A stretch of 64,000 nt of DNA, from the NCBI GenBank assembly GCA_011109175.1, contig RDEW01000017.1, positions 372,001 through 436,000 of the forward strand, in the 5' to 3' direction. Under the pieces are notes generated by a model, which had not been told where the DNA came from, made no database searches, and saw only the letters and a program-made list of their open reading frames with translations. Positions 1 through 64,000 of the stretch are shown piece after piece (the stretch's first letter is position 1; every line of letters starts with the position of its first letter). The stretch comes from Dicyema japonicum (lineage: Eukaryota; Animalia; Dicyemida). The translations under genes were made by a program, and so were the position numbers.

Positions 1-389
1 TTATTCTAGTTTTGTGAATAGTGTGAATAATAAATTTTATATAAATAAAATTAAAAATATTTAATCTAATTAATTAATATAAAATTATATTAATTTAAAA
101 TTACCAAGTTTATTTTGCTTCTTGTGGTATGTTTGTCATCTAAATGCTTAAATGCTATATTAAATATTATTAACGTATATTATTTTATGACCGAAACTTA
201 TATTTTTAGATTTCATAGTATGCAGCCCAGTAAAATCCCCAGAAATAGAATTGTATACTTTTTTCTTAACAAACCGTCGTTTTTTTTCTTATATTACCAA
301 TAGATTTTTAACAAACCGACCAAAATCATTGTGGACTCCAAAATGAACGAGAATAAGGAACAGAGACAGTTCTTTCCTTCAAAAAATAG

Positions 390-910
390 CACTTGTCCTT
401 CCAGAACCCTTCCAATGTGTTAATCCGTGAAAACTATGACCCAAATCGTTTGTATTTTCTTGACACTCTAGAAAACAGATCAAACCAGAACTCTGAAGTT
501 TCCCTGATCTCTCCGTTGACAAACAAAAAGATCACGGAAGTTTCCCACCATCTGAAAATCAACCTGTTGACACACACATGGAAGGAGGAGAAGGAGAAGC
601 AGATCAAAGAGCGGAAGAAGGGAAGTAATGTTTATGCCACGGGGGATGACATTCACCATGTGCTGCAATTCATTGCCGAGCGTCGATCCGACATTTTCGG
701 GAGTGGGAGTGAAGAAGCGATAATCGGGAAGAAGGTATGTGTGATCTGTGAGCTTTAGTTGGCTGAGGCTGGGTCATCAATGGAACTGAAGAAAAGTGCT
801 GCGGACATGTTAGAGTTTGTATAATTGGTAGAATGAGTGCTGTTAACAAGAGGGAGAAGATTGGTCCCGTTCATCAGGCGAAGAAACAGAGATATGGAGA
901 TGATTATTGA
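390..910 (+). CDS. SF3A1: SF3A1/Prp21-like splicing factor, C-terminal (PRP21_like_P) part; 5' end unclear
   Basis: VLIRENYDP...LISPLT...NVYATGDDI...IAERRSDIFG...IIGKK matches SF3A1 VIVRKDYDP...LVSPIT...EVYAPGLDI...LAERRTDIFG...AIGKK. A 24-nt intron (735-758) and a 23-nt GT-AG intron extend the frame to TGA at 908-910. No SURP exons are visible upstream. Confidence 0.75.
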
Positions 911-959
911 CGTTTGTTTTAATATATTTTGGATTTCAAGTTTTGTGGTTTAATTAGGT

Positions 960-3900
960 AAATGAATAAAAATTATTAAATTAAGGCATCTGAATGACCA
1001 TGCTATTTCCCCTAACAATAGCCAACGAGATACGTTCTCGGAACCAACCAGTCTCTCGCGGATCCTTGGTCACAGCTTGAATCATGGAGCCGATCTTACG
1101 AACCAACTCATCTGCTTGGGGGCCAAGGATTCCTGACGTTTCCACCGCGAATGGAACAAAAATACTCCTCCGAAATTCTCTGGTACTTCCTCCTCTTTCG
1201 TTCCTCGGCCTGCTTTGAAGCATGTCCTGGGTCTGAAGCAGAAGCAACCAAATTAGACGGGGAATAAGTATCAACACACGTCGCGTCCCAGATCAGGTTT
1301 CGTCCGTTGGCGAATGGAAAAGTCGTCATCCCATCAGGGCGTTTTCCATCGTTTCGGGAAAGACCAGCAGGTTCTAACAGGCAATGGTGTCCAGCAGAGG
1401 CAAGGGAATTCTTTAATGTCATGTTAAGACAGGAGTGCCTGGGGAAACGACCCGCACTCATCTTGCATGACAAGGGATGATAACCAAAAGGATCGATCCA
1501 ACGTCCACAGCGGCATTTTCTTTCGGCACACAATTTAAGACCAAGACGAAGCGAGGTAGCTATTCTCACAGCCTCATCATCCAACAGGTTTCCAATTTCG
1601 GCAGATGGATAAGCGTTCATCCAGGCCCCCGTCGAGTGACAACTGGCTGTTTTGAGGCAGGCAAGCCTTCTTACATCTTCCGTCTTTTCAAGGGACTCTT
1701 TCTTCTTTTCGAAGACACAAAACAAATAGGACTTTTGCTTATCACAATTGACCGGAGCATTCAGGTACAAATTCATCCATTCATCCCAGGCTCCCGACGG
1801 CGTCAGCGGTACGTTTAGTCCGGAAGTAGAGTGAAGGACCGTATCCACTAAACGCCTTGACGAGCCGAACGAAGATAAATAGGCGCCCAAAGCAACGTCC
1901 GAAGGAAGAGAAAGACCCAAACCACGCAGGCTACAGGGAGTGAGGCCTGTAACCATCCGAAATCATCAAAACAAACATTAAGAATGGACCCCATCGTTGA
2001 CCGGATATCCATATCAATTAACGATAGAAGGTCTTTTTCGGCGTAGCATGGGGATCCCCGTAGAATAAAAAGGAGTTTTGGGAGAAGGAGACAATTCTTC
2101 AGCATAAAAAAGGCGACATGACGGTCCAAAAAACTCATCCTGTCGGCATACTGACGTAAATTAGTCCTCTTGCCTTCCAATAACTCCCTCACCCGGTTTA
2201 CCAAAATCCCACACCCAAGGAAGTCGAGAGAATCAATATGAGTCTCCCTAACCCCTGGGATGATTCGCAGAGTTTTCTATGAAAAAGGTAGAATGAATCG
2301 GAACTCAAATTCAGATTAATTGCTTCGCACTTTTCATTGTTAAATTCCAGACCGATTTTTCCACACAAACTCTGATCGAGCAACTTTGGAGAGAATATCA
2401 TCGGGACTTCCACCGAGAATACAATCGTCCAGATACCAGACGTTCAGTGGAGTGCAACGGTCCTGGGCAATATGGTCGATAGACAAGGAAAATAGAAGAG
2501 GACCGAGTGGGTCCCCCTGTTGAACTCCGGATCCGGACGAAATAATTCCACTGCCAAAAACAAGAGGGGATGGATCCGAATACGCGAGATATACAAAGGG
2601 ATAAATCTGAGGAATCCTCCTCCTACAGGTATCAAGGACGGTGTCCCTTCTGACTGAATTGAAGGCATTCCGGAGGTCCAATTTGAATAAAACTCTGTCC
2701 TCAACATTCAATTCAGCTGATTGTGAGCAAATTCTCTCACTGCGTGGATCCCAGCTTCACAGCCGCCATTGATTCCGACACCAAGCTGCGAAGGACAAAA
2801 TTCGGCTGAAATTCGGGAGATAACAAAACGACAAGCCATTTTTGCGGATAAACGTCGAAATACGTTTCCAATTGCAATGGGGCGAATACCACCATCTTTC
2901 TTTCCAAGGCCCGTTAGATTCGCCGAAAAGAGGAGATTCCGACCAAAATCGGAAACGTTTCCGGAAAGCATGCGAGCTACGAGATCCCGGGTTCGCTCCA
3001 AGAGTAGCGATCCAGGCCTGCCGACAGAATGGGACACCAAGTCTGACAGATGGCCAGGTTTGAGACCGTCAACTCCTCCACTGCTACTTCTTCGGAAAGA
3101 ACAAAGAGCGTTGTAAATGGCTGAAGTGGAAATATCATGCATAGATTGTTCTGGACGAACAGGTTTACAAAAGTCTTCTGGTTCAGGAGGATGTTTCTGT
3201 CCCAATATACAGAGTGTCTTCTGGTTCAGGAGGATGTTTCTGTCCCAATATACAGAGTGTCTCCTGAGTGGCTTTCACTGGGTCAGAATCCGTACAAACA
3301 GTTCGAACTGCAGCAGTAAGATCGCCTCCATCAATTTCCTCCTGACACGAGAGCTAAGCCTCTCAGGAGCCATACTGGATTGTTTGGAATTGGACTTTGG
3401 GAAGTAATCAACTGGGGAAACAAATAATTCTTCAGCCAGGGACTCCCATGAATACAAAAAGGCACTCACGCGCTTCTTCAGGACATGGGATAGAGAGGGT
3501 TTCCGAGAAGATGGGGCAGGCTTACGCTCTAACCCCATAGCCAGGACAGGGAAAGGGAAAAGAACCAACCAATCCTTTTTCGAGCCATTGGACACAGCTT
3601 TCTCAATGCAAGAAGAAAGGGCAGAAGCAATTGAGATCCGGGAAGCCTTGGGGATCCTGACAGGGATAATCTTCCTTTGTCGCGTGTTTGATAATAAAAC
3701 CAGAAAATCCTCCGGAGACATGGCTTCCAGAAGATCTGATACAGATGATGATGACACAAAATGATCATGAGGTTCAATTTTAGTGAGTTCCAGACGCACG
3801 ACCACGAGGGAAGTGATCGAGCAATTTTCTTGGATAGTTTTTCATAACCTATGTGGTAGTAACCAACACATACAGAACATTGAATCCCGACTTGCGAGAA

Positions 3901-3960
3901 TTGGATACTCTGCACCCTTATATGAGGTGTCTTCGTGTAGTACATCATAAAAACAGACAT
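960..3960 (-). mobile_element. CRE-clade non-LTR retrotransposon (RT + CCHC + restriction-like endonuclease), near full length, frameshifted
   Basis: Consecutive minus-strand ORFs give GIRPIAIG, QLGVG, DLRNAFNSV, GVQQGDPLGPLLF, WYLDD, then C-x-CG...H-x2-C, RH, KRPDG, WDATCVD and RISLAIVRGN. Confidence 0.9.
3173..3258. repeat. Perfect 43-bp tandem duplication inside the CRE ORF
   Basis: gtcttctggttcaggaggatgtttctgtcccaatatacagagt occurs twice. The length is not a multiple of 3, so it shifts the frame. Confidence 0.95.
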
Positions 3961-4524
3961 GAATAGATAATAGGAGAGAGAACTGTATATATTAACGACG
4001 ACAACTCACGACAACAACTCAGCATTTGGTAATAAAATTTGTTTCATCAGGTAAATTCTCAGATGTATTAAGTTCTAATTGTTTATCCTCGTCGACATAA
4101 TCAACGTGTTTGTCTCTGATAGCTATCGAGATCAACTCTCTATGGTGGAGAATCTGATTGCTTCTTCCAATCAGTGGTAGAAACCACTAAGCTCGAGAAA
4201 TCGACATCTTTTTAAATTCTTTTGAGAGGGAGAAACGTCTTGGGTACAGAAATCAGTAGGAACCATGGGGTAACATGGAAAAAATCTCACATTTTGAAAT
4301 ACAGGGATCATTTAATTGGTTATTTTAGCCATTTCTTTATTGGTGTCCCTTTTTGATGGTTAGATGATGTGAATAGCCACAAGGTTGTGAATGTTGTACT
4401 TCTGAATGTTGCCAGACGTCGCAGGCTCTCGAGAAAGGACAAAGAATTCCTTCCTATCGTTCAGAGTAAGTTTACATATAATTGTGTTACTAATAACTAG
4501 GGTGACCGAAAGTCACTTAAGCGG

Positions 4525-4870
4525 TAGCTACCTTTTCTGGGACGCAACCTGTGTGGAGAGCCTCTCTCCCTCCAACCTTTTTGTGACAATAACTAGCCCA
4601 GGATCTTCTTCGGAGAAGGCTGAGTACCTAAAAATGAAGAAATATGCATGTCTAAATGGACAGTCTATTTTTTAACAATTCGTCGTGGAAAACATCAGGA
4701 ATCATAGGAAGTAGGTCACTGACCCTGCTAAATAAAATCGGATCGCGAAGAAGAAAAATGATAGGAGAGAAAGGAACTGGATCATTGAGCGCATTTCTTT
4801 TCAAATCGTCAGGGGAAATGCGTTCTCAATAATGAGGGCACCAGAAGTTGTAACTGTTAGTTTTAAATCG
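4525..4870 (+). mobile_element. 5'-truncated CRE 3' fragment (REL domain)
   Basis: WDATCVESLSPSNL...; 3' part IVRGNAFSIMRAP followed by AT-rich sequence. Confidence 0.8.
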
Positions 4871-4949
4871 TATTTATATTAAAAAATGTTATAAAGTCAA
4901 TTTTTATTTTTTATTTAAAGTTTTATTTTTGGGAAAAAACAAGACGTGA

Positions 4950-5046
4950 ATTTCGTTCCCCATGGCATACACGTTATTTCCCTTCTTCCGCTTTTTGATC
5001 TGCTGCTCCTCTTCCTTCCACGTGTGTGTCAACAGGTTGATTTTTT
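4950..5046 (-). pseudogene. SF3A1: Diverged ~95-bp fragment of the SF3A1-like exon
   Basis: Reverse complement reads KINLLTHTWKEEEQQIKKRKKGNNVYAMG, versus KINLLTHTWKEEKEKQIKERKKGSNVYATG at about 554-643. Confidence 0.8.
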
Positions 5047-5159
5047 TTAATGGCTACTCTTGTTTTGCTATTGACCTTGAGAGGCATTTTTATCTGAAAA
5101 TATACCGATCCAAAAAAATTCTCCAATCATAAACTTTTTAGACAAGTATGGTCATTCTG

Positions 5160-5440
5160 TTTTTTCTGAAACTAAATGGCGTGACATTGTAAGGTTTCTC
5201 CGCTGAACGGATGTTTCAAAATTTGTCGAAACAATTTCAAATGACATCGCGTGTTACACTTCCAGAAACACTTAACGGAGATCTAAAGCTTGTAAACAAA
5301 AGTCTAAGAAGTGGTGACGATCTAGACGACTTGAGGAAACTCTCTTATGATCGAGGACGTTGGAAGAGGTTTGTTAGGAGGATTGTTTTGAATGCTGAAC
5401 GAGTAAAATTATAACTATTATGGTTTTACGTATGTTGCCT
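5160..5440 (+). mobile_element. RTE-like non-LTR element 3' end
   Basis: TLPETLNGDLK...GDDLDDLRKLSYDRGRWKRFV. Homologous ends occur at 7195, 18880, 26040 and 63150. Confidence 0.6.
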
Positions 5441-5559
5441 ATAATAATTTTAAATGAGAACATTTTTTAATGATCGCGAAACTGACGAGGTAACATAGAT
5501 TATCAATAAAAACCGAAAACCGAAAAAACTTTATTACAAAACCGGATAAGGAGTTAGGT

Positions 5560-6600
5560 ATAGGGGGTTTTAACTAGTCCGCCTTGGCAGCCTGGACACT
5601 TCTGACGTCTCCTATCTCCATAATTATTATGCGTTCTTATATAAGAATCCAAAAATTCTGTTTTCTACTATTTGCTTCATTGGGGCAAAGATCCCGTCTT
5701 CCTCAGTGCTCAAGACGTCGCATAGTCTCATCTCCAGGCTAAATTTATGACAGATCTTCTAGACTTCTCCAGCAGTGATAATATCCTTTTTTTCTTCGTA
5801 GATAGATACCATGATTCACACCCATACAATAGCTTTGGTAGGATTATCCTCGTAAAATTGAAGAGGAAGGTCTCCATACTGACGGCCATCTTGCGTGTGC
5901 AAAGGAGCGCCTACAGCGCCTTTTTCCTCTTCAGCTTGATGTCCTCCAGAAATGAGCCTTTTTGGTCGACTGCTGCACCTAAGTAACGAGGCGAACGAAC
6001 TCTTGGAATTCCTAGCGTATAAGGCTGTCCGTGATGGCTTCGTAAACGGCTGATTCTCATAAAGTTTGACTTTCTTGTTGAGAGTTTCATCCCTCTCCGG
6101 ACACATCAGTTTTGCATTCAGTCAATAAATATCCTAAGTCTTCTCTCAGGGAGCGTCGACTTCCCAGACATATCCATGACTAGGATGTCATCCGCGTATA
6201 TTTATTATTATTATTATTTAATAACATCCGCGTATATTAATAGTTTAGAGTTAGGGTCCGACGGAGTTGGGAAGTCTGATAAGATGTTGAACAGTAGGGG
6301 GCTCAAGACAGAGCCCTGCGGAACACCCTTATTTAGTAAAACGTCTCCGGATCCATTTCCTCCAATGCGCATTCGAGAAATCTGTCCAGTTAGGTAGTCC
6401 CTTAACCATATGAGAAGTTGTTTTGGAAAATCTGCAGCCACAAGCCTTGACTGGAGGGCTCCATGGCACATCCTATCGAAGGCCTTGGATAGTTCCAGGT
6501 ATACCATGTTTACTTGTCTCTTGAATCTCGATCCTTTCAGTACTTCCAAATGTATTATGCATGTGGTATATGGGGCCCATTCATCTCTTGGACAAATGTC
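5560..6600 (-). mobile_element. Degenerate LINE reverse transcriptase fragment
   Basis: LELSKAFDR, GVPQGSVLSPLLFN and LLIYAD motifs. Confidence 0.8.
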
Positions 6601-6689
6601 TTGAAGATCGAGGCTAGCCGAAAAAGAGCCTCCAAAATCACGGAACGCTTGATTTCTGAAGAGTTTCAGTAATCAATGCTTCATGAGGC

Positions 6690-6872
6690 CATGATACGAA
6701 TAGACCATAGAACACGCCGTCGTTACTGCGTATGTCCAATCACTCGACCGATACGTGCTTGTGTGGGGTCGAGAGAAGAGCATTGGGCCAAGATTAGGTC
6801 CCTGTTAGAGCGTGCTGGGATCACGTGATTAGTTAGTTTGTGTAACCGTGGTCTCTAGTGTTATTATTATTA
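6690..6872 (+). mobile_element. LINE/SINE 3' end with (TTA)n tail
   Basis: ctgggatcacgtgattagttagtttgtgtaaccgtggtctctagtgttattattatta. A near-identical reverse copy is at 52885-53040 and a diverged copy at 8440-8600. Confidence 0.75.
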
Positions 6873-7194
6873 TGGAAGATTCCTGTAAAGAATGAAAATA
6901 AACGACATTTCAGCAATTATGAGAACAACTGCGATATTAATTTCTCTTTTTGATAATTCATTGTTAATAGAATACCAGGAAGCATCCTGTAGAGTGAAGT
7001 CATTTTCGATACTTCACAGAATTTGAACGAAAGATAGAAATTTCTTGCCCGAAAATGTAGAAGATTATCTAACTTTGTGTTTTAACAAATAAAAATTTAA
7101 TCAACTTTTTTTTTAGGTTAACTTTTTAACAATTTAATTTTTAGGGAAATTTAATTGACTTTTTGTCAATTTTTTTGTTTTTAAGGGCAGCTTT

Positions 7195-7490
7195 TTGGAA
7201 GATTACTACTCCTCCAATGTAAAACGCTTTCGTGGAAGACCGAGAACTACCATCCCGGTCGTTCTACAAAACGATCTGAAAGCCGTGAAGAAAACATTGG
7301 CATCTGGTGACGATCTGGACTCACTGAAGGACCTAACAAAGAACAGAAGAGCTTGGAGCAACCTAACTAATTCTCTTACTTTTTTGCTGCACATGCGGGG
7401 TCGCTGGCTGTTTGAGAGAATTTCTCTTACAATTCTGAGAGGGAACAGCCACGCAGTGAGAGCGGCAGCTAACTAATGTTTTGTTCTTTT
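7195..7490 (+). mobile_element. RTE-like 3' end joined to a CRE 3' end
   Basis: RGRPRTTIPVVLQNDL...RRAWSNLT followed in frame by WLFERISLTILRGNSHAV. Confidence 0.65.
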
Positions 7491-8439
7491 TTGCTTATAA
7501 ATAAATTTTCTTGACTTTTAGGTTGGTCTACTAATAACACAAAAATATGACTTTCACAATTGGGAAAAATTTAGTTCGTTTCCATTTGTCCTAGCACGTG
7601 TTGAGTAGCCTGTCCTTTTACTGGATATCAGGAGTGACTACATAACCAAAGCATGAATCTGGAAGGCAAAGGAACGACTGAAGTTTCCATGGGTTTCGAC
7701 ATTAGACAAATGGACTATGATCACTATAAGATGTTCATCCTACATCAATGACAAATTTCTAATAACAGAGAAAACATGACCGACGATCCAAGCATACTTC
7801 TGAATGGAGCCCAGGGAGATCAGATGCTGAAAGAGTTGCAGGGACATCAGTTTCCGTCAGGTCCCCGTTAGTAATAGACATTATCATTCCACTGTGTAAA
7901 ATAACTCCAAACGAGAAAACTCAGAGGTCAAATTAAAGGCTACATTTCTAGAAAATATCTGAGAGAACCTTGAAAAGATCAATTCCGAAGGTCAGCTGTT
8001 GATTTAAGTATCAGACACGTGCATATTCTTTAAGTATTTGCAGAGTCATAAATACCAAACATACTAGTGAGCATTTTCACAGTTTTTTATGCTTGACGGT
8101 CTCTTTACACGAGGCCGATAATTAGATGAGGATCAAGGAAGGATTACAAGGTATCCGTGATGAATCTACTGGAGATCCAAAAGAGCGCGATGAAGGAACC
8201 GAAGACTTAAGGTGAAACCTAAGATGATTTGAATGACGCACTTTATCCCGCCATATAGGCACTGCTTCAGCGAGTTCTCGAATTCCTGAATATCAGGTTC
8301 GCCAATACGTCTCAATTCCAACGTAAAGAAAGAAGAGGTCATTAAGAATGGAGACATTTAGTGAATGTAGGTACGGTACCACCTTAACCTTCCGGCCAAT
8401 TAACCACTTGACAAGTTGAATGGAAATTCCAAAGACCTC

Positions 8440-8600
8440 GATATCACCATACTAGCTATTACGTGATCCAGGCGCACTCCAAAGAGACCTCACCTTGGCA
8501 CCATGTTACTCCTTCGAGCCTACACTAGCACGTATCGACCGTACAACTGGATGCTCGTAGTCGCAAGGTCGGCTCCTCGGTTCATGCCGATTAGGAAATC
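8440..8600 (-). mobile_element. Diverged copy of the 6690/52885 retroelement 3' end
   Basis: acgtgatcc...cttggc...gcacgtatcg...actggatg aligns with 52930-53020. Confidence 0.55.
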
Positions 8601-8736
8601 CAGAGGTATTAGAGAGGGAACCTTCCAGAAGTGATGCCAGATCAATGACTGGTGTCTGTACATTTTTTAATAAAAAAGCAAAAATAAAATTAATTAATAT
8701 AAAATTAGGTCAAAATACTATGATTAATAACATCAA

Positions 8737-9663
8737 CTATGTAATCTAAAAATATAGCAAATAACCAACCTGCCAACGTGATCCACAAACGTTACAGTAA
8801 CACATTATGGTCATTGGTTCATCAGAGCGTAGTATTTGTAATTCAGTGTACAGCACGTCGTGTCCTTTACACTTCCCACACTTAATCTGCGTGGATCGAG
8901 TCCCAGTCGTCATGCTCAGTTGGGAAGCATCTATTGCTTCCTTCGACAGTTTCCTCCTAAGAGATTTCAACTCTCCGTTAGCCATGTCCTAAAATATCTC
9001 AAACTCTACAACAGTGGTGCTCATTGTGGAGAATTCCGCGGGAGAAATTTCACCGGAAAGGACTTTCTGGCGAAGTAGGGGGTTATTTTGATCCTTTAGG
9101 TTCATTATTCGACTTCTTATGCGATTCTTGTAACTCCCGTCAGTCGTGGACTTCATATTCAGAAATATTTGGTCTTCGATAAGCGCCGCTGTGTTCTCCG
9201 TTGAAACTCCCAACTCTGGACTCATTCCAGTTCGCAGAGCCTCAGCCAGCATTGACCTACATTTCACTCTTACTAAGTCATCAGTATGAGATGCTTGTTT
9301 CATGCAAGGTCTCGTCTTGTTTTTCCCAGAACCCCTCCCAGAATCACCTAAATGTTAAATTTAGAGTACCTGAGCTGACGTCCTTCTTCCATTTCAAGAT
9401 AAGGGACTTAGCCAAACAGGCCAATGGATGACTAGACGTTTTCTTACGAATGGAGTTAATGGTCATACCAATTCTAGTTTTCTAAAGCTAAGCCACCAAA
9501 TGACAACATAAAGAGCATCTATATCGATTTGCATTACTTCAAGTTCACGCAGATGGTCAAACACGACGTCCTCCTCCATGGAATCTTCCTCTAGTTGCTT
9601 CTCAAGCTCATTTTTAATTTTATTTACTGCTAAAAGCAAATTAGATGACGAATCTGACGACAT
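8737..9663 (-). CDS. TCEA1: Transcription elongation factor TFIIS
   Basis: Domain I (KTRIGMTINSIRK after a 26-nt intron), domain II (YKNRIRSRIMNLKD.NP.LR..VL.GEI) and zinc ribbon C-x2-C...RSDEPMT...C-x2-C. Short introns join all exons. Confidence 0.95.
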
Positions 9664-9869
9664 CTACAAAGCGGTGAACTTTAGACGACTACTTATTAAA
9701 GAATTTTTTGATAGTACTGTCTTATTTAGTTTTAAAGATTAAAAATAATGCACACAAGAAAATGCCTAACAAATGATTTTCTATCTAAGTTAATATTTTT
9801 TGTTTAATATATTTTAATTATTTTAATATAATTTATTGTTGTTTGTAATGATGACGTTAATTTTGTAGT

Positions 9870-12550
9870 GGAAATATTTGGAGTGGTATCAACAAGCTTC
9901 TGGGACGTATTCCACCAATTATTGACGGAAGCAAAGCTTCTCTACCGCTGGAAGTTTGTGTCCACTTGGTGTGCCTACGCTGTGATCACCCATGTATCTA
10001 CGTTCGTATCCGTGGAAAATTGGACAATAGTCCTCTCCCTTATGCCATCATGCTTTCTTGACGACCACAAGATGGTCACCTTTTCTCTTGTCCGGGTCCA
10101 CCTCCAATTTCTGGTCAGAACAAAATACACGTGTATGGTCTCTGGGAGCGTCCGTTCTTGTTAACCACTGGTTTCTTTCACTTGAAGGGATCATGGGTAA
10201 ATAAATATTGGTAGTCACTTTCAGTTTCCTCATGACTCATGTAAAGCAAATGATCAGAATTATCTTCTCCTACAAAAGCTGACCTTCGAAAAAATACTTG
10301 TTGGAAAATATAGAAGTAATTTATCTCGATTTTAGGCTTTCTATATAAACAGTACTTCGAAACGACCATCGGCTACGACTGCATGCGAAACCAACATGGT
10401 ATAATCGAATCTAAAGTTGATCGAAGACCTATTTCACATCTATCAACCCTACATGAGTTTTATGGCTCTGTGACGTGCTCAAGTTACTTGAATCGGATGG
10501 TTGAGGTGGTGACATCTTTATTCACTAAATGCCTTCTCCTAAAGATGAATTTAACCTCTTTTACCCATCTTGTGGACATTAACAAATGAAAATCTTAGTG
10601 GCATTAGATGCACTAGGTAAGGAAACGTATAAACCAATGTTAGGGATTAAATCTCATCTGGCTAGGTAGTTGGGGAACTTCGACGAGTGGCCCAGATTTT
10701 TTTCCATTAGTTAAGTATACAGTGACCATTATATTATTAGCACTGTTGTAGGGACTAATTAATTTCCCACGTGTATTGCACATGAAACTATCATTTCCAC
10801 TCTTTCTTCCGTAACCTCGGTTACAGACCATATTTCTAATCAAATCGATATCGTATGCAGTTTATTGGCAAGAATTGACAAGGCTGTTCGCCGTTGGTTA
10901 TGGAATACTGATTCCCAGTCTTTGGGATAATAGGATTATATCACGCAGTTTGTAGAGGCTGTTGGGTCGAGTCTCAGGATGTGTTTGAATAGACTTCACC
11001 ATACTTCAGTGATAACCAAGCTGACGGGTTCTTAAATGCCAATGCTTGTTAAGCCAATGGAAACGAATCACGCACCAGTTGCCAAGAAACAGTGAGCATT
11101 GCTGCAAAAGATGACGATTTTAAAGGGCTGAGGGAACCATCTTCGTTAACAGGGATCTTTGGGTCGAGGCGCGATTGCACTCCCAATTTCAGTGATGGCT
11201 TCTTTAAAAATTTTTCCGACCGCTCCAAGGGTTTTGAAACGATTGAGACAAACGGAAGCAACCTTAGAGGGCTGAGTAAAATCAGCTGACTCCAGCCCAT
11301 GTTTGATGATTTCACTGATGGCGGTGTGTCTGAGACAACATCCAGCGCTTCTTGCCATAAATGATGTATTCACTGTCGCCCAGGAGTGTTCCAACTTTTT
11401 AAATTGTCAACATTTCTCGTCTGTTCGGTTCACCTCTCTACCGATTGTTACAGAGTTAGTTCTTTCCGAGTTAACTCCCAGAAATTACTTTTCATGGGGA
11501 CAAGGTGATATATTAACTGTTCTTTGGGAGTTGATTTAACATGGGAGATTCAGTCTACGTCATCTGCTTTTATTAGTTTCCTTAAATCTTTCAGTGCCGC
11601 TTTAAGATAGACGATGAATGGAGCAGGGGACATTGATCCGCCTTGAGGTGCTTCAGTGGTTGTTCCGAAGGTCCTGGGTTGCGCGGATCCAATCTTCACA
11701 GCCAACTCATTGTCCGTAAGCAGTACACGAATAGCCCTAAGAAAGTTGTCGTTTAGAATAGTCTTGAAGATTTTCGTTAGTTGATCTCTTCAGATCGGTT
11801 CACATGCGGGACTCATGTCAATGCCAATGTGGTGGTCGTCGTTTTGAATTTCTGAGATATTTGGGGTTCTCGTGCACAGTGTTCATTATAGCAGGAGATT
11901 ATCATTCTTAATTGGCGAATATTCAGAGTTACAGACCGTTTGTTGAGGGTTTGTGAAACCTTTGGAGCTGTTTGAACAATAATAAATACACTCGTCGAGA
12001 TTAAAGCGCTATCACGACACGCCTCAAATATTTTGTTTGGTTTGATAGCACCTTGGATTATTTATGTTAAAACCCCAAGACCACCAAGAAAGAAAGAATT
12101 ACTCGCTAAATTAAGTGATCCCAGCCTCCAACATCTCTCGAATTCTCTTCGAATGCTCCGCCAATTAACCAACAGCGTTTCTGAAGTGTCTTCTTTTATT
12201 CTACCAGAGTGCACTTTTTTTAATGCCGATCTGAATTCCTCCGCATGAACCACCCTCTTTCTGAATGGGTTTCCTAACTTGATCTGATTTACATGTCACT
12301 AACGGATACCGTCTCTGATCTTAAAGCCTCGTTTATGACCTTTTTGTGTGGAGATGGAATTCAAAAGTGTGCCACTGTCCTTGGAAAAAACCCTGTATGG
12401 GTAGGCATGCCAAGGGAAAAGAAATATGTCAGGAGAGTCGCTTGTACAATTCTGGAATTTATTTTCAATTTTAAAACAAATTTTGAAACGTGTGGCACAT
12501 ACGGGACCTTAGTTAATATAACGTTCTTTGGTTCTGTGAAAGTAATTTTT
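9870..12550 (-). mobile_element. Heavily decayed non-LTR retroelement debris
   Basis: Only scattered motif remnants (PIIPKTG, LIDVK.VFD, RH.AI, GGLGV), not in one consistent order. Confidence 0.3.
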
Positions 12551-12560
12551 ATTTCTATCT

Positions 12561-14600
12561 GGTGCAATGTCGCTAGTTGGTTTGAAATTTTTCTTCTTCC
12601 CTCTGATGGCGTCATTGGATCCACCTTACTCAAAAGACGCCCAATACCTGGCCGGCATTCAAAAGGATCTGACTATTCATTCCACTGGTAGAAAATTTCG
12701 TTCCCTGGCGACGAGCCCCAGGACAACGTCCTCTGAATCACTTTTCTTGGATGAATGTCATGATGGAATGCGTCAGGATCAAGGAATTACAGTACGACCT
12801 CGCCCCAATAAAACCCCGACCTTGGGGCACCCTGTGTTTTGGGGCGATTTATTTAATAAATATTATTTTGAATGATTTTTACATTTTTTTACATTTTTTG
12901 ACCAATAGAAGCCTAAATTTAAAATACAAAATCCCGCTTATTGGGGCACTTTTTCAATCGATAATGTTAAAATTTATTATTTCATTTTTATCTTTATTTA
13001 ATTAATTTTAAAATATTTTTAAGCATGCTGCGAGCTTAGCCACCACTTGAAACAGAAGATTTCCGATTCTTTAATGAAAGAAAATACGTCAGAAAGAAAA
13101 ATTTGTCAATTATACAATATTGGAAAGGAACTGTCTCACGAATTAAAAAAATCGGAAAGGGGTTTCAAAAACACAAATATGCTCCGATGAACTTTCATCT
13201 AACAAGTTCGAATCAGATCTTTCTATTCGAATTGATCGATTAGTATTCGAAGTTTTTAAAAATTTGAGAGAGGATGGTATTTCAGTTTCAGGATTTCTCC
13301 TCAAAACTATTGCAAAAAATTGCAGCTAATCTTGACTTCAATGATTTCAAAGCATCAAATGGATGGTTGGATCGATGCGCAATGAATTATTGTTCAAAGT
13401 AATTTCGGATTAAAAGAACTCATGTGACAAAATAAAGTCAAAGATTTTTTAACGATTACGACAATTTATTTGATGAATACGAGAAAAATGAAATTTTTAA
13501 CTGCGACGAAACATCTTTTTTTGTTAAAAAATTCATGTAAATCATTTATCTCTTCAAATGATGATTGTTCTGGTAAAACGAAAAGCAAAGGACGAGTTTC
13601 AGTTCTTTTATGCTGAAGTCTTGAAGGTGAGAAATTAAAGCCCCTTGTTATCGGGAAATTTGAATCGCCAAGATGCTTAAAAAATATATAAACTGAGGAT
13701 TATGCGCTATATTTATTAGGTTATTTTTAGGTTTTGTACACAGCGTCAAAAATGCTTGGATGACGACTGATATTTTTGATAAATGGTTACAAAAAATAAA
13801 CTTTGAAATGGTCAAAAAACAGAAAATTTTTGATTCTTATGGATAATGCACCGTGCCACAAATTTCAAGAATATTCAAACTTATCATTTCTTAAATTTCC
13901 TAAAAATACAACAGCACTTCTTCAACCTTTAGATATGGGGATCATAAACTCTTTCAAGACATTATAACAACGTTCTTTATGAAAGATATGCTTGACGATG
14001 TAAAGGAATACTATTCGACCTTATTGAAAATTAATATGGGGCAAATAATTGCATTTGTAGGAGAAGCCTGGAGTCGAGTAATAACAACAACGATTGTCAA
14101 TGTCGGATGAAAATAAACGAACAGAGAACATGTGTTCGTGAAATTAATTCAAAAAAGCATCTGAATTAATTGATAAACATGTTTCAGGGTTAATAGAACT
14201 TGAAATAAACGGAATTGAAGATAATGGGACTTTGTATAATGAAAATGATGAGATTGAAGGGTTATGTTTAAAAGATTCAATAAGAATAATGAATAATCTC
14301 GAAACTTCTTTATTCAATACTTGCCCTGAAGGGCTCAAAGAATACTATGAATTCGGATTAAAATTTCAAAAATTCTAAGAAATAAGTATAATACTGGTTC
14401 AAAATAACTGATTATTTCTCATAAAATAAATTTTCTTTATATCGAAACGACATATTTTGTTATTAAAAAATATAAATAATTTTTTAAAATGTAAGAATTA
14501 TATATACCCTCTATATTTGGGGCACCTTTCTATTGGGGCGGGGTCGTACTGTAGTTAGTTTGGTTTTACTCTTGGTCTTTGGAGTGAGTTTATTAATTAA
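12561..14600 (+). mobile_element. Pseudoknot-core SINE (subfamily A) interrupted by a Tigger insertion
   Basis: A-box-like head GGTGCAATGTCGCTAGTTGG, core at 12608-12670, body matching 28405-28585 and 35540-35645, and tail gttagtttgg...ttattaatta after the transposon. Confidence 0.75.
12790..14551 (+). mobile_element. pogo/Tigger DNA transposon, both ends present, decayed transposase
   Basis: 21-bp TIRs CAGTACGACC(T/C)CGCCCCAATA and TA TSDs at 12788-89 and 14552-53. Remnants include FKASNGW, IFNCDET, KLKPLVIGK, AWMT, MDNAPCH and LQPLDMGII. Confidence 0.95.
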
Positions 14601-14629
14601 CACGGTGTATGTCAGTGAATCTTTTTTTC

Positions 14630-15020
14630 CTTGTGATATTCGGGTAAACTTGGCGCGCCTTCGCTGCGGTCACCACGTGGGTCTCAACGCCTACCTTTAC
14701 AAGATCGGTCAGGGAAAGTTGCCACTCTGACCTTCATGTAACCTTGTTGACCATGGGACAGATCACCTTTTTCGCCTTCTATGTCTTTCCCTCACGGGAT
14801 CATCCTTTTGGATCTCTTGGAACGTCTGTCATTGGTAGTAACGTTTTTGTTAGCCACCGGTTTCCTTCGCTTGAAGGGACGGGAGGTTGTGTCTGGACAT
14901 CAGCTGGAAGAAGCAATGGGTTTCACAGACAACTTCTGAGTATAGCCAGACGTCATAGTCTCTTGAAGAAAGACAAAGACTTCCTGCTTATCGTCCTGCT
15001 GTTTCGGCGACTATAATTAT
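14630..15020 (+). mobile_element. LINE C-terminal fragment (I/Jockey-group-like)
   Basis: RVNLARLRCGHH motif, also seen at about 22970, 40295 and 60260. Confidence 0.55.
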
Positions 15021-15099
15021 TTGTAAAAATTATAGATTTTTATCGGCGATTGATAAATTAATGAATACTCAAATTGAAAAAATTCAGTTCCAATAAAAA

Positions 15100-15240
15100 A
15101 ACAAATGATCCTTTTCCGTACCGCCCTGGCACTAGGACCACCTGAAACAGGTAAATCACATGACACTACTATATTTGAAAGGGGGAAAAGTGGAATAGAA
15201 CTAAGGATAAGAAATCTTCAATCAAGTAGCCCAGAATTGG
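15100..15240 (-). mobile_element. Pseudoknot-core SINE copy (subfamily B)
   Basis: Core at 15106-15167. Head GGGCTACTTGATTGAAG and B-box-like GTTCTATTCC (15192-15201). Confidence 0.7.
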
Positions 15241-15364
15241 ATTTGGTTGGAGGTTGAATAATAATAATTTCAAAAATGATAATCTAGACCGAATATGTGG
15301 TATGCAAGCTAGTCAAATAATTTATCCTAATTGGGCTAAAATTCGAACAGATTGAAGTTCTGAA

Positions 15365-15425
15365 CAAAGGAAGTAGGTGAAGGATGCACGTAGGATCCGA
15401 GTTCGAATCCTATTCGGTCAAAATG
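15365..15425 (+). repeat. tRNA-like (B-box) SINE head
   Basis: GATGCAC...CCGAGTTCGAATCCT. Similar heads are at 58170-58225 (+) and 30775-30835 (-). No complete cloverleaf. Confidence 0.5.
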
Positions 15426-15838
15426 AAGCGTGTCAGAAGCTGAATGTAGATAATAATAGTTAATGATTCGATGTATGTTCATAATAATTATATGCATTTG
15501 TGGTTATCAGACAAATCATGCTATGAATGAATTTATCCAAAAAACCACAAGTAAGGACCGAACTAAATAACTATGTGATCCCGACATGTCCAAGAAGAGC
15601 CCTCAACTTGACTCGGTGTTCCTTCCTTGAGTCCACACAAGTCAGTGATGGACAGAAAACTCTATGATACGGTTTAACGACCACTTTGAACTGTATAGAA
15701 GAATCCGGAGTGTTTAGTAGCAGTCGTTTCTTTCCAGTGATCGACTTGTGTCACTTTACTTAAAATTAAATTTATTATTTTTAAAAATAATTTAAATAAA
15801 TTATTTATTCGATTCAAGTATTAATCTTGAAATATAAG

Positions 15839-18477
15839 ATGGCTATGATTCCAAGTGAGATCACAGTTTGGGGTTGATTTTATTTATTAATTATAAGTCA
15901 AGGGAGGTTTTGGACTTTCTGGAAGGAAAACAGGTTGAATTGCTTGTAAAGAAATTTACCAGGAACAAGGAAGTTAAGCTGTTCGTTCGGAGTTGGGTCG
16001 AAGGAATTTAAGACGAATGAAATATTAGGTGAGAATAAAGTTCAATGGAATGAACAGAATTCGATGTAATGCAAAAAATATTAATTAACAGACATATAAA
16101 GGGCACCAAGAAACCGTTGGTCATCTCAGTCTTGGATGACGGAAAAAAATTCGGAAAGATAAAGATTCCAATTGAAGAAATACAAAAGGCAATCCCAATT
16201 GAGTAAGATTTATGCCTGATTACCCTCATGAATGTTTTTATCGATTAGATTCAGTAATTCGCCTATTAAACCCTCAAAGAAGTATCCACTAGCCTACGGA
16301 TATATTGAATACAAGTGTTGGGTGACCCAATTCGCTGCGGAATCATCAGGAGGTTCAAAATTGTCACTCAGGGAATCCATATCTTCCCTCAGCTCTGGGT
16401 TCGTTGGCCTCAAGAAACAACAGTCAATGATGGTAAAGAAACAAAAACCCAGCACATTGGGGGAAGCGCCTGAGGTGGTTGATCGCAATTATCATTCAGA
16501 CTCGGAGTACGACCATCTTGAGACCAAGAATTACGATCATTAAGCCTAGAGAGGTCTTCCCCGGGGAGAAAATTACTGTAAGAGGAAGGTGTTTCGGCAA
16601 CAGTGAAGAAGACATTGAATCAATTTACGTTTTTGACAAACTTTGTCAGCAATACGTCCTGGAGTCCCCTTCTCTCATCCACCTGGTTCTACCAGAGGGT
16701 TTGGTAAGTTGTGGCATCATTTCAGCAAGCTGGAAAAACCGAGATCATAATCACCACAAAAGAAGGAGGCCGTGGTGTCTGCCTGGCAACCATGATAATA
16801 AAAGAGAAGGTAGTATTACTTCAATTAATAGACACCCCCACAGGTGGATGTAAGTTCATCATCTTCATCCTTAAATTTGGAGACACCGTCGTATACTTCT
16901 CCAATTACCATGGAATCGGCTTCGGTTCCTGTTCTTTCTTCACAAATTGTTCTTATTTGCGGAATTATCTTCAGAACACTGATTTTCTACTAGAAGAAAA
17001 TCAACCCCCGAAGAGTAACGTTGAATCAGTTGCTTTCGATCAAAATTTGGCGGAGACAACTGGCGCAGACCAAATCACTCAATATTCTGTGCCTAAACCA
17101 CAGACAAAACCTGAGCCCATTGTGACAAAAATACCCGAATTTGAAATTTCCAATCCTTTTGTCGAGAAGTCCCCTGAACCACTCTTCATCGAGTCAAAAA
17201 ACGAGGAGATCGAAAAACCATCGGTCCAGGTGCGTTCACTATTTTATCCCCCTAGAATAAGTCTCCACACTGTGAACCAGAGAGTCCCACCATGAAACTC
17301 AATCGGAGCTATACGATGTGGGGTTATTTTTTAAATGATAGGAAAGTCAAGTGAATTACGACGAAATTGAGGTTTTTTTTAAGTTCGAATCCGCAGAACT
17401 TCGAACTGGACGCGTTTCAGCCGAGCCAGGTTTCTTGTTTTGGTGACTCATAGTTCTCGTATCCTTCAAGGACATCAAGAATTGTAAATAACTCATAAAA
17501 TTATAGGAAAACGTCTTCTCCCAGCATTTGCATCAAACTCAGGAAGGTGAGTCTTCATTATTACTTTCAGTGACATTCCATGGTGTTAACGAGGAAGCTC
17601 AGAACTTTGGCAGTAAGAGAATAACCTTTGAAGCAGACTCCAATAAAACTGAAGTCTCGGATAATGTGGTGTCTTGATTTATTCATTAGGCTTTTCCCAA
17701 TTTGAGAGACTCACAGAGTTCGACTAATAGAAGTTCGGGGGAATATAACCCCGGTAATGTTAATTTTGAGTCGAAAAAAGCAGCTGATGTGGAAGGTACT
17801 CATTTTATGACACGTTGGTAGATAGCTCTGAAGTTAGGGAAACCCTTAGTTCAATCTCTAAGTCGAATACTGAGGACTACGTTAATCGAAGTTCTGGGAA
17901 GTATAACTACAGTAATGCTAATTTTGAGTTGAAAAAAGCAACCGATGGGAAAGGTACTCATTCTGTGACATATTGACAGATAATTTTGGAGTTAATGAAA
18001 CCCTTAGTTCATTCTCTAAGTCGAATACTGAGGAGTACGTTAAATGCACTTCAAAGGCGGATTACTTTGATGTGGCCACTAAAGATGACACAAAATTTGA
18101 TCCACCAGTCGAATCCATTGTAAATAGACTGCTTATTTTAGCCAAAGAATCACTCGAATACGAATAAAATTGAGCAGATTCCGTCGACTCACATAAAAGT
18201 GATCTCGGGGGAGGAAGAAAAGCTAAAAAGTGAGCTGATGCTAATCAAAGCTGAGTTTGATAACCAAAAAGCCAACTCAGGTTAGTGTTGTGTTTGATGG
18301 TAGAACTGGAATTGAATCGTGCCTTGAGTGAAATTAAAAGTGACCCCTGGTTTATTATTTTAAGGTTTGGAGGAAAAGAATAAACTGTTGAATGATCAGC
18401 TTACTAAATTAACTGAGAAATATTCACGTTTGTTAGCGAATGTCATCATGGAATGTCCTCATCTTTTGGAAGTCTGA
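15839..18477 (+). CDS. RAB11FIP: Class I Rab11-family interacting protein-like: C2 + IPT/TIG + Ser-rich linker + coiled coil/FIP-RBD
   Basis: Spliced N-terminus MIPSEITVWVKGGFGLSGRKTG...VQWNEQ...FGKIKIPI...GYIEYKCW fits the FIP C2 domain. The C-terminus KYSRLLANVIMECPHLLEV keeps the FIP-RBD spacing LL..V..E.P..L.V. It has multiple short introns; the middle exons were not fully resolved. Confidence 0.75.
17725..18040 (+). repeat. 158-bp tandem exon+intron duplication in the Rab11-FIP linker
   Basis: Two homologous 26-nt introns start at 17796 and 17954, leaving a 132-nt in-frame exon unit. Confidence 0.85.
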
Positions 18478-18879
18478 GTAATTTATTTTAATTATTTTTG
18501 TCATGGTTAACATGTGTTTATACCAAAATTATTGATTCTTAGTGGGCCGGTCCCCGAGTGAGATGAGATATCTTTGCTAATTTATTTTTTTCTATGTGAG
18601 GGTTAATTATGGTAGATTAAGTCTCTCTGTTTTTTACGGGGTTTTTTTGACTTTAATCGACAATCCCAAGGTTAAATAAAGTATGGTTGATGTCAAACTG
18701 GGAAAACAAGCAATCCTTAGTAGCTGCAACTCGATCAGTCGATTTGGTAGATTAAGTCCATCTTATTTTTTTATTAAGAGGGTGGCTTTATAGAGGTGTA
18801 CGTTTAATGCAGTAAAATTTACTGTAGTAACTTTATTCAAAAAAAATTCGGACTTATTTATTTATTAATCTCGGATACA

Positions 18880-19010
18880 CAGAGCAGACCTATCGGAGAA
18901 CGACACTTCCGACTATCTTGAACAAAGACCTATCAGCGGTTGGTATGAGAGGGAAACTTAACAAATTTTTTGTTTTCTCGGGAGTGCTTTTTAACAATAA
19001 TACACAGAGC
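18880..19010 (+). mobile_element. RTE-like 3' end
   Basis: TTLPTILNKDL followed by the 3'UTR ttttctcgggagtgctt, shared with 26270 and 63165. Confidence 0.6.
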
Positions 19011-19243
19011 AAGAGGGTAATAATTTACACAGAAGCAGACCTTGCAATTTCCCATTCAGAAGAACACATTCAGTCCTTACAGATATGGGAACCCCTCCAC
19101 CAGAGTCGGAGAAATTAAAAAATCTAGTAGACAATTTATAAATCTGTCAGGTACCAATGGATAATAATTAATTTACTTATTTACCCCTGGTCCTTTCAAG
19201 TTAAGGAAAACTGACTAACAGGAAAGTAGCTACCAAAAGGAAT

Positions 19244-19960
19244 CAGTGGTTCCCAAACTTTTTTGAGGTGAGGCATTTTTTCTGAGTTTCTAAAAATTTG
19301 AGGCACCCTAATTGTTTATTATTTTAAATAATATCTTATATTTCTGATTTTATTTATTAAGGCAACAGAATTAATGTGAAAGGTGTAATTGTTTTTTTGC
19401 TTGCAGAGACCTTTAATATCTTCAAGCTTATTCTGTAATTTGTTTTCGTTGAGGAATATAAAGAAAAACCAAACTCGCAGAGGTAGGTTTTTCCCAACAT
19501 AATTCCCCAGAAATCATATAATCATCGATTGCGTTGATAATTTCTTGACCAGTTGTGTTTTTTCTCAAGAGATTTACAAAATAAAAAATTTTGTTGCAGT
19601 GTAGAATCAAACAAATAACGAACAAAACTAATAATATTGATAATCTTTCAACATCAGTTGATTCGTCAAACTGAATAGAAAAATAATCAGATGTTTTTAA
19701 GCGGGAAACTAATTGATTTTCAATATTATTGGAAAGATCATCAATGCGTCGTTTTACAGTGCTGCTAGAAAACTGAATCGAATTAATTTTTGAGAATTAT
19801 CATCCCCATATAAGCGAGATAAAGCTTCTTCATTTTTTAACTTAACTTATCTAAGATAAATAAAAATTATAATCAACTTCATAGGAAGCTTCAGTGGCTT
19901 TTAAATTTTCATTTTTTGTGAAGTTTCAGGCAATCAGTTTGGATGCAAAAATGAGTAAGG
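19244..19960 (-). mobile_element. hAT (Charlie/Buster-like) transposon remnant
   Basis: Terminal CAGTGGTTCCCAAAC at 19244. Minus-strand remnants FDESTDV...LLVF and TTGQEIINAIDDY. Confidence 0.75.
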
Positions 19961-20288
19961 GTCTTTATTGAATTAATAGGGGAGTTCCCCATATGGTGGC
20001 AGAAGTAAAATCTTATGGCGCAGACGTTTCCAAGAAAAGATGAAATAGCAGATTGTGTATCAACTTCCTTCCTTTACCACACAACTAACAAACAGTTTGC
20101 TTGGTGGTGACTACGAAGCGAAGGACAAGCTACCGTTACAGAATTTCTTTAATCACATGATGGTAAAACTAATTTACTCACCACAAATAAAAGTGGTATA
20201 ATATATTATTCCATGATCAACTACTTTAAAAAGGCAAAAAATGAAAACTATAAAACAATATCACTTAATTAGCTACAAATTATAAATT

Positions 20289-22448
<2,160 letters not shown>

Positions 22449-22619
22449 AATTTTAGCTTTTACTTTTTAAACGAGTTTTTGTCTCTAAAACCAGAATGAT
22501 ACATAAGGTTAAACGTGGATGAAAATTGATTTAATAATTATTTTTATTATTATTATTATATAATTATATAATAATTTAATCAATTATAGTTTTGTATACA
22601 ATTTGGCTTCATATAATCC

Positions 22620-23205
22620 ACCTACAATGTCTCAGCTCAACTCCTGTTGATCATCTACATTGGGAGTCAAAGATCTTTCCAATTGGAGACCATCTGGAAA
22701 TGAGAGCCCTGCAGTTCCTCTCCCAAGCCTACAGCCTAGAACATCACTTCCACTCTATGCAAACCGCAAAACAAAAGGAAAATTATTATGACAACCAGTG
22801 ACGTGTCTCGAATGTTATCATTCATCCCTTCCATCCCCAATGACAGGAGTCGTCTGAAACAGATACACGATTTTGCTTCTACGAGAAGCATCCGATGACT
22901 CAATGAATTATTACAGCGACCCCCTCCTCCAATAGACCAATCAGAATCCTCTTTTCCAAGGGACGCCCGAGTTAACATGGCTCGTCTACGATGTGGGCAC
23001 CACCCATATCTACCAACATGTTATATACTCTGTCCTTTTGCAACCTCCACGTGTTGACAACAAATTTGAATGTCATGAATTGGCACAACGTTACTCAACA
23101 ATGCCGGAACTGACCGATTTTTGTGAGCTACCTACATCTGCTGCGTCCTACTTAATAGCTGCTGGCCTCTTACAAGTTAGTGAGGCTGGGGTTACTTAAC
23201 TAACT
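22620..23205 (+). mobile_element. 5'-truncated LINE (I/Jockey-group-like)
   Basis: Highly similar to 59830-60482. Contains the RVNMARLRCGHHP motif and ends gaggctggggttacttaactaac. Confidence 0.8.
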
Positions 23206-23639
23206 ACAATGTCAAGTCAAGAATACAGTCAATAGCACGGCAAACATCCTGGAGTCCTGTTTTACAAGGGAGTTTTTTCACCAAACATGCGTAAAATTGG
23301 GTGACAGCAGCGACGCGGAGAATGACTATCCAATAAATCGTAACAAAAGCTTTTTGAAGAAATGCCTGCTCTCTCTACTATCCACAGACAATTTATCCCA
23401 CCAGTCTTGTCCTATGCGAGTGCAGTCTGGTTAATTGCCATTTCCATTGTTCGATGAATAAATTGATTAAAATCCAGGAAGCTGTCATCGGCCCTAATTT
23501 CGAGTCTATGACTTTTGAAGCACTCCTACTTGAACGACATCGAAAATTCATGAGGGTGGGCAACTTACTAAATAGCCTCTTCTATGACTCCTTTATCAAA
23601 TACAGTCCGACCCCGTTTCGGAGCATACCCCGGCGGTGG

Positions 23640-24430
23640 GGCACCCCGCATTTCGGGGCATTTTTCATTTGGAGTCTAATTTCCAAATTTGGAAATTAAT
23701 GCTGGAGCCGCAAACCTGGGAACAAAGTATTTGAAATATTCCAGAAACTCAGAGAACATAATTTTCCAATATCAGGGCCAATCATTAAAAAATAGGCTTT
23801 ATTGTTGCATCAAAAATTGGATTACAGTACATCTATGTTGATACATACTATGTTGATTACAGCACTTCTATGTTGCAATTATGAACGTGAAAAACTTGAA
23901 CCATTGATTATTGGGAAATATAATAAACCTCGTCGTTTCAAAAATTTAGATTTTTTAATCGAAATTTTATGTCTTCAGGACATCGAAAGTGATCTTAAAT
24001 AACGTCTTTCAAAACTAAACCTTCGTCAGGTTGTAATGCTGGTTTCAAAAAGTTGGAATGAAGTAACAGAAATTTCAATCACAGATTGTTGGAAACAAAT
24101 CGAAAAAATCTTGATGTCTTAAATATTGATGATCGCCTAACTGATGAAATAATGACCGAAGCTGTAAATGAAATATTAACCGAGGCTGATGATAAGAAAC
24201 TATTGAATGCGACACTTTTATCTATAATAAAGATATAGCTGAAAACGAGGACGTGACAGAGATCAAATTCTGGAAACTTTGAATACTCTGAACAGAACAT
24301 TTCCTGCATAACATCAAAGTCATTAAAAATTATACGAATTCCGAATGACAGTAATGAGAAACATCCGAAATGGTTACAAAATTGGAGGAAAAATAACCGA
24401 TTACTTCGTTAAAGAGCGACTTGATAGATA
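23640..24430 (+). mobile_element. pogo/Tigger remnant
   Basis: LLCCNYEREKLEPLIIGK...PRRFKN. GGGGCA subterminal motifs resemble those of the 12790 element. Confidence 0.7.
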
Positions 24431-25730
24431 TTATTAATCATAAAATAAAATTTCTTACCTTTTTTACATTTATATGGTTTAAAATAAAAGATTTTAGAAT
24501 GGAAAAAAACAATTAGTTACAAAAAGACTCCGAAATCTTTGTGGAGAGAGGTTAAGATGCTTTCCCTGTCGGTTCCGGACTCCCCCTTGTTGGTCTAATT
24601 CGAATTGGAGCATTACTAAGACCTGATGGGGACTATTTGGTCACATATTACGGATGAAGTCCCTGTTAACGATATCATGAAATCATACTTCCTCTCCTCA
24701 GGTCATAACTAATTAATCCAAGGAAAGAACCCAAGGGAGAACTTCTGCTGACCAAATCCATCGTACAATAGTTCACATTACATGCTTCCGAAGAGAGGTG
24801 GATAAGTAGCTCTACCCCTTCCATTTTCGTCACACGTCCTACCGTCGCGGACATCACTTCATTTTTTATCGGGAGAGTTTACATAATGGAAAATCTTCAT
24901 AAGTGGATTTGGCCAGGGAGAAGGTAAGATGGATTAAATTAGTTCATCTCCACATGACTACCCCCTTGGATGTTTTTGCTATCAGCAGAAATTATACTGG
25001 AATTTAAGCATTTCAAGGCGGACTTAATTGAATTAAATTTTCCAGAAAAATCGTTTATTTGGATTCCGTTTTTTTCGAAATTCAGCCCATCTTTCTCGTT
25101 TGCAATTGGTAAAATTCTACTTTTTGTAGTCTCGAGTGGGATATTCTCACAGACAAAAGGATAAGGTTGTGATCTGACGGGAGATCATATATGGCACATT
25201 ATGAAGCCAGGGAAGTGGAAGTGCAGAAGAACATAGAGTGAGGTAAAGCAGTTCTCGCGTGTGAATGTAGATCATTCCGGGCTACAAAGTCCTCCGATTC
25301 CGTCGATATGTAGAGACCTCTATCGGGGTTATCACCGGAAAGCTACATAAGATTCTCTGCATCGAAGTCTCCAAGAAACAGTTTAATTCATCATGGAAGG
25401 AAGTCATGAAAGATTTGGTTCGGATTCTTTGGGACAATTAAGGGGGAATGAATAAATTGACGACGGTGTATGCAGAGCTATTTATGACAATTAATATGGA
25501 TGGAAGCTCCACGTGGGTATCATTCAATAATGTTACACGTATAACGCGCAAATTTGGCTGAATTATCGAAAATCTTATTCGATGTTTCAAAACCGCAAAA
25601 AGTATCTGGGACTTATTTTCAAAGATGAATCTGTAGTTGAGTGATTTCTTGGGGAGACTTTCTGGGTAGAAGTCGGTTGGAAAGCACTACCGTTTCATAT
25701 TACTTCCCCTTATCTATATTATATATTTTC

Positions 25731-26664
25731 TATATACTAATTAAAGCTCAATGTTGTATGTGCCACAATACCTCGCGGATGAAAGGACGGATTTTAATTT
25801 TAAAAAAAGTTTTGAACAAATAAAGACATGTATATTGGTCGAGGTGGTGACGACACCTCTATTGCATTATCTTATTCGTCTTCCTTACCGACTTCTCCGT
25901 TTACTCTGTGATCTTTCAATTGCAGAGGACTTAAACAACCTTACAAGAAACACCAACTGGTCTAACCAAATATGACGTCTCTGCCTGCTGTCTACAAGAG
26001 ACAAAAACGACCTTAAAATGTACAGAACTGTTTGGAAAATTCCACCTTTTTATCCTCCCGTCGGCCTGCCGACATTATGGTCTCGGATTTACAGTCTATC
26101 AAGACCTGATTCACCACGTTACAAGAGTGTGGACATCATCTGATATTATAATGGAATTGGCGGACGACCTGGACTACCTAAGAGAACTAGTGCGCAACAG
26201 AAGATAATGGTCGAAGCTGACGGAGAGGATGATTCGGAATATGGCACAAGGGAAACTTAACTAATTTTATGTTTTCTCGAGAGTGCTTTTTAATAACAAT
26301 AAAGATATTTTCAAAAGAGTGAGGAAACCAAATATGAAGAATTTGAGTTTCTGAAAATTTCGATCAATATCATCCTTTCAAGTGGCGTAACCTTCAACAC
26401 TAAGTTCAAAAACTTTCCACTTTAATTATTTCTGGGCACTAATGCAAGATCCCAGAGATCCTGGAGATAGGTGACAATGGGAGACAACCAATGTGTGTAA
26501 AACAATTAAATCTTGATTTTTTAAACTGCTTATTTAAACACTCTTCTTACAAATGCAATAATAAAATACTTATTTCAAGTCTCCTAAGACTTTATATAAA
26601 AACTAGACACTTGAGTTATCGTGCCACATAAATACATATAACATTGAGCTTTAATAAGTATATA
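25731..26664. mobile_element. Putative TIR-bounded non-autonomous element containing an RTE-like 3' end (26040-26310)
   Basis: 31-bp inverted repeats at 25731-25761 and 26634-26664 (29/31 identical), beginning and ending in TATA. Confidence 0.55.
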
Positions 26665-28404
26665 AGTCTGGACTGTGTAGGTCCCAGAAGAGACTAACGT
26701 TGTTTGTCAAATAATCAAAGCTTGCGACTAGCCCTCCGCAGGTGTCTAGTTATCAATATTGTCTTTAATGAAGTATTTCATGTTTGAGTTAATAAAATAA
26801 TGTCCTGGAACAGGTCCACCACACCTCCAACGATTTAAAAATTTTTCGGTCCTTACGTATACTCGATAATCTATTAAATCTCATGGTCGATTTTGAAGTG
26901 TGAGACGAGTCTTTTGAAAAAGATCAAAGTCTACGTCGTTGGGAGTCAAAAAAGCATTAGTTTATCCCATTTGAGGGAGATTTCATTGATATTCAGTAGT
27001 CGATATTAATGTCTTTATCTGGTCCTGGGTTCTTTACTACGTCTTCGGGGAGCGATAGGGGCTTGTAGGAACGGCTGAGCGCCAGCTCGATGCAGCCAGA
27101 AGGATTTCTTGAGAGGAAAGGAAGAGAAGATGGTCTTTAGTTGCTATGAAAGAGATTATTATTTAACCATGAAAAAGGGTCATTAGTAGGTTAAAGTTAG
27201 CATAGAATTATTAGTCGGATTATTTTTATTTATTTACCCCCGGTCCCTTCGAGTGAAAGAAACCAGTAGCTAACAAAAACGTTACAGGCAAGAGCGGACG
27301 CTCCAAGAGATCCGATACGTATTTTTGGCTCTGTGCAGAACTATGTGGTGGACCCGGAGTCTGATTATTAATTCTCTTTGATTTTTTAAGAAAAATCAAA
27401 AATACATTAAATTTAATTTCTTAACCTCGGGAACCAAAAGAAAAAGGATAAGAGCAGAGCCGTGCCTAAAGGGGGTTATAGGGGCAGCCACCCGGGCAGT
27501 AAATCCAAGCCATAGAGTTCATGTCATTAAGCTATATTCACTTTTTTCTCGATGTTTTTTCCATAGACAAGATCGACTGCTAGTATCACTGTGTTCTACT
27601 GACAGCGCTGAAGACTAAGAGCTCACGGGTGACAGGTGCGTGTTCGCTGTGAATTCCCTTGTAGGACAACATCTAGGTGCATCATTATCATACACTCGCC
27701 TTGGGCAGCAGAAAGCTTTGCCACGCCAAGGTATAAGAATAATCGCCTAATTAAATGATTCCGGTGTTACTGCCTAGCTTCCTCGTATGGTTTGTGTTGG
27801 AATCATGGATTAAAGAAGGTTTCTTTTTGACCATTTTAAGGAAATCTCTAAGGCGCTCCAGTAGGTAATCCATAATTGGCCCTATGTTTAGCGATTTCAG
27901 GAACTGTTAAATTGATTTCAGGTTAGGGTATCAGGATAAGACTGTGAGGTATCAGTTCTGAATCAAGTCTAATTAGGTCTGTAACGATAACGAGGTGATC
28001 CACGCCATTCGATGGCTCTAGGAAAATCCATTTTCCAAAAATCCTACAAAAACATTATGTACCAAAACACTGGATCTAACGTTGTCGTGTGGTAAAACTT
28101 GGTGGAGGACTTTCCACGAAACAAAATTTTCAGACCGTTTTCCAAAACCTGTTTAACCAGTTCCATGTGGTGCCATCAACCCCCAGATATAATTTTCAGA
28201 GTTTTGACCACGGACCCTCTTGTAAGTTAAGAAGAACAGCCAAATTCTTTTAATTTACCTTATGAGGAAGTGACATATATGAAATGCAGCTCCCAGTTTC
28301 AATCATAAAAGAATGAAATTTTTTAGAGTGCCCTATAAACGTTTAGGTCCTCCAAAGGTTTTTTGACGCTAGTCTAAGATTCAGATATATCAAAAGTAAA
28401 AATC

Positions 28405-28585
28405 TCTTCATTCAACCGGGAGACAATTTCGTCCTTGGAGACGAATTCTGGAATCAACCTCAGCTTCTCAGACAACGCTCTCTGGATTGCTGTGTTTGAG
28501 TGAAGGTTCTACTGGAACGCGTCAGGATCAAGGAATTAGTTAGTTTGGTTCTACCCTTGTGAAAAGATCTCTGTGGGACCCATTA
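28405..28585 (+). mobile_element. 5'-truncated subfamily A SINE (body and tail, no core)
   Basis: gacaatttcg...gcgtcaggatcaaggaattagttagtttgg is the uninterrupted equivalent of the Tigger insertion site. Confidence 0.7.
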
Positions 28586-28690
28586 TAAAGTAAGCGTGAT
28601 GGTTTAATTTATTAAAATATTCTTTAATTTTTTTTAAATAGCAATTTAAATAAATTAATTGATTATTGAAATTTGGTTTTATTGTGTTCT

Positions 28691-29865
28691 ATGGCTTCCC
28701 AAGGTTTTAGTCCTGAAATAAAGAATCTCATGAAAAAAATCCAAGTAATCTAAAATCCGTTTTTCATTATTTATTCAGGCTAAACGTGCGCAAATTGTGG
28801 ATAAAACACTTTCGACAGTGGTAGCCAACGTACCGCCAATCAGCAACCTCGTATTCAATTCTAGAGGAAAACTAACCGGCCACTTTGGAGAGATAAGCTC
28901 CTGCGTCTGGTCTCCGATTTATAAGTATATCAAATAGTAGACTTCTAGACGTGTTCTGAGCTCATCTCATGACGGGAAATTAATCGTGTGGGATGCGATT
29001 ACTAAAAATAAGCTCTCAGCAACCACCAATTTATGTTCCTTGATTCTCACCTGTGCCTTTTCTCCGTTTAACGAAAAACTGATTGCTTGTGGTGGAATGG
29101 ACAACGAAGTCACTGTCTACCAGTTGTATTAAATATTTAATTAGATCAATTGATATGCACAAGTATTCTCAGCTATGCAAACTGAGATGCCACACCGGGT
29201 ACTTGTCAAGTCCATTTTTATTGGTGAAAACATTCTCTCTTGCTCTGGTGACAGGACATGGTTTTCAATGTTTTTACTAAAATAGCATTTTATGGGATCT
29301 TGAAAAACAGGATCCGATTCGTACCTTTAAAGGACACTCGAATGATGTTCTTGATGCCTCTGTTCATCCAAATCTCTCGACTTTCATGACCTCCTCTTCT
29401 GATTGTACTGCTAAGGTTGTGCTAGATTCCTACTAGATGTGGGATATTCGGATAGAACGACCTGTGAGGAGTTTTCACGATCATAATGCTGACGTAACCA
29501 AAGTCAAAGTAACTGAATTTTTATTTTAGTATTTCCCTGATGGATCGGCCTTTGCGACCATTTCGGACGACAAAAAGGCGAGATTATTCAGCATACATTC
29601 TGATGTCATGGTGAGTGTTTATCCTATGGAAACAATGCCTACCTCAATGGATTTTTCGAAATCTGGAAGTCTGTTGTTCGTGGGGGATGAAAATTCTACC
29701 GTTCATATCTTCGATGTCTTGAAACAAGAAGAGATTTGTTTGCTTTTGTATGTATTAATAGCTTCTTTTAATACGGAGGAAGGTAAAATAAAATGTGTGA
29801 GCACGTCTCCAGATGGGGATGCTTTTCTTACGGCATCTGGTTGTATGATCAGACTATGGAATTAA
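28691..29865 (+). CDS. GNB: Divergent heterotrimeric G-protein beta subunit (WD40)
   Basis: LTGH...SSHDGKLIVWD...TCAFSP...ACGGMDN...HTGYLS...SGDRTCILWD...FKGH.ND...WDIR...FPDG.AFAT.SDD...DFSKSG...IRLWN. The model needs one frameshift near 29212 and one non-canonical intron. Confidence 0.85.
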
Positions 29866-29934
29866 TAATTGAATTAATTATCACATTTAATAACATTAAT
29901 TTAAATTTCATTTTGCTTTTGTTATTATTAACTC

Positions 29935-30085
29935 AGGACCAGTGTAACGAGTAACGGACAAGAGGTATAGTGGTCCCTAGTTTGAATCCTGCTGCCGTAC
30001 ATTTCGGTTGAAGGTTCCACGCATCTACAACGCTTTGGCTTGACGAGTGACGCCGTCATCAGTGAACTCTACCAGGGTGCACAAG
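29935..30085 (+). mobile_element. tRNA-derived SINE, second family (TGACG-hairpin family)
   Basis: B-box GTTTGAATCC and motif TTGACGAGTGACGCCGTCATCAGTG, shared with 33830-33990 and 34545-34640. Confidence 0.65.
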
Positions 30086-30099
30086 AAAGATGTTGACAA

Positions 30100-30382
30100 T
30101 TAATTAAATATGTATCCCACGTCACAGAAGCAGTTCTTCCAATGTCACGTGAGTCCATTCAGAATCAACATAAAAAGTAGAAGACTTCCATTCCTTGCAG
30201 TTGTGGGAACTCGTCAAGTGGAATGGGGAGGAGCAAATGATTATTTTACGCGACACCTTAGACAGGTGGATCACATTGCGCCATTTATTTATTAACCCCG
30301 GATACGCCATTCAATTAGGAAAGAGAAGAGGAGGAAAAAAAGAAAAAAGCAGAAATCTTCAATCAAGTAGCCATATGGCATC
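30100..30382 (-). mobile_element. Pseudoknot-core SINE copy (subfamily B), partially deleted, with a 19-nt nested insertion
   Basis: Head GATGCCATATGGCTACTTGATTGAAG and core remnant GTGATCCACCTGTCTAAGGTG. The body aligns with 50600-50720. Confidence 0.7.
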
Positions 30383-30559
30383 ACGCAAAATGGCACAACA
30401 TGATCCAAATTCAAAATATTCAAAAAATTTGCTTTTTATTTACATTGGTCATGAATGTTATTAAATTATTTAAAATTTAAATAAAAATTAAACAACATAA
30501 AGAAATTTAATAACTGAGTCTTGCTGGATACTGTTCACACACATCTTGAGGATGGACTT

Positions 30560-30665
30560 GATTTACTCAGCAAAGTAATGCTATTATGCTCTTTCCTTTC
30601 TTTGATGGTGTCATTGGATCCACCTTATTAAGGAGATGCCCATTGCCTGGCCGGTATTCGAAAAC
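30560..30665 (+). mobile_element. Pseudoknot-core SINE fragment (subfamily A)
   Basis: gatggtgtcattggatccaccttattaaggagatgcccattgcctggccggtattcgaaaa; the last P2 strand is missing. Confidence 0.75.
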
Positions 30666-31316
30666 CCAACAAATCACAAATCTGCATATGACCTAGACTC
30701 ATTGAGGTCCATAGCTAGCAATCACGGCTCGTGGGAGTAATTGATATCTAAAATCGTGTCTTTTGATGCACATTCGAGGTTACTGGATGGGATTCGAACC
30801 CAGATCCTAAGTGAATCGACAATTTCCTTGTTAAGAGCTAAAGTTTTCCGATGTCTCCTGAGTCTGTTACCTTTTCCATGGCCAAAAAAAAGGAAGCTTC
30901 ATCCATCCTGAAGCCAAGTATACATTTGCACGCCAACTCAACCTTCTGACCAATTAACTACTTGCCTAGCTGGTGAATTAACCAATTGTACGCTCCATTG
31001 AACTTAAAACGGAGAATGTTAGACAGACTGGATAACCGGATATTTAATCTCAACTTGTGATAATCTAAATGCTTCCCAGTCACTACCACCCAAGTAATTG
31101 ATGATTTTAGTGCTACTCTATATGCTGCATAGTCATCAAGACCACAAAGAGGTGCATGCTACCTTAACAGTTACTAACTCTAGCAAATTAAGTATCGTTA
31201 AGGCTATAAGACAAGGGATTGATGGAAACGAACTTGTCGGCAAAAGGTGATCAAATAAAGCCTGATAATTAGGGCTATTTTTGTCAATAAAGTCAAAAAT
31301 TATTTTTTTTATTTAT

Positions 31317-31800
31317 TTAACCCAAGACCACGGTAAAACCAAACTAATTATCACGTGATTCCGATGCATTTTAACAGACCTCATATTTTCCCGGTGTTCT
31401 TCCTTCATGCCCGCGTATGAACGTACAGGACGGCTGCCTGAATTTTCAGGGCCTCTTTCCTGTGATCTGAAGTCTAGTCTCATAAGGGCTTCCAGAGGGG
31501 TAAATCCAGTTCGGTGATCTTCACAAATCCAACGCTCCGTTACTCTGTAAGCCCTCTTTTGCATTTCCTCAATTTTCCTCATATTTGTTAAGATATGGAC
31601 GGTCCCCATGAGGCGCATGCATATAAGAAACATGGCTCGATGTACTGTTTGTACACGTTCATCAAGACTGGGTGAGTACCACTCTTCCATATACCCAATA
31701 AACTTTTCAATACGTTCAGTTTCTTCTCACATTTCAATAGAATGTTTTCTAAGTGTGGTGTCAAACAGAGATGCATATCAATTGTCACACCCAAGATCCT
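31317..31800 (-). mobile_element. LINE RT C-terminal fragment with tail
   Basis: LGVTID...YKQYIEPCFLYACASW, and a 3' end gaatcacgtgataattagtttgg...ggtcttgggttaaataa. Confidence 0.7.
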
Positions 31801-31814
31801 TTGACATCATTCAG

Positions 31815-32050
31815 AAATTGCATTTCGGAGACCGCGGAGACGGGAAAATGCCTAATGGGCTAACAATTTTCTGTTCTCTGACGGAAAATCGCTAGTATGG
31901 GAGTCCACTGTGTGGATTCTTTTTGTAACTCAATGATGCTTACTTCGTCGTCGCGGTTTGCTGGAAATTGACCCATCATAAGAAACACATGCGGGAAGCG
32001 GTCTGGCTGAGCCAACGAATGGAGATTGCAGTTGTCCGCGGAAATGAATG
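31815..32050 (+). mobile_element. CRE REL-domain remnant
   Basis: RGDGKMPNGLT...VWEST.VDS...WLSQRMEIAVVRGN. Confidence 0.7.
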
Positions 32051-33829
32051 TGAAAGAATTTAAAAAATTGGATCGCAGTGAGACTTCTGTATCAAAATTG
32101 GAAGCTGTTGTTATTGTGGGTAAACTAGGTATTGAGTAGGCACATCCCTGAAAGTGTCAGTGTCGAGAGATGACATCCTCACCTAAATAACAGATCATAG
32201 CATATTGTAGGTTTCTTTGAGGGGAAACCATCGGCCTTAGTACGATCTATGCTAAAACATCACTGGGAAAATAAAAGGGACGTTAAGAGCTTATTAGAGT
32301 CAAGTCACAGGTAAAGACTCCATCTTGGTATACACGAAATGTCCACTTATGAATCCCAATGCTCCTTCGGGAGACAAAGTAATCGTAGATTCTTTGGGGG
32401 CGATACAAAATTGTGCGGACATCAGGGGTAAGATATGATCGCCACGTGGATGATCGTAAAAAATTTTAAGGCGATGCTTTATTGATTTTAAACAAGGAAT
32501 TTATCTCCCCGACCTAATTGACTTACACAAGGAACCACTGGGTTTCACGGACGTCACGGCTTCTAAGTGTATCTCAAAAGTATTGAGACATCGGTTTTGT
32601 AAGACATCCTTGTTTTTTTAGAAAAAACAAAGACTTTTTCCTTATACCTCCAGTTATATCGACAACAACGTGAACCGGTTCAGTACTCATTAGACTTCGC
32701 CTTTTATTCCGCGGATAATGTCACCGCTCTTGATAATGTTGTTTTGAGAAAGGGATACACGTGACGTTCCATACTAATGGCTTCCTCTAGAATGAACATT
32801 CCAATACTTTGCGCTATTGGGTTCGGGATATGCTTCGATAGTTATGAATTTGTTCCATCTCTTGTGTTCTTAATTTTTTACATTTTGTACTCCCTGGGAC
32901 TTAGTAGATCTATCGAGTAATTACAGAGTCATCGCGGAATACCGCCGTTGCTCCTTCAGCGTCCGTTATGTGCCTTTCTTCTTCATTCTTTATAGTTAGT
33001 TTGTTTCTCTTGTTTCGATAAATGGATTACCCTAAACATCCAGATTCTCAAGTTCCTTAACAATATATCTGGGGGGTTGTCTATTCTCCCCTTGGTTTTC
33101 AGTGATCTTATTTTGATGTCAGTCTCAAATTCTTTTTGTCTACTCGATAGAGATCTTGTGTTTGTTTATCATGATTGTCCGTGTCCATGCTGTCGAAGTC
33201 AATTGTCCCCACTGCCTTCTTGACCCACAATGTTCTTTTTACAAAATTTGAAAATGTGTGGGTTTCTTTTGGTATTTGCAAGTTCGGCGTCCTTTCAGCG
33301 ATCGAACAGAACAATCAGATTTGACGCCACTAAAGGAGGAACCCAGACTCAATATTCCGAATTAAAAAAATATTTTAATTTATTAACCACAAGAAAGAAA
33401 ATTAAGTGATTTTTTATCCTGCGGTTAGTTTTGGAATCTAAAGGGAAGATTTCTTGTATATTGAGCAGGCTTCCATATATAGTTTGACTTAAGGAACCCG
33501 CGCCTATTTCAACAAATAAATGAAAGATTTTACATTTTATTTATAAAATTAAATTTTTCATAGTCCTCATAGTTTGCCGTCGTGTCGTCAGGAAGGAACT
33601 CGCATTAGCGGAGAACATACTCGCCAAGTAGTACAAACTCGATTTTTTCCCGCCCGTCCGCGAGATGGAGACGACATGTCGACATTTCACTTGGGCCAGC
33701 CACACATTTTGGCAACTTTAATTTTAAGAACAAGAGAGAGAACAAGTTATCCAAAACTAATTAATCCAAATGGAGACGAGAATCTCAAAGTGGGCGATCA
33801 ATACGTACTGAAGTTCTATAACATTCCAT

Positions 33830-33990
33830 CTGAATCCTTTCATGTTTGGAAATTCCTGTTGATAGAACGTCCATGACGGCGTAACTCGTCAAACCCGATC
33901 GGAGCTTCGGGCACAGGTAGCACTGGGTATCAAACCCGCAACCAACAAGTTAGCTACAGATACTCAACCACTAGGCCACCCGGCCAAACT
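33830..33990 (-). mobile_element. tRNA-derived SINE (TGACG-hairpin family)
   Basis: Head GGCCGGGTGGCCTAGTGGTTGAG (A box) and GGTTTGATACCC (B box); TTGACGAGTTACGCCGTCAT. Confidence 0.7.
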
Positions 33991-34544
33991 CGATTTCCAT
34001 TATGATTTTCCTCAAACATTTCTAATAGATTTTAAATTTATGCAGAATTATTTCAACATTTAAATAATTAATTATTCCAATATCAGAATAGCAATTAATT
34101 TGATGAAAACCACACTTAATTGGAAATAAGTTCAAGTGATTAATTGGTGAAATGGCCCGTGTCTTGCTCTCAATCAAGCGCCTTTATACTATGAAATTAC
34201 GTGACGTCTCAGATAAGGGGCGTTCCAACAGCAAACTGAAGGATGGTCAATTTATCCTGACGTTTTCCATCTCGTCTGCACATCTCAATGTGTTCAAACA
34301 CCAAGGGGAAACCAGCTGACCCGAAAACACGTAGAACGACTTCTTTTAATTACTCATCCTGGAGACCCTGCTGACAGTCAAAAACTCTTAAGGAATGTTT
34401 CCTTGGAAATATTAATGAAGATAATAATGAAGCCTTTTCACGAGAACCATAATATTTATAGCTCCGCATAGGCAAGACAAACACTTTATTTTAGTAAAAA
34501 ACAGTTATACTAACTAATCGTTGAAGGGGAGGAAGGAACCAAAA

Positions 34545-34640
34545 AGTGTTCTTTAAGTTCTTTTTGAAGCATTCACTGATGACGGCGTCACTCGTCACAT
34601 CAAAAGCATCATAGATGCGTGGAACCTTCAGTAGGAATAT
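34545..34640 (-). mobile_element. Fragment of the TGACG-hairpin SINE
   Basis: gaaggttccacgcatcta...tgacgagtgacgccgtcatcagtg matches 30010-30066. Confidence 0.65.
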
Positions 34641-35249
34641 ACTTCACAAAAAATTGCACCCACCAGAAATATTATTTCAAATGATAATTTAAACTATTTC
34701 CGACTGATTCCAACCACAAAAAATGGCCATTCCATATTCAGAGTTATAGCACGTGACACATTTTTGGTATTTATCTTATAATATCAAGAATAATGGACAT
34801 TTCACTGAGAATAAAACTGGTTTTGTTAAAGTTTCAAAGAGACGTGGTTTTAATAATCAGCACTTGACCACACAAAACGTGTCTGACACTGGATTTTATG
34901 TGAGAACACCTTGTTTATAATATTAGAAATAATTCCTATACAGGTATTTGAAATGGATGGCAGAGACACCATAAGGACCACATTGGTAATTAAGACGAAG
35001 AAGGTATCTGCCGCTTACTTCATGTTGGTTTGATTTGTAATGCTTAGCGTGCAGGGAACAAACTTAAGTCAATATTTTTGCTGTCTTGTCGATAAGAAAA
35101 ACATTCCACTGGGAAATCAAATGATCGGTCATCCGAAAAACAGTAAGATTGCAAGACACCCCATCAACGTTATCAGTGGAGTATAGAAAATCTAATGATT
35201 TTGTTTGCGCTCAGTTGAGAACCACCACAGCAGATTAACCACATGACCA

Positions 35250-35754
35250 TTTGCTCCCGGATCACCTAGTTAAGAAAAGAGTCCTTAACCAACTAAGTGA
35301 TCCCAGTTCTCACCGTCAGAATGATGCACATGACGCAGCACTACGTACATCCAAATCCGCCATTGTAGGTACCTGTCCACTGAAGTAGGTTCGAGTGAAA
35401 CCTTTTATATGCCGACCAACCAGTGGGAGCCTCCTTAAACAAGTGGACCACATGACGCCTCTTGGAAATTGAATAAAGCAAAGAGCAGAAAGTAATCCCC
35501 CAACTTGGTTTGTAGCGGTACAGGACTGACGTGTTCCGCCTTCACCCAAGGACAGTGATCCAAAGGATGTTGTCAACGGAATTGAGGCAGATTCCAGAAC
35601 TAGTCGCCAGGAAACGAAATTGTCTCCCTATGGAAAGAATATTTAAATCCTTCTGAATACCGGCCAGGTAATGGGCATCTCCTTAGTAAGGCGGATCCAA
35701 TGACACCATCAAATAAAGGAAAATAAATTTTCATCCAATTAGCCACATAACGCC
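35250..35754 (-). mobile_element. Two pseudoknot-core SINE copies in the same orientation
   Basis: Head GGCGTTATGTGGCTAATTGG at 35754 and core at 35645-35707. A second degenerate core is at 35397-35459, and the 3' motif ctgggatcacttagttgg is near 35300. Confidence 0.7.
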
Positions 35755-35847
35755 ACACATCATGCACGATATAATAATTTAACTAATAAAAGTAAATCGA
35801 AGGGAAAATAGCTAAGAAGAATAATTTAACTAATAAAAGTAAATCCA

Positions 35848-36739
35848 TTAATTAATAAGTGAATTGTGAATATTCATTAAATCTAAATAAATAAAATAAG
35901 TACCCTCAAAGTATCTGATAGTACTGCACTCTAACTTACTGGTCGCATCTTTGTCCACTATATATATCACACGTGGGTGATACTGAAACGCTGAACATGT
36001 CCACATATGATTAACCCCACATTCGATCACTCTGTGTAAGGCCTCAGCCTTTTTCATCCCACTCACCAATATTACGACCTGTCTTTTATATAATTATTGA
36101 CTTCTCGAGCTTCCATTATCGTCTTTATCCCCACCGTTAACGCTTGCCTGGGTGTGTCCTCCATTGACTCAAAGTTGGCAGAATTGTCTATTATTGTTGA
36201 CTTACATAACGTCTTCACACGAGTCAGTGAATTTAAGGATGACCCTGGCTCATTAAAGGCTACGTGACCGTCTGACCCGAGTCCCCCAACAAACATTTCT
36301 ATCCCACCCGATTCTCTTATCTTTTTTTCGTAGTCTTCACATTCCTTTTCCAAATCCTCTGCATTTCCGTTGGGAATGTTAGTATTTTTAGGATCAATGT
36401 CAACATGAGAAAATAAATTATTCCACATGTATGTTCGATAACTTTCCTTGTGTTCCATAGAGAGACCCACGTTGAGCATTAATGTTACCTACATACTCGT
36501 CCATGTTGAATGTTTTTACATATTTAAAGATAATTCTCCATTTTTGTGATAATCTGTTAATTTTTTGTACATCCCAATGGGTGTGTTCCCTGTGGTAATA
36601 TTTGTATGACCAAACCTGTGGGAAGACCGAGCACAAAATACTTATCCTCGTGTGGAAGGAAATCGTTTATCCGTTTTTTTAAATACTTTGCTGCCCATGT
36701 AGTCACGTCATCGGGAGTATCCACTAAAATCAACCTCAT
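35848..36739 (-). CDS. GNPDA: Glucosamine-6-phosphate deaminase
   Basis: MRLIL...FVLGLPTG...TFNMDEYV...GGIEMFVGGLGSDGHVAFNEPGSS...ALTVGI...SAFQYH. One single-base frameshift near 36575. Confidence 0.93.
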
Positions 36740-37299
36740 TGTGATTTGATCTATTATTTATTTTGTTATTAAAATTTTTTTTTATAAAAAATATTTTATT
36801 TCGTATTCTTTGTAAAGTAGTGGTGTATGGTCACAAATGCCGGACAAAGACGTAACGTCTGATGACATCAGATCACAGTCGTCTGTTTGAATCCGAATGA
36901 TGGTCTTTTCAGCGAAGGTCAATTCTCGTCAAACAGGTCCCATCCTTGAGGCGACGAGTAATTCTAGCACAACATATTTGTTGAAAGGGATCCTCCTAGC
37001 GTCCCCCCACTAAATCCACTGGTGAAGATTACTATTATGAAAACTCTTCTGCCGAAGAATGAAGTGATCTCCGCGATGGTAGAACGTGTGATAAAAATGG
37101 AAGAGGGTGGACCTACTATCCAACTTTCTCCTTAAGCAGAAATCTGTAATGGACTACGTTTCGGGATCATATAGTCTACACCTCTGGTCTTTAGGAATAA
37201 ATTCATTCAAATAGTTTTGTACTATTTGGCACAGCACACTACCACATATAGGTAGTGTTGATCATCTTTTCAAGTGAAGAGTGATTTAGTGAATATGAT

Positions 37300-38560
37300 A
37301 AAAACTGATCATTGTCAAAAAATAAAATCAATTATTTCAAAGCAAACATTAACTAATTATTGATAATTTTCTTTTTAAAGCGTTTAGAATGCACCTTCTT
37401 CACAATTCCCTCACTATCTTTAACATTGACCAAATTGTGGACAATAGTCCTTCTGAATACGAACCTCTTAAGTAATTATAAATTGAATACACTATCTCCA
37501 ATGTTAAATTCATATTTCGATCGATGCACTCCTATCGTTTTATTCATCCTTTTATAATAAAGAATTCAAGTCTACCTGAGGAAATCAAATTTGTAATCAC
37601 CTTTTGTAACATTATAGACAAAAAACCTTTACTATATGTTTTGGGGATGTCTTTACCGTCTGGCTCTGTTAATTCAGCAATATTATTCACACTTTCCAGG
37701 TTGTCTTCACCGTCTGCCTCCGTTACAGTATTTTTCACAATGGTGCTGTAGCTCGAATCCCTCGATATCTCTGAAACGGAATAACACCTATAAATAAATA
37801 AAAGCACAAATCTTCCTGTGGATGAGTAAGGCGTTTTATTGTATAAAAGCACAGCCTTTCGAATGTGATTTATCCAGTCTTTCTTGTACCCGAAGCAAAC
37901 ATTTTCTATAAACTCCGTGAGATCGTCTGATTGAATCTTTCAACAATCCCTTCACTCTGGAGATTGTTGGGTCGTCCATGAATTTGAATAATTATGTGAA
38001 TGCATATTTTGAATATATTTCTACTACAGACAATAACCAAGAAAAATGATCATTTTGATTCTCAAATCTACAATGATAACTATTGAACTTTGAACCTTTT
38101 AAGATCAATAAGATCAATTTGAAATTTCTCATTAGGCAAATCAGCAACAATATGACTAAAATATTCATATTGTTTGAGAGGCATTGTAAACTTGCAAACA
38201 TTGCAGTTTTTTACAACTTGACGAATAACAGTTTTTTGATAGCGCAAAATTTTTACGACAAAGCGCATCCAGAGCGTTATTTTCACAGTGATTTGTCTGG
38301 TGAATCTCCTGAGCAATAGTCCTCATTTCGACTTTACTAGTTAAGGGTATCACAAGTTTGTGAAGTCAGTTAACAACTTTCAAATAAAGCTTTTTATGAA
38401 TAACAATAAAATTTTCAGCTTTCTTTTTTATTCGGTACCTCATTTGTTTTGCAGTATTTACATCCTCATCATTAAGGATGGATTTTAGAAGTTGGTACTC
38501 TTCATTATCCTTGACAACAGTCTTGCTACTAGGCATCAGGTCAAATTTGATTTGATTGGA
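37300..38560 (-). mobile_element. Retroviral-type integrase remnant (Ginger/Gypsy-like)
   Basis: H-x3-H...C-x2-C zinc motif (HQTNH, CNVC), KFQIDLID, YSKYAF and GIVERFNQTI. Confidence 0.7.
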
Positions 38561-38963
38561 TAAGGAAGGGAGAACTGCATATTTCGAAGACAGGTTTGTC
38601 TACTATTGGAGTATCTAATGCATTCTTAGTTTCAGGTTGACCGCACAACACCGCCACTTGGGAGATACTCAGGAATGAACTTACCAAAATTAACGGGTTT
38701 CATTAAGACGACGGACAAGAAGGACCTCAAGTGAAAGATTGTATTTCTCTACAAGATTATCGGAGATAATTATCGAAGATTGAAGGAAACTCTTGGTAAA
38801 CTCCTCTAAGAGAAAAGCGACGGTCAGCGATTCGTATTAAATTAAATTATCCCAAAGCCGAATGTTCGGATAGTTATCAAAAATAATATAAAAAACAATG
38901 TTCTGATTAATTAATAAAATTTGAATTATTTTAATAAAAAGATTAGCAAATAATTTTAATGTT

Positions 38964-39688
38964 ATGGATTTTACTGGTATATTTTTTTATTCGAAAATCA
39001 GTGAAATCTCTTTCTCTGGAGAATGAAACCCAACAAGTGTATCGTACTCACTGTAAGATTGGCATTGAGCAGCCTATCGAGGATATTATTGCAATTCTCG
39101 AGAAAAGATATTCTAAGTCCTTCAATGGTTACTCAATTTATTTAAAAAATTCGCAAATTGTATTATTTTTTTGATAATTTTAGACGGATTTAACTAAAAA
39201 TGTCTCTTCATTGTGCCTAAACAACACTGGGAATGTCCACGTGTTCCTAGAAATTCTCAGAGGTTTAGTCTCTCGAAATTATTGCAGAGCCTTTGATTTT
39301 AAATATTTTAGATATTCAGCTTCCACGTGGGCAAAGGTCTGGCCAGCTGTGGCAGTTCTTATTGGAGTTGTTGTCGGATTATAGATGTGTGGATCTCATC
39401 TGCTGGGTCGGGGACAACGGAGAGTTTAAGATTAAAAACCCGCAGATGGTGGCTCACTTATGGGGAGTCAGAAAGAACAGAGTGAGGATGACTTACAGCA
39501 AACTAAGCAGAGCTCTGAGATATTACTACGAGTCAGAGTTAATTACGAAGGTTGAGCAGTCAATCTCTTTATAGGTGGGTGGGAAAAACTTTGTCTACAG
39601 ATTTACGTGTGATTTGAAGTCTTTGGTTGGTTATTCTTCGGTTGAACTCAAGGCTCTTGTAGAGTCGCGCCGAATTGTTCAGTTTTGA
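38964..39688 (+). CDS. GABPA: GA-binding protein alpha-like ETS factor (OST + ETS, no PNT)
   Basis: ETS domain [10 protein letters not shown]...[10 protein letters not shown], with spliced end [26 protein letters not shown] (GABPA: [26 protein letters not shown]). The N-terminal [29 protein letters not shown] aligns to the GABPA OST domain. Confidence 0.85.
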
Positions 39689-40169
39689 TTTTTTTATTGC
39701 CTGAGTTGTGCTTAATGAAGTATTGATTCTGTTTTCGTGATTTCTTAGAGAATGCATAGAAACCTGAGAATGATATGATTTCAATGGATAGGGGGTCGTG
39801 CGATTTATTTTTCCAGATTTCCCACGGTGTGGGTCTCACTGGAAAACTCCCCATGGCAATCTACCTCATAGGAAGACGCTTCTCAGGAGAAGAATATCCG
39901 TAATCGTAACAGGAGAACTGATATAAGATATTGATAAATATAATCACATGATCTCAATCTTCGTGAATTATTTTGGCAGAAGCACCACATGAAATTCTTT
40001 ACTCAAGACATATCCTGGGGCACATCAGCCTCTGTTGTCTATGTTAAAATAGGGGAAAATCCTGATAGTGAGCTCACTTTAAGTAGCTTAGCTATGGATT
40101 CGTTAATTTTGGAAACAAGAAGGCCGTAAATTAGGTCATCATGGTAGATGATCAAAAGTGTGACTGAAA

Positions 40170-40966
40170 ATGGTCAGATCACCACTAAGAAGAAAACGGT
40201 GATTATATCAATCAACCCACTCGGAGTGAACAAACTAATTAACAAGTTACTTCTGAAAATAAGTGAGTCCGAATCAAAACTCCCGCGTAGTGTGCGAGTT
40301 GATCTCGCAAGGTTAAGATGCGACATCCCTGAATCTACACCCATAGTCGTATAAATTGGGTCCACAAAAACCCAATCCTCTCAAGAGATGACAGAACATT
40401 TATTCGTCTGAAAGGGTAACATTTCTATCTTGACTCTCAGCATCTGAAGTACCTATGAGAATTGTCTTTCTAACTCAAAATATTGGTCCTCAATAATAGA
40501 GGATCGGGTTGATATGACTGAAGGAGATTGAAAGGTCAGTTGATTGGAACGTTGAGGTGGTGTCTACTATTACTGAGTTATTTCATCCTCTACTCTTCTA
40601 AAAAACATTGGATAAAGGAAATGGACATAGTGTCAATATCAATCATCGGAAAAGCTTAGGGAAGGATAAACTCATTAAGTCTAGTGAAAAGGAACAGTAA
40701 ACTGAAGTGTATCCATTCCCATGGATCCAGTTGCAGATAGACGAATCCTCTAAACACACAAGTCCACAGAGCAACGATCCATTTTGATTCTATACTGGCA
40801 TGGACGCATAAAGAAATTTTGAGCCGATGCCATGTCCAATGAGAAGAGCTGTTCAGGATTCTCGACCCCGCCGGACTCGTCCTCCCCTTTGGGATCACTT
40901 AGTTAGATGAGAACTTTTATTTCTTTCTCTTTGACCCAGTGATCCTGGGGGTAATAATAATAATAA
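40170..40966 (+). mobile_element. Decayed LINE 3' end with (TAA)n tail
   Basis: VDLARLRC remnant; ends gggatcacttagttag...cctgggggtaataataataataat. Confidence 0.65.
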
Positions 40967-41006
40967 TGGGACGCCTCCTGAGAAAGGTAGATCACATGAC
41001 AGCATC
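40966..41006 (-). repeat. Partial pseudoknot core
   Basis: Reverse complement GATGCTGTCATGTGATCTACCTTTCTCAGGAGGCGTCCCAT. Confidence 0.55.
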
Positions 41007-41124
41007 AGGAAAATCAAACCACAGATCAATGCCATAGAAATTGAGTGAAGAACAAGAATTCCTTCACCAAATGAAAATCAAACCCACTGATCATTTCATA
41101 TGCATACTGTTTAGAATAATTAAT

Positions 41125-41200
41125 AGGCAACGAATTGGGATCGCAGTTGTCTGCGGAAATGCTTACTCCATAATGTCAGCAGCCGCTCTCTCCATAGTTA
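41125..41200 (+). mobile_element. CRE 3' tip
   Basis: QRIGIAVVCGNAYSIMSA followed by AT-rich sequence just upstream of DDX49. Confidence 0.55.
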
Positions 41201-41312
41201 ATAAATAATATTTTATTGTTAAAAATAAATTAATTAATAATAATTTAATTAAAAAATATTTAAAATTATTCACGTGGAAATTATATTTGAAACAAGAATT
41301 ATAACTAAACTA

Positions 41313-42782
41313 ATGACTAGAAAAGATAATTTTAAATCCCTTGGAATTTGTTCGTGGATTGCTAATCACTGCGACACAGTTGGAATTCGAAAACCTACCC
41401 CAGTTCAATCATCTTGCATCCCTCCTATTTTGGCTGGTAGGGATGTATCAGCATGTGCAAAGACAGGAAGTGGGAAAACAGCTGCATTCGCGCTGCCAAT
41501 AATCCAAATACTAGAAAAAGACCCATATGGAATCTTCGCCCTTGTTTTGACTGCCTCACGTGAACTGGCTGCTCAGATTGCGGACCAGTTCTCCCTCATC
41601 GGTCGTCCAATGCATCTGCGGACCGTTTGTGTAACGGGAGGAAGAGGTTTGCCGTTAAACAGCATTTTAGATTATGTGGAGCAGCTACGGGTCCTTTCTG
41701 AAATCCCCACGTGGTTGTTGCCACTCCTGGAAGGCTGGCTGATTTGCTGGAATATCACAGTGGAGATTTGGCAGCATCTTTGTCCAAACTACAGTTCCTT
41801 GTTTTGGACGAAGCTGATCGACTTCTGGAAGGGGATTTTGAGGCTCAGTTGAGTTCGATTATCAGTTTTTTGCCGTCGAAGAACCGCCAGACATTAATGT
41901 TCAGTGCCACCGATAGTCCCCAGCTGAGAAAAGCTATCGAATCTTCTCAAATTGTCCCATTTGAATACCACGAGGTTGATTCAACCAATTCTGTGGCGAC
42001 TGTGGATCTCCTTGATCAACGATTCGTCGTGATGGAGGCTGACAAAAAGGACTCTTACTTGGTCGTACTCCTGGACTCTTATCTCAAAGCTAATCCGTCC
42101 AGTTCTGTGATCATTTTCACGAATCAGTGCAAGTTTGTCGTTGTTCTAAGTCCAGATACTGTCAAGTCCTCGGGATGCTATGCGAGAAAGTGGGAATTTG
42201 CGTACAAGTCCTCCATTCTTTTTTGCCTCAGAGAAAGAGACTCGCTTCTCTGAATTCTTTTCGCTCGACGAGTTGCAGAGTCCTTTTGGCTACGGACGTG
42301 GCTGCTAGGTTACACGTGACATTATTTTTAGAGGTTTGGATTTGCCTGCTGTGGATCTTTGTGTCTGCCACAATGTCCCGAATGCAGCAAGAACTTATGT
42401 TCATCGTGTTGGGAGGACAGCCAGGGCAGGGAGATCTGGGGTTGCCGTTTCTATGGTGTCACAGTTTGATATCTCCTTGTTGAAGGCTATTGAGGCTCAC
42501 ACTGTTTTTTTCTGGATTAAATTTATGCAGGGGTCAAAATGAGGGAGTATTCCATTGATGCCGGAGAAGTAGCACGTGTTCATGCTGAGATTCTCTTTAT
42601 AAATTACAGGCAGAGAGAGTATTGAGTGAAGTTTGAGCTTTAGATTTTGTTGGAGAAACAGTTTGGTGCTCAAAAGAGTGGTATAAGAAGAAACGGCTTC
42701 TCTTTGAGGTAGTCATGGGTTTTGATTGTTGTAGAAACAAGAAAATCCACAACCCATTTCGAAGAAACAAAAACAATCTTAA
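41313..42782 (+). CDS. DDX49: DEAD-box helicase DDX49/Dbp8
   Basis: PTPVQSSCIPPIL.GRD..ACAKTGSGKTAAFALPI...DPYGIFALVLT..RELA.QI.DQF, DEADRLL, FSAT, ATDVAARGLD and HRVGRTARAGR. Single-base frameshifts are present and the 3' exons are tentative. Confidence 0.9.
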
Positions 42783-43333
42783 TTTTTTGATATATTAATT
42801 TTTTATTATTTGTTATTGCCACTTTATAATTACGCGCTTTTTTTGTCAGCGATTGTGTACTTAGTTACTTATATGGGTGGGGCACAAGGTAGTTAGTTTT
42901 GTTTCTATTAACTGTGTGTTCAATTCCCGTAAGGCTACATCTACCTCATCATATGTCTCAGGAGATATTCAAGGTATGGCTGGCATACAAAAAGGCGTGA
43001 GGGACATATTTTTTTCATAGGCGAGTTGTTTCTATTTTTATAGTTAAATTCGGGGGTAGGCGAGTTGCCTTTTAGCCTCAAAAATGATCTACCTCCCTAC
43101 TCTATTGGTTAACCCTTAAGCATATCCTCGAGCGTATTTTGCTTGCTCAAAGTAGTTGTTATCATTGTCTAACACCCTCCTGTCTCTTACTGACATTATT
43201 TGTGATCTCCTTCAGAAGCATGAGTTTCTACCTTATAGTTCTTGAGTCATTTGAAAACAACTACACCTCGCAGTCATAACTAGCGGAAAAATCTTAACCT
43301 CGGAGTTGTTAGAAGCTTTCTAAAAGAAATGTT

Positions 43334-43625
43334 AATGTCGGATAGTTATAAAAAATAATGTTTTGATTAATTAATAAAATTCGAATTATTTTAATAAAAA
43401 GATTAGCAAAAAAAATGTTATGGATTTTACTGGTATATTTATTTTATTTGAAAATCTAGTGAAATCTCTTACTCTGGAGAATGAGACCAGCAAGTGTATC
43501 GTACTCACTGTAAGATTGGAATTATGCAGCCTATCGAGGATATTATTGCAATTCTTGAAAAGAGATATTCTAGGACATTCAATGGATACTCAATTTATTT
43601 AAAAAATTCGCAAATTGTATTATTT
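43334..43625 (+). pseudogene. GABPA: Truncated duplicate of the GABPA upstream region, exon 1, intron 1 and OST exon
   Basis: Aligns with 38861-39165 including the intron, and ends at the second intron donor. Confidence 0.8.
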
Positions 43626-44199
43626 AAGTGAAACAAGAGTTTATAAATCGAAAAAGGCTGGATTAAAAAAGTTTTGTTTTTCATAATTCAAACAATTTAT
43701 TAGACAAAGGAACAAATCTGGTTCCAGCTCCAAGAGGCTTTGAGCATTGTCGCAAATGATGATGATTCCAAGGCGTCGAAAAAGTCGTCTTTGGTCATAG
43801 GGATCTCTGAATGGCGTCGCGATTGCCATTTCCAATTTCATTGATAATTTTCGTGTCAATTCTTTCATCCCTTTAGAGGTTTCGAAGGTGATTGGGACGT
43901 AACGGAAGGGATCTCAGCGTGCTGAGTGAGCACTTCTAAAATTTTGTCTGTTATGCAGAGTCGACATTTGGGGAGTTAGAATGAACAGAAAATGCAAAAT
44001 GTGAAGTAGTAAATAAGTTGACACAAGAAAAAGGCAAAAATTAATTTTGTGGTATATAAGGTCAGTCAGGGCAGCCGAGGGATGATCTTTTAATTTTATT
44101 TTGTGTGGAAAATAAAGATCACTGATCCTGCTAAACAGAATCGGATCACTAAGAGGAAAAAATGATAAAAGAGAAAGGAGCTGACTAATTGAGCCACTT

Positions 44200-44300
44200 C
44201 CTTGCAAATCGTCAGGGGAAATGCTTTCTCAATTATGAGAGCAGCCAGTGATTGTTAACTGTTAGTTTTTGTCTTTATTTGGCTTAATAAATTTAAAAAA
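44200..44300 (+). mobile_element. CRE 3' tip
   Basis: caaatcgtcaggggaaatgc...gttaactgttagtttt, closely similar to 4801-4865. Confidence 0.7.
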
Positions 44301-44569
44301 GGAAAAAAATATCATTTGAACGAGGTCAGTGTCAAGTACTTCAACGTTTATTTTAGTGCATCAACTACTGTAACGATATTACTCCATCGGGTTTCTTCCC
44401 ATATGCTGGTAAAAATATATATGGATGGTCACACAGGACAGTCACGATAAACTGATATCGATATTGGGACAATTTACAAAATAAATGATATTAGAAGACA
44501 ATGCTGTATGGGTTCGAGGAAATATTAAGAATTAAACTTATTTTATATTAAAAAGCTAATAAAGTAAAC

Positions 44570-44641
44570 AGTGGAATGGCGCAGTGGGATCAGGTTGGGT
44601 CCATAACCCAGAGGTCCGAGGATCTAAATCTCGTCCCGCTA
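44570..44641 (+). tRNA. Initiator tRNA-Met(CAT)-like gene, possibly non-functional
   Basis: 72 nt, with A1-U72, three consecutive G-C pairs in the anticodon stem, CAT anticodon and T-loop ATCTAAA (A54, A60). The D-stem strands GCGC and TCAG do not pair. Confidence 0.75.
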
Positions 44642-45004
44642 ATTAATTTCTGTTTATCCTGGGGTTAATAGCAGGTTTGAAACCTCCTCTGTAGGTACAC
44701 ATCACAAGAGGTCGAACTTTTGATTTTATTATATTTATGTTAAAATGAAATTTTGGTCCAATTTGACGTTAAATGCTAGTAAGGCAGGTTTGAAAATTTT
44801 TCGATATTTTGATTTTTTGGATTTAAATTAATCTTAATTTTGTTTATTAATTGCTTTAATATGGCAGGGCAAGGAGGAACAGGTATTGAGGGAGGGATAA
44901 TTTGTAAGGAAAGTTTTCAATCGGACTGGTTTATTTTTTTCTGAATTATTATTAATAATTTTTTCATATTTTTTTAAACAAAATAATTTTTTTAACAATT
45001 AAAC

Positions 45005-45604
45005 AAATGTCAGTTGAGGAAGCCTGCTGCGTGGATTGCGAACTAGTTCCCTCGGAGTATGGCCATTCCAATCTTTTGTCTTGGCCATAACCCTTCTCGT
45101 TGATCCCTTTTCTTTCTGGCAAGCAATCCTCCGAGTTCTCGCAAGAACTCAGCCGTCATTGGACCAACGGCTCCCGATGATTCGGTCGCAACAAGAGTAA
45201 ATCGGTAGCGATCCCCGAGGCAAGAATATTTCTTGATTTTTAGGTTATCCGCAGTCGAAGAAGCTGCTCCAGGTGTCTGAACCGATTTGAAAATATTCGT
45301 TCTTGAGAACGTGTCTACACAAGTTGCGTAGATATGCCGGGTACGCAACCACCAGCGTCGACCTTAGGCCGACACCCACAAATCCAGAGGGAAGCTTACA
45401 TTGCTTCCAACCAAGTTCGTCGAAGAGGACGTTAATTAGTGACTCAACAGTTTGTTTGAGAGATTTGTCTGTCGAAAGTAGACTGTCGTATTGTTCGTAG
45501 CAAGGTGAACATCGGAGTAGATATAAAAGCTTGGGTAGTTCGATGTTATTTCTCATCAGGAAAGAAGGATATGTGAGAGTCGAGACATGACAATCTTTTC
45601 GCAA
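45005..45604 (-). mobile_element. CRE fragment
   Basis: LPKLLYLLRCSPC...GVGLR; ATCVDT...KKY..L...ATESSG..G...QKIGMAILRGN. Confidence 0.8.
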
Positions 45605-45989
45605 GGCGTGTTAATTCTTCATTTTTGGAAATTAGATGGTTCTTGAGTTCTTCTTCGCTTAGTGGGCATCCGAGGAAATACAATTTATTATATGTTAAAA
45701 AAATTTTCATACTAACCGAATAGTCATTATTTTATATCATGCCATTCAGAAGCACTGCTAGTTTTTCTGAAAGTTCCACTAGATTATATTTTAGTCTCTT
45801 CTAGCTACAATTGTTTAGCGGTTTATCAGGCCCCGGAAAACGTCTATCTTTTACCTTCTTTGCTGCTCTGGATACCTCCTTTATGAAATTTTATGTATAA
45901 GTATATAGGTTTCTTTAAAACGTATGGTCTGAGTCAGAAAGACTCCGTATGCGGAATTAACATCGGGACTTTGACAAGAACGAGGTTGT

Positions 45990-47100
45990 GTGTGGTGATG
46001 CCTGTCGTTAAAAAAGCTCCTACAAAGAAGATTACTAAAATCAAAAAGGCTACCTCTGGAGAGGTTTTAAAGAAGAGTTGTATTGAAAGCATTAAGGATC
46101 TGTCTCTGGAACCGTTAACTGGGAAAGACAAACCCAAATCAGTAACCAGAGTGGAGTCGACAGATCATTTGTTGACAGTTGAACTCTCGGCTATAAACAA
46201 GAGCATGGGAGTATTAAACTTGCAAACCTGTTATGTGGATTGAAATCACTGATAAACACCAGAGTGAGTGGAAAAAGCTCCGGGATTTTCCGATTTGAGT
46301 TTAAAGAAGAGTCAAATGAAATCTCATTCATTGAAGAGACTAATCTATATTTTTCCTTTCGGGAGGGAAACCACAAGGTGATCGAACTCCAAGAGAGGCT
46401 TTCGGAAATTGTTCTAAAGAATATGCTAATATGTATTGAGGAAGACGAACTTATGGCTTACATGAAAGAAATTGCTCCACCACTGAGTCGGTGAAACGTA
46501 TTATGAGGAATGGAAGAAAACACCCTGTTGTGAAGATGAGCTGAAAGTCAAGGGCAGAAGCTACGTCCTTGATACGCCTGGATCTTGTCATTGGATGGAT
46601 GGAAATAGATTGTGAGTGGGCCAGAAGACCACCCCCAAGATGCTTTAATTGCCAATATTTCGGACACATTGCAAGGCATTGCAATGGGGCAAAGAGATGT
46701 TTCTTCTGTGGAGGACCACATAGTTCCTTGAGTGCCCAGAACCAAAAATAGAAGATCCTTCATCAACTGCGGGTCTGGTGATCACGGAACGAGTTATGGT
46801 GGTTGTTCGGTGGCCAGGAAAGCCGTGTCCTCTACAGGAAGAGGAATCGAATGTCATGGGTTAGGAACATGGAGGATAGGAGAAAATCCTCTTCCGCCAC
46901 GTTACCTAAATACGAAGTCTAGTGAAAACAAGCAGGACGCAATAATCAAAAATCGACCTCTAAAATACGATGTTATAAATCCAACACAGAAAAAACCAAT
47001 TGTGGATAAAGAATACCTGGAGGATAAGCTAAAAGGTCCTGCTGGGAATCTATTCCGGGGACATCTGAAAGACAATCAAGAGAACTTACATATGTGATTA
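45990..47100 (+). mobile_element. LINE ORF1 (gag-like, three CCHC knuckles), decayed
   Basis: PPRCFNCQYFGHIARHC, CFFCGGPH and NCGSGDH...GGC. Confidence 0.75.
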
Positions 47101-47126
47101 ACCGTCTAAACGAATAGTGTGATAAG

Positions 47127-48615
47127 TAGGGCGAATTTTTTTTAACCTAAAAAATAAAAATTTTAACCTAAAAAATTAACTTTATTAACCTAAAAACAAA
47201 AAAATTAACCCAAAAATTTAACTTTATAACTAAACAATAAAAACACTAAAACTTTTTGTTACACATACAAATTACATAATTTTCTAAATTTCCTGGTAGA
47301 AAATGTTGTTGGATCTTAGAAAATTCTTTAATCTCAAGAAACATCGTTCAACCGAGCACTAAGTTGGCTGACAATTCAGGAGTAATGAATACTCGGCAGG
47401 AGATATGTTGAATTAGTTATTTTAATTATGTTTGAAATATCATTTTTTGAAGCCTTTTATTTATGTATTCTTTAATAAATTTGTTGTCATTTCCAAATTC
47501 CAACGATTCTAAACAATCATATGCCTGTTCGATTGTGAAGCGCGTACTTTCGTAATAATATCTGCAATAGCGACATCACTTCGAAACCTGGAATATTTGA
47601 ATAGCTTCGGATAAGGTCACATAGACTGCTCACTAACACATGGTTTTGAAGACTTTCTTTGGCTCTTCAAACTAAATATCCATCATCCGCGAATGATTCG
47701 AAAATATTTTGAACTCCGATCAGAATTTCTGAGTAGTATGTAGCGGCCTTTAGCCAGGTCCCCCATTTTGTCAAATGCGCATGAGGTAGAATGACGATGT
47801 TTCTGGTTTTGAATATTAGTTTTCTTCTATTGTTCTTGTTAATTGCTGCTTGTACAGTAGCTATCATCAAATCAATTTCCGGATAAGAGTCTCTTATTTT
47901 CTCACAACAATTGTGTAATAGATGAACGTGGAATAACTTGGGATAAAGATTTTTAAGTATTTTGCCAGCTAAAACATAAAATTTTACCTGATTTCATATA
48001 ATTTGCAGCATCCGAAATTAACAAAAGGAAATTTTCCCTTTGAACCAAATTATTTCCAAGTGCATCGTCGACTATCTGAGTAATGATGTTCTTGTTAGGA
48101 GCAGATTCTATCGCCTTAAACGATATCAGATATGTTGTTTCAGGAGAATTTAACGATTTAATCATCACAGCAACGTATCTTTGACCCCGCATTTTTGTTT
48201 CATCCGTATTAGCAAAAACTTTTGATTGTTACAAAATAAAGTAAATTTTTTATACACAAGTTTTTGATCCATTATGATTTGATCCACACAGCTTCTAGCT
48301 TTTGATGGTGAAAGAACTCGTACAAAGCCTCCGTAAAACAATTCTCTAAACCACGGCATAGATAGTTTGTTTAGTAGAATATCAGATTTTATAAATGCTC
48401 TGGTTACTTGTAGAGCCCGATCATCATTTTGGAATATTGGTCAATGTGTGTTTGGTGCGATTTGGTCAGAAATCTAAAAAAATAATTGTTATTTTGCAAA
48501 ACTCAATGAATTTTTATGTTTTTGTGAGGCTCCATGGGAATTTACAAAATGCCTTTTCTCGCATTTTATATTACACAAACAGAGTCGACATTAGGTTAAA
48601 ATAATTTTAACCCTA
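47127..48615 (-). mobile_element. hAT-family transposon remnant
   Basis: Imperfect TIRs TAGGG...TTTTAACCTAA and TTAACCTAAAA subterminal repeats. Remnants LLISDAANYM, H.LHNCCEKIR and TKWGTWLKAATYY. No matching TSD. Confidence 0.6.
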
Positions 48616-48969
48616 TAATTTTAAATTTTAACTATTTAACCTAATAATTTTGTTTAATATACATTTATTTTTAATAAAATATAGTTAAAAATCATTTTAA
48701 TGATTATTTATTTACTTCTCATATCTGTATTAGTTGATACCATAATAGGGAAATTAAAATATAGATTTACTTGTGTATTATATATATAACTTGGACATCA
48801 TTTATGGGAATTGGGTCATCATTTATGGGATGAGTGTACTATTATGAAATTTTAACTTTTTTATTTTATTTACTATTATGAAATTTTTAACTTAGTTCGC
48901 CTAGTGATAAGGTAAACTTGGATTTACTGCAAGTAGTGGCTCTGGTCCTGAAAAGATCAGACCGCCAAG

Positions 48970-49520
48970 ACCAGTGATCCAAAACATAAGGATCATGCTT
49001 GTGAATGCCCGATCAATTCTGAGGAGGCATCACGAGCTAGCTTTCCTGGCGAATGCCTAGGAAGCTGATATAATAATTGTCAACGAAACGAAGATGAAGT
49101 CAAACGAGAATACGGTACTCCCGGTTTCGAATCGATGTCTTTATACTGGAAAGAAAGGACTGGAACATCAATTTTTTATCGGTGTCATCTAAAGACAAGA
49201 AACCGAGAATTGTTTCATCAATTTGTTGTGAGTTTGTCGCAATTGATGTTCGTTGTCTTGACGGTTGGCTCGCAATTGGCGGTATGTATTCCAATTCCTT
49301 GAGGGATATCTCATAGTTCTTCAGTGAAAACCCGATGGCCATACTGGGAGGTGATCTCAACTCCAAGAGGACAACCTTTGGCTGCAAGAAGAGTAACAGG
49401 GATGGCAAGCTCCTGGTAACGCTATCTAAAGGCCTAGGAGTAAAAGTCCTACATCGAAAGAGCATAACCATTTCTCTCCCTACGGAAGTGACAAGCTTGG
49501 TGTCTTCTTGATTTACCCTG
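48970..49520 (+). mobile_element. LINE APE endonuclease remnant
   Basis: MLVNARSI...DIIIVNETK...GGDLNSK...G...SNRDGK.L. Confidence 0.7.
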
Positions 49521-50005
49521 TTGTTTCAAAATACGCCGACGTATCAATTACTCTTTCAATGTAGAAACCATCAATTTCCGCAGGATTCTTATCAACCCAT
49601 AAACTGTGGGGGACATACACATTTATAATTCTTAGGTAGCTCATAGTGGGGAAAGAATCATTCATTTAAGTTGAAGAACACCAATTCTATCGTCAGTACT
49701 TAAGTATCGGGATATACTTGGACAGCAAATCACTTATAGCAAACCCCAGACCATAGTGCTTTGACTCATTGAGAGGAAGATTAAGTGATAGTCTCCACGA
49801 CGCTTATCCAATCCATTGTTCATTATAGTCTTCTAAAGATATCCGATACCTATCTTGTATTTCTCTAGGTCTTCGCACAAGATTTCTTTTCCAGACTTTG
49901 GATAGCTCCATGACTAGCCATCTTGGGTTTTACAGAAATATTATTCAAGAACCACGTCAGCAGCTCAACCAGAATAAAATTCAATTTATTTTTTACAGCA
50001 ATTAT

Positions 50006-51608
50006 TATTATAACCCCGGGAACACAGAAAAGAGAAAAAAGTTATCGTCTAATTAAGTGATCCCGGTGTCAGTGCGTCCTCCTTTGTTTTGACTTTGTCT
50101 GCAATCGTTTATGATCGTCCAAAAGGGGGAAGGTTTGATCTCAAATTTGCGAGCATACTTCTGGTAGGCAAGAAACTCATCTTCAAGGGAGCTACCAGAA
50201 GATCGTACTATTTTCAAGAATTTTTGTTGTTTGTCACCGAGATGTTCCATAACTTTTTTGAGATCTAATGTGTTCTTCATTTCTGATGTAGGCGTCATTT
50301 TGTCACATTTAAGGAGGATCCGGAGGCATTGGCTTTGTATGACCTCTAATTTGTTTTGCGTGGATATTGACAAGGGTGTAATCCATGCCGTACATGCATG
50401 TTCCATTGTATGTAGAATAAACTGTTTGTATAATAATTTGAGATGAGAAAGTGAAGATTTTGGAGATCTAGCAAAGGTCTTGAGGATCCCCATCTTTTTT
50501 TGAACTCTTGAAATTATTGTGTCCACATGATGTGTGAACGTTATTTGTATTTTATTTATTAACCCCGGATACACCGAGAAAGAAGTTATAGTAAACAAAT
50601 AAGTGTATCCAGTTTCCACTTCTACAGAAACAGAGCCCATACGGAATCAGCATAAAAGGTAAAACGTCCATTACATGCAGTTGTGGAAACCCCTCCACTA
50701 AAGTGGGGAAGAGCAAATGATCCTTTTTCGTGCCGGCCTGGCACTGGGCGTCACCTAGACAGGTGGATCACATGACGCCACTCTATTTAGAAGAGAGAGG
50801 AGGAACAGACAAGCAAGCGGAAAACTTCAACCAATTAACCACGCAGCACCACGTTATCAATGGGTCATATGTAACTCCAAGGATTGATGGGTTCTTAATA
50901 ACTGGGATAAGCTCTTCATTCCAAGTTAATTTAGGATCGAAGGATGTAGGTTTCCTGTATGAGGAGATAATCGCAGTGTTCGACTTTTAGGGGATATTTT
51001 CATGTGGTTTTTGAGGAACCATGGGTTCATAATGTCGAGGGTCTCCTGAACTCTTCACGCAGCTTCTTTATGGTCTTCATGTCTTGCTGCAACAATGAGA
51101 TCGTCGGCATAAGATAGAAGAATGGTATTTTGGATGTTTGGATTTGGAAGGTCTCTTGTAAATAAATTTAACAAGGTTGCTGATAAAGGGGATCCTTGAG
51201 GGACTCCGTTGGGAAAGTATCGTTGTCTTGATTTTTTATTATTCATAACAACTTGGCCTTTTCTACCATTAATGATTTGGCCAGCCACATCGGGATTTTC
51301 GGATGGATATCGGTGTCAAAATTTTTTGTTGTTAGAGTCTTCCTCGGTACCGAATCAAACGCCTTCTCGATATCCAGATCGACAAATACCGTTCTTTTAT
51401 GTGGTTTTGAGTAGTTCAGTTCATCCGATATGAACTGAATTAGTTTTGTTAGATGTGTTGAAATTGAGTATCCCGATCTGAAGCCATGTTAAACTTGCAA
51501 GATCAAGCGAATGAGTAATCTTATGGAGGATTAATTTTTCCAATGTCCTTGAAATAACAAAGAATCGATATTGGACGATAACTCCGGGGGTCGTCTAAAG
51601 CTTTGTTC
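50006..51608 (-). mobile_element. 5'-truncated I/Jockey-group-like LINE with 16-bp TSD
   Basis: SYRPISI, GVPQGSPLS, YADDL, LGVTYD. 3'UTR ends cccggggttataataat. TSD tttttacagcaattat at 49990-50005 and 51609-51624. Confidence 0.9.
50545..50850 (-). mobile_element. Complete 306-bp pseudoknot-core SINE with 7-bp TSD, nested in the LINE
   Basis: TSD acgttat at 50538-44 and 50851-57. Head GGTGCTGCGTGGTTAATTGG, core 50718-50779, tail atccggggttaataaataaaa. Removing it restores YDPLITFTHH. Confidence 0.9.
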
Positions 51609-51743
51609 TTTTTACAGCAATTATATAGCACCAATTTTTTAAATAAGTTTTTTAATCAAATAAAAAAATAATTAAAATAAATTTATATTTTAAATTATTA
51701 ATTATAAATTTATTCAAAGTTTTTCCTTGTTGTAGATTATCAA

Positions 51744-52514
51744 ATGGAAATAAAAACAGAATCTCAGGAGACCTTAGCTGACATAAGACAGAAACATCTC
51801 AACAAAATGAGAGATCTTCAACTAAAACGAGTAGTACTTATTCTTACTAACAGAACGAAGCTCGTAAAATAAATCTTGCAGAAGTAGCGGAGGAGAACAG
51901 ACAGGCTAAGCTTCCTACAAACTGGGAGGCCAAGCAAAAACGTCACGAATGGCTTGTGAATGATGAAAAGCTAAGACAGGTAAACCTTTAATTTATGCTG
52001 GAATGTGAAGAAATTGGGGTGGAAATGGAAAGGGTAAAGTTCATGGAGACCTCAGTTGAGGACGTGGAACGAATGGACCGTAAAAAGAAGAGAAAGTTCA
52101 CGAATATAGACTACGTGGACTTTGATAAGGCCTCGGGACGGAAGTACAGCAAGTTGGTGTCTCAAATGTGGAAGGACGAGTCAGCATACAACAAGCAGAA
52201 GGAGGCACTGTGAGTGTGTGGATGTTATTGTAGTGGGGACTCTTTTTATGCTGATGGTGGGACTTTGGGTCTGACAGATGTTGTGGACTCTGAAGAGGCG
52301 AAGGACGGGTTGGTGTCTGACTTACAAAACCAGTAAGAGGGTTATTGATAGCAGAATTCGTGTTCGTGAGAGACACAGCAGAAGGCGGGAGAATAATACG
52401 AATATAGATTATATTAATAAGAAGAATATGAGGTTTAACAAAAAGTTGGAATACTTTTATGGTAAGTATACGGCTGAAATTAAACAAAATTTGGAAAGGG
52501 GTACTGCTCTTTGA
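51744..52514 (+). CDS. SYF2: Pre-mRNA splicing factor SYF2
   Basis: NEARKIN..EV.EE...KLP.NWEAK... and [33 protein letters not shown]; short introns. Confidence 0.92.
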
Positions 52515-52884
52515 TTACTTTCTTTTACTAATTAATTTGTGTTTTAATGCTTGTTTGATAATTGTGGACGTATTGTGTCAATATTTTATGACTCTTTATT
52601 TCAATCCAAATTGCTGATAATTACTTTCCTTTTCTTAGAAGAGGGGTTTGCAGCCAACTCACTCTTATTCTCATCTCGACAGCAGTGTCAGTAATTATAT
52701 CTCTAGCTCTGTGTAAAAGTTCCGTTGATGCAACTTACTAAAGTCAAACAATGGGACTGAATTCAAGAACAGTGCAAACTTTGTCAAGAGTTTAACATTG
52801 GGAAAATTCATACAACACCAAATAATCATTGTACACAGGGGACTATTGAGCTTTTTAATCAGACAATAACCCGGAAACTATTAA

Positions 52885-53040
52885 ATAATAATAATAACAC
52901 CAGAGACCACGGTTACACAAACTAACTAATCACGTGATCCCAGCACGCTCTAGAATGGACCTTATCTTGGTCCGATGCTCGTCCCCACACAAGCACGTAT
53001 CGGTCGAGTGACTGGACGTTCCGTGGTTCATTCTTATCAA
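52885..53040 (-). mobile_element. Retroelement 3' end with (TTA)n tail
   Basis: Reverse-complement match to 6720-6872. Confidence 0.75.
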
Positions 53041-54129
53041 GGCTTTAAGAAGCTAAATGCTAGATAAGAATAAAACCAGGCAGGACACACTTTATTTATA
53101 GATTTTTGCGACCATTAGCGTCATTTTCCATGTCAATAGCGTTACTAAACAAACTTATAAAAAATTTTCTCATTTTCAACACCTCCTATGGAAACATAGT
53201 TTTTCACGTGCGGAATAAATTCTCAATTGAATTGGGAATGACGATTAAAAGGCAATGGAACACGGAGATTGTCCGTAAATGATGAATACAGACATTATCA
53301 AAGATATCGGGTCTTCAATTCCCTCTTCATAATAGAGACTTTTAGGGATTTTTGAAAAATTAGTCATTGACGCAATTTCTGGTTCTGATGGCCCATACAG
53401 GAAAATAGGTAGAAGATCCTGAAATAGCTCTTCCTCATCTTGTCTTTAGGATACTGAAAATTCGACCTCATTATGAGTTTTAAGATGTTCTCTTATCCAA
53501 AAATATATTTACCCTTTTCCCGATGTTAATAATTAGAAAGTGATGCTATTGATCGGGAAAGCGATGCTTAAAAGACTTTGGAACAAATCCTTAATTGTGA
53601 CTAGTTCGAGTACCATCCAGCTGCAGAATTAATATTACGCACATAAGATCTCCTTGAGCGCTGCTAGCTATTTGAGCGAATCTTGCACCCCGTCTTGAGA
53701 GGGAATAGCCACACGGTCAGGACGGCTACTCTATGACCCTTGGTTGATTGTTTCTTTTAAATAAATTGAGAATATTTTTTTATTAACACGTAATAATTAA
53801 TTAACACAGCCATCCATCCAAAGTGGTCGTCTAAAAAAAGACTCATACCCAACAAAGAGAAAAAAAGAAATGAATAACATTTCTCATTCTCCTTCATCGA
53901 TTAGTTATGATAACTTTCTTTACTTAAAATAAACTTTGTGTCCTGTCTGGCTCCTCATAAAGTGCATTATTTATTTACAATGGCTACTTGTGACTAATTA
54001 TTTAAAATTTCTTCAGACGACTAGCATCAACTTGTATGTAACCATCTGAGTGAGGAGATATCTCCAACTCAGATGGGCATTGGTGTCCCTCATGGACGTG
54101 AGGCCACCATTCATTCAACACGCATGTTT

Positions 54130-55330
54130 GCCTCCTTATGTAATCCCAGATAACTCAAACTATCTGTGAAGCTAGATATCTCGAGTGCATTCAATTCCCT
54201 CAGGCGTGACCGCATGTGTGAGTTCTGCGTTTCTAGGACGTGTGAAATAGCCAAATTTGTATATCTTTCTTACGGATTTGAGAATTCGCTTGTCTTCATT
54301 AATCACAATGTCGACTTTTTGTCTGGTGTCCAGCGAGATGATCCCCTTGGACCTGTCCATTTCTCCATTACTATTGACCTAGTTATTCAACTCTCGGCCC
54401 CCCTTAATAATTGGTAGGGACGCTTTGGAAATCTCTATTCCTGTTCTTTTAGACCTTGGCCTGCAAGTGAATATGTGGAAGACATAGATCATAAATGTTA
54501 GCTTTCCATCGTACGAGTATTCCATTGTCCAAACCCGCCTTGAGGCCTTGTTCACTGAAACGATGATAGTCGAGTTTCTGGTACGGTCCTCCTTGGATGC
54601 CCTCTATTCTTGTCAGAAATGGAAAAGTTTATGAGAAAGGTAGACTCGTTCCAGAGGCTAAATCTCTTGAAGCAGATACCGCCTTCTTAATGAAAAATAA
54701 CATTTTTTGTTCCCAAGATGATCTTCTCATTACAGAGTTCCCATGTTACCATGAGTTTGAAAGACGACTGAGGAAATCCTCAATATCATATTGGACAGCA
54801 CCGGCTGGTCATAAGGAAAGCTCCCGATATGGTTTGGGGGAATTAATTTGAGGTCTCCTGCCAATTTGGCTATTCCATACTACCTTTCGTCCCTCACAAG
54901 TTGCCGTGCCTTGACCAAGTAAATTTTATGTTCCTGTCACGGATTAAGTCTGAACCTTTTGCTTGACGCGGTTGTGCAGCAGTGGACAGTGAACGGGCTT
55001 AGTGTTCCGAAGAACTTTACCTCTAAAGGACTGGGATAAAATCTTTTGTGAAAAAAGCTAAATTAACTTGGAATGTCCAAGGATATTCATCGTCACACAT
55101 GTCTAAATGGAGCGTCTGCTGAGCATTCGGGGTCCTGGCTCAATGACTTTTCGGTACGGGAAGTAGGTACTCTGCTTAACGGAAATACAATCCGCGTTGG
55201 AGTTACTCTTAGGCTAGGCCTTAGCGTCTGCTGGAACACCGATGCCGATGTGGTGGGATTGTTGACAGAAAAGGACTACACCCGCTGTCATGCAGACGGA
55301 GCTCCGGGAGATTTCCTCGTCACACCATGT
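54130..55330 (+). mobile_element. Decayed CRE element (RT to REL zinc region)
   Basis: KLDISSAFNSLRRD, GVQRDDPLGP, HSGSWL and IRVGVTLRLGL. Confidence 0.8.
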
Positions 55331-55344
55331 TAAACTAGAAGCAA

Positions 55345-56845
55345 TATTGACATTTTTTGCATCAATTTTGCGATATTCAATTTTAACATTTTTTAAATTT
55401 ATTTTAACAGTGCAAATTACATCTTTGACAGTGGAACTAACAATGTTAATTAACAACTTAATCAGATAATGGAATCCCAAGCGTACAATTACCATTTATT
55501 TTTTCAACATTCCTGTAAAAATGTCGTATTTTCTCCCGCGTTAGATGTGCTAAAGAATAGTCCAAAGCATTTTGTAGTAATTGAGCTCAAAATTCGGTCA
55601 AGGTTCCATTTTCTGCTGCAATATAATCATTATGGGAATTGTTGTGATAAATACGTCTTTATCCCAGCCTTAAAATAGAAAAACAGCCTTCGCATTGATT
55701 AAGTTGAGGAGAATATGGTGCATCAAATCTTCGAATAATATGTTCTACTCGTATACCTTTAAAATTTCCTTGATTTTTATGGATTGGAGCATTATCCATA
55801 TAAATAATAAGTTCCTCTCCAGCTAAACTGTCAGATAATGCCGTCATAAAATTTATAAATTTCGATTTTATAGATCCAATGTGTGATTCAATTCTCACAA
55901 TTGTTCCGTTGTCATCAATTGCTAAAATAACGTAGAGATTCACCCTTTTGCTTGCCCTTACTGGAACTATCGCACGTGATCCTATATGGGATCGGCTGAA
56001 TTTTTTTAAAGTGAAGAATTTGAAATTTGATCGTCCAAATGTATTTTTCTATTTGTATTACGTTGATAATCCAATGCAAATATTTTTTTTTCTATATTTT
56101 CCAGACTATACCTGGAAATTGGTTCTCTTCGCAGCATTTTGTAGGTAATCAATCGGCCATCAAGTCGGTTATATATTGTCGCAATACAAACTTTATTATT
56201 TATCAATGTTCCTATTTCCTTCAATGTTATCGCTGGATTATTCTCAATTTTTTTCAATTATCAAATTCATATCATATCCGTAAGTTTAATCGTAGCATCC
56301 TTCTACCTCCATGTTTACAAACATACGGATTTCCACTTTTTACGATGGCTATAGCTGTTGTCCTCTTGACTCCAAGATCTCGAGCAAGCTGTATATAATC
56401 GCCACCCTCTTCATCCTTATTTATATGTGCTCTTCTCGTAGCTTCTGATATTTTTGAATTTTTTCTTGACATAAAATCGGTACAAGAACAACGAATCAAG
56501 AAATATAAAATAAATCACAAATCGTATTTGGATCAACTATGATAAACGAAGTCAAAATTGATATAAAAAATGTCATAATAGAATATCTCATTGTCAATAT
56601 TGAATATCACATTGTCAAAATTGATATAAAAATGTCATAATAGAATATCGCATTGTCAATATTGTATATCACATTGTCAAAATTGATATAAAAATGTCAT
56701 AATAGAATATCGCATTGTCATTGTATATCACATTGTCAAAATTGATATAAAAAATGTCATAATAGAATATCGCATTGTCAATATTATATATCACATTGTC
56801 AAAATAAAAATAAAAAATGTCAAAATCGAACTGAAAATGGTATAG
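55345..56845 (-). mobile_element. IS630/Tc1-mariner-like DNA transposon
   Basis: HTH region (LARDLGVKRTT; NPAITLKEI), YMDNAPIH and PYSPQLNQCEG.FS. Inverted subterminal repeat similarity between about 55352-55402 and 56551-56826. Confidence 0.8.
56551..56826. repeat. Tandem array of ~62-bp units (4 plus a partial)
   Basis: Units start at 56551, 56614, 56676, 56735 and 56798, each with three TGTCA motifs. Confidence 0.95.
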
Positions 56846-57229
56846 ACAGTCATCAGAGCAATCAAAGACACCGGGTTTACTTGCCTTCTGAAACCTTTTG
56901 CTCTTGACAGAAGTGATGCAAGAGGCCGGTTAGCTATCAACCATGTCATGGAGCCAGGGGAGGTGTTTTGCTTGCACGTACACTAATAAGAATTTGCTTA
57001 AGTCATCTTTGCACGTGGGTTCCGATTTGAATAGGTGGAAGTATCACGAAATCGTGGACCGGTTTCCAGCCGATCTTCGTTTAGACGTCTATCGTTATTG
57101 GCCCGAATACGTCTTAGTATATCAGGTTTATCGAACGGCTTTCAGGGAAGCGGAGGGAAAACAGAATGACGCGATGGTTTTTCCAGAACATTGGGCTCGC
57201 AATTATGGGAAATAACTTCCTGGCTATGT

Positions 57230-58485
57230 GATATATTTTTATTGGCCACAAATTGATAACTTGGCTTACAAACTTTATCAGTGTTCAAAATTGGTTCGCG
57301 AACTTTATCAGTAGCCGAGGAGACAAGATAAGAAATCGAAAGTCAAAGTCTCGGTAACTCCTGAATGGGGTTTCTAAAAAATCTCCATTATCCCCAACAT
57401 TATTCAATCTCTTTCTCAAATATCCTCCTACTCCAAATGCCGCTAACACTCTCCTGTCGTATGCCGCCGATATTATAGTTGCAGCAAGAAGCAACACTAA
57501 GAATGCAAGAGACTTTGAACCAAATGAATCTTTATTCCTTTAAGAACAGATAGCATATCACTCCAGAAAAATTGAGTACTACGATTGTGACCCAATACAG
57601 AAAAGATAAGTCACATTCAACTAAAGAAGACCCCTTTCATCATTGGAATCACATTAGACCCACTACACATCACGTGGATTTAACAGTTTTGTGAGTTCAA
57701 AAGAAGATGAGAATTCTAAAACATTTGCCAGATCTCCAATTTCTTCCACCCCTTACTCAAATACAGGCAATATATCTTGCCAACAATCTAACACCAGCAT
57801 GGATTGCACCGCTGTTCATATCCGCACAAAAAAAAACTTGAAGTTATACAAAATCAATGTCTGAAATGATCAAACGAATACTTACCTTATCATTGAGGAA
57901 AGCGGTTGATGTCAAAACAGTTTGTGACATCAGACGGACAGACAAAGCAATTTTCTAAAAACTACAGGAAGCTCACTCAAAAAGATTTTAACTGAAATAT
58001 GAACTTAGGTATGAAAATAAAGATTTTAAGAAATTTTAGTTGCCAAATTTTGTCTTAGTGATGACATATTTAGCGTTAAATAGTTCAATGGCTACTTTTC
58101 TTGCGATTAAATAAATCTATTAACGTTAGAAAGGACGATCTTAAGAGATGTCGAAAACTGACAGCTTTGAAATGAGGAAACTTAGATGCACCGAGTTCCT
58201 AGTTCGAATCCTGTTATGACAAAAAATAATCCATCTTAAGAACCTACGCATATAGTAGATAGTTAATATGTTTAAAGTATTTCCCCTATGCTCCTCAAGC
58301 GATTCTTCTATAAAGTCCTTTAGGATTCTCTTTACAGAACTGAGTGATCTTCCACTAATAAGTGTTGACATGACATGGTCCACTACTTATATTACAGATT
58401 GAGTCGTAGGACAATGAAGCCTGTGTAAGTTTCCACGTTCTCCTCTAGTGTTAATTTCTCTACTTTCTTGAAATAAAAAAATCCA
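57230..58485 (-). CDS. Unidentified intron-containing gene divergent from RPL15
   Basis: ATG at 58485, clear short introns (e.g. gtaagtattcgtttgatcatttcag) and coding-like stretches. The frame was not fully resolved and the 3' boundary is approximate. Confidence 0.4.
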
Positions 58486-58581
58486 TTATCTTAATTTATT
58501 AATTTATTTAATAAATAAATAATAAAATATTATATTAATTTAAATACTAAACGTGTTTTAGATTCTCTTCTTTGCTGTTAG
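58486..58581. promoter_or_regulatory. Putative compact bidirectional promoter
   Basis: 96-bp AT-rich spacer between divergent start codons; possible 29-nt 5'UTR intron ending immediately before the RPL15 ATG. Confidence 0.4.
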
Positions 58582-59194
58582 ATGTGTTCAGCTATATATG
58601 CACAAGAATTGTGGAAGAACAAGCAATCGGATACTATGAAATACCTGCTTCGAGTGAGATGTTGGAGTGCTCGTCAGCTTCCTAATGTGTCCAGGATTTC
58701 CCGTCCGAGCCGTCCAGAAAAGCACACCGTTTGGGTTACAAAGCTAAACAAGGATTTGTGATATATCAGGTCAGAGTAAAAAGAGGATCTAGAAAACGTC
58801 CTGTGAAGAAAGGGATAACATACGGAAAACCCGTCACCCATGGGGTAAAGGAACGGAAGACTAAACAGAATCTCCAAGCCATTGCCGAGGGCCGTGCTGG
58901 TCGTCGCTGCAACGCCCTGCGAGTGTTGAATTCTTATTGGGTCTGTCAAGATGGAATTTACAAGATCTATGAAGTGATCATGGTGGATCCTGCTCACAAG
59001 GTGATTAGAGATGACCCCGCCATAAACTGGATTTGCAACCCCAATAAGAAACACAGAGAACTCCATGGTCTCACTTCAGCCTCTAGAAAGTCACGTGGTA
59101 TTGGAAGGGACATTATTACCATCAAACAATTGGTGGGTCTTCTCATGCTGCTTGGAGGAGACGAAACACCGTCAGGTTCGCCAGAGTGCGTTGA
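58582..59194 (+). CDS. RPL15: 60S ribosomal protein L15 (eL15)
   Basis: QELW.NKQSD...[26 protein letters not shown]...LNSYWV...EVI.VDP.H...HRE.HGLTSA. Restoring two missing A's gives 204 codons plus stop. Confidence 0.95.
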
Positions 59195-59829
59195 TTTTTT
59201 CCTTTTAATAAATTCTGATTTTGTTGTTTTCTATTTGTAATTTTTGCAATTTGTGTTATTCTTAAATTCTCCCCCAATGTCGAGCAAGCAGTCATGATTA
59301 CCCGACTAGTCATAACATCTATCAGAGCGTATAGTGATAAAAGGTATTACTTTTTAGTCTAGTATTAGATATAATTTTTATCTAGTTGATTTGTGCTATT
59401 TTGCGCTCGAAAATGATAATTATACCAGGTTTTTAGTTGGAATTTGTTCATTCTCCAAGTTTTGTGGGACGAAACCAAATCTGCTGTCGTAGTATCTAGT
59501 TCCATTAAAAATCGCTGAGGAACATAATCACTTACTACATTTGTAACATCGTTAAGAATTTCACGTGGTCCATAATATTATGATACGCGTATTAGAAGTT
59601 ATATCTGTCTCCGTCCCATCACTAGCTATGAAGGTGGACAAATTCTCCACAAGAATAAAGTGCAAAAAGCTACCAGACGATTGAAAGATCTCAATATCCT
59701 AGCACAGTTTTTTTCGAACGGGGGGGGGGGAATTTTTTAATTATGATTTTTTTAATTCATGAAATTCAGCTTTATTTAACCAACAAAGAAGTAAACAATT
59801 CATTCGAACAACTATTAACTGTGCAAGTC

Positions 59830-60482
59830 CTTGCTGGTCAACTTCTGCCTCTCTTACTTCCATTGACAAACTACAAAAAGTACAAAGAATCGCGCTCAAG
59901 ACAATTACTGGATGTCTCAGATCAACTCATGTTTATCATCTACATTGGGAGTCAAAGATCCTCCCAATTGGAGACCTTATCGAAATGAAAACCATGCAGT
60001 TCCTCTCCCAAGCCTACAGCCTAGAACATCCCTGCCACTCTCTATGCAAACCGCAAAACAAAAAAATTATTATGACAACCAGTGACCTGTCTCGAATGTT
60101 ATCATCCATCCCTTCCACCCCCATTGACAGGAGTCGTCTAAAACAGATACATAATTTTGTTTCTACGAGAAGCATCCGAAGACTCGGAGACAATAAAATA
60201 CTACAGCGACCCCCTCTCTAATAGACCAATCAGAATCCTCTCTTCCGAGGGACGTCCGAGTAAACCTGGCTCGTCTACGATGTGGGCACCACCTATATCT
60301 ACCAACATACAATATACTCTGTCCCTTTTGCAACCTACACATGTTGACAACAAATCACCTATTTGAATGTTATGATTCCCGAACTGATCGATCTATGGGA
60401 GCGACCAACTGCTGCGTCCTACTTAATAGCTGCTGGCCTCCTACAAGTTAGTGAGGCTGGGGTTAATTGACTAACTAACAAA
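59830..60482 (+). mobile_element. 5'-truncated LINE, same family as 22620-23205
   Basis: Long high-similarity alignment; ends gaggctggggttaattgactaactaacaaaaaaa. Confidence 0.8.
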
Positions 60483-60499
60483 AAAAGCTAATATTTAGC

Positions 60500-60900
60500 A
60501 ATCGTGACCTTCCTTGCCTGCCTGCTCTCCAATCTTAAGGCAGATTCGGTTCTGGTTGCTAAAACAGCTCTGAGAGCGCTTTGTCCAATTGAAACATCTG
60601 CCCATATGGCATCTCCAGCCAGTCTGCTTTCTTAGTAGAAGTTCCATGAAATTATCGGGGCAATCCTTGAGAAAGAAATAGACTGGTCGGATGAAGTTGG
60701 ATTATCATTTCTTTTGACTAATGTCGTTGTGCGGATGTTCGGGTGATTTAGAATCACCATTTTTTCTAAAGAATCAGCAATTATATTACCTCTTTTGTCG
60801 GCCAATTAAGTAGTCAGCCATTAGGGGTGTTTGGCGTTGAAGTCACCACATAAAATAATGTTTCCCAGTTCATGGAGTTTATCAAGTCACTTAATTAGCG
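60500..60900 (-). mobile_element. LINE APE endonuclease remnant
   Basis: GDFNAKHP motif and a downstream SSD-like motif. Confidence 0.55.
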
Positions 60901-61183
60901 GGTTTAACTCTTTTTTTGGTGTTCCCTTTTTCGGGGTTAGTTAATAATAATAAAATCAGATTTAATATTCAAAAAATTCATTTTAAAGAATCATATACCA
61001 GTGGAGTAACAAGGGAATTATTCTTAATTCGTAAATGTTCCTAATAATGTCTAATTATTGCCTATTTTTGAATTGTACATTAAGACTCCTCATAACCGCC
61101 AATTTTGGGAATTCGAAAAAACTGGTGGTTAAGAGGAGTTAGCATTATAGGGGCTAATAAAGAAAAATTTTATTTTTTGCAAC

Positions 61184-61700
61184 TTGAGAGGGCTAAAGCT
61201 CTCTGCTGAAAAATCTTGCGCACTCCGAATAAGCAATGTGAAAAAGCACCTGAAACAAGAATACACACTAAGAGTAAACAATGCACACAATCTGCGCTAC
61301 CTGAGGGTCGACTATGGACACGCAGGAGATTATATGGACGACATAAATGGGAGGAGAAAGAGAGCACTTCAGTCGCTCCTATGTACACGGAAGTTACACA
61401 TTAGCCGCGACACCTACCTGTTTATCTTCAAGGGAGTTATTCTTCCTAGCCTACTTTATGGGTGCGAGTGGTGGTTCTTCTCTCTGAAAAGGGAGAAGAT
61501 CTTATCTCTCCTAGAGAAGACTAAAAGAGCTGCAATTAAGCTCTCCTTAAATAAGAAACTGAATTACTGTCTAAGCGAGGACGAAAACAAGCTCTTAGAA
61601 CCGATTAGCAGAATTGTGGAGTTCGGATCAATGGTTTCAGAAGGAGATCAAAGATCCAGGACACTTATATAAAGCTGGTAGAAACGTCCTGAAAAAAAAT
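61184..61700 (+). mobile_element. LINE RT C-terminal fragment
   Basis: GLKLSAEKS...LRYL...ILPSLLYGCEWW. Confidence 0.65.
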
Positions 61701-61789
61701 TAATAAAAAAAGGAGGAAGGGTCCAGTTGTGAAGTCCAAGCCTTATGGTAGGACTCAGATGTAATACTCTCCAGAAAAATCCTTAACTC

Positions 61790-62150
61790 TTTTGTTAATA
61801 AATATTTTTCTTAAATTCAATATTAAAATCCTCTTCTACCATAGGATACCCCGTTGGGAAACCCTGATCTAGGCTTTGCAAATTTGCCAATAATCCATTT
61901 ATAACATTTTTACAGCTGCTTTTCGGTGAAATAAGTTTGTAAAAAATTCCTGTTTCATCAGCATTATAAACATTTTCGTGCCCATACTGTTTCAATTTTA
62001 AAAAAGATTTCTCAATTAGCACTATTAATTCCTAAAGACTCCCCCAAAAAATTCTAGATTTAAATGAGTTTCTTTTTAAAGCTATCCAAGCCAACCATTC
62101 GAATTTTTAAAGTCCTGCTTAATGCAGAAACGTTATTTGACAAAATTCTA
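61790..62150 (-). mobile_element. pogo/Tigger remnant
   Basis: SNGWLDSFKKR and NVYNADETGIFYK. Confidence 0.7.
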
Positions 62151-63149
62151 AATTTGTCTTCAAATGTTATCGTCAAAAATAGATATAAAAATTAATAAAT
62201 AATACAACACGTTTTTTGCTTGAAATGTACAAAGATGATGATTTTGAAATCGACAGTATATCCAGTGAATCATCTGACTCTTATACTGAATCATCCAGCA
62301 GTCTTCAGGATGTAAACTCTGAAGAAACGATAAATACACTTCCAATAGTCACAACTCATTTTTACGTCTCCTAACTAAACTCTGCCTAAGAATTATCCTC
62401 CACAGGATTTTCGAACTTTGTTTTAACGACCGAGTCGAGATTAGAGTGATAGGTCGAATCAATCCAAAGTATCTACACCCAATCCAGCCTTTCCAGTTAA
62501 ACAAAAATCGTTTGGGGAAACTCAACAGACCAATTCCTTCCCCAAACCCATAATCTTCAAAAACAGAAATCACGAACTTAAATTGTTTTACAGAAAGGAG
62601 GAGTTTATGATGACTGGTATTCTGATTATTTTATATATCCTGGGTTTTCTTGATTTTAACGAATTTGAACGTCTTTACTTTTTGGAGTGAATTTTGGTCA
62701 ATCAAAAATGATTTGTGATATAATGCACGTGAGTTCGGTTAATTATGACTTTTACCTTAAATATGATTTCCACCAATTTTCACATTGGAAAATATACAGC
62801 CTTGTTGGAGTTGATGGACTATAAAACTAAAATTCCAAATGGAAGAATTCAATGTTTTTTGTTGGCACTAACCACCGTGAAATTGGTGCTTTTGGTGGAG
62901 GTGTTTGATGTGGATATAATGCATGATGTGGACACATCATATTTATTTTACTATGATGGTGCATCGTGGGAAAATCCTCAAAAAAAGAGAGTTACAATCA
63001 CTTGTGAGTTGGCAAAAAAGGCAGGTCATTTTTGACATTTTTTAATATAAAAGAGCGTATTTGTTAAGATACTGTTATTTTGATAAAATATTAATTTTGT
63101 AATTTTTAGCCATAAATTTTAATTTAGTGTTTTGTGTAGTTTAAATTTA

Positions 63150-64000
63150 AAATTTTTTTAAGCACTCCCGGGAAATAAAAAATTAATTAGATTAATTAAG
63201 TTCCCCTTGTGCCACGTCCAGTATCCTCCCCACACATCCTCTTCCATGTTCCCCTGTTCCAGGCCATTGCTCGTAGTGAGTCAAGATCTTCACCATACGT
63301 ATGCTCTTTTTAGAACGCCAGATATTTAAGAATTTTTTATATGCAGCAGTGGAAAGGATTTTTCTGTGGGTAACATCTTCTGAGTCTCCAAGTAGTGAAC
63401 CAACTTTTTTATGCCTTCTCCATGATTCATCGTAATTGCGTACAACTCGTACAAGTTTTGTATATTCAGTTTTGTCTTGGTTGACAACTAAGAACCATTT
63501 AGAAAAGGCATTTGGTAAGTTCTTGAGAACGTGATGAAGAATTTCAACATCTTTAGGAACAAAGTCAAGATCGTCTGCATATATTAACTCGATTATTTTG
63601 TTTTCTCAATTAAAGGCCTGAAATCTCTCAGTGCAGCCTCCAGGTAGATTATAAATAGAACTGGTGACAAAGAGTCTCCTTGCGGAATTCCACGTGAAGT
63701 ATAAAAGAATTCTGAAGTAGTTTTTCCGAGTTTGGTTGCTAGTTGCTTATTCTGCAGTAGTTTTTGTATAATTTTGACATCATCCGTTGTTAGGAAGCTT
63801 GTGAGTACTTCAAGAAGTTTGCCTCTATGAACGAGTCAAACGCTCTGGACATGTCTATTCCGAGAACATCTATGCACTTTTTATATTTTTGGCATAGAGC
63901 ACTTGACCATCTGTGTGTCCAAATGACATCGGCAGTGGATCTGCCTGACCGGAAACCACTTTGTCCTGGTGACAGAAAATACTCCACCTTGTCTTTGATT
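63150..64000 (-). mobile_element. RTE-like LINE (RT to 3' end), continues beyond the window
   Basis: QSGFRSGRST.D, IDMSRAFDS, GIPQGDSLSPVLF, YADDL, and the 3'UTR tttcccgggagtgctt. Confidence 0.85.

Follow-up and report, generated by a model that had tools for sequence, protein, structure and literature searches.

A probable dicyemid member of an unnamed lophotrochozoan family with Sec5-type IPT domains between a C2 domain and a Rab11-FIP-like tail

We found that positions 15839-18477 on the + strand of the window (the whole analysed stretch of 64,000 nucleotides) hold a real multi-exon protein-coding gene of the dicyemid Dicyema japonicum. It is probably one gene of a lophotrochozoan family that resembles the class I Rab11-FIPs and has its C2 domain separated from the Rab-binding tail by one to three IPT domains of the Sec5/EXOC2 type. 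The encoded order in this copy is a C2-like N-terminus, a single IPT/TIG domain over two exons, a long linker with a tandem repeat and, last, a coiled-coil tail. Frame analysis and exon-level searches showed the predicted exon chain, the Sec5-like IPT and putative modules for C2, IPT and tail, arranged collinearly in mollusc and annelid proteins and in at least four divergent paralogues of this genome. This collinearity among paralogues and relatives suggests that a single transcript covers the whole gene.

The gene begins with an ATG at 15839 and ends with a TGA stop at 18475-18477, both read from the sequence. The start, the stop and the IPT peptides proposed in a sequence-only reading of this DNA (RITIIKPREVFPGEKITVRGRCFG in the exon at 16500-16703 and EIIITTKEGGRG in the exon at 16726-16809) were found where it had placed them. 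The 5' block (15839-16809) consists of seven exons and six GT..AG introns of 22-46 nt, giving 266 codons without any stop, while the 3' block (17507-18477) comprises 255 codons and the terminal stop and is otherwise open. Introns are tiny across the whole gene (21-84 nt; Table 1). The likely donor of exon 1, G/GTTGAT, was chosen from the frame and from the paralogue on C24. In the paralogue on C101 there is no intron at the site of intron 4 and a single ORF runs across it; a break near the point of intron 6 is present in all paralogues. Pfam, PDB and profile searches were run exon by exon, and exons were chained solely for the stop-codon counts.

A chance ORF was rejected as an explanation of the locus. 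It is also highly improbable that we are looking at contamination from the octopus host or at a decayed pseudogene. An orthologue is indeed present in Octopus, but introns of 21-46 nt fit D. japonicum and the IPT exon is ~26% identical to the Octopus protein, and host contamination was rejected on both counts. The 5' and 3' exon chains, free of stops, argue against decay.

Table 1. Features of the gene, with positions in the window
Feature	Position	Strand	Evidence or remark
Exon 1, start codon and first C2 strand (MAMIPSEITVW..)	15839-15872	+	N-terminus parallels relatives' M..EITVVV.SAKGLK
Intron 1, 25 nt	15873-15897	+	GT..AG; required for open frame
Exon 2, C2, VKGGFGLSGRKT	15898-15933	+	Open frame
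Intron 2, 29 nt	15934-15962	+	GT..AG; frame restored by removal
Exon 3, C2 core (..SCSFGVGSKEFKT..QWNEQ)	15963-16065	+	60% identity to paralogue C24; family C2 HMM
Intron 3, 26 nt	16066-16091	+	GT..AG
Exon 4, C2 (..KKPLVISVLDDGKKFGKIKIP..)	16092-16202	+	tblastx against C24, 40% identity; family C2 HMM
Intron 4, 46 nt	16203-16248	+	GTAAG..TTAG
Exon 5, final C2 strands (..GYIEYKCWV..) and Ser-rich linker	16249-16474	+	Family C2 HMM; tblastx to C24 and C101
Intron 5, 25 nt	16475-16499	+	GT..AG; frame moves into IPT exon
Exon 6, first two thirds of IPT/TIG, RITIIKPREVFPGEKITVRGRCFG	16500-16703	+	Pfam TIG, PDB, family IPT HMM
Intron 6, 22 nt, within the IPT domain	16704-16725	+	GTAAGT..TTTCAG
Exon 7, last third of IPT, ..EIIITTKEGGRG..	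16726-16809	+	Best PDB match Sec5 1UAD_C, residues 71-89
Linker stretch	16810-17506	+	Open frame as far as 17292; a Ser-rich reading if introns of 22 and 26 nt are assumed instead
Five linker exons (17507-17546, 17571-17668, 17690-17795, 17822-17953, 17980-18119)	17507-18119	+	21-26-nt introns between; open frame throughout
Tandem repeat, 158 nt x 2.0	17725-18043	+	Unit made up of a 26-nt intron and 132 nt (44 codons)
Penultimate exon, coiled coil	18142-18280	+	Open frame
Last intron, 84 nt	18281-18364	+	GTTAGT..TTTAAG
Last exon, coiled coil and FIP-RBD-like tail (..KYSRLLANVIMECPHLLEV, stop)	18365-18477	+	Family tail HMM; own-genome scan

HMMs of the family C2, IPT and tail were built from mollusc and annelid relatives, without dicyemid rows, and matched the exons of this gene in collinear order (C2, IPT, tail). 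For the C2 domain, exon 3 was aligned with model positions 27-59 (E 0.0054), exon 4 with positions 63-96 (E 0.087) and exon 5 with positions 103-134 (E 2.9e-4). Pfam did not recognise a C2 domain in this copy's exons, and a PDB search with its C2 exons gave nothing significant, the best matches having E >0.4 and a C2 protein appearing only at E 1.5. The relatives exceed the Pfam C2 cut-off, with 31-41 bits. The N-terminal C2 domain of a class I Rab11-FIP is present in this gene, then, though weak when this copy is taken alone.

In the IPT domain, exon 6 matched Pfam TIG (E 0.0037) and the family IPT HMM (E 1.9e-6). Each IPT exon on its own had the Sec5 Ral-binding domain (1UAD_C, 1HK6_A) as its top PDB match, with E ~0.08 each, and the two exons were collinear on the Sec5 structure (chain residues 7-46 and 71-89). 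The N-terminal IPT of EXOC2/Sec5 (1UAD, 1HK6) is the closest solved structure to both exons, so that the EXOC2-like IPT proposed for the middle of the protein was borne out by Pfam TIG and by PDB alike. The best local match of the paralogue profile was the genome's own EXOC2. Family profile A4, built without EXOC2 rows, had as its next-best matches true EXOC2 proteins (TIG plus PF15469; 98-103 bits), which ranked above bacterial TIG proteins, and EXOC2 proteins showed 41-51% identity to P0152, the query protein, across roughly the length of one IPT domain. Searched against 1.84 billion representatives, the IPT exon retrieved 189 TIG proteins (E<=0.001). Most were multi-TIG proteins, the first ten checked had bacterial-type domain partners and no self match appeared; the family member P0061 was also returned. 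ESM Atlas look-ups with the IPT gave generic TIG clusters only. In a tree of the first IPT exon, the EXOC2 IPTs formed a clade of their own (support 96/100) with the family IPTs outside it, the alignment being short, the dicyemid branches long and the dicyemids themselves not placed.

The last exon was matched by the family tail HMM (E 1e-6) and scored 50.2 bits with the family tail profile A5 in the own-genome scan; the tail is 44% identical to that of paralogue C24. On Pfam RBD-FIP (PF09457, cut-off 23.3 bits) the C24 tail reached 24.7 bits and the Sinanodonta tail 23.9 bits, most relatives scored 14-21 bits, and this copy's tail exon gave no match, nor did it in a PDB search. Profile A5 matched the structures of Rab11-FIP2, FIP1 and FIP3 over the Rab-binding stretch (E 5e-4 to 0.07), showing the predicted family tail to be homologous to the FIP Rab-binding domain. 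Like the class I Rab11-FIPs (RAB11FIP1/RCP, FIP2, FIP5/Rip11), the family has a C2 domain at the N-terminus, a long disordered middle part and a coiled coil at the C-terminus. This coiled coil closes with a putative Rab-binding helix, which can be aligned with ..YIDNLLVRVMEETPxIL of FIPs, the family having Cys-Pro where FIPs have Thr-Pro. A further difference is the presence, after the C2 domain and before the tail, of one to three Sec5-type IPT domains. FIP mutagenesis points to the Y-I-D motif as important in the Rab11-contacting helix. Y-[IMLV]-[DEQ]...C-P..L was carried by 26 of the 27 relatives checked, and mollusc relatives retain Y-I-D/E. Unlike FIPs, this dicyemid copy has K-Y-S at the aligned Y-I-D positions, and the Pfam RBD-FIP model does not match it.

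At least four divergent paralogues with a shared domain order were found in the genome, at six loci. C24, C101 and C75 each carry a paralogue of this order, and close copies were located on C157 and C146. A single ORF of 190 aa on C24 joins the end of the C2 domain to the start of the IPT, and on C75 a single ORF joins the end of the IPT to the tail. These five further loci, together with full-length mollusc and annelid proteins, agree with the order C2, Sec5/EXOC2-like IPT, coiled coil and FIP-type tail that the sequence-only reading had put forward. That reading might still have joined two adjacent genes, one for C2 and IPT that ends within 16810-17506 and another that encodes the repeat linker together with the coiled-coil tail. 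The IPT-to-tail distance is ~1.7 kb here against 0.4-0.5 kb in the paralogues, and there are stops in every frame in 17236-17506, with no unique splice path. We nevertheless consider two genes unlikely. The tail ends the same protein at all other loci and in all relatives, and 17507-18477 forms one open exon chain with no ATG seen near its 5' end when the sequence was read. Continuity across 17200-17506 is possible by 584 open GT..AG paths with at most three introns. Finally, the 158-nt repeat unit is in frame only with its intron removed, which supports the splicing model and indicates that the linker is coding.

By sequence comparison, the gene is one member of a conserved, unnamed lophotrochozoan family that is widespread in molluscs and annelids, not a one-off. 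The architecture of the family is a C2 domain, one to three Sec5-type IPT domains and a FIP-RBD-like tail with a Cys-Pro signature. Annelid members were found in Owenia and Paralvinella, and mollusc members include those of oysters, scallops, Aplysia, Octopus and Sinanodonta; named members are Crassostrea virginica LOC111128182, Octopus bimaculoides LOC106870949, Aplysia californica LOC101849032 and P0061. Pfam TIG scores of the relatives are 27-140 bits, all above the cut-off, and some have two or three IPT copies. The module order, the C2 signature FGVGSKKF.T, the Sec5-type IPT and the C-P tail are shared by the three LOC members and by those of Owenia and Paralvinella. The present gene likewise has a collinear C2, Sec5-type IPT and coiled-coil tail with ..C-P..L, presumably in one protein. 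The dicyemid copies diverge strongly from the unnamed lophotrochozoan C2+TIG proteins, with long branches, and tiny introns split them. They have multiplied to at least four types, and in the present copy the linker, with its repeat, is unusually long. The sequence-only reading had asked whether the architecture exists in other spiralians, and it does, widespread as unnamed or mis-named entries. The same reading would have been overturned by an architecture both widespread and already described; the first holds for molluscs and annelids, and for the second a search of the accessible literature for FIP plus IPT/TIG found no description.

Database names of the members are either 'uncharacterized' or, mistakenly, 'exocyst complex component 2'. 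In UniRef and NCBI the latter label is attached to the Owenia, Octopus vulgaris and Plakobranchus members, and 'EXOC2-like' to that of Mya. Following these names, the gene would be a paralogue of EXOC2 (Sec5), a reading that we rejected as having very little chance of being right. The helical domain PF15469 of EXOC2 was absent by Pfam from this gene's exons and from every relative listed, which have a C2 domain instead; a separate true EXOC2 is encoded on C13; and the EXOC2 IPTs keep to their own clade. The family also differs from EXOC2/Sec5 in that the contact residues are not conserved family-wide.

These contact residues bear on what the IPT domain may bind. Arg27 of Sec5 is said, from work by Fukai et al. 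in 2003, to have a role in the Ral contact. For Thr11 of Sec5, a role in RalA binding has been described (bioRxiv 10.1101/2025.08.28.672893). The T and R of RITIIKP..ITVRG in this copy align with 1UAD_C chain residues 11 and 27, so that it combines an IPT fold closest to Sec5 with equivalents of both residues. Annelid-type members, like this copy, have retained T/S at the first of these positions and R at the second. The pair is lost in other dicyemid paralogues and in molluscs, so that Ral binding cannot be constant across the family.

A real possibility, though not the favoured one, is that the gene and family are as described but the IPT does not bind Ral, the protein being an odd Rab11 effector whose Ig-like module binds another partner, acts as a spacer or self-associates. 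The Arg27 equivalent is lost in most members (among them every mollusc examined and the remaining dicyemid paralogues, with E, V, H, I or C in its place) and the Thr11 equivalent in some; the position of the family IPTs outside the EXOC2 clade and the two or three IPT copies of some relatives point the same way. Against this stand Sec5 as the closest solved structure for both exons, the T/S and R kept here and in annelid-type members, and a Ral-like GTPase encoded in the same genome. The top ten PDB matches of this GTPase are all RalA or RalB (best 1.3e-28, against 6e-24 for KRas), and it has the Tyr36-equivalent context ENYEPTKGDSY. A Rab11-like gene lies on C46. Complex prediction with the two IPT exon chains and the genome's Ral-like ORF gave a score of 0.00 with an uncertain partner fold, and counts neither for nor against binding.

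For the one-gene, FIP-like reading that we prefer, the protein would dimerise through its C-terminal coiled coil, and contacts of the C2 domain with lipid and of the tail with Rab11 would place it on recycling or endocytic membranes. The IPT domain would recruit a third partner. Since the RalA-contacting residues of Sec5 are retained in this copy, the obvious candidate for that partner is a GTPase of the Ral type. The sequence-only reading had proposed a possible adaptor bridging Ral and Rab11. Ral-like and Rab11-like GTPases are both encoded in this genome and the Thr11 equivalent is kept, but with K-Y-S in the tail and no Pfam RBD-FIP score, binding of Ral and of Rab11 by this protein is putative. 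A more specific proposal, which we offer as speculative and rather doubtful, is that the family is an undescribed lophotrochozoan class of Rab11-FIP whose IPT binds Ral-GTP, the dimeric adaptor linking Ral to Rab11 on recycling vesicles, either alongside the exocyst or competing with it. In dicyemids it would have multiplied to at least four types, of which this copy kept the Ral-contact residues.

Membrane recycling depends centrally on Rab11-FIPs and on the link between Ral and the exocyst; to our knowledge, nearly all work on them concerns vertebrates, flies, worms and yeast. A FIP scaffold and the Sec5 Ral-binding module in one conserved family of molluscs, annelids and dicyemids suggest a direct connection between Ral and Rab11 that is not known from model organisms. 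Several members carry the 'exocyst complex component 2' label, and the analysis corrects these database names. D. japonicum feeds by endocytosis (PMC6736024), and expansion of the family in this parasite of 5,012 genes would fit a role in trafficking. The known repertoire of this parasite, which relies on endocytosis for its nutrition, would then include a multiplied family of trafficking genes; the window itself, more modestly, contributes one divergent member of that family.

We chained the exons of the gene at 15839-18477 on the forward strand in silico, from an ATG through short open segments in rotating frames to a TGA at 18475-18477. The introns are GT..AG and 21-46 nt long, plus a single one of 84 nt; the published D. 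japonicum assembly (67.5 Mb, 377 scaffolds, 5,012 genes) has a mean intron of 38 bp (PMC6736024). Stop counting on the joined exons gave 266 stop-free codons for the 5' block (7 exons, 6 introns) and 255 codons plus the terminal stop for the 7 exons of the 3' block. Exons were joined solely for this count; searches with the gene were run per exon. A tandem repeat in the 3' block is in frame only when its 26-nt intron is removed, which gives internal support for the splicing model. Several splicings of the linker 16810-17506 are possible: the second IPT exon can be read on without a stop as far as 17292, introns of 22 and 26 nt offer alternatives, and 584 open paths with up to three introns cross 17200-17506. 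An A+T-rich stretch upstream of the start codon (15768-15804) was excluded from later searches.

Features of the gene at 15839-18477 (positions in the window)
Feature	Position	Strand	E	Basis
5' exon 1	15839-15872	+		open-frame chaining
5' exon 2	15898-15933	+		open-frame chaining
5' exon 3	15963-16065	+		open-frame chaining
5' exon 4	16092-16202	+		open-frame chaining
5' exon 5	16249-16474	+		open-frame chaining
5' exon 6	16500-16703	+		open-frame chaining
5' exon 7	16726-16809	+		open-frame chaining
3' block	17507-18477	+		stop count on chained exons
Tandem repeat, 158-nt unit (26-nt intron + 132 nt)	17725-18043			
C2	15950-16066	+	0.0054	non-dicyemid HMM
C2	16054-16203	+	0.087	non-dicyemid HMM
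C2	16232-16540	+	2.9e-4	non-dicyemid HMM
IPT	16437-16850	+	1.9e-6	non-dicyemid HMM
IPT	16708-17292	+	0.0095	non-dicyemid HMM
Tail	18364-18474	+	1e-6	non-dicyemid HMM

The first IPT exon matched Pfam TIG (E 0.0037, 50/84 model positions); in a search of 1.84 billion representatives it retrieved 189 TIG proteins (E <= 0.001). When 150 representatives were re-scored with a profile made from the dicyemid IPT exons, one protein record stood out: P0061 (957 residues), which combines a Pfam C2 with three Sec5-like IPT domains and the tail ..EYMDHILTEVMVRCPDIL... A single, unbroken 2874-nt ORF encodes it (DNA stretch L056:2051-4924; also L057 and L058) in contigs of GCA_029979725.1 and GCA_013332715.1 and in one SRA run; an intronless gene of such size is unusual in animals.

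Searches started from P0061, a six-member profile and the C2 region of an oyster protein found an unnamed family with C2, one to three Sec5-type IPT domains and a FIP-RBD-like tail. Members occur in annelids (Owenia fusiformis, Paralvinella palmiformis), bivalves (Crassostrea, Magallana, Saccostrea, Pecten, Mizuhopecten, Dreissena, Mercenaria, Mya, Sinanodonta, Tegillarca, Pinctada), gastropods (Haliotis, Aplysia, Elysia, Physella, Bulinus, Babylonia), cephalopods (Octopus, Argonauta) and a chiton (Liolophura). The sequence-only reading had asked whether this architecture exists in other spiralians, and it does. The databases list them as 'uncharacterized', 'hypothetical' or 'C2 domain-containing', and several members are called 'exocyst complex component 2' (Octopus vulgaris, Plakobranchus, Owenia in UniRef) or 'EXOC2-like' (Mya; records P0210, P0223, P0155, P0202); these are 455-590-aa C2+TIG proteins without the Sec5 domain, and the names are probably automatic mis-naming.

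Scores of the relatives were above cut-offs for C2 (31-41 bits) and TIG (27-140 bits). Those for RBD-FIP were borderline (Sinanodonta 23.9 bits, Liolophura 21.4, the rest 14-18 where reported), which is why precomputed annotation gives C2 and TIG alone. The C-terminus reads Y-[IMLV]-[DEQ]..L...V...C-P..L in 26 of the 27 members checked. In PDB, a 14-row tail profile matched, among generic coiled coils, the Rab-binding stretch of Rab11-FIP2 (E 5e-4), FIP1 (2e-3) and FIP3 (0.025). After the members, the next-best matches of the family profile were true EXOC2 proteins (TIG + PF15469) at 98-103 bits, with 41-51% identity over the IPT.

HMMs built from non-dicyemid members only were scanned over 407 open segments and matched C2, IPT and tail in order along the gene; the same scan gave no match under E 2.9 on the reverse strand. 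The N-terminus, M..EITVWVKGGFGLSGRK..SCSFGVGSKEFKT, parallels the relatives from the first residue on.

Further loci in the genome carry the same module order on one strand: C24 with a near copy on C157, C101, and C75 with a near copy on C146. Compared by tblastx, the gene and C24 match collinearly in three exons of the C2, in the two IPT exons and in the tail (33-60% identity). Single ORFs bridge the modules: one of 190 aa joins the final C2 strands to the IPT in C24, and one of 109 aa leads from the IPT end through the tail to the stop in C75. The C24 tail exceeds the Pfam RBD-FIP cut-off (24.7 vs 23.3 bits, E 2e-5), and the C101 IPT exon exceeds that for TIG (26.4 bits). Together with the exon matches and the ordered HMMs, these collinear paralogues support the C2, Sec5-like IPT and FIP-type tail originally read in the gene.

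The near-identical second copies (G000:C146:262137-262660 and G000:C157:939275-939937, G000 being this genome) are either uncollapsed haplotypes or very recent duplicates; heterozygosity is 1.24% (PMC6736024). The C157 tail appears truncated, and in the C75 paralogue (L004:862-1526) two internal tandem duplications copy entire peptide segments and disrupt the reading frame. A separate gene on C311 (L076:6765-8085; G000:C311, about 153760-155085) begins with an EF-hand-like region, followed by a long coiled coil and the tail ..LYIEKLVDRIMLKNPELLE; neither C2 nor IPT was found within 7 kb upstream. The gene probably encodes a FIP of class II (FIP3/4, Nuf-like).

Searched separately against all PDB sequences, each IPT exon had the Sec5 Ral-binding domain (1UAD_C, 1HK6_A) as best match (E ~0.08 each), collinearly at chain residues 7-46 and 71-89. 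The T and R of RITIIKP..ITVRG align with Sec5 residues 11 and 27, and we take Arg27 to be a further Ral-contact position beside Thr11. Both are kept in the copy at 15839-18477; the Arg equivalent is lost in the other dicyemid paralogues and molluscs, and Thr in some. Sec5 Thr11 hydrogen-bonds RalA Tyr36, and T11A lowers binding (Fukai et al. 2003, cited by bioRxiv 10.1101/2025.08.28.672893).

In an IPT tree, EXOC2 domains, including the dicyemid's own, formed a separate clade (support 96/100). The dicyemid family IPTs fell outside it on very long branches, which argues against recent capture from EXOC2. True EXOC2 sits elsewhere in the genome, on C13 (L002:1483-1998; G000:C13, about 562343-562858). 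Its IPT contains an exact 35-residue tandem duplication (..RQQGTPGIKITVRGENLGKNVTDLISISICGVDCSL twice), which is either genuine and in frame or an artefact of the assembly.

The genome also holds a Rab11-like gene and a Ral-like GTPase, whose top ten PDB matches were RalA/RalB (1.3e-28 to 3.7e-24), with KRas next (6e-24), and whose switch I is ENYEPTKGDSY. The ORF of the latter (L023:1411-2047 (-); G000:C1:1264771-1265208) ends ..KKIIKKYIK without a CAAX box; the gene has another exon, or it has lost the lipid anchor. In the tail, molluscs keep Y-I-D whereas the copy at 15839-18477 has K-Y-S. One complex-prediction run returned no answer.

The family looks like a class I Rab11-FIP bearing a Sec5-type IPT module. 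A Ral-Rab11 bridge is a testable idea, and it seems unlikely that the copy at 15839-18477 would bind both Ral and Rab11. The gene does not stand alone: it belongs, as a divergent member, to a lophotrochozoan family that is widespread but unstudied and that has multiplied in this dicyemid parasite.

Follow-up and report, generated by a model that had tools for sequence, protein, structure and literature searches.

Conserved SINE central domains have been known for 25 years and are still without an accepted function (PMC11481361, PMC5786205). The Meta-domain, for example, is 66 bp long and follows a tRNA-like head, with SepiaSINE2 as its cuttlefish member (PMC4824008). No RNA fold is proposed for the Meta, Ceph, CORE, V or Deu/Nin domains in three accounts of them (PMC4824008, PMC5786205, PMC11481361), and no literature linking cephalopod SINEs with self-cleaving ribozymes was found. 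SIDE, NARTc, and SIDER are internally deleted derivatives of non-LTR retrotransposons (PMC4035085, PMC3414825, PMC5786205). A stable HDV-like fold aids retrotransposon templates wherever it cleaves (PMC11331408); within a SINE, as argued by Kojima 2018 (PMC5786205), a 5′ ribozyme would truncate the head. The descriptor of the HDV-like family comprises a G1-Y pair, a P1.1 of CC/GG, and an L3 of the form U...CG, which gives a U-G reverse wobble at the site of the metal; both P1.1 and this L3 motif are fixed in the descriptor as needed for the catalytic centre (PMC6326823).

The window investigated here is a stretch of 64,000 nucleotides from Dicyema japonicum, in which a first-pass annotation had described a SINE with a core of HDV-type topology. 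On present evidence, this is an abundant SINE whose core is probably structured.

Anatomy, copies, and abundance of the SINE

The features are listed in Table 1. The 306-bp element had been described as bounded by a target-site duplication, and this is confirmed with exact bounds: ATAACGT is present on both sides, and excision of the element together with one copy of the duplication restores the reverse-transcriptase frame of the interrupted LINE (...LGVTYDPLIT/FTHHVD..., junction PLITFTHHV), which bears a reverse transcriptase based on a Pfam RVT_1 match. In the sense orientation of the SINE, an A-box-like head is followed by a pyrimidine linker, the core, a family-specific body, and a LINE-like tail, copied from a reverse-transcriptase-encoding LINE, with (TAAA)-type repeats at the end. 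The family A consensus from contig loose ends extends 15 nt further 5′ (GCCGCGTGGCGCCAT) than this copy. Longer copies have TGGCGCCATGG in the head in addition to its A-box-like motif, no tRNA is called in the head by ARAGORN or Rfam, and runs of four or more T residues are present between head and core. The SINE tail is similar to the host LINE at its 3′ end (CCCGGGGTTATAATAATAAT, approximately 50001-50020), and the tail sequence CCGGGGTTA with its (TAA)n matches the 3′ end of the reverse-transcriptase-bearing LINE. The hallmarks of a SINE retroposon are present, these being the target-site duplication, a 3′ tail shared with a LINE, and 5′ truncation, seen as a depth that drops toward the 5′ end.

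Table 1. Positions in the window of the SINE, its parts, and the other copies of the core (sequences of the helices as RNA).
Feature	Positions	Strand	Remarks
SINE copy, family A	50545..50850	minus	306 bp, slightly 5′-truncated
5′ target-site duplication, ATAACGT	50851..50857	minus	7 bp
3′ target-site duplication, ATAACGT	50538..50544	minus	7 bp
Head and pyrimidine-rich linker	50780..50850	minus	A-box-like TGGTTAATTGG, then GGTTGAAG
Conserved core	50718..50779	minus	62 nt
P1 5′ strand, GGCGUC	50774..50779	minus	first G is the would-be cleavage site
P2 5′ strand, UGAUCC	50765..50770	minus	pseudoknot strand
P3, ACC/GGU, with L3, UGUCUA	50753..50764	minus	
P1 3′ strand, GACGCC	50747..50752	minus	
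P4 hairpin, GUGCC-AGGCC-GGCAC	50730..50744	minus	ends in the candidate catalytic C (50730)
J4/2, GAAAAA	50724..50729	minus	with the preceding C gives C-R-R-A
P2 3′ strand, GGAUCA	50718..50723	minus	duplex energy -6.7 kcal/mol
Family-specific body and tail	50545..50717	minus	tail CCGGGGTTAATAAATAAA, like host LINE 3′ end
Core copy, family B	12603..12672	plus	full
Core copy, family A, decayed	15104..15172	minus	full
Partial core, family A	30226..30285	minus	P4 deleted; also placed at 30250..30285
Core copy, family B	30602..30664	plus	ends before P2′
Core copy, family C	35394..35463	minus	full length; P2 broken
Core copy, family B	35643..35712	minus	full
Partial core, family C	40965..41007	minus	5′ half only

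Besides the core of this element, the window has five further cores that are complete or almost so, and two that are partial. The seven other sites that had been listed are all found in their places, four with full cores, one without P2′, and two with partial cores; in the copy at 30226-30285, the start of P1 is interrupted by an inserted SINE piece of 20 bp that consists of tail alone. Families A, B, and C have only the head and the core in common, their bodies being different. Depth, polymorphism, and loose-end data were taken from runs stored as assembled contigs. Based on read-contig depth the SINE family is hugely abundant, and the depth of the core is approximately twice that of both the adjoining head and the adjoining body, therefore the core is common to further families. 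The true 5′ and 3′ ends are seen as loose ends in 69-77 contigs each.

The core may be an already described SINE domain, for which the best candidate is the Meta-domain; this explanation overlaps with the others considered below, and under it the element itself would not be new, though the proposed fold might be. The length of 62-66 bp, the place behind a putative tRNA-type head, and the variable 3′ parts fit the published description (PMC4824008), the comparison being one of descriptions only. However, by description the domain directly follows the head in MetaSINEs, whereas here a pyrimidine linker of approximately 35 nt is between them, and the core does not contain the motif CCTTGGGAAAG of the Ceph-domain (PMC5786205). 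Likewise, the core was not found in approximately 96 kb of sequence, made up of 20.6 kb from Octopus sinensis and 75.6 kb from Littorina, Haliotis, and Lingula, the latter three genera having relatives that host MetaSINEs. Identity with a described domain is considered less likely than not.

Two weak nhmmer matches in Haliotis were judged not to be homologous, and 17 metagenome-contig loci matching a degenerate core pattern, all without the 3′ half, were judged to be chance matches. No copy of the core was found in viral contigs or in GTDB genomes, and pieces of its sequence in the full-text literature returned only unrelated primers. No homologues of the LINE C-terminal piece were found, and an exact look-up of a transposon ORF in the window returned no record. 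The core is not supported as a tRNA or another known small RNA by Rfam or ARAGORN, and this candidate was rejected.

Helix order and active-site elements of the core

The helix strings reported from GGCGTC to GGATCA are located on the minus strand from 50779 to 50718, and in this copy all 20 of the 20 pairs of P1, P2, P3, and P4 are Watson-Crick pairs in HDV order. When only Watson-Crick pairs are permitted, the matches to an HDV-order descriptor in the window are this core and one AT-only low-complexity site, compared with 0.17 matches per window in shuffled windows. Matches with at least 12 G-C pairs were seen in 0 of 1000 shuffled windows, whilst the real core has 13 G-C pairs out of 19 in the form that was scanned. 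Based on the descriptor scan and the 1000 shuffles, the claim of HDV topology is upheld as a helix order beyond chance. With G-U pairs allowed, the topology is cheap, with approximately 90 starts per strand in the window. The P3 pairing ACC/GGT is present only in family A; the pairing CCU/AGG, one register over, is kept in all of the families. Two results count against a structured core, these being the nested minimum free energy structure of the young copy (-23.6 kcal/mol), in which P1 is extended and competes with P3, and a folding z-score for this copy of only -1.45 against shuffles.

An active, non-canonical HDV-like ribozyme would cut 5′ of the initial P1 G, with the C that precedes GAAAAA serving as the general acid; the tRNA-like head would be released and a SINE body with a 5′-OH would be left, with cleavage being partial so that uncleaved RNAs propagate the family. 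Supporting this explanation are the full HDV helix order with contiguous strands, which is beyond chance as described above, and segment lengths near those of the proven ribozyme drz-Spur-3. The G1-Y pair is present as G1-C33 in six out of eight copies. The run of C-R-R-A before P2′, which had been noted previously, is seen in five of the six cores that cover the region (CGAA, CGGA, CAAA, CGAA, and CAGA), and in family B its C is 2 nt away from P4. In addition, HDV-like ribozymes directly behind tRNAs are known in phages (PMC10879173), and there are moderately active examples in the SINE-like SIDERs (PMC4035085).

Against an active ribozyme, the P1.1 C-G pairs and the L3 U...CG of the family descriptor (PMC6326823) are missing. 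J1/4 is CA, or in decayed copies CC or UA, and there is no CC in L3; families A and C would allow a substitute P1.1 of 2 bp, U19-A35 and G20-C34, which is in favour of activity, but it fails in family B. The L3 sequences are UGUCUA in family A, UUAYUAA in family B, and UGUUUAA in family C; these have the first U of the motif and lack a 3′-terminal loop G. The absence of the canonical L3 G and J1/4 GG, acknowledged from the outset, holds, and a canonical HDV descriptor (L3 UCC, J1/4 GG, CNRA) has no match in the window. Nor was there support in the Rfam comparison that had been called for, since no ribozyme model matched the whole window at the gathering score, and stretches of 506 nt and 91 nt compared at E<=10 matched no ribozyme model either, the HDV, CPEB3, and drz models included; the matches to isrJ, sraL, and weev_FSE are chance only. 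The candidate catalytic C is U in approximately 22 % of the family depth (C50>U at 50730, seen as T in family A). It is also known that adequate-looking folds may be inactive, for example TcoSIDER1-beta and TbSIDER1-beta (PMC4035085).

The ends of the copies also argue against cleavage. The 5′ end of the element is not the putative cleavage site, upstream of which are 71 nt of head and linker (86 nt in full-length copies), within the target-site duplications. The head had been described as retained and Pol III-like, with the fold downstream of it, and it is indeed kept in families A, B, and C, all of the head-side-complete copies having at least 71 nt with the A-box-like head upstream of the P1 G. 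No loose-end cluster is present at the P1 G among the best-supported clusters, and no major class of copies in the read contigs starts there. Taken together, an active ribozyme is improbable. A hammerhead reading of GUGCC...GGCAC-GAAA was also rejected, as there is no CUGANGA box.

Covariation and constraint

The stems had been reported to change in a compensatory manner. The covariation tests were made on only about six usable copies, which are mutually related, and in these 81-84.5 % of paired cells can pair, compared with 79.5-83 % in column shuffles, 94 out of 500 shuffles reaching the observed value. Pairs changed on both sides number three, against 3.0 expected, and RNAalifold retains only P1 and P4, with a covariation term of +0.24. 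There is thus no significant covariation. In one G/C pair of P4, the states GC, AU, GU, and AC all occur among four copies. The change of P1 to GGTGTC/GATGCC, which had been taken as compensation, is rejected as such, being two CpG to TpG transitions that give two wobbles and so CpG decay instead. The reported covariation, on which a selected fold had chiefly rested, is without statistical support on the available copies.

An explanation in which the core is conserved as sequence only is consistent with this result. The core would be a module inherited together with the head, or a signal at the DNA or protein level, such as part of a Pol III promoter or a factor-binding site; any helices other than simple hairpins would be without a role, and the likeness to HDV would be incidental. 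By inspection, GGATCATTTGC at P2′ is weakly B-box-like, and counts towards this explanation. So does the low cost of the topology once G-U pairs are allowed. The polymorphism density in family A is equal in core and body, at approximately 8 % of sites, so that this young family shows no added constraint on its core. The roles of conserved SINE domains are, in general, also unknown (PMC11481361).

However, several results do not fit conservation of sequence alone. An all-Watson-Crick, GC-rich arrangement of 19-20 bp in HDV order was not seen in any of the 1000 shuffles. Non-Watson-Crick cells on the SINE sense strand are G-U in 20 cases and A-C in 7, a strand-specific excess that counts for a structured core, as does the fall in pairing from 81-84.5 % to 33-50 % when the 3′ partners are slid. 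P1, P2, and P4 are retained in families A and B, in which the substitutions in the P2 strands are all pairing-compatible; between these families, two pairs are changed on both sides and yet paired, U-A to G-U in P2 and G-C to A-U in P4. The two commonest polymorphisms of the core are C50>U and A29>G, the latter in the 3′ strand of P1 at 50751 in approximately 47 % of the family depth, giving a U-G wobble; each turns a Watson-Crick pair into G-U, which is again in favour of a structured core. In family C, P2 is broken, and this counts against it. Conservation as sequence only is considered unlikely.

A probable non-cleaving central domain and comparable known systems

The first-pass annotation had left two readings side by side, a variant self-cleaving ribozyme and a non-catalytic structured core. 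Its SINE anatomy and HDV-like helix order are supported here, its covariation is not, and the evidence favours the non-catalytic reading, because the active-site elements are absent, Rfam is without a match, the head is always retained, and no major class of copies begins at the P1 G. On balance, it is somewhat probable that the core is a structured domain, central to a SINE superfamily and non-cleaving, which possibly descended from the 5′ ribozyme of a LINE.

For such a core, a compact GC-rich structure is the most likely fold, with P1 and P4 as its solid helices; P2 is predicted to close a pseudoknot across P1 and P4, and P3 is predicted to be of 2-3 bp with a variable register. The fold would not cut itself, or would do so too slowly to matter, since a cut 5′ of P1 would remove the head with its presumed promoter, and this head is present in all of the head-side-complete copies. 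Its likeliest role, which is a guess, may be that of a stable module that protects or shapes the SINE transcript or is bound by a host or LINE factor. Its origin may have been an HDV-like ribozyme of a LINE 5′ end, of which the active-site nucleotides would have been lost once it was behind a Pol III head. This ancestry is suggested by the helix order, by G at +1, and by C-R-R-A at the junction.

There is a slim chance that the core, as the central domain of the most abundant SINE superfamily of this genome, descends from the 5′ ribozyme of the partner LINEs and still cleaves, slowly or conditionally, through a non-canonical site with a U-A/G-C P1.1, no L3 G, and C-GAA. Pol III transcripts of the SINE would then be split into head-bearing RNAs that propagate and head-less RNAs with a 5′-OH, and the core would be the first self-cleaving ribozyme in a SINE to lie behind a Pol III head, as well as giving a first functional explanation of a conserved SINE core. 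Any cleavage by the core would widen the sequence space of HDV-like ribozymes and contradict the published expectation of no ribozyme behind a SINE head. If instead the core does not cleave, as favoured here, it is an example of a ribozyme-shaped fold that has been kept, or has arisen, for a structural role. A GC-rich double pseudoknot with the helix order of LINE 5′ ribozymes would give a testable idea of the origin of the domain and of its role in the RNA.

Of the known systems, the HDV-like ribozymes of LINE 5′ ends (R2, RTE, and L1Tc/ingi, with SIDE, NARTc, and SIDER) share with the core the helix order, the G1-pyrimidine pair, C-R-R-A, and the retrotransposon setting (PMC4035085, PMC3414825, PMC5786205). 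In these elements, however, the ribozyme is first in the element and its cut sets the 5′ end, whereas the SINE core is at least 71-86 nt inside, behind a retained head, and is without the P1.1 C-G pairs, the L3 U...CG, and an Rfam match. The proven sea urchin ribozyme drz-Spur-3 (PMC5984629), as parsed here from primers, is like the core in having a P1 of 6 bp with G1-C, a short J1/2, a P2 of 6-7 bp, a P3 of 3 bp that directly abuts P2 and P1′, an L3 of 6-7 nt, a J1/4 of 2 nt, and a C followed by purines before P2′. It differs in its L3 of UCCCCGU and J1/4 of GG, which make up the canonical P1.1 and active site, the corresponding sequences of the SINE being UGUCUA and CA. Theta ribozymes, which are minimal HDV-like ribozymes of phages, are directly 3′ of tRNAs, and a cut here would likewise free an upstream unit; these have demonstrated cleavage and a function in phage tRNA processing, whereas the present element is a eukaryotic retroposon that needs its upstream unit attached (PMC10879173). 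The central-domain SINE superfamilies (MetaSINE, Ceph-SINE, CORE, V, and Deu/Nin) are separated from this SINE by its pyrimidine linker between head and core. Based on their descriptions, they have a tRNA-type head, as the A-box-like head here may be, and they resemble it in having a central block of 50-70 bp (PMC4824008, PMC5786205, PMC11481361), with the block kept across differing bodies, LINE-derived tails, and a very high copy number.

Element anatomy, copies and surroundings

The retroposon examined here, a family A SINE copy (the young copy), is flanked by a target-site duplication, and when the element and one copy of the duplication are removed in silico, an ORF (...ILGVTYDPLIT FTHHVDTIISRVQKKMGILK...) reappears, the upstream part of which matches the Pfam reverse-transcriptase family RVT_1 (E = 2.7e-11). 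The target was therefore an older LINE, and the limits of the element are known exactly. In 5′-to-3′ order it consists of an A-box-like head (GGTGCTGCGTGGTTAATTGGTTGAAG), a pyrimidine-rich linker, the core, a body, and a tail ending in ...ATCCGGGGTTAATAAATAAAATACAA. The host LINE has a similar 3′ end (...CCCGGGGTTATAATAATAAT), and another SINE family in the window terminates in part of the 3′ UTR of this LINE. The SINEs and the LINE form a normal SINE-LINE partnership. The LINE copies within the window are 5′-truncated.

By blastn and profile search, six cores, one ending before P2′ (the 3′ strand of helix P2), and two partial cores were found in the window, where the first-pass annotation had placed them. 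They belong to three families, A, B, and C, which have head and core in common and unrelated bodies. SINEs of families B then C abut head to tail with no spacer (35394-35760, minus strand), a tandem-like arrangement also described for bivalve SINEs. At 30245-30290 (minus strand), a 20-bp tail-only SINE fragment (ATCCGGGGTTAATAAATAAA), flanked by a short TGGCG repeat, lies in a core of another SINE, within the 5′ strand of P1, and this core has lost P4; the fragment is an extreme 5′-truncated insertion.

Features of the window
Feature	Position	Strand	Remarks
Retroposon copy, family A	50850->50545	minus	306 bp
Target-site duplication	50851-50857 and 50538-50544		ATAACGT, 7 bp; flanks element
Core of the young copy	50779->50718	minus	62 nt
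Family A cores	50718, 15104, 30226		30226 partial
Family B cores	12603, 30602, 35643
Family C cores	35394, 40965		40965 partial
282-aa ORF	1108-1956	minus	C-terminal ...KRPDG...WDATCVDT... motif
DEAD-box helicase gene	41274-42253	+	DDX49/Dbp8-like by motifs
Decayed Tc1/mariner-type DNA transposon	55659-56499	minus	ORF with Pfam DDE_3 endonuclease, E = 1.3e-08
RPL15-like ORF	58731-59240	+	intronless; protein match to Octopus sinensis

Abundance was assessed from assembled contigs of four public runs from the same organism, placed on the element (the largest run contributed 20,554 pieces). In these data the summed SINE depth is 20-60x that of the flanking LINE, and the core is covered about twice as deeply as the adjoining head and body, therefore the core module is common to more families than any single head or body. 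Many copies have a 5′ extension of 15 nt (GCCGCGTGGCGCCAT...), making the window copy slightly 5′-truncated. Runs of T4-T7 occur between head and core on the sense strand (50780-50850, minus; 30300-30340, minus; 12540-12600, plus), with a T13 run in this interval in one subfamily consensus from the contigs. In many eukaryotes such runs terminate Pol III transcription, and between head and core they could stand in the way of full-length Pol III SINE transcripts.

The RPL15-like ORF has 91 % protein identity to the single-exon Octopus sinensis gene 'ribosomal protein L15-like' and at most 71 % to the other matches listed; at the DNA level it is only 72 % alike to the octopus gene. From these sequences it has the appearance of an ancient and divergent retrogene common to cephalopods. 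In 20.6 kb around the octopus gene there is no repeat in common with the window, and no core. Together, these identities and the lack of common repeats indicate cephalopod-like mollusc DNA, not close kin of that octopus. ORFs upstream of the DDE_3 ORF have a helix-turn-helix-like appearance. The 282-aa ORF has zero Pfam matches, and the public collection holds no identical entry; its C-terminal motif is typical of certain retroelement proteins. The DEAD-box gene comprises two ORFs in different frames, overlapping at 41711-41852, an arrangement that a very short intron or a frameshift would explain.

The proposed HDV-order fold and its support

The core had been proposed to fold with helices P1 to P4 in the order of the HDV ribozyme, with compensatory changes in the stems. 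The reported strings are present, and in the young copy each of the 20 proposed pairs is of Watson-Crick type. A descriptor of this order is cheap when G-U pairs are allowed (approximately 90 start sites per strand in the window). Restricted to Watson-Crick pairs, it has two matches, the element and one AT-only low-complexity site, compared with 0.17 on average in dinucleotide-shuffled windows; at least 12 G-C pairs were reached in 0 of 1000 shuffles and the real match has 13 out of 19, although the descriptor was composed post hoc with the match already known. With this allowed for, the arrangement is not explained by base composition. For the young copy, the minimum-energy nested fold (-23.6 kcal/mol, z-score only -1.45) lengthens P1 and sacrifices P3; the nested part of the HDV-like fold has -18.5 kcal/mol, and P2 contributes about -6.7 before the pseudoknot penalty.

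Across eight aligned cores, 81 % of the cells pair (84.5 % with P3 as CCU/AGG, a register kept in all families), and moving the 3′ partners 1-3 columns out of register reduces this to 33-50 %. Reshuffling the 3′ letters within columns gives 79.5-83 %, the observed value being matched in 94 out of 500 shuffles. Double-sided pair changes number three against 3.0 expected, and RNAalifold on the five best copies gives a covariation term of +0.24 and retains no helices other than P1 and P4. Compensatory evolution is therefore statistically unsupported. The change in P1 from GGCGTC/GACGCC to GGTGTC/GATGCC is two CpG-to-TpG transitions yielding two wobbles and no compensation, and the P4 G-C pair is seen as GC, AU, GU, and AC among four copies. 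The P2 change from U-A to G-U between families A and B is a genuine double change.

Some weaker signs point to constraint at the RNA level on the sense strand of the SINE. Non-Watson-Crick cells on this strand are G-U in 20 cases and A-C in seven (nominal p = 0.01, the cells being non-independent and some from truncated rows), and all P2-strand substitutions in families A and B preserve pairing. In the core of family A, the two most frequent polymorphisms each turn a Watson-Crick pair into G-U: A>G at core position 29 has 47 % of depth, and C>U at core position 50 has 22 %. Against such constraint, polymorphic-site density is equal in core (5/62) and body (13/166), and the z-score and the preference for P1 over P3 weigh likewise. 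Most likely, P1 and P4 are solid helices, and the P2 pseudoknot is plausible.

The G at position 29 (50751), present in about half of family A, creates GTGGCGCC, an 8-mer also present in the extended head (GCGTGGCGCCATGG). [quoted passage not shown]

Ribozyme features and the context of putative cleavage

The HDV-like family descriptor of Yamagami et al. (PMC6326823) has G1-Y in P1, C-R-R-A in J4/2, a P1.1 of two C-G pairs (CC in L3 with GG after P1′), and fixed U, C, and G in L3, where the U-G reverse wobble is crucial to catalysis. The core has G1-Y (G1-C33), and the C-R-R-A run is found in five of the six cores spanning J4/2. The canonical L3 G and J1/4 GG are absent, as had been noticed: J1/4 is CA, and L3, which is UGUCUA, UUAYUAA, or UGUUUAA, lacks both the CC and a G at its 3′ end. 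The core thus fails on the active-site features, P1.1 and L3. A replacement P1.1 (U19-A35, G20-C34) can be drawn for families A and C, not for B. Segment lengths are close to those of drz-Spur-3, a proven HDV-like ribozyme, which likewise has a 6-bp, G-C closed P1 (our parsing of the sequence from primers in PMC5984629). No Rfam ribozyme model matches the core, even at E<=10 with a 91-nt query, and the canonical HDV descriptor has zero matches anywhere in the 64-kb window. In trypanosomatid SIDERs, a fold of adequate appearance can lack activity (PMC4035085).

The head, which was described as retained upstream of the fold, sits within the target-site duplication of the young copy and precedes the core in every non-truncated window copy. 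A cut 5′ of the first G of P1, where HDV-type cleavage would occur, would detach the head, yet copies retain it, which argues against cleavage; Kojima makes the same general argument against a SINE-internal 5′ ribozyme (PMC5786205). The best-supported contig break points are subfamily junctions and the true element ends, which have 69 and 77 contigs in the largest run; among the best-supported clusters listed none falls at the first G of P1, and a minor class there may exist.

Most likely, the core cleaves negligibly or not at all. Of the two readings in the first-pass annotation, the active-site failures and retained heads disfavour a variant self-cleaving ribozyme and favour a non-catalytic SINE core; apart from covariation, the observation in that annotation was largely right. 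With so clean a fold and so huge a family, a bench test is merited.

Possible relation to LINE ribozymes and named SINE cores

The core is most likely a conserved central domain of a SINE superfamily, probably structured. Helix order, the +1 G, and C-R-R-A make a ribozyme at a LINE 5′ end an attractive candidate ancestor of the core; the 5′ regions of RTE and Vingi elements are a known source of SINE bodies (PMC5786205). R2 templates perform better with a stable HDV-like fold, an effect ascribed to stability, not catalysis (PMC11331408).

Among named domains, compared here by their descriptions, the Meta-domain would be the best candidate: it is 66 bp, has a tRNA-type head upstream, is followed by 3′ parts that vary, and is represented in a cuttlefish (PMC4824008). 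The fit is poorer in that the present element has a linker between head and core, and that no core match was found in approximately 75 kb from periwinkle, abalone, and brachiopod, lineages in which MetaSINEs are reported. The motif CCTTGGGAAAG, the conserved heart of the Ceph/CORE domain (Kojima, 2018; PMC5786205), is absent from the core; a near-form, CCTTGGGTGAAG, lies in the family B body (35540-35551, minus strand), and family B may combine the present core with a CORE/Ceph-type domain. On present evidence, this is no new ribozyme; the element belongs to the SINEs with conserved central domains, among which it is new or undescribed.
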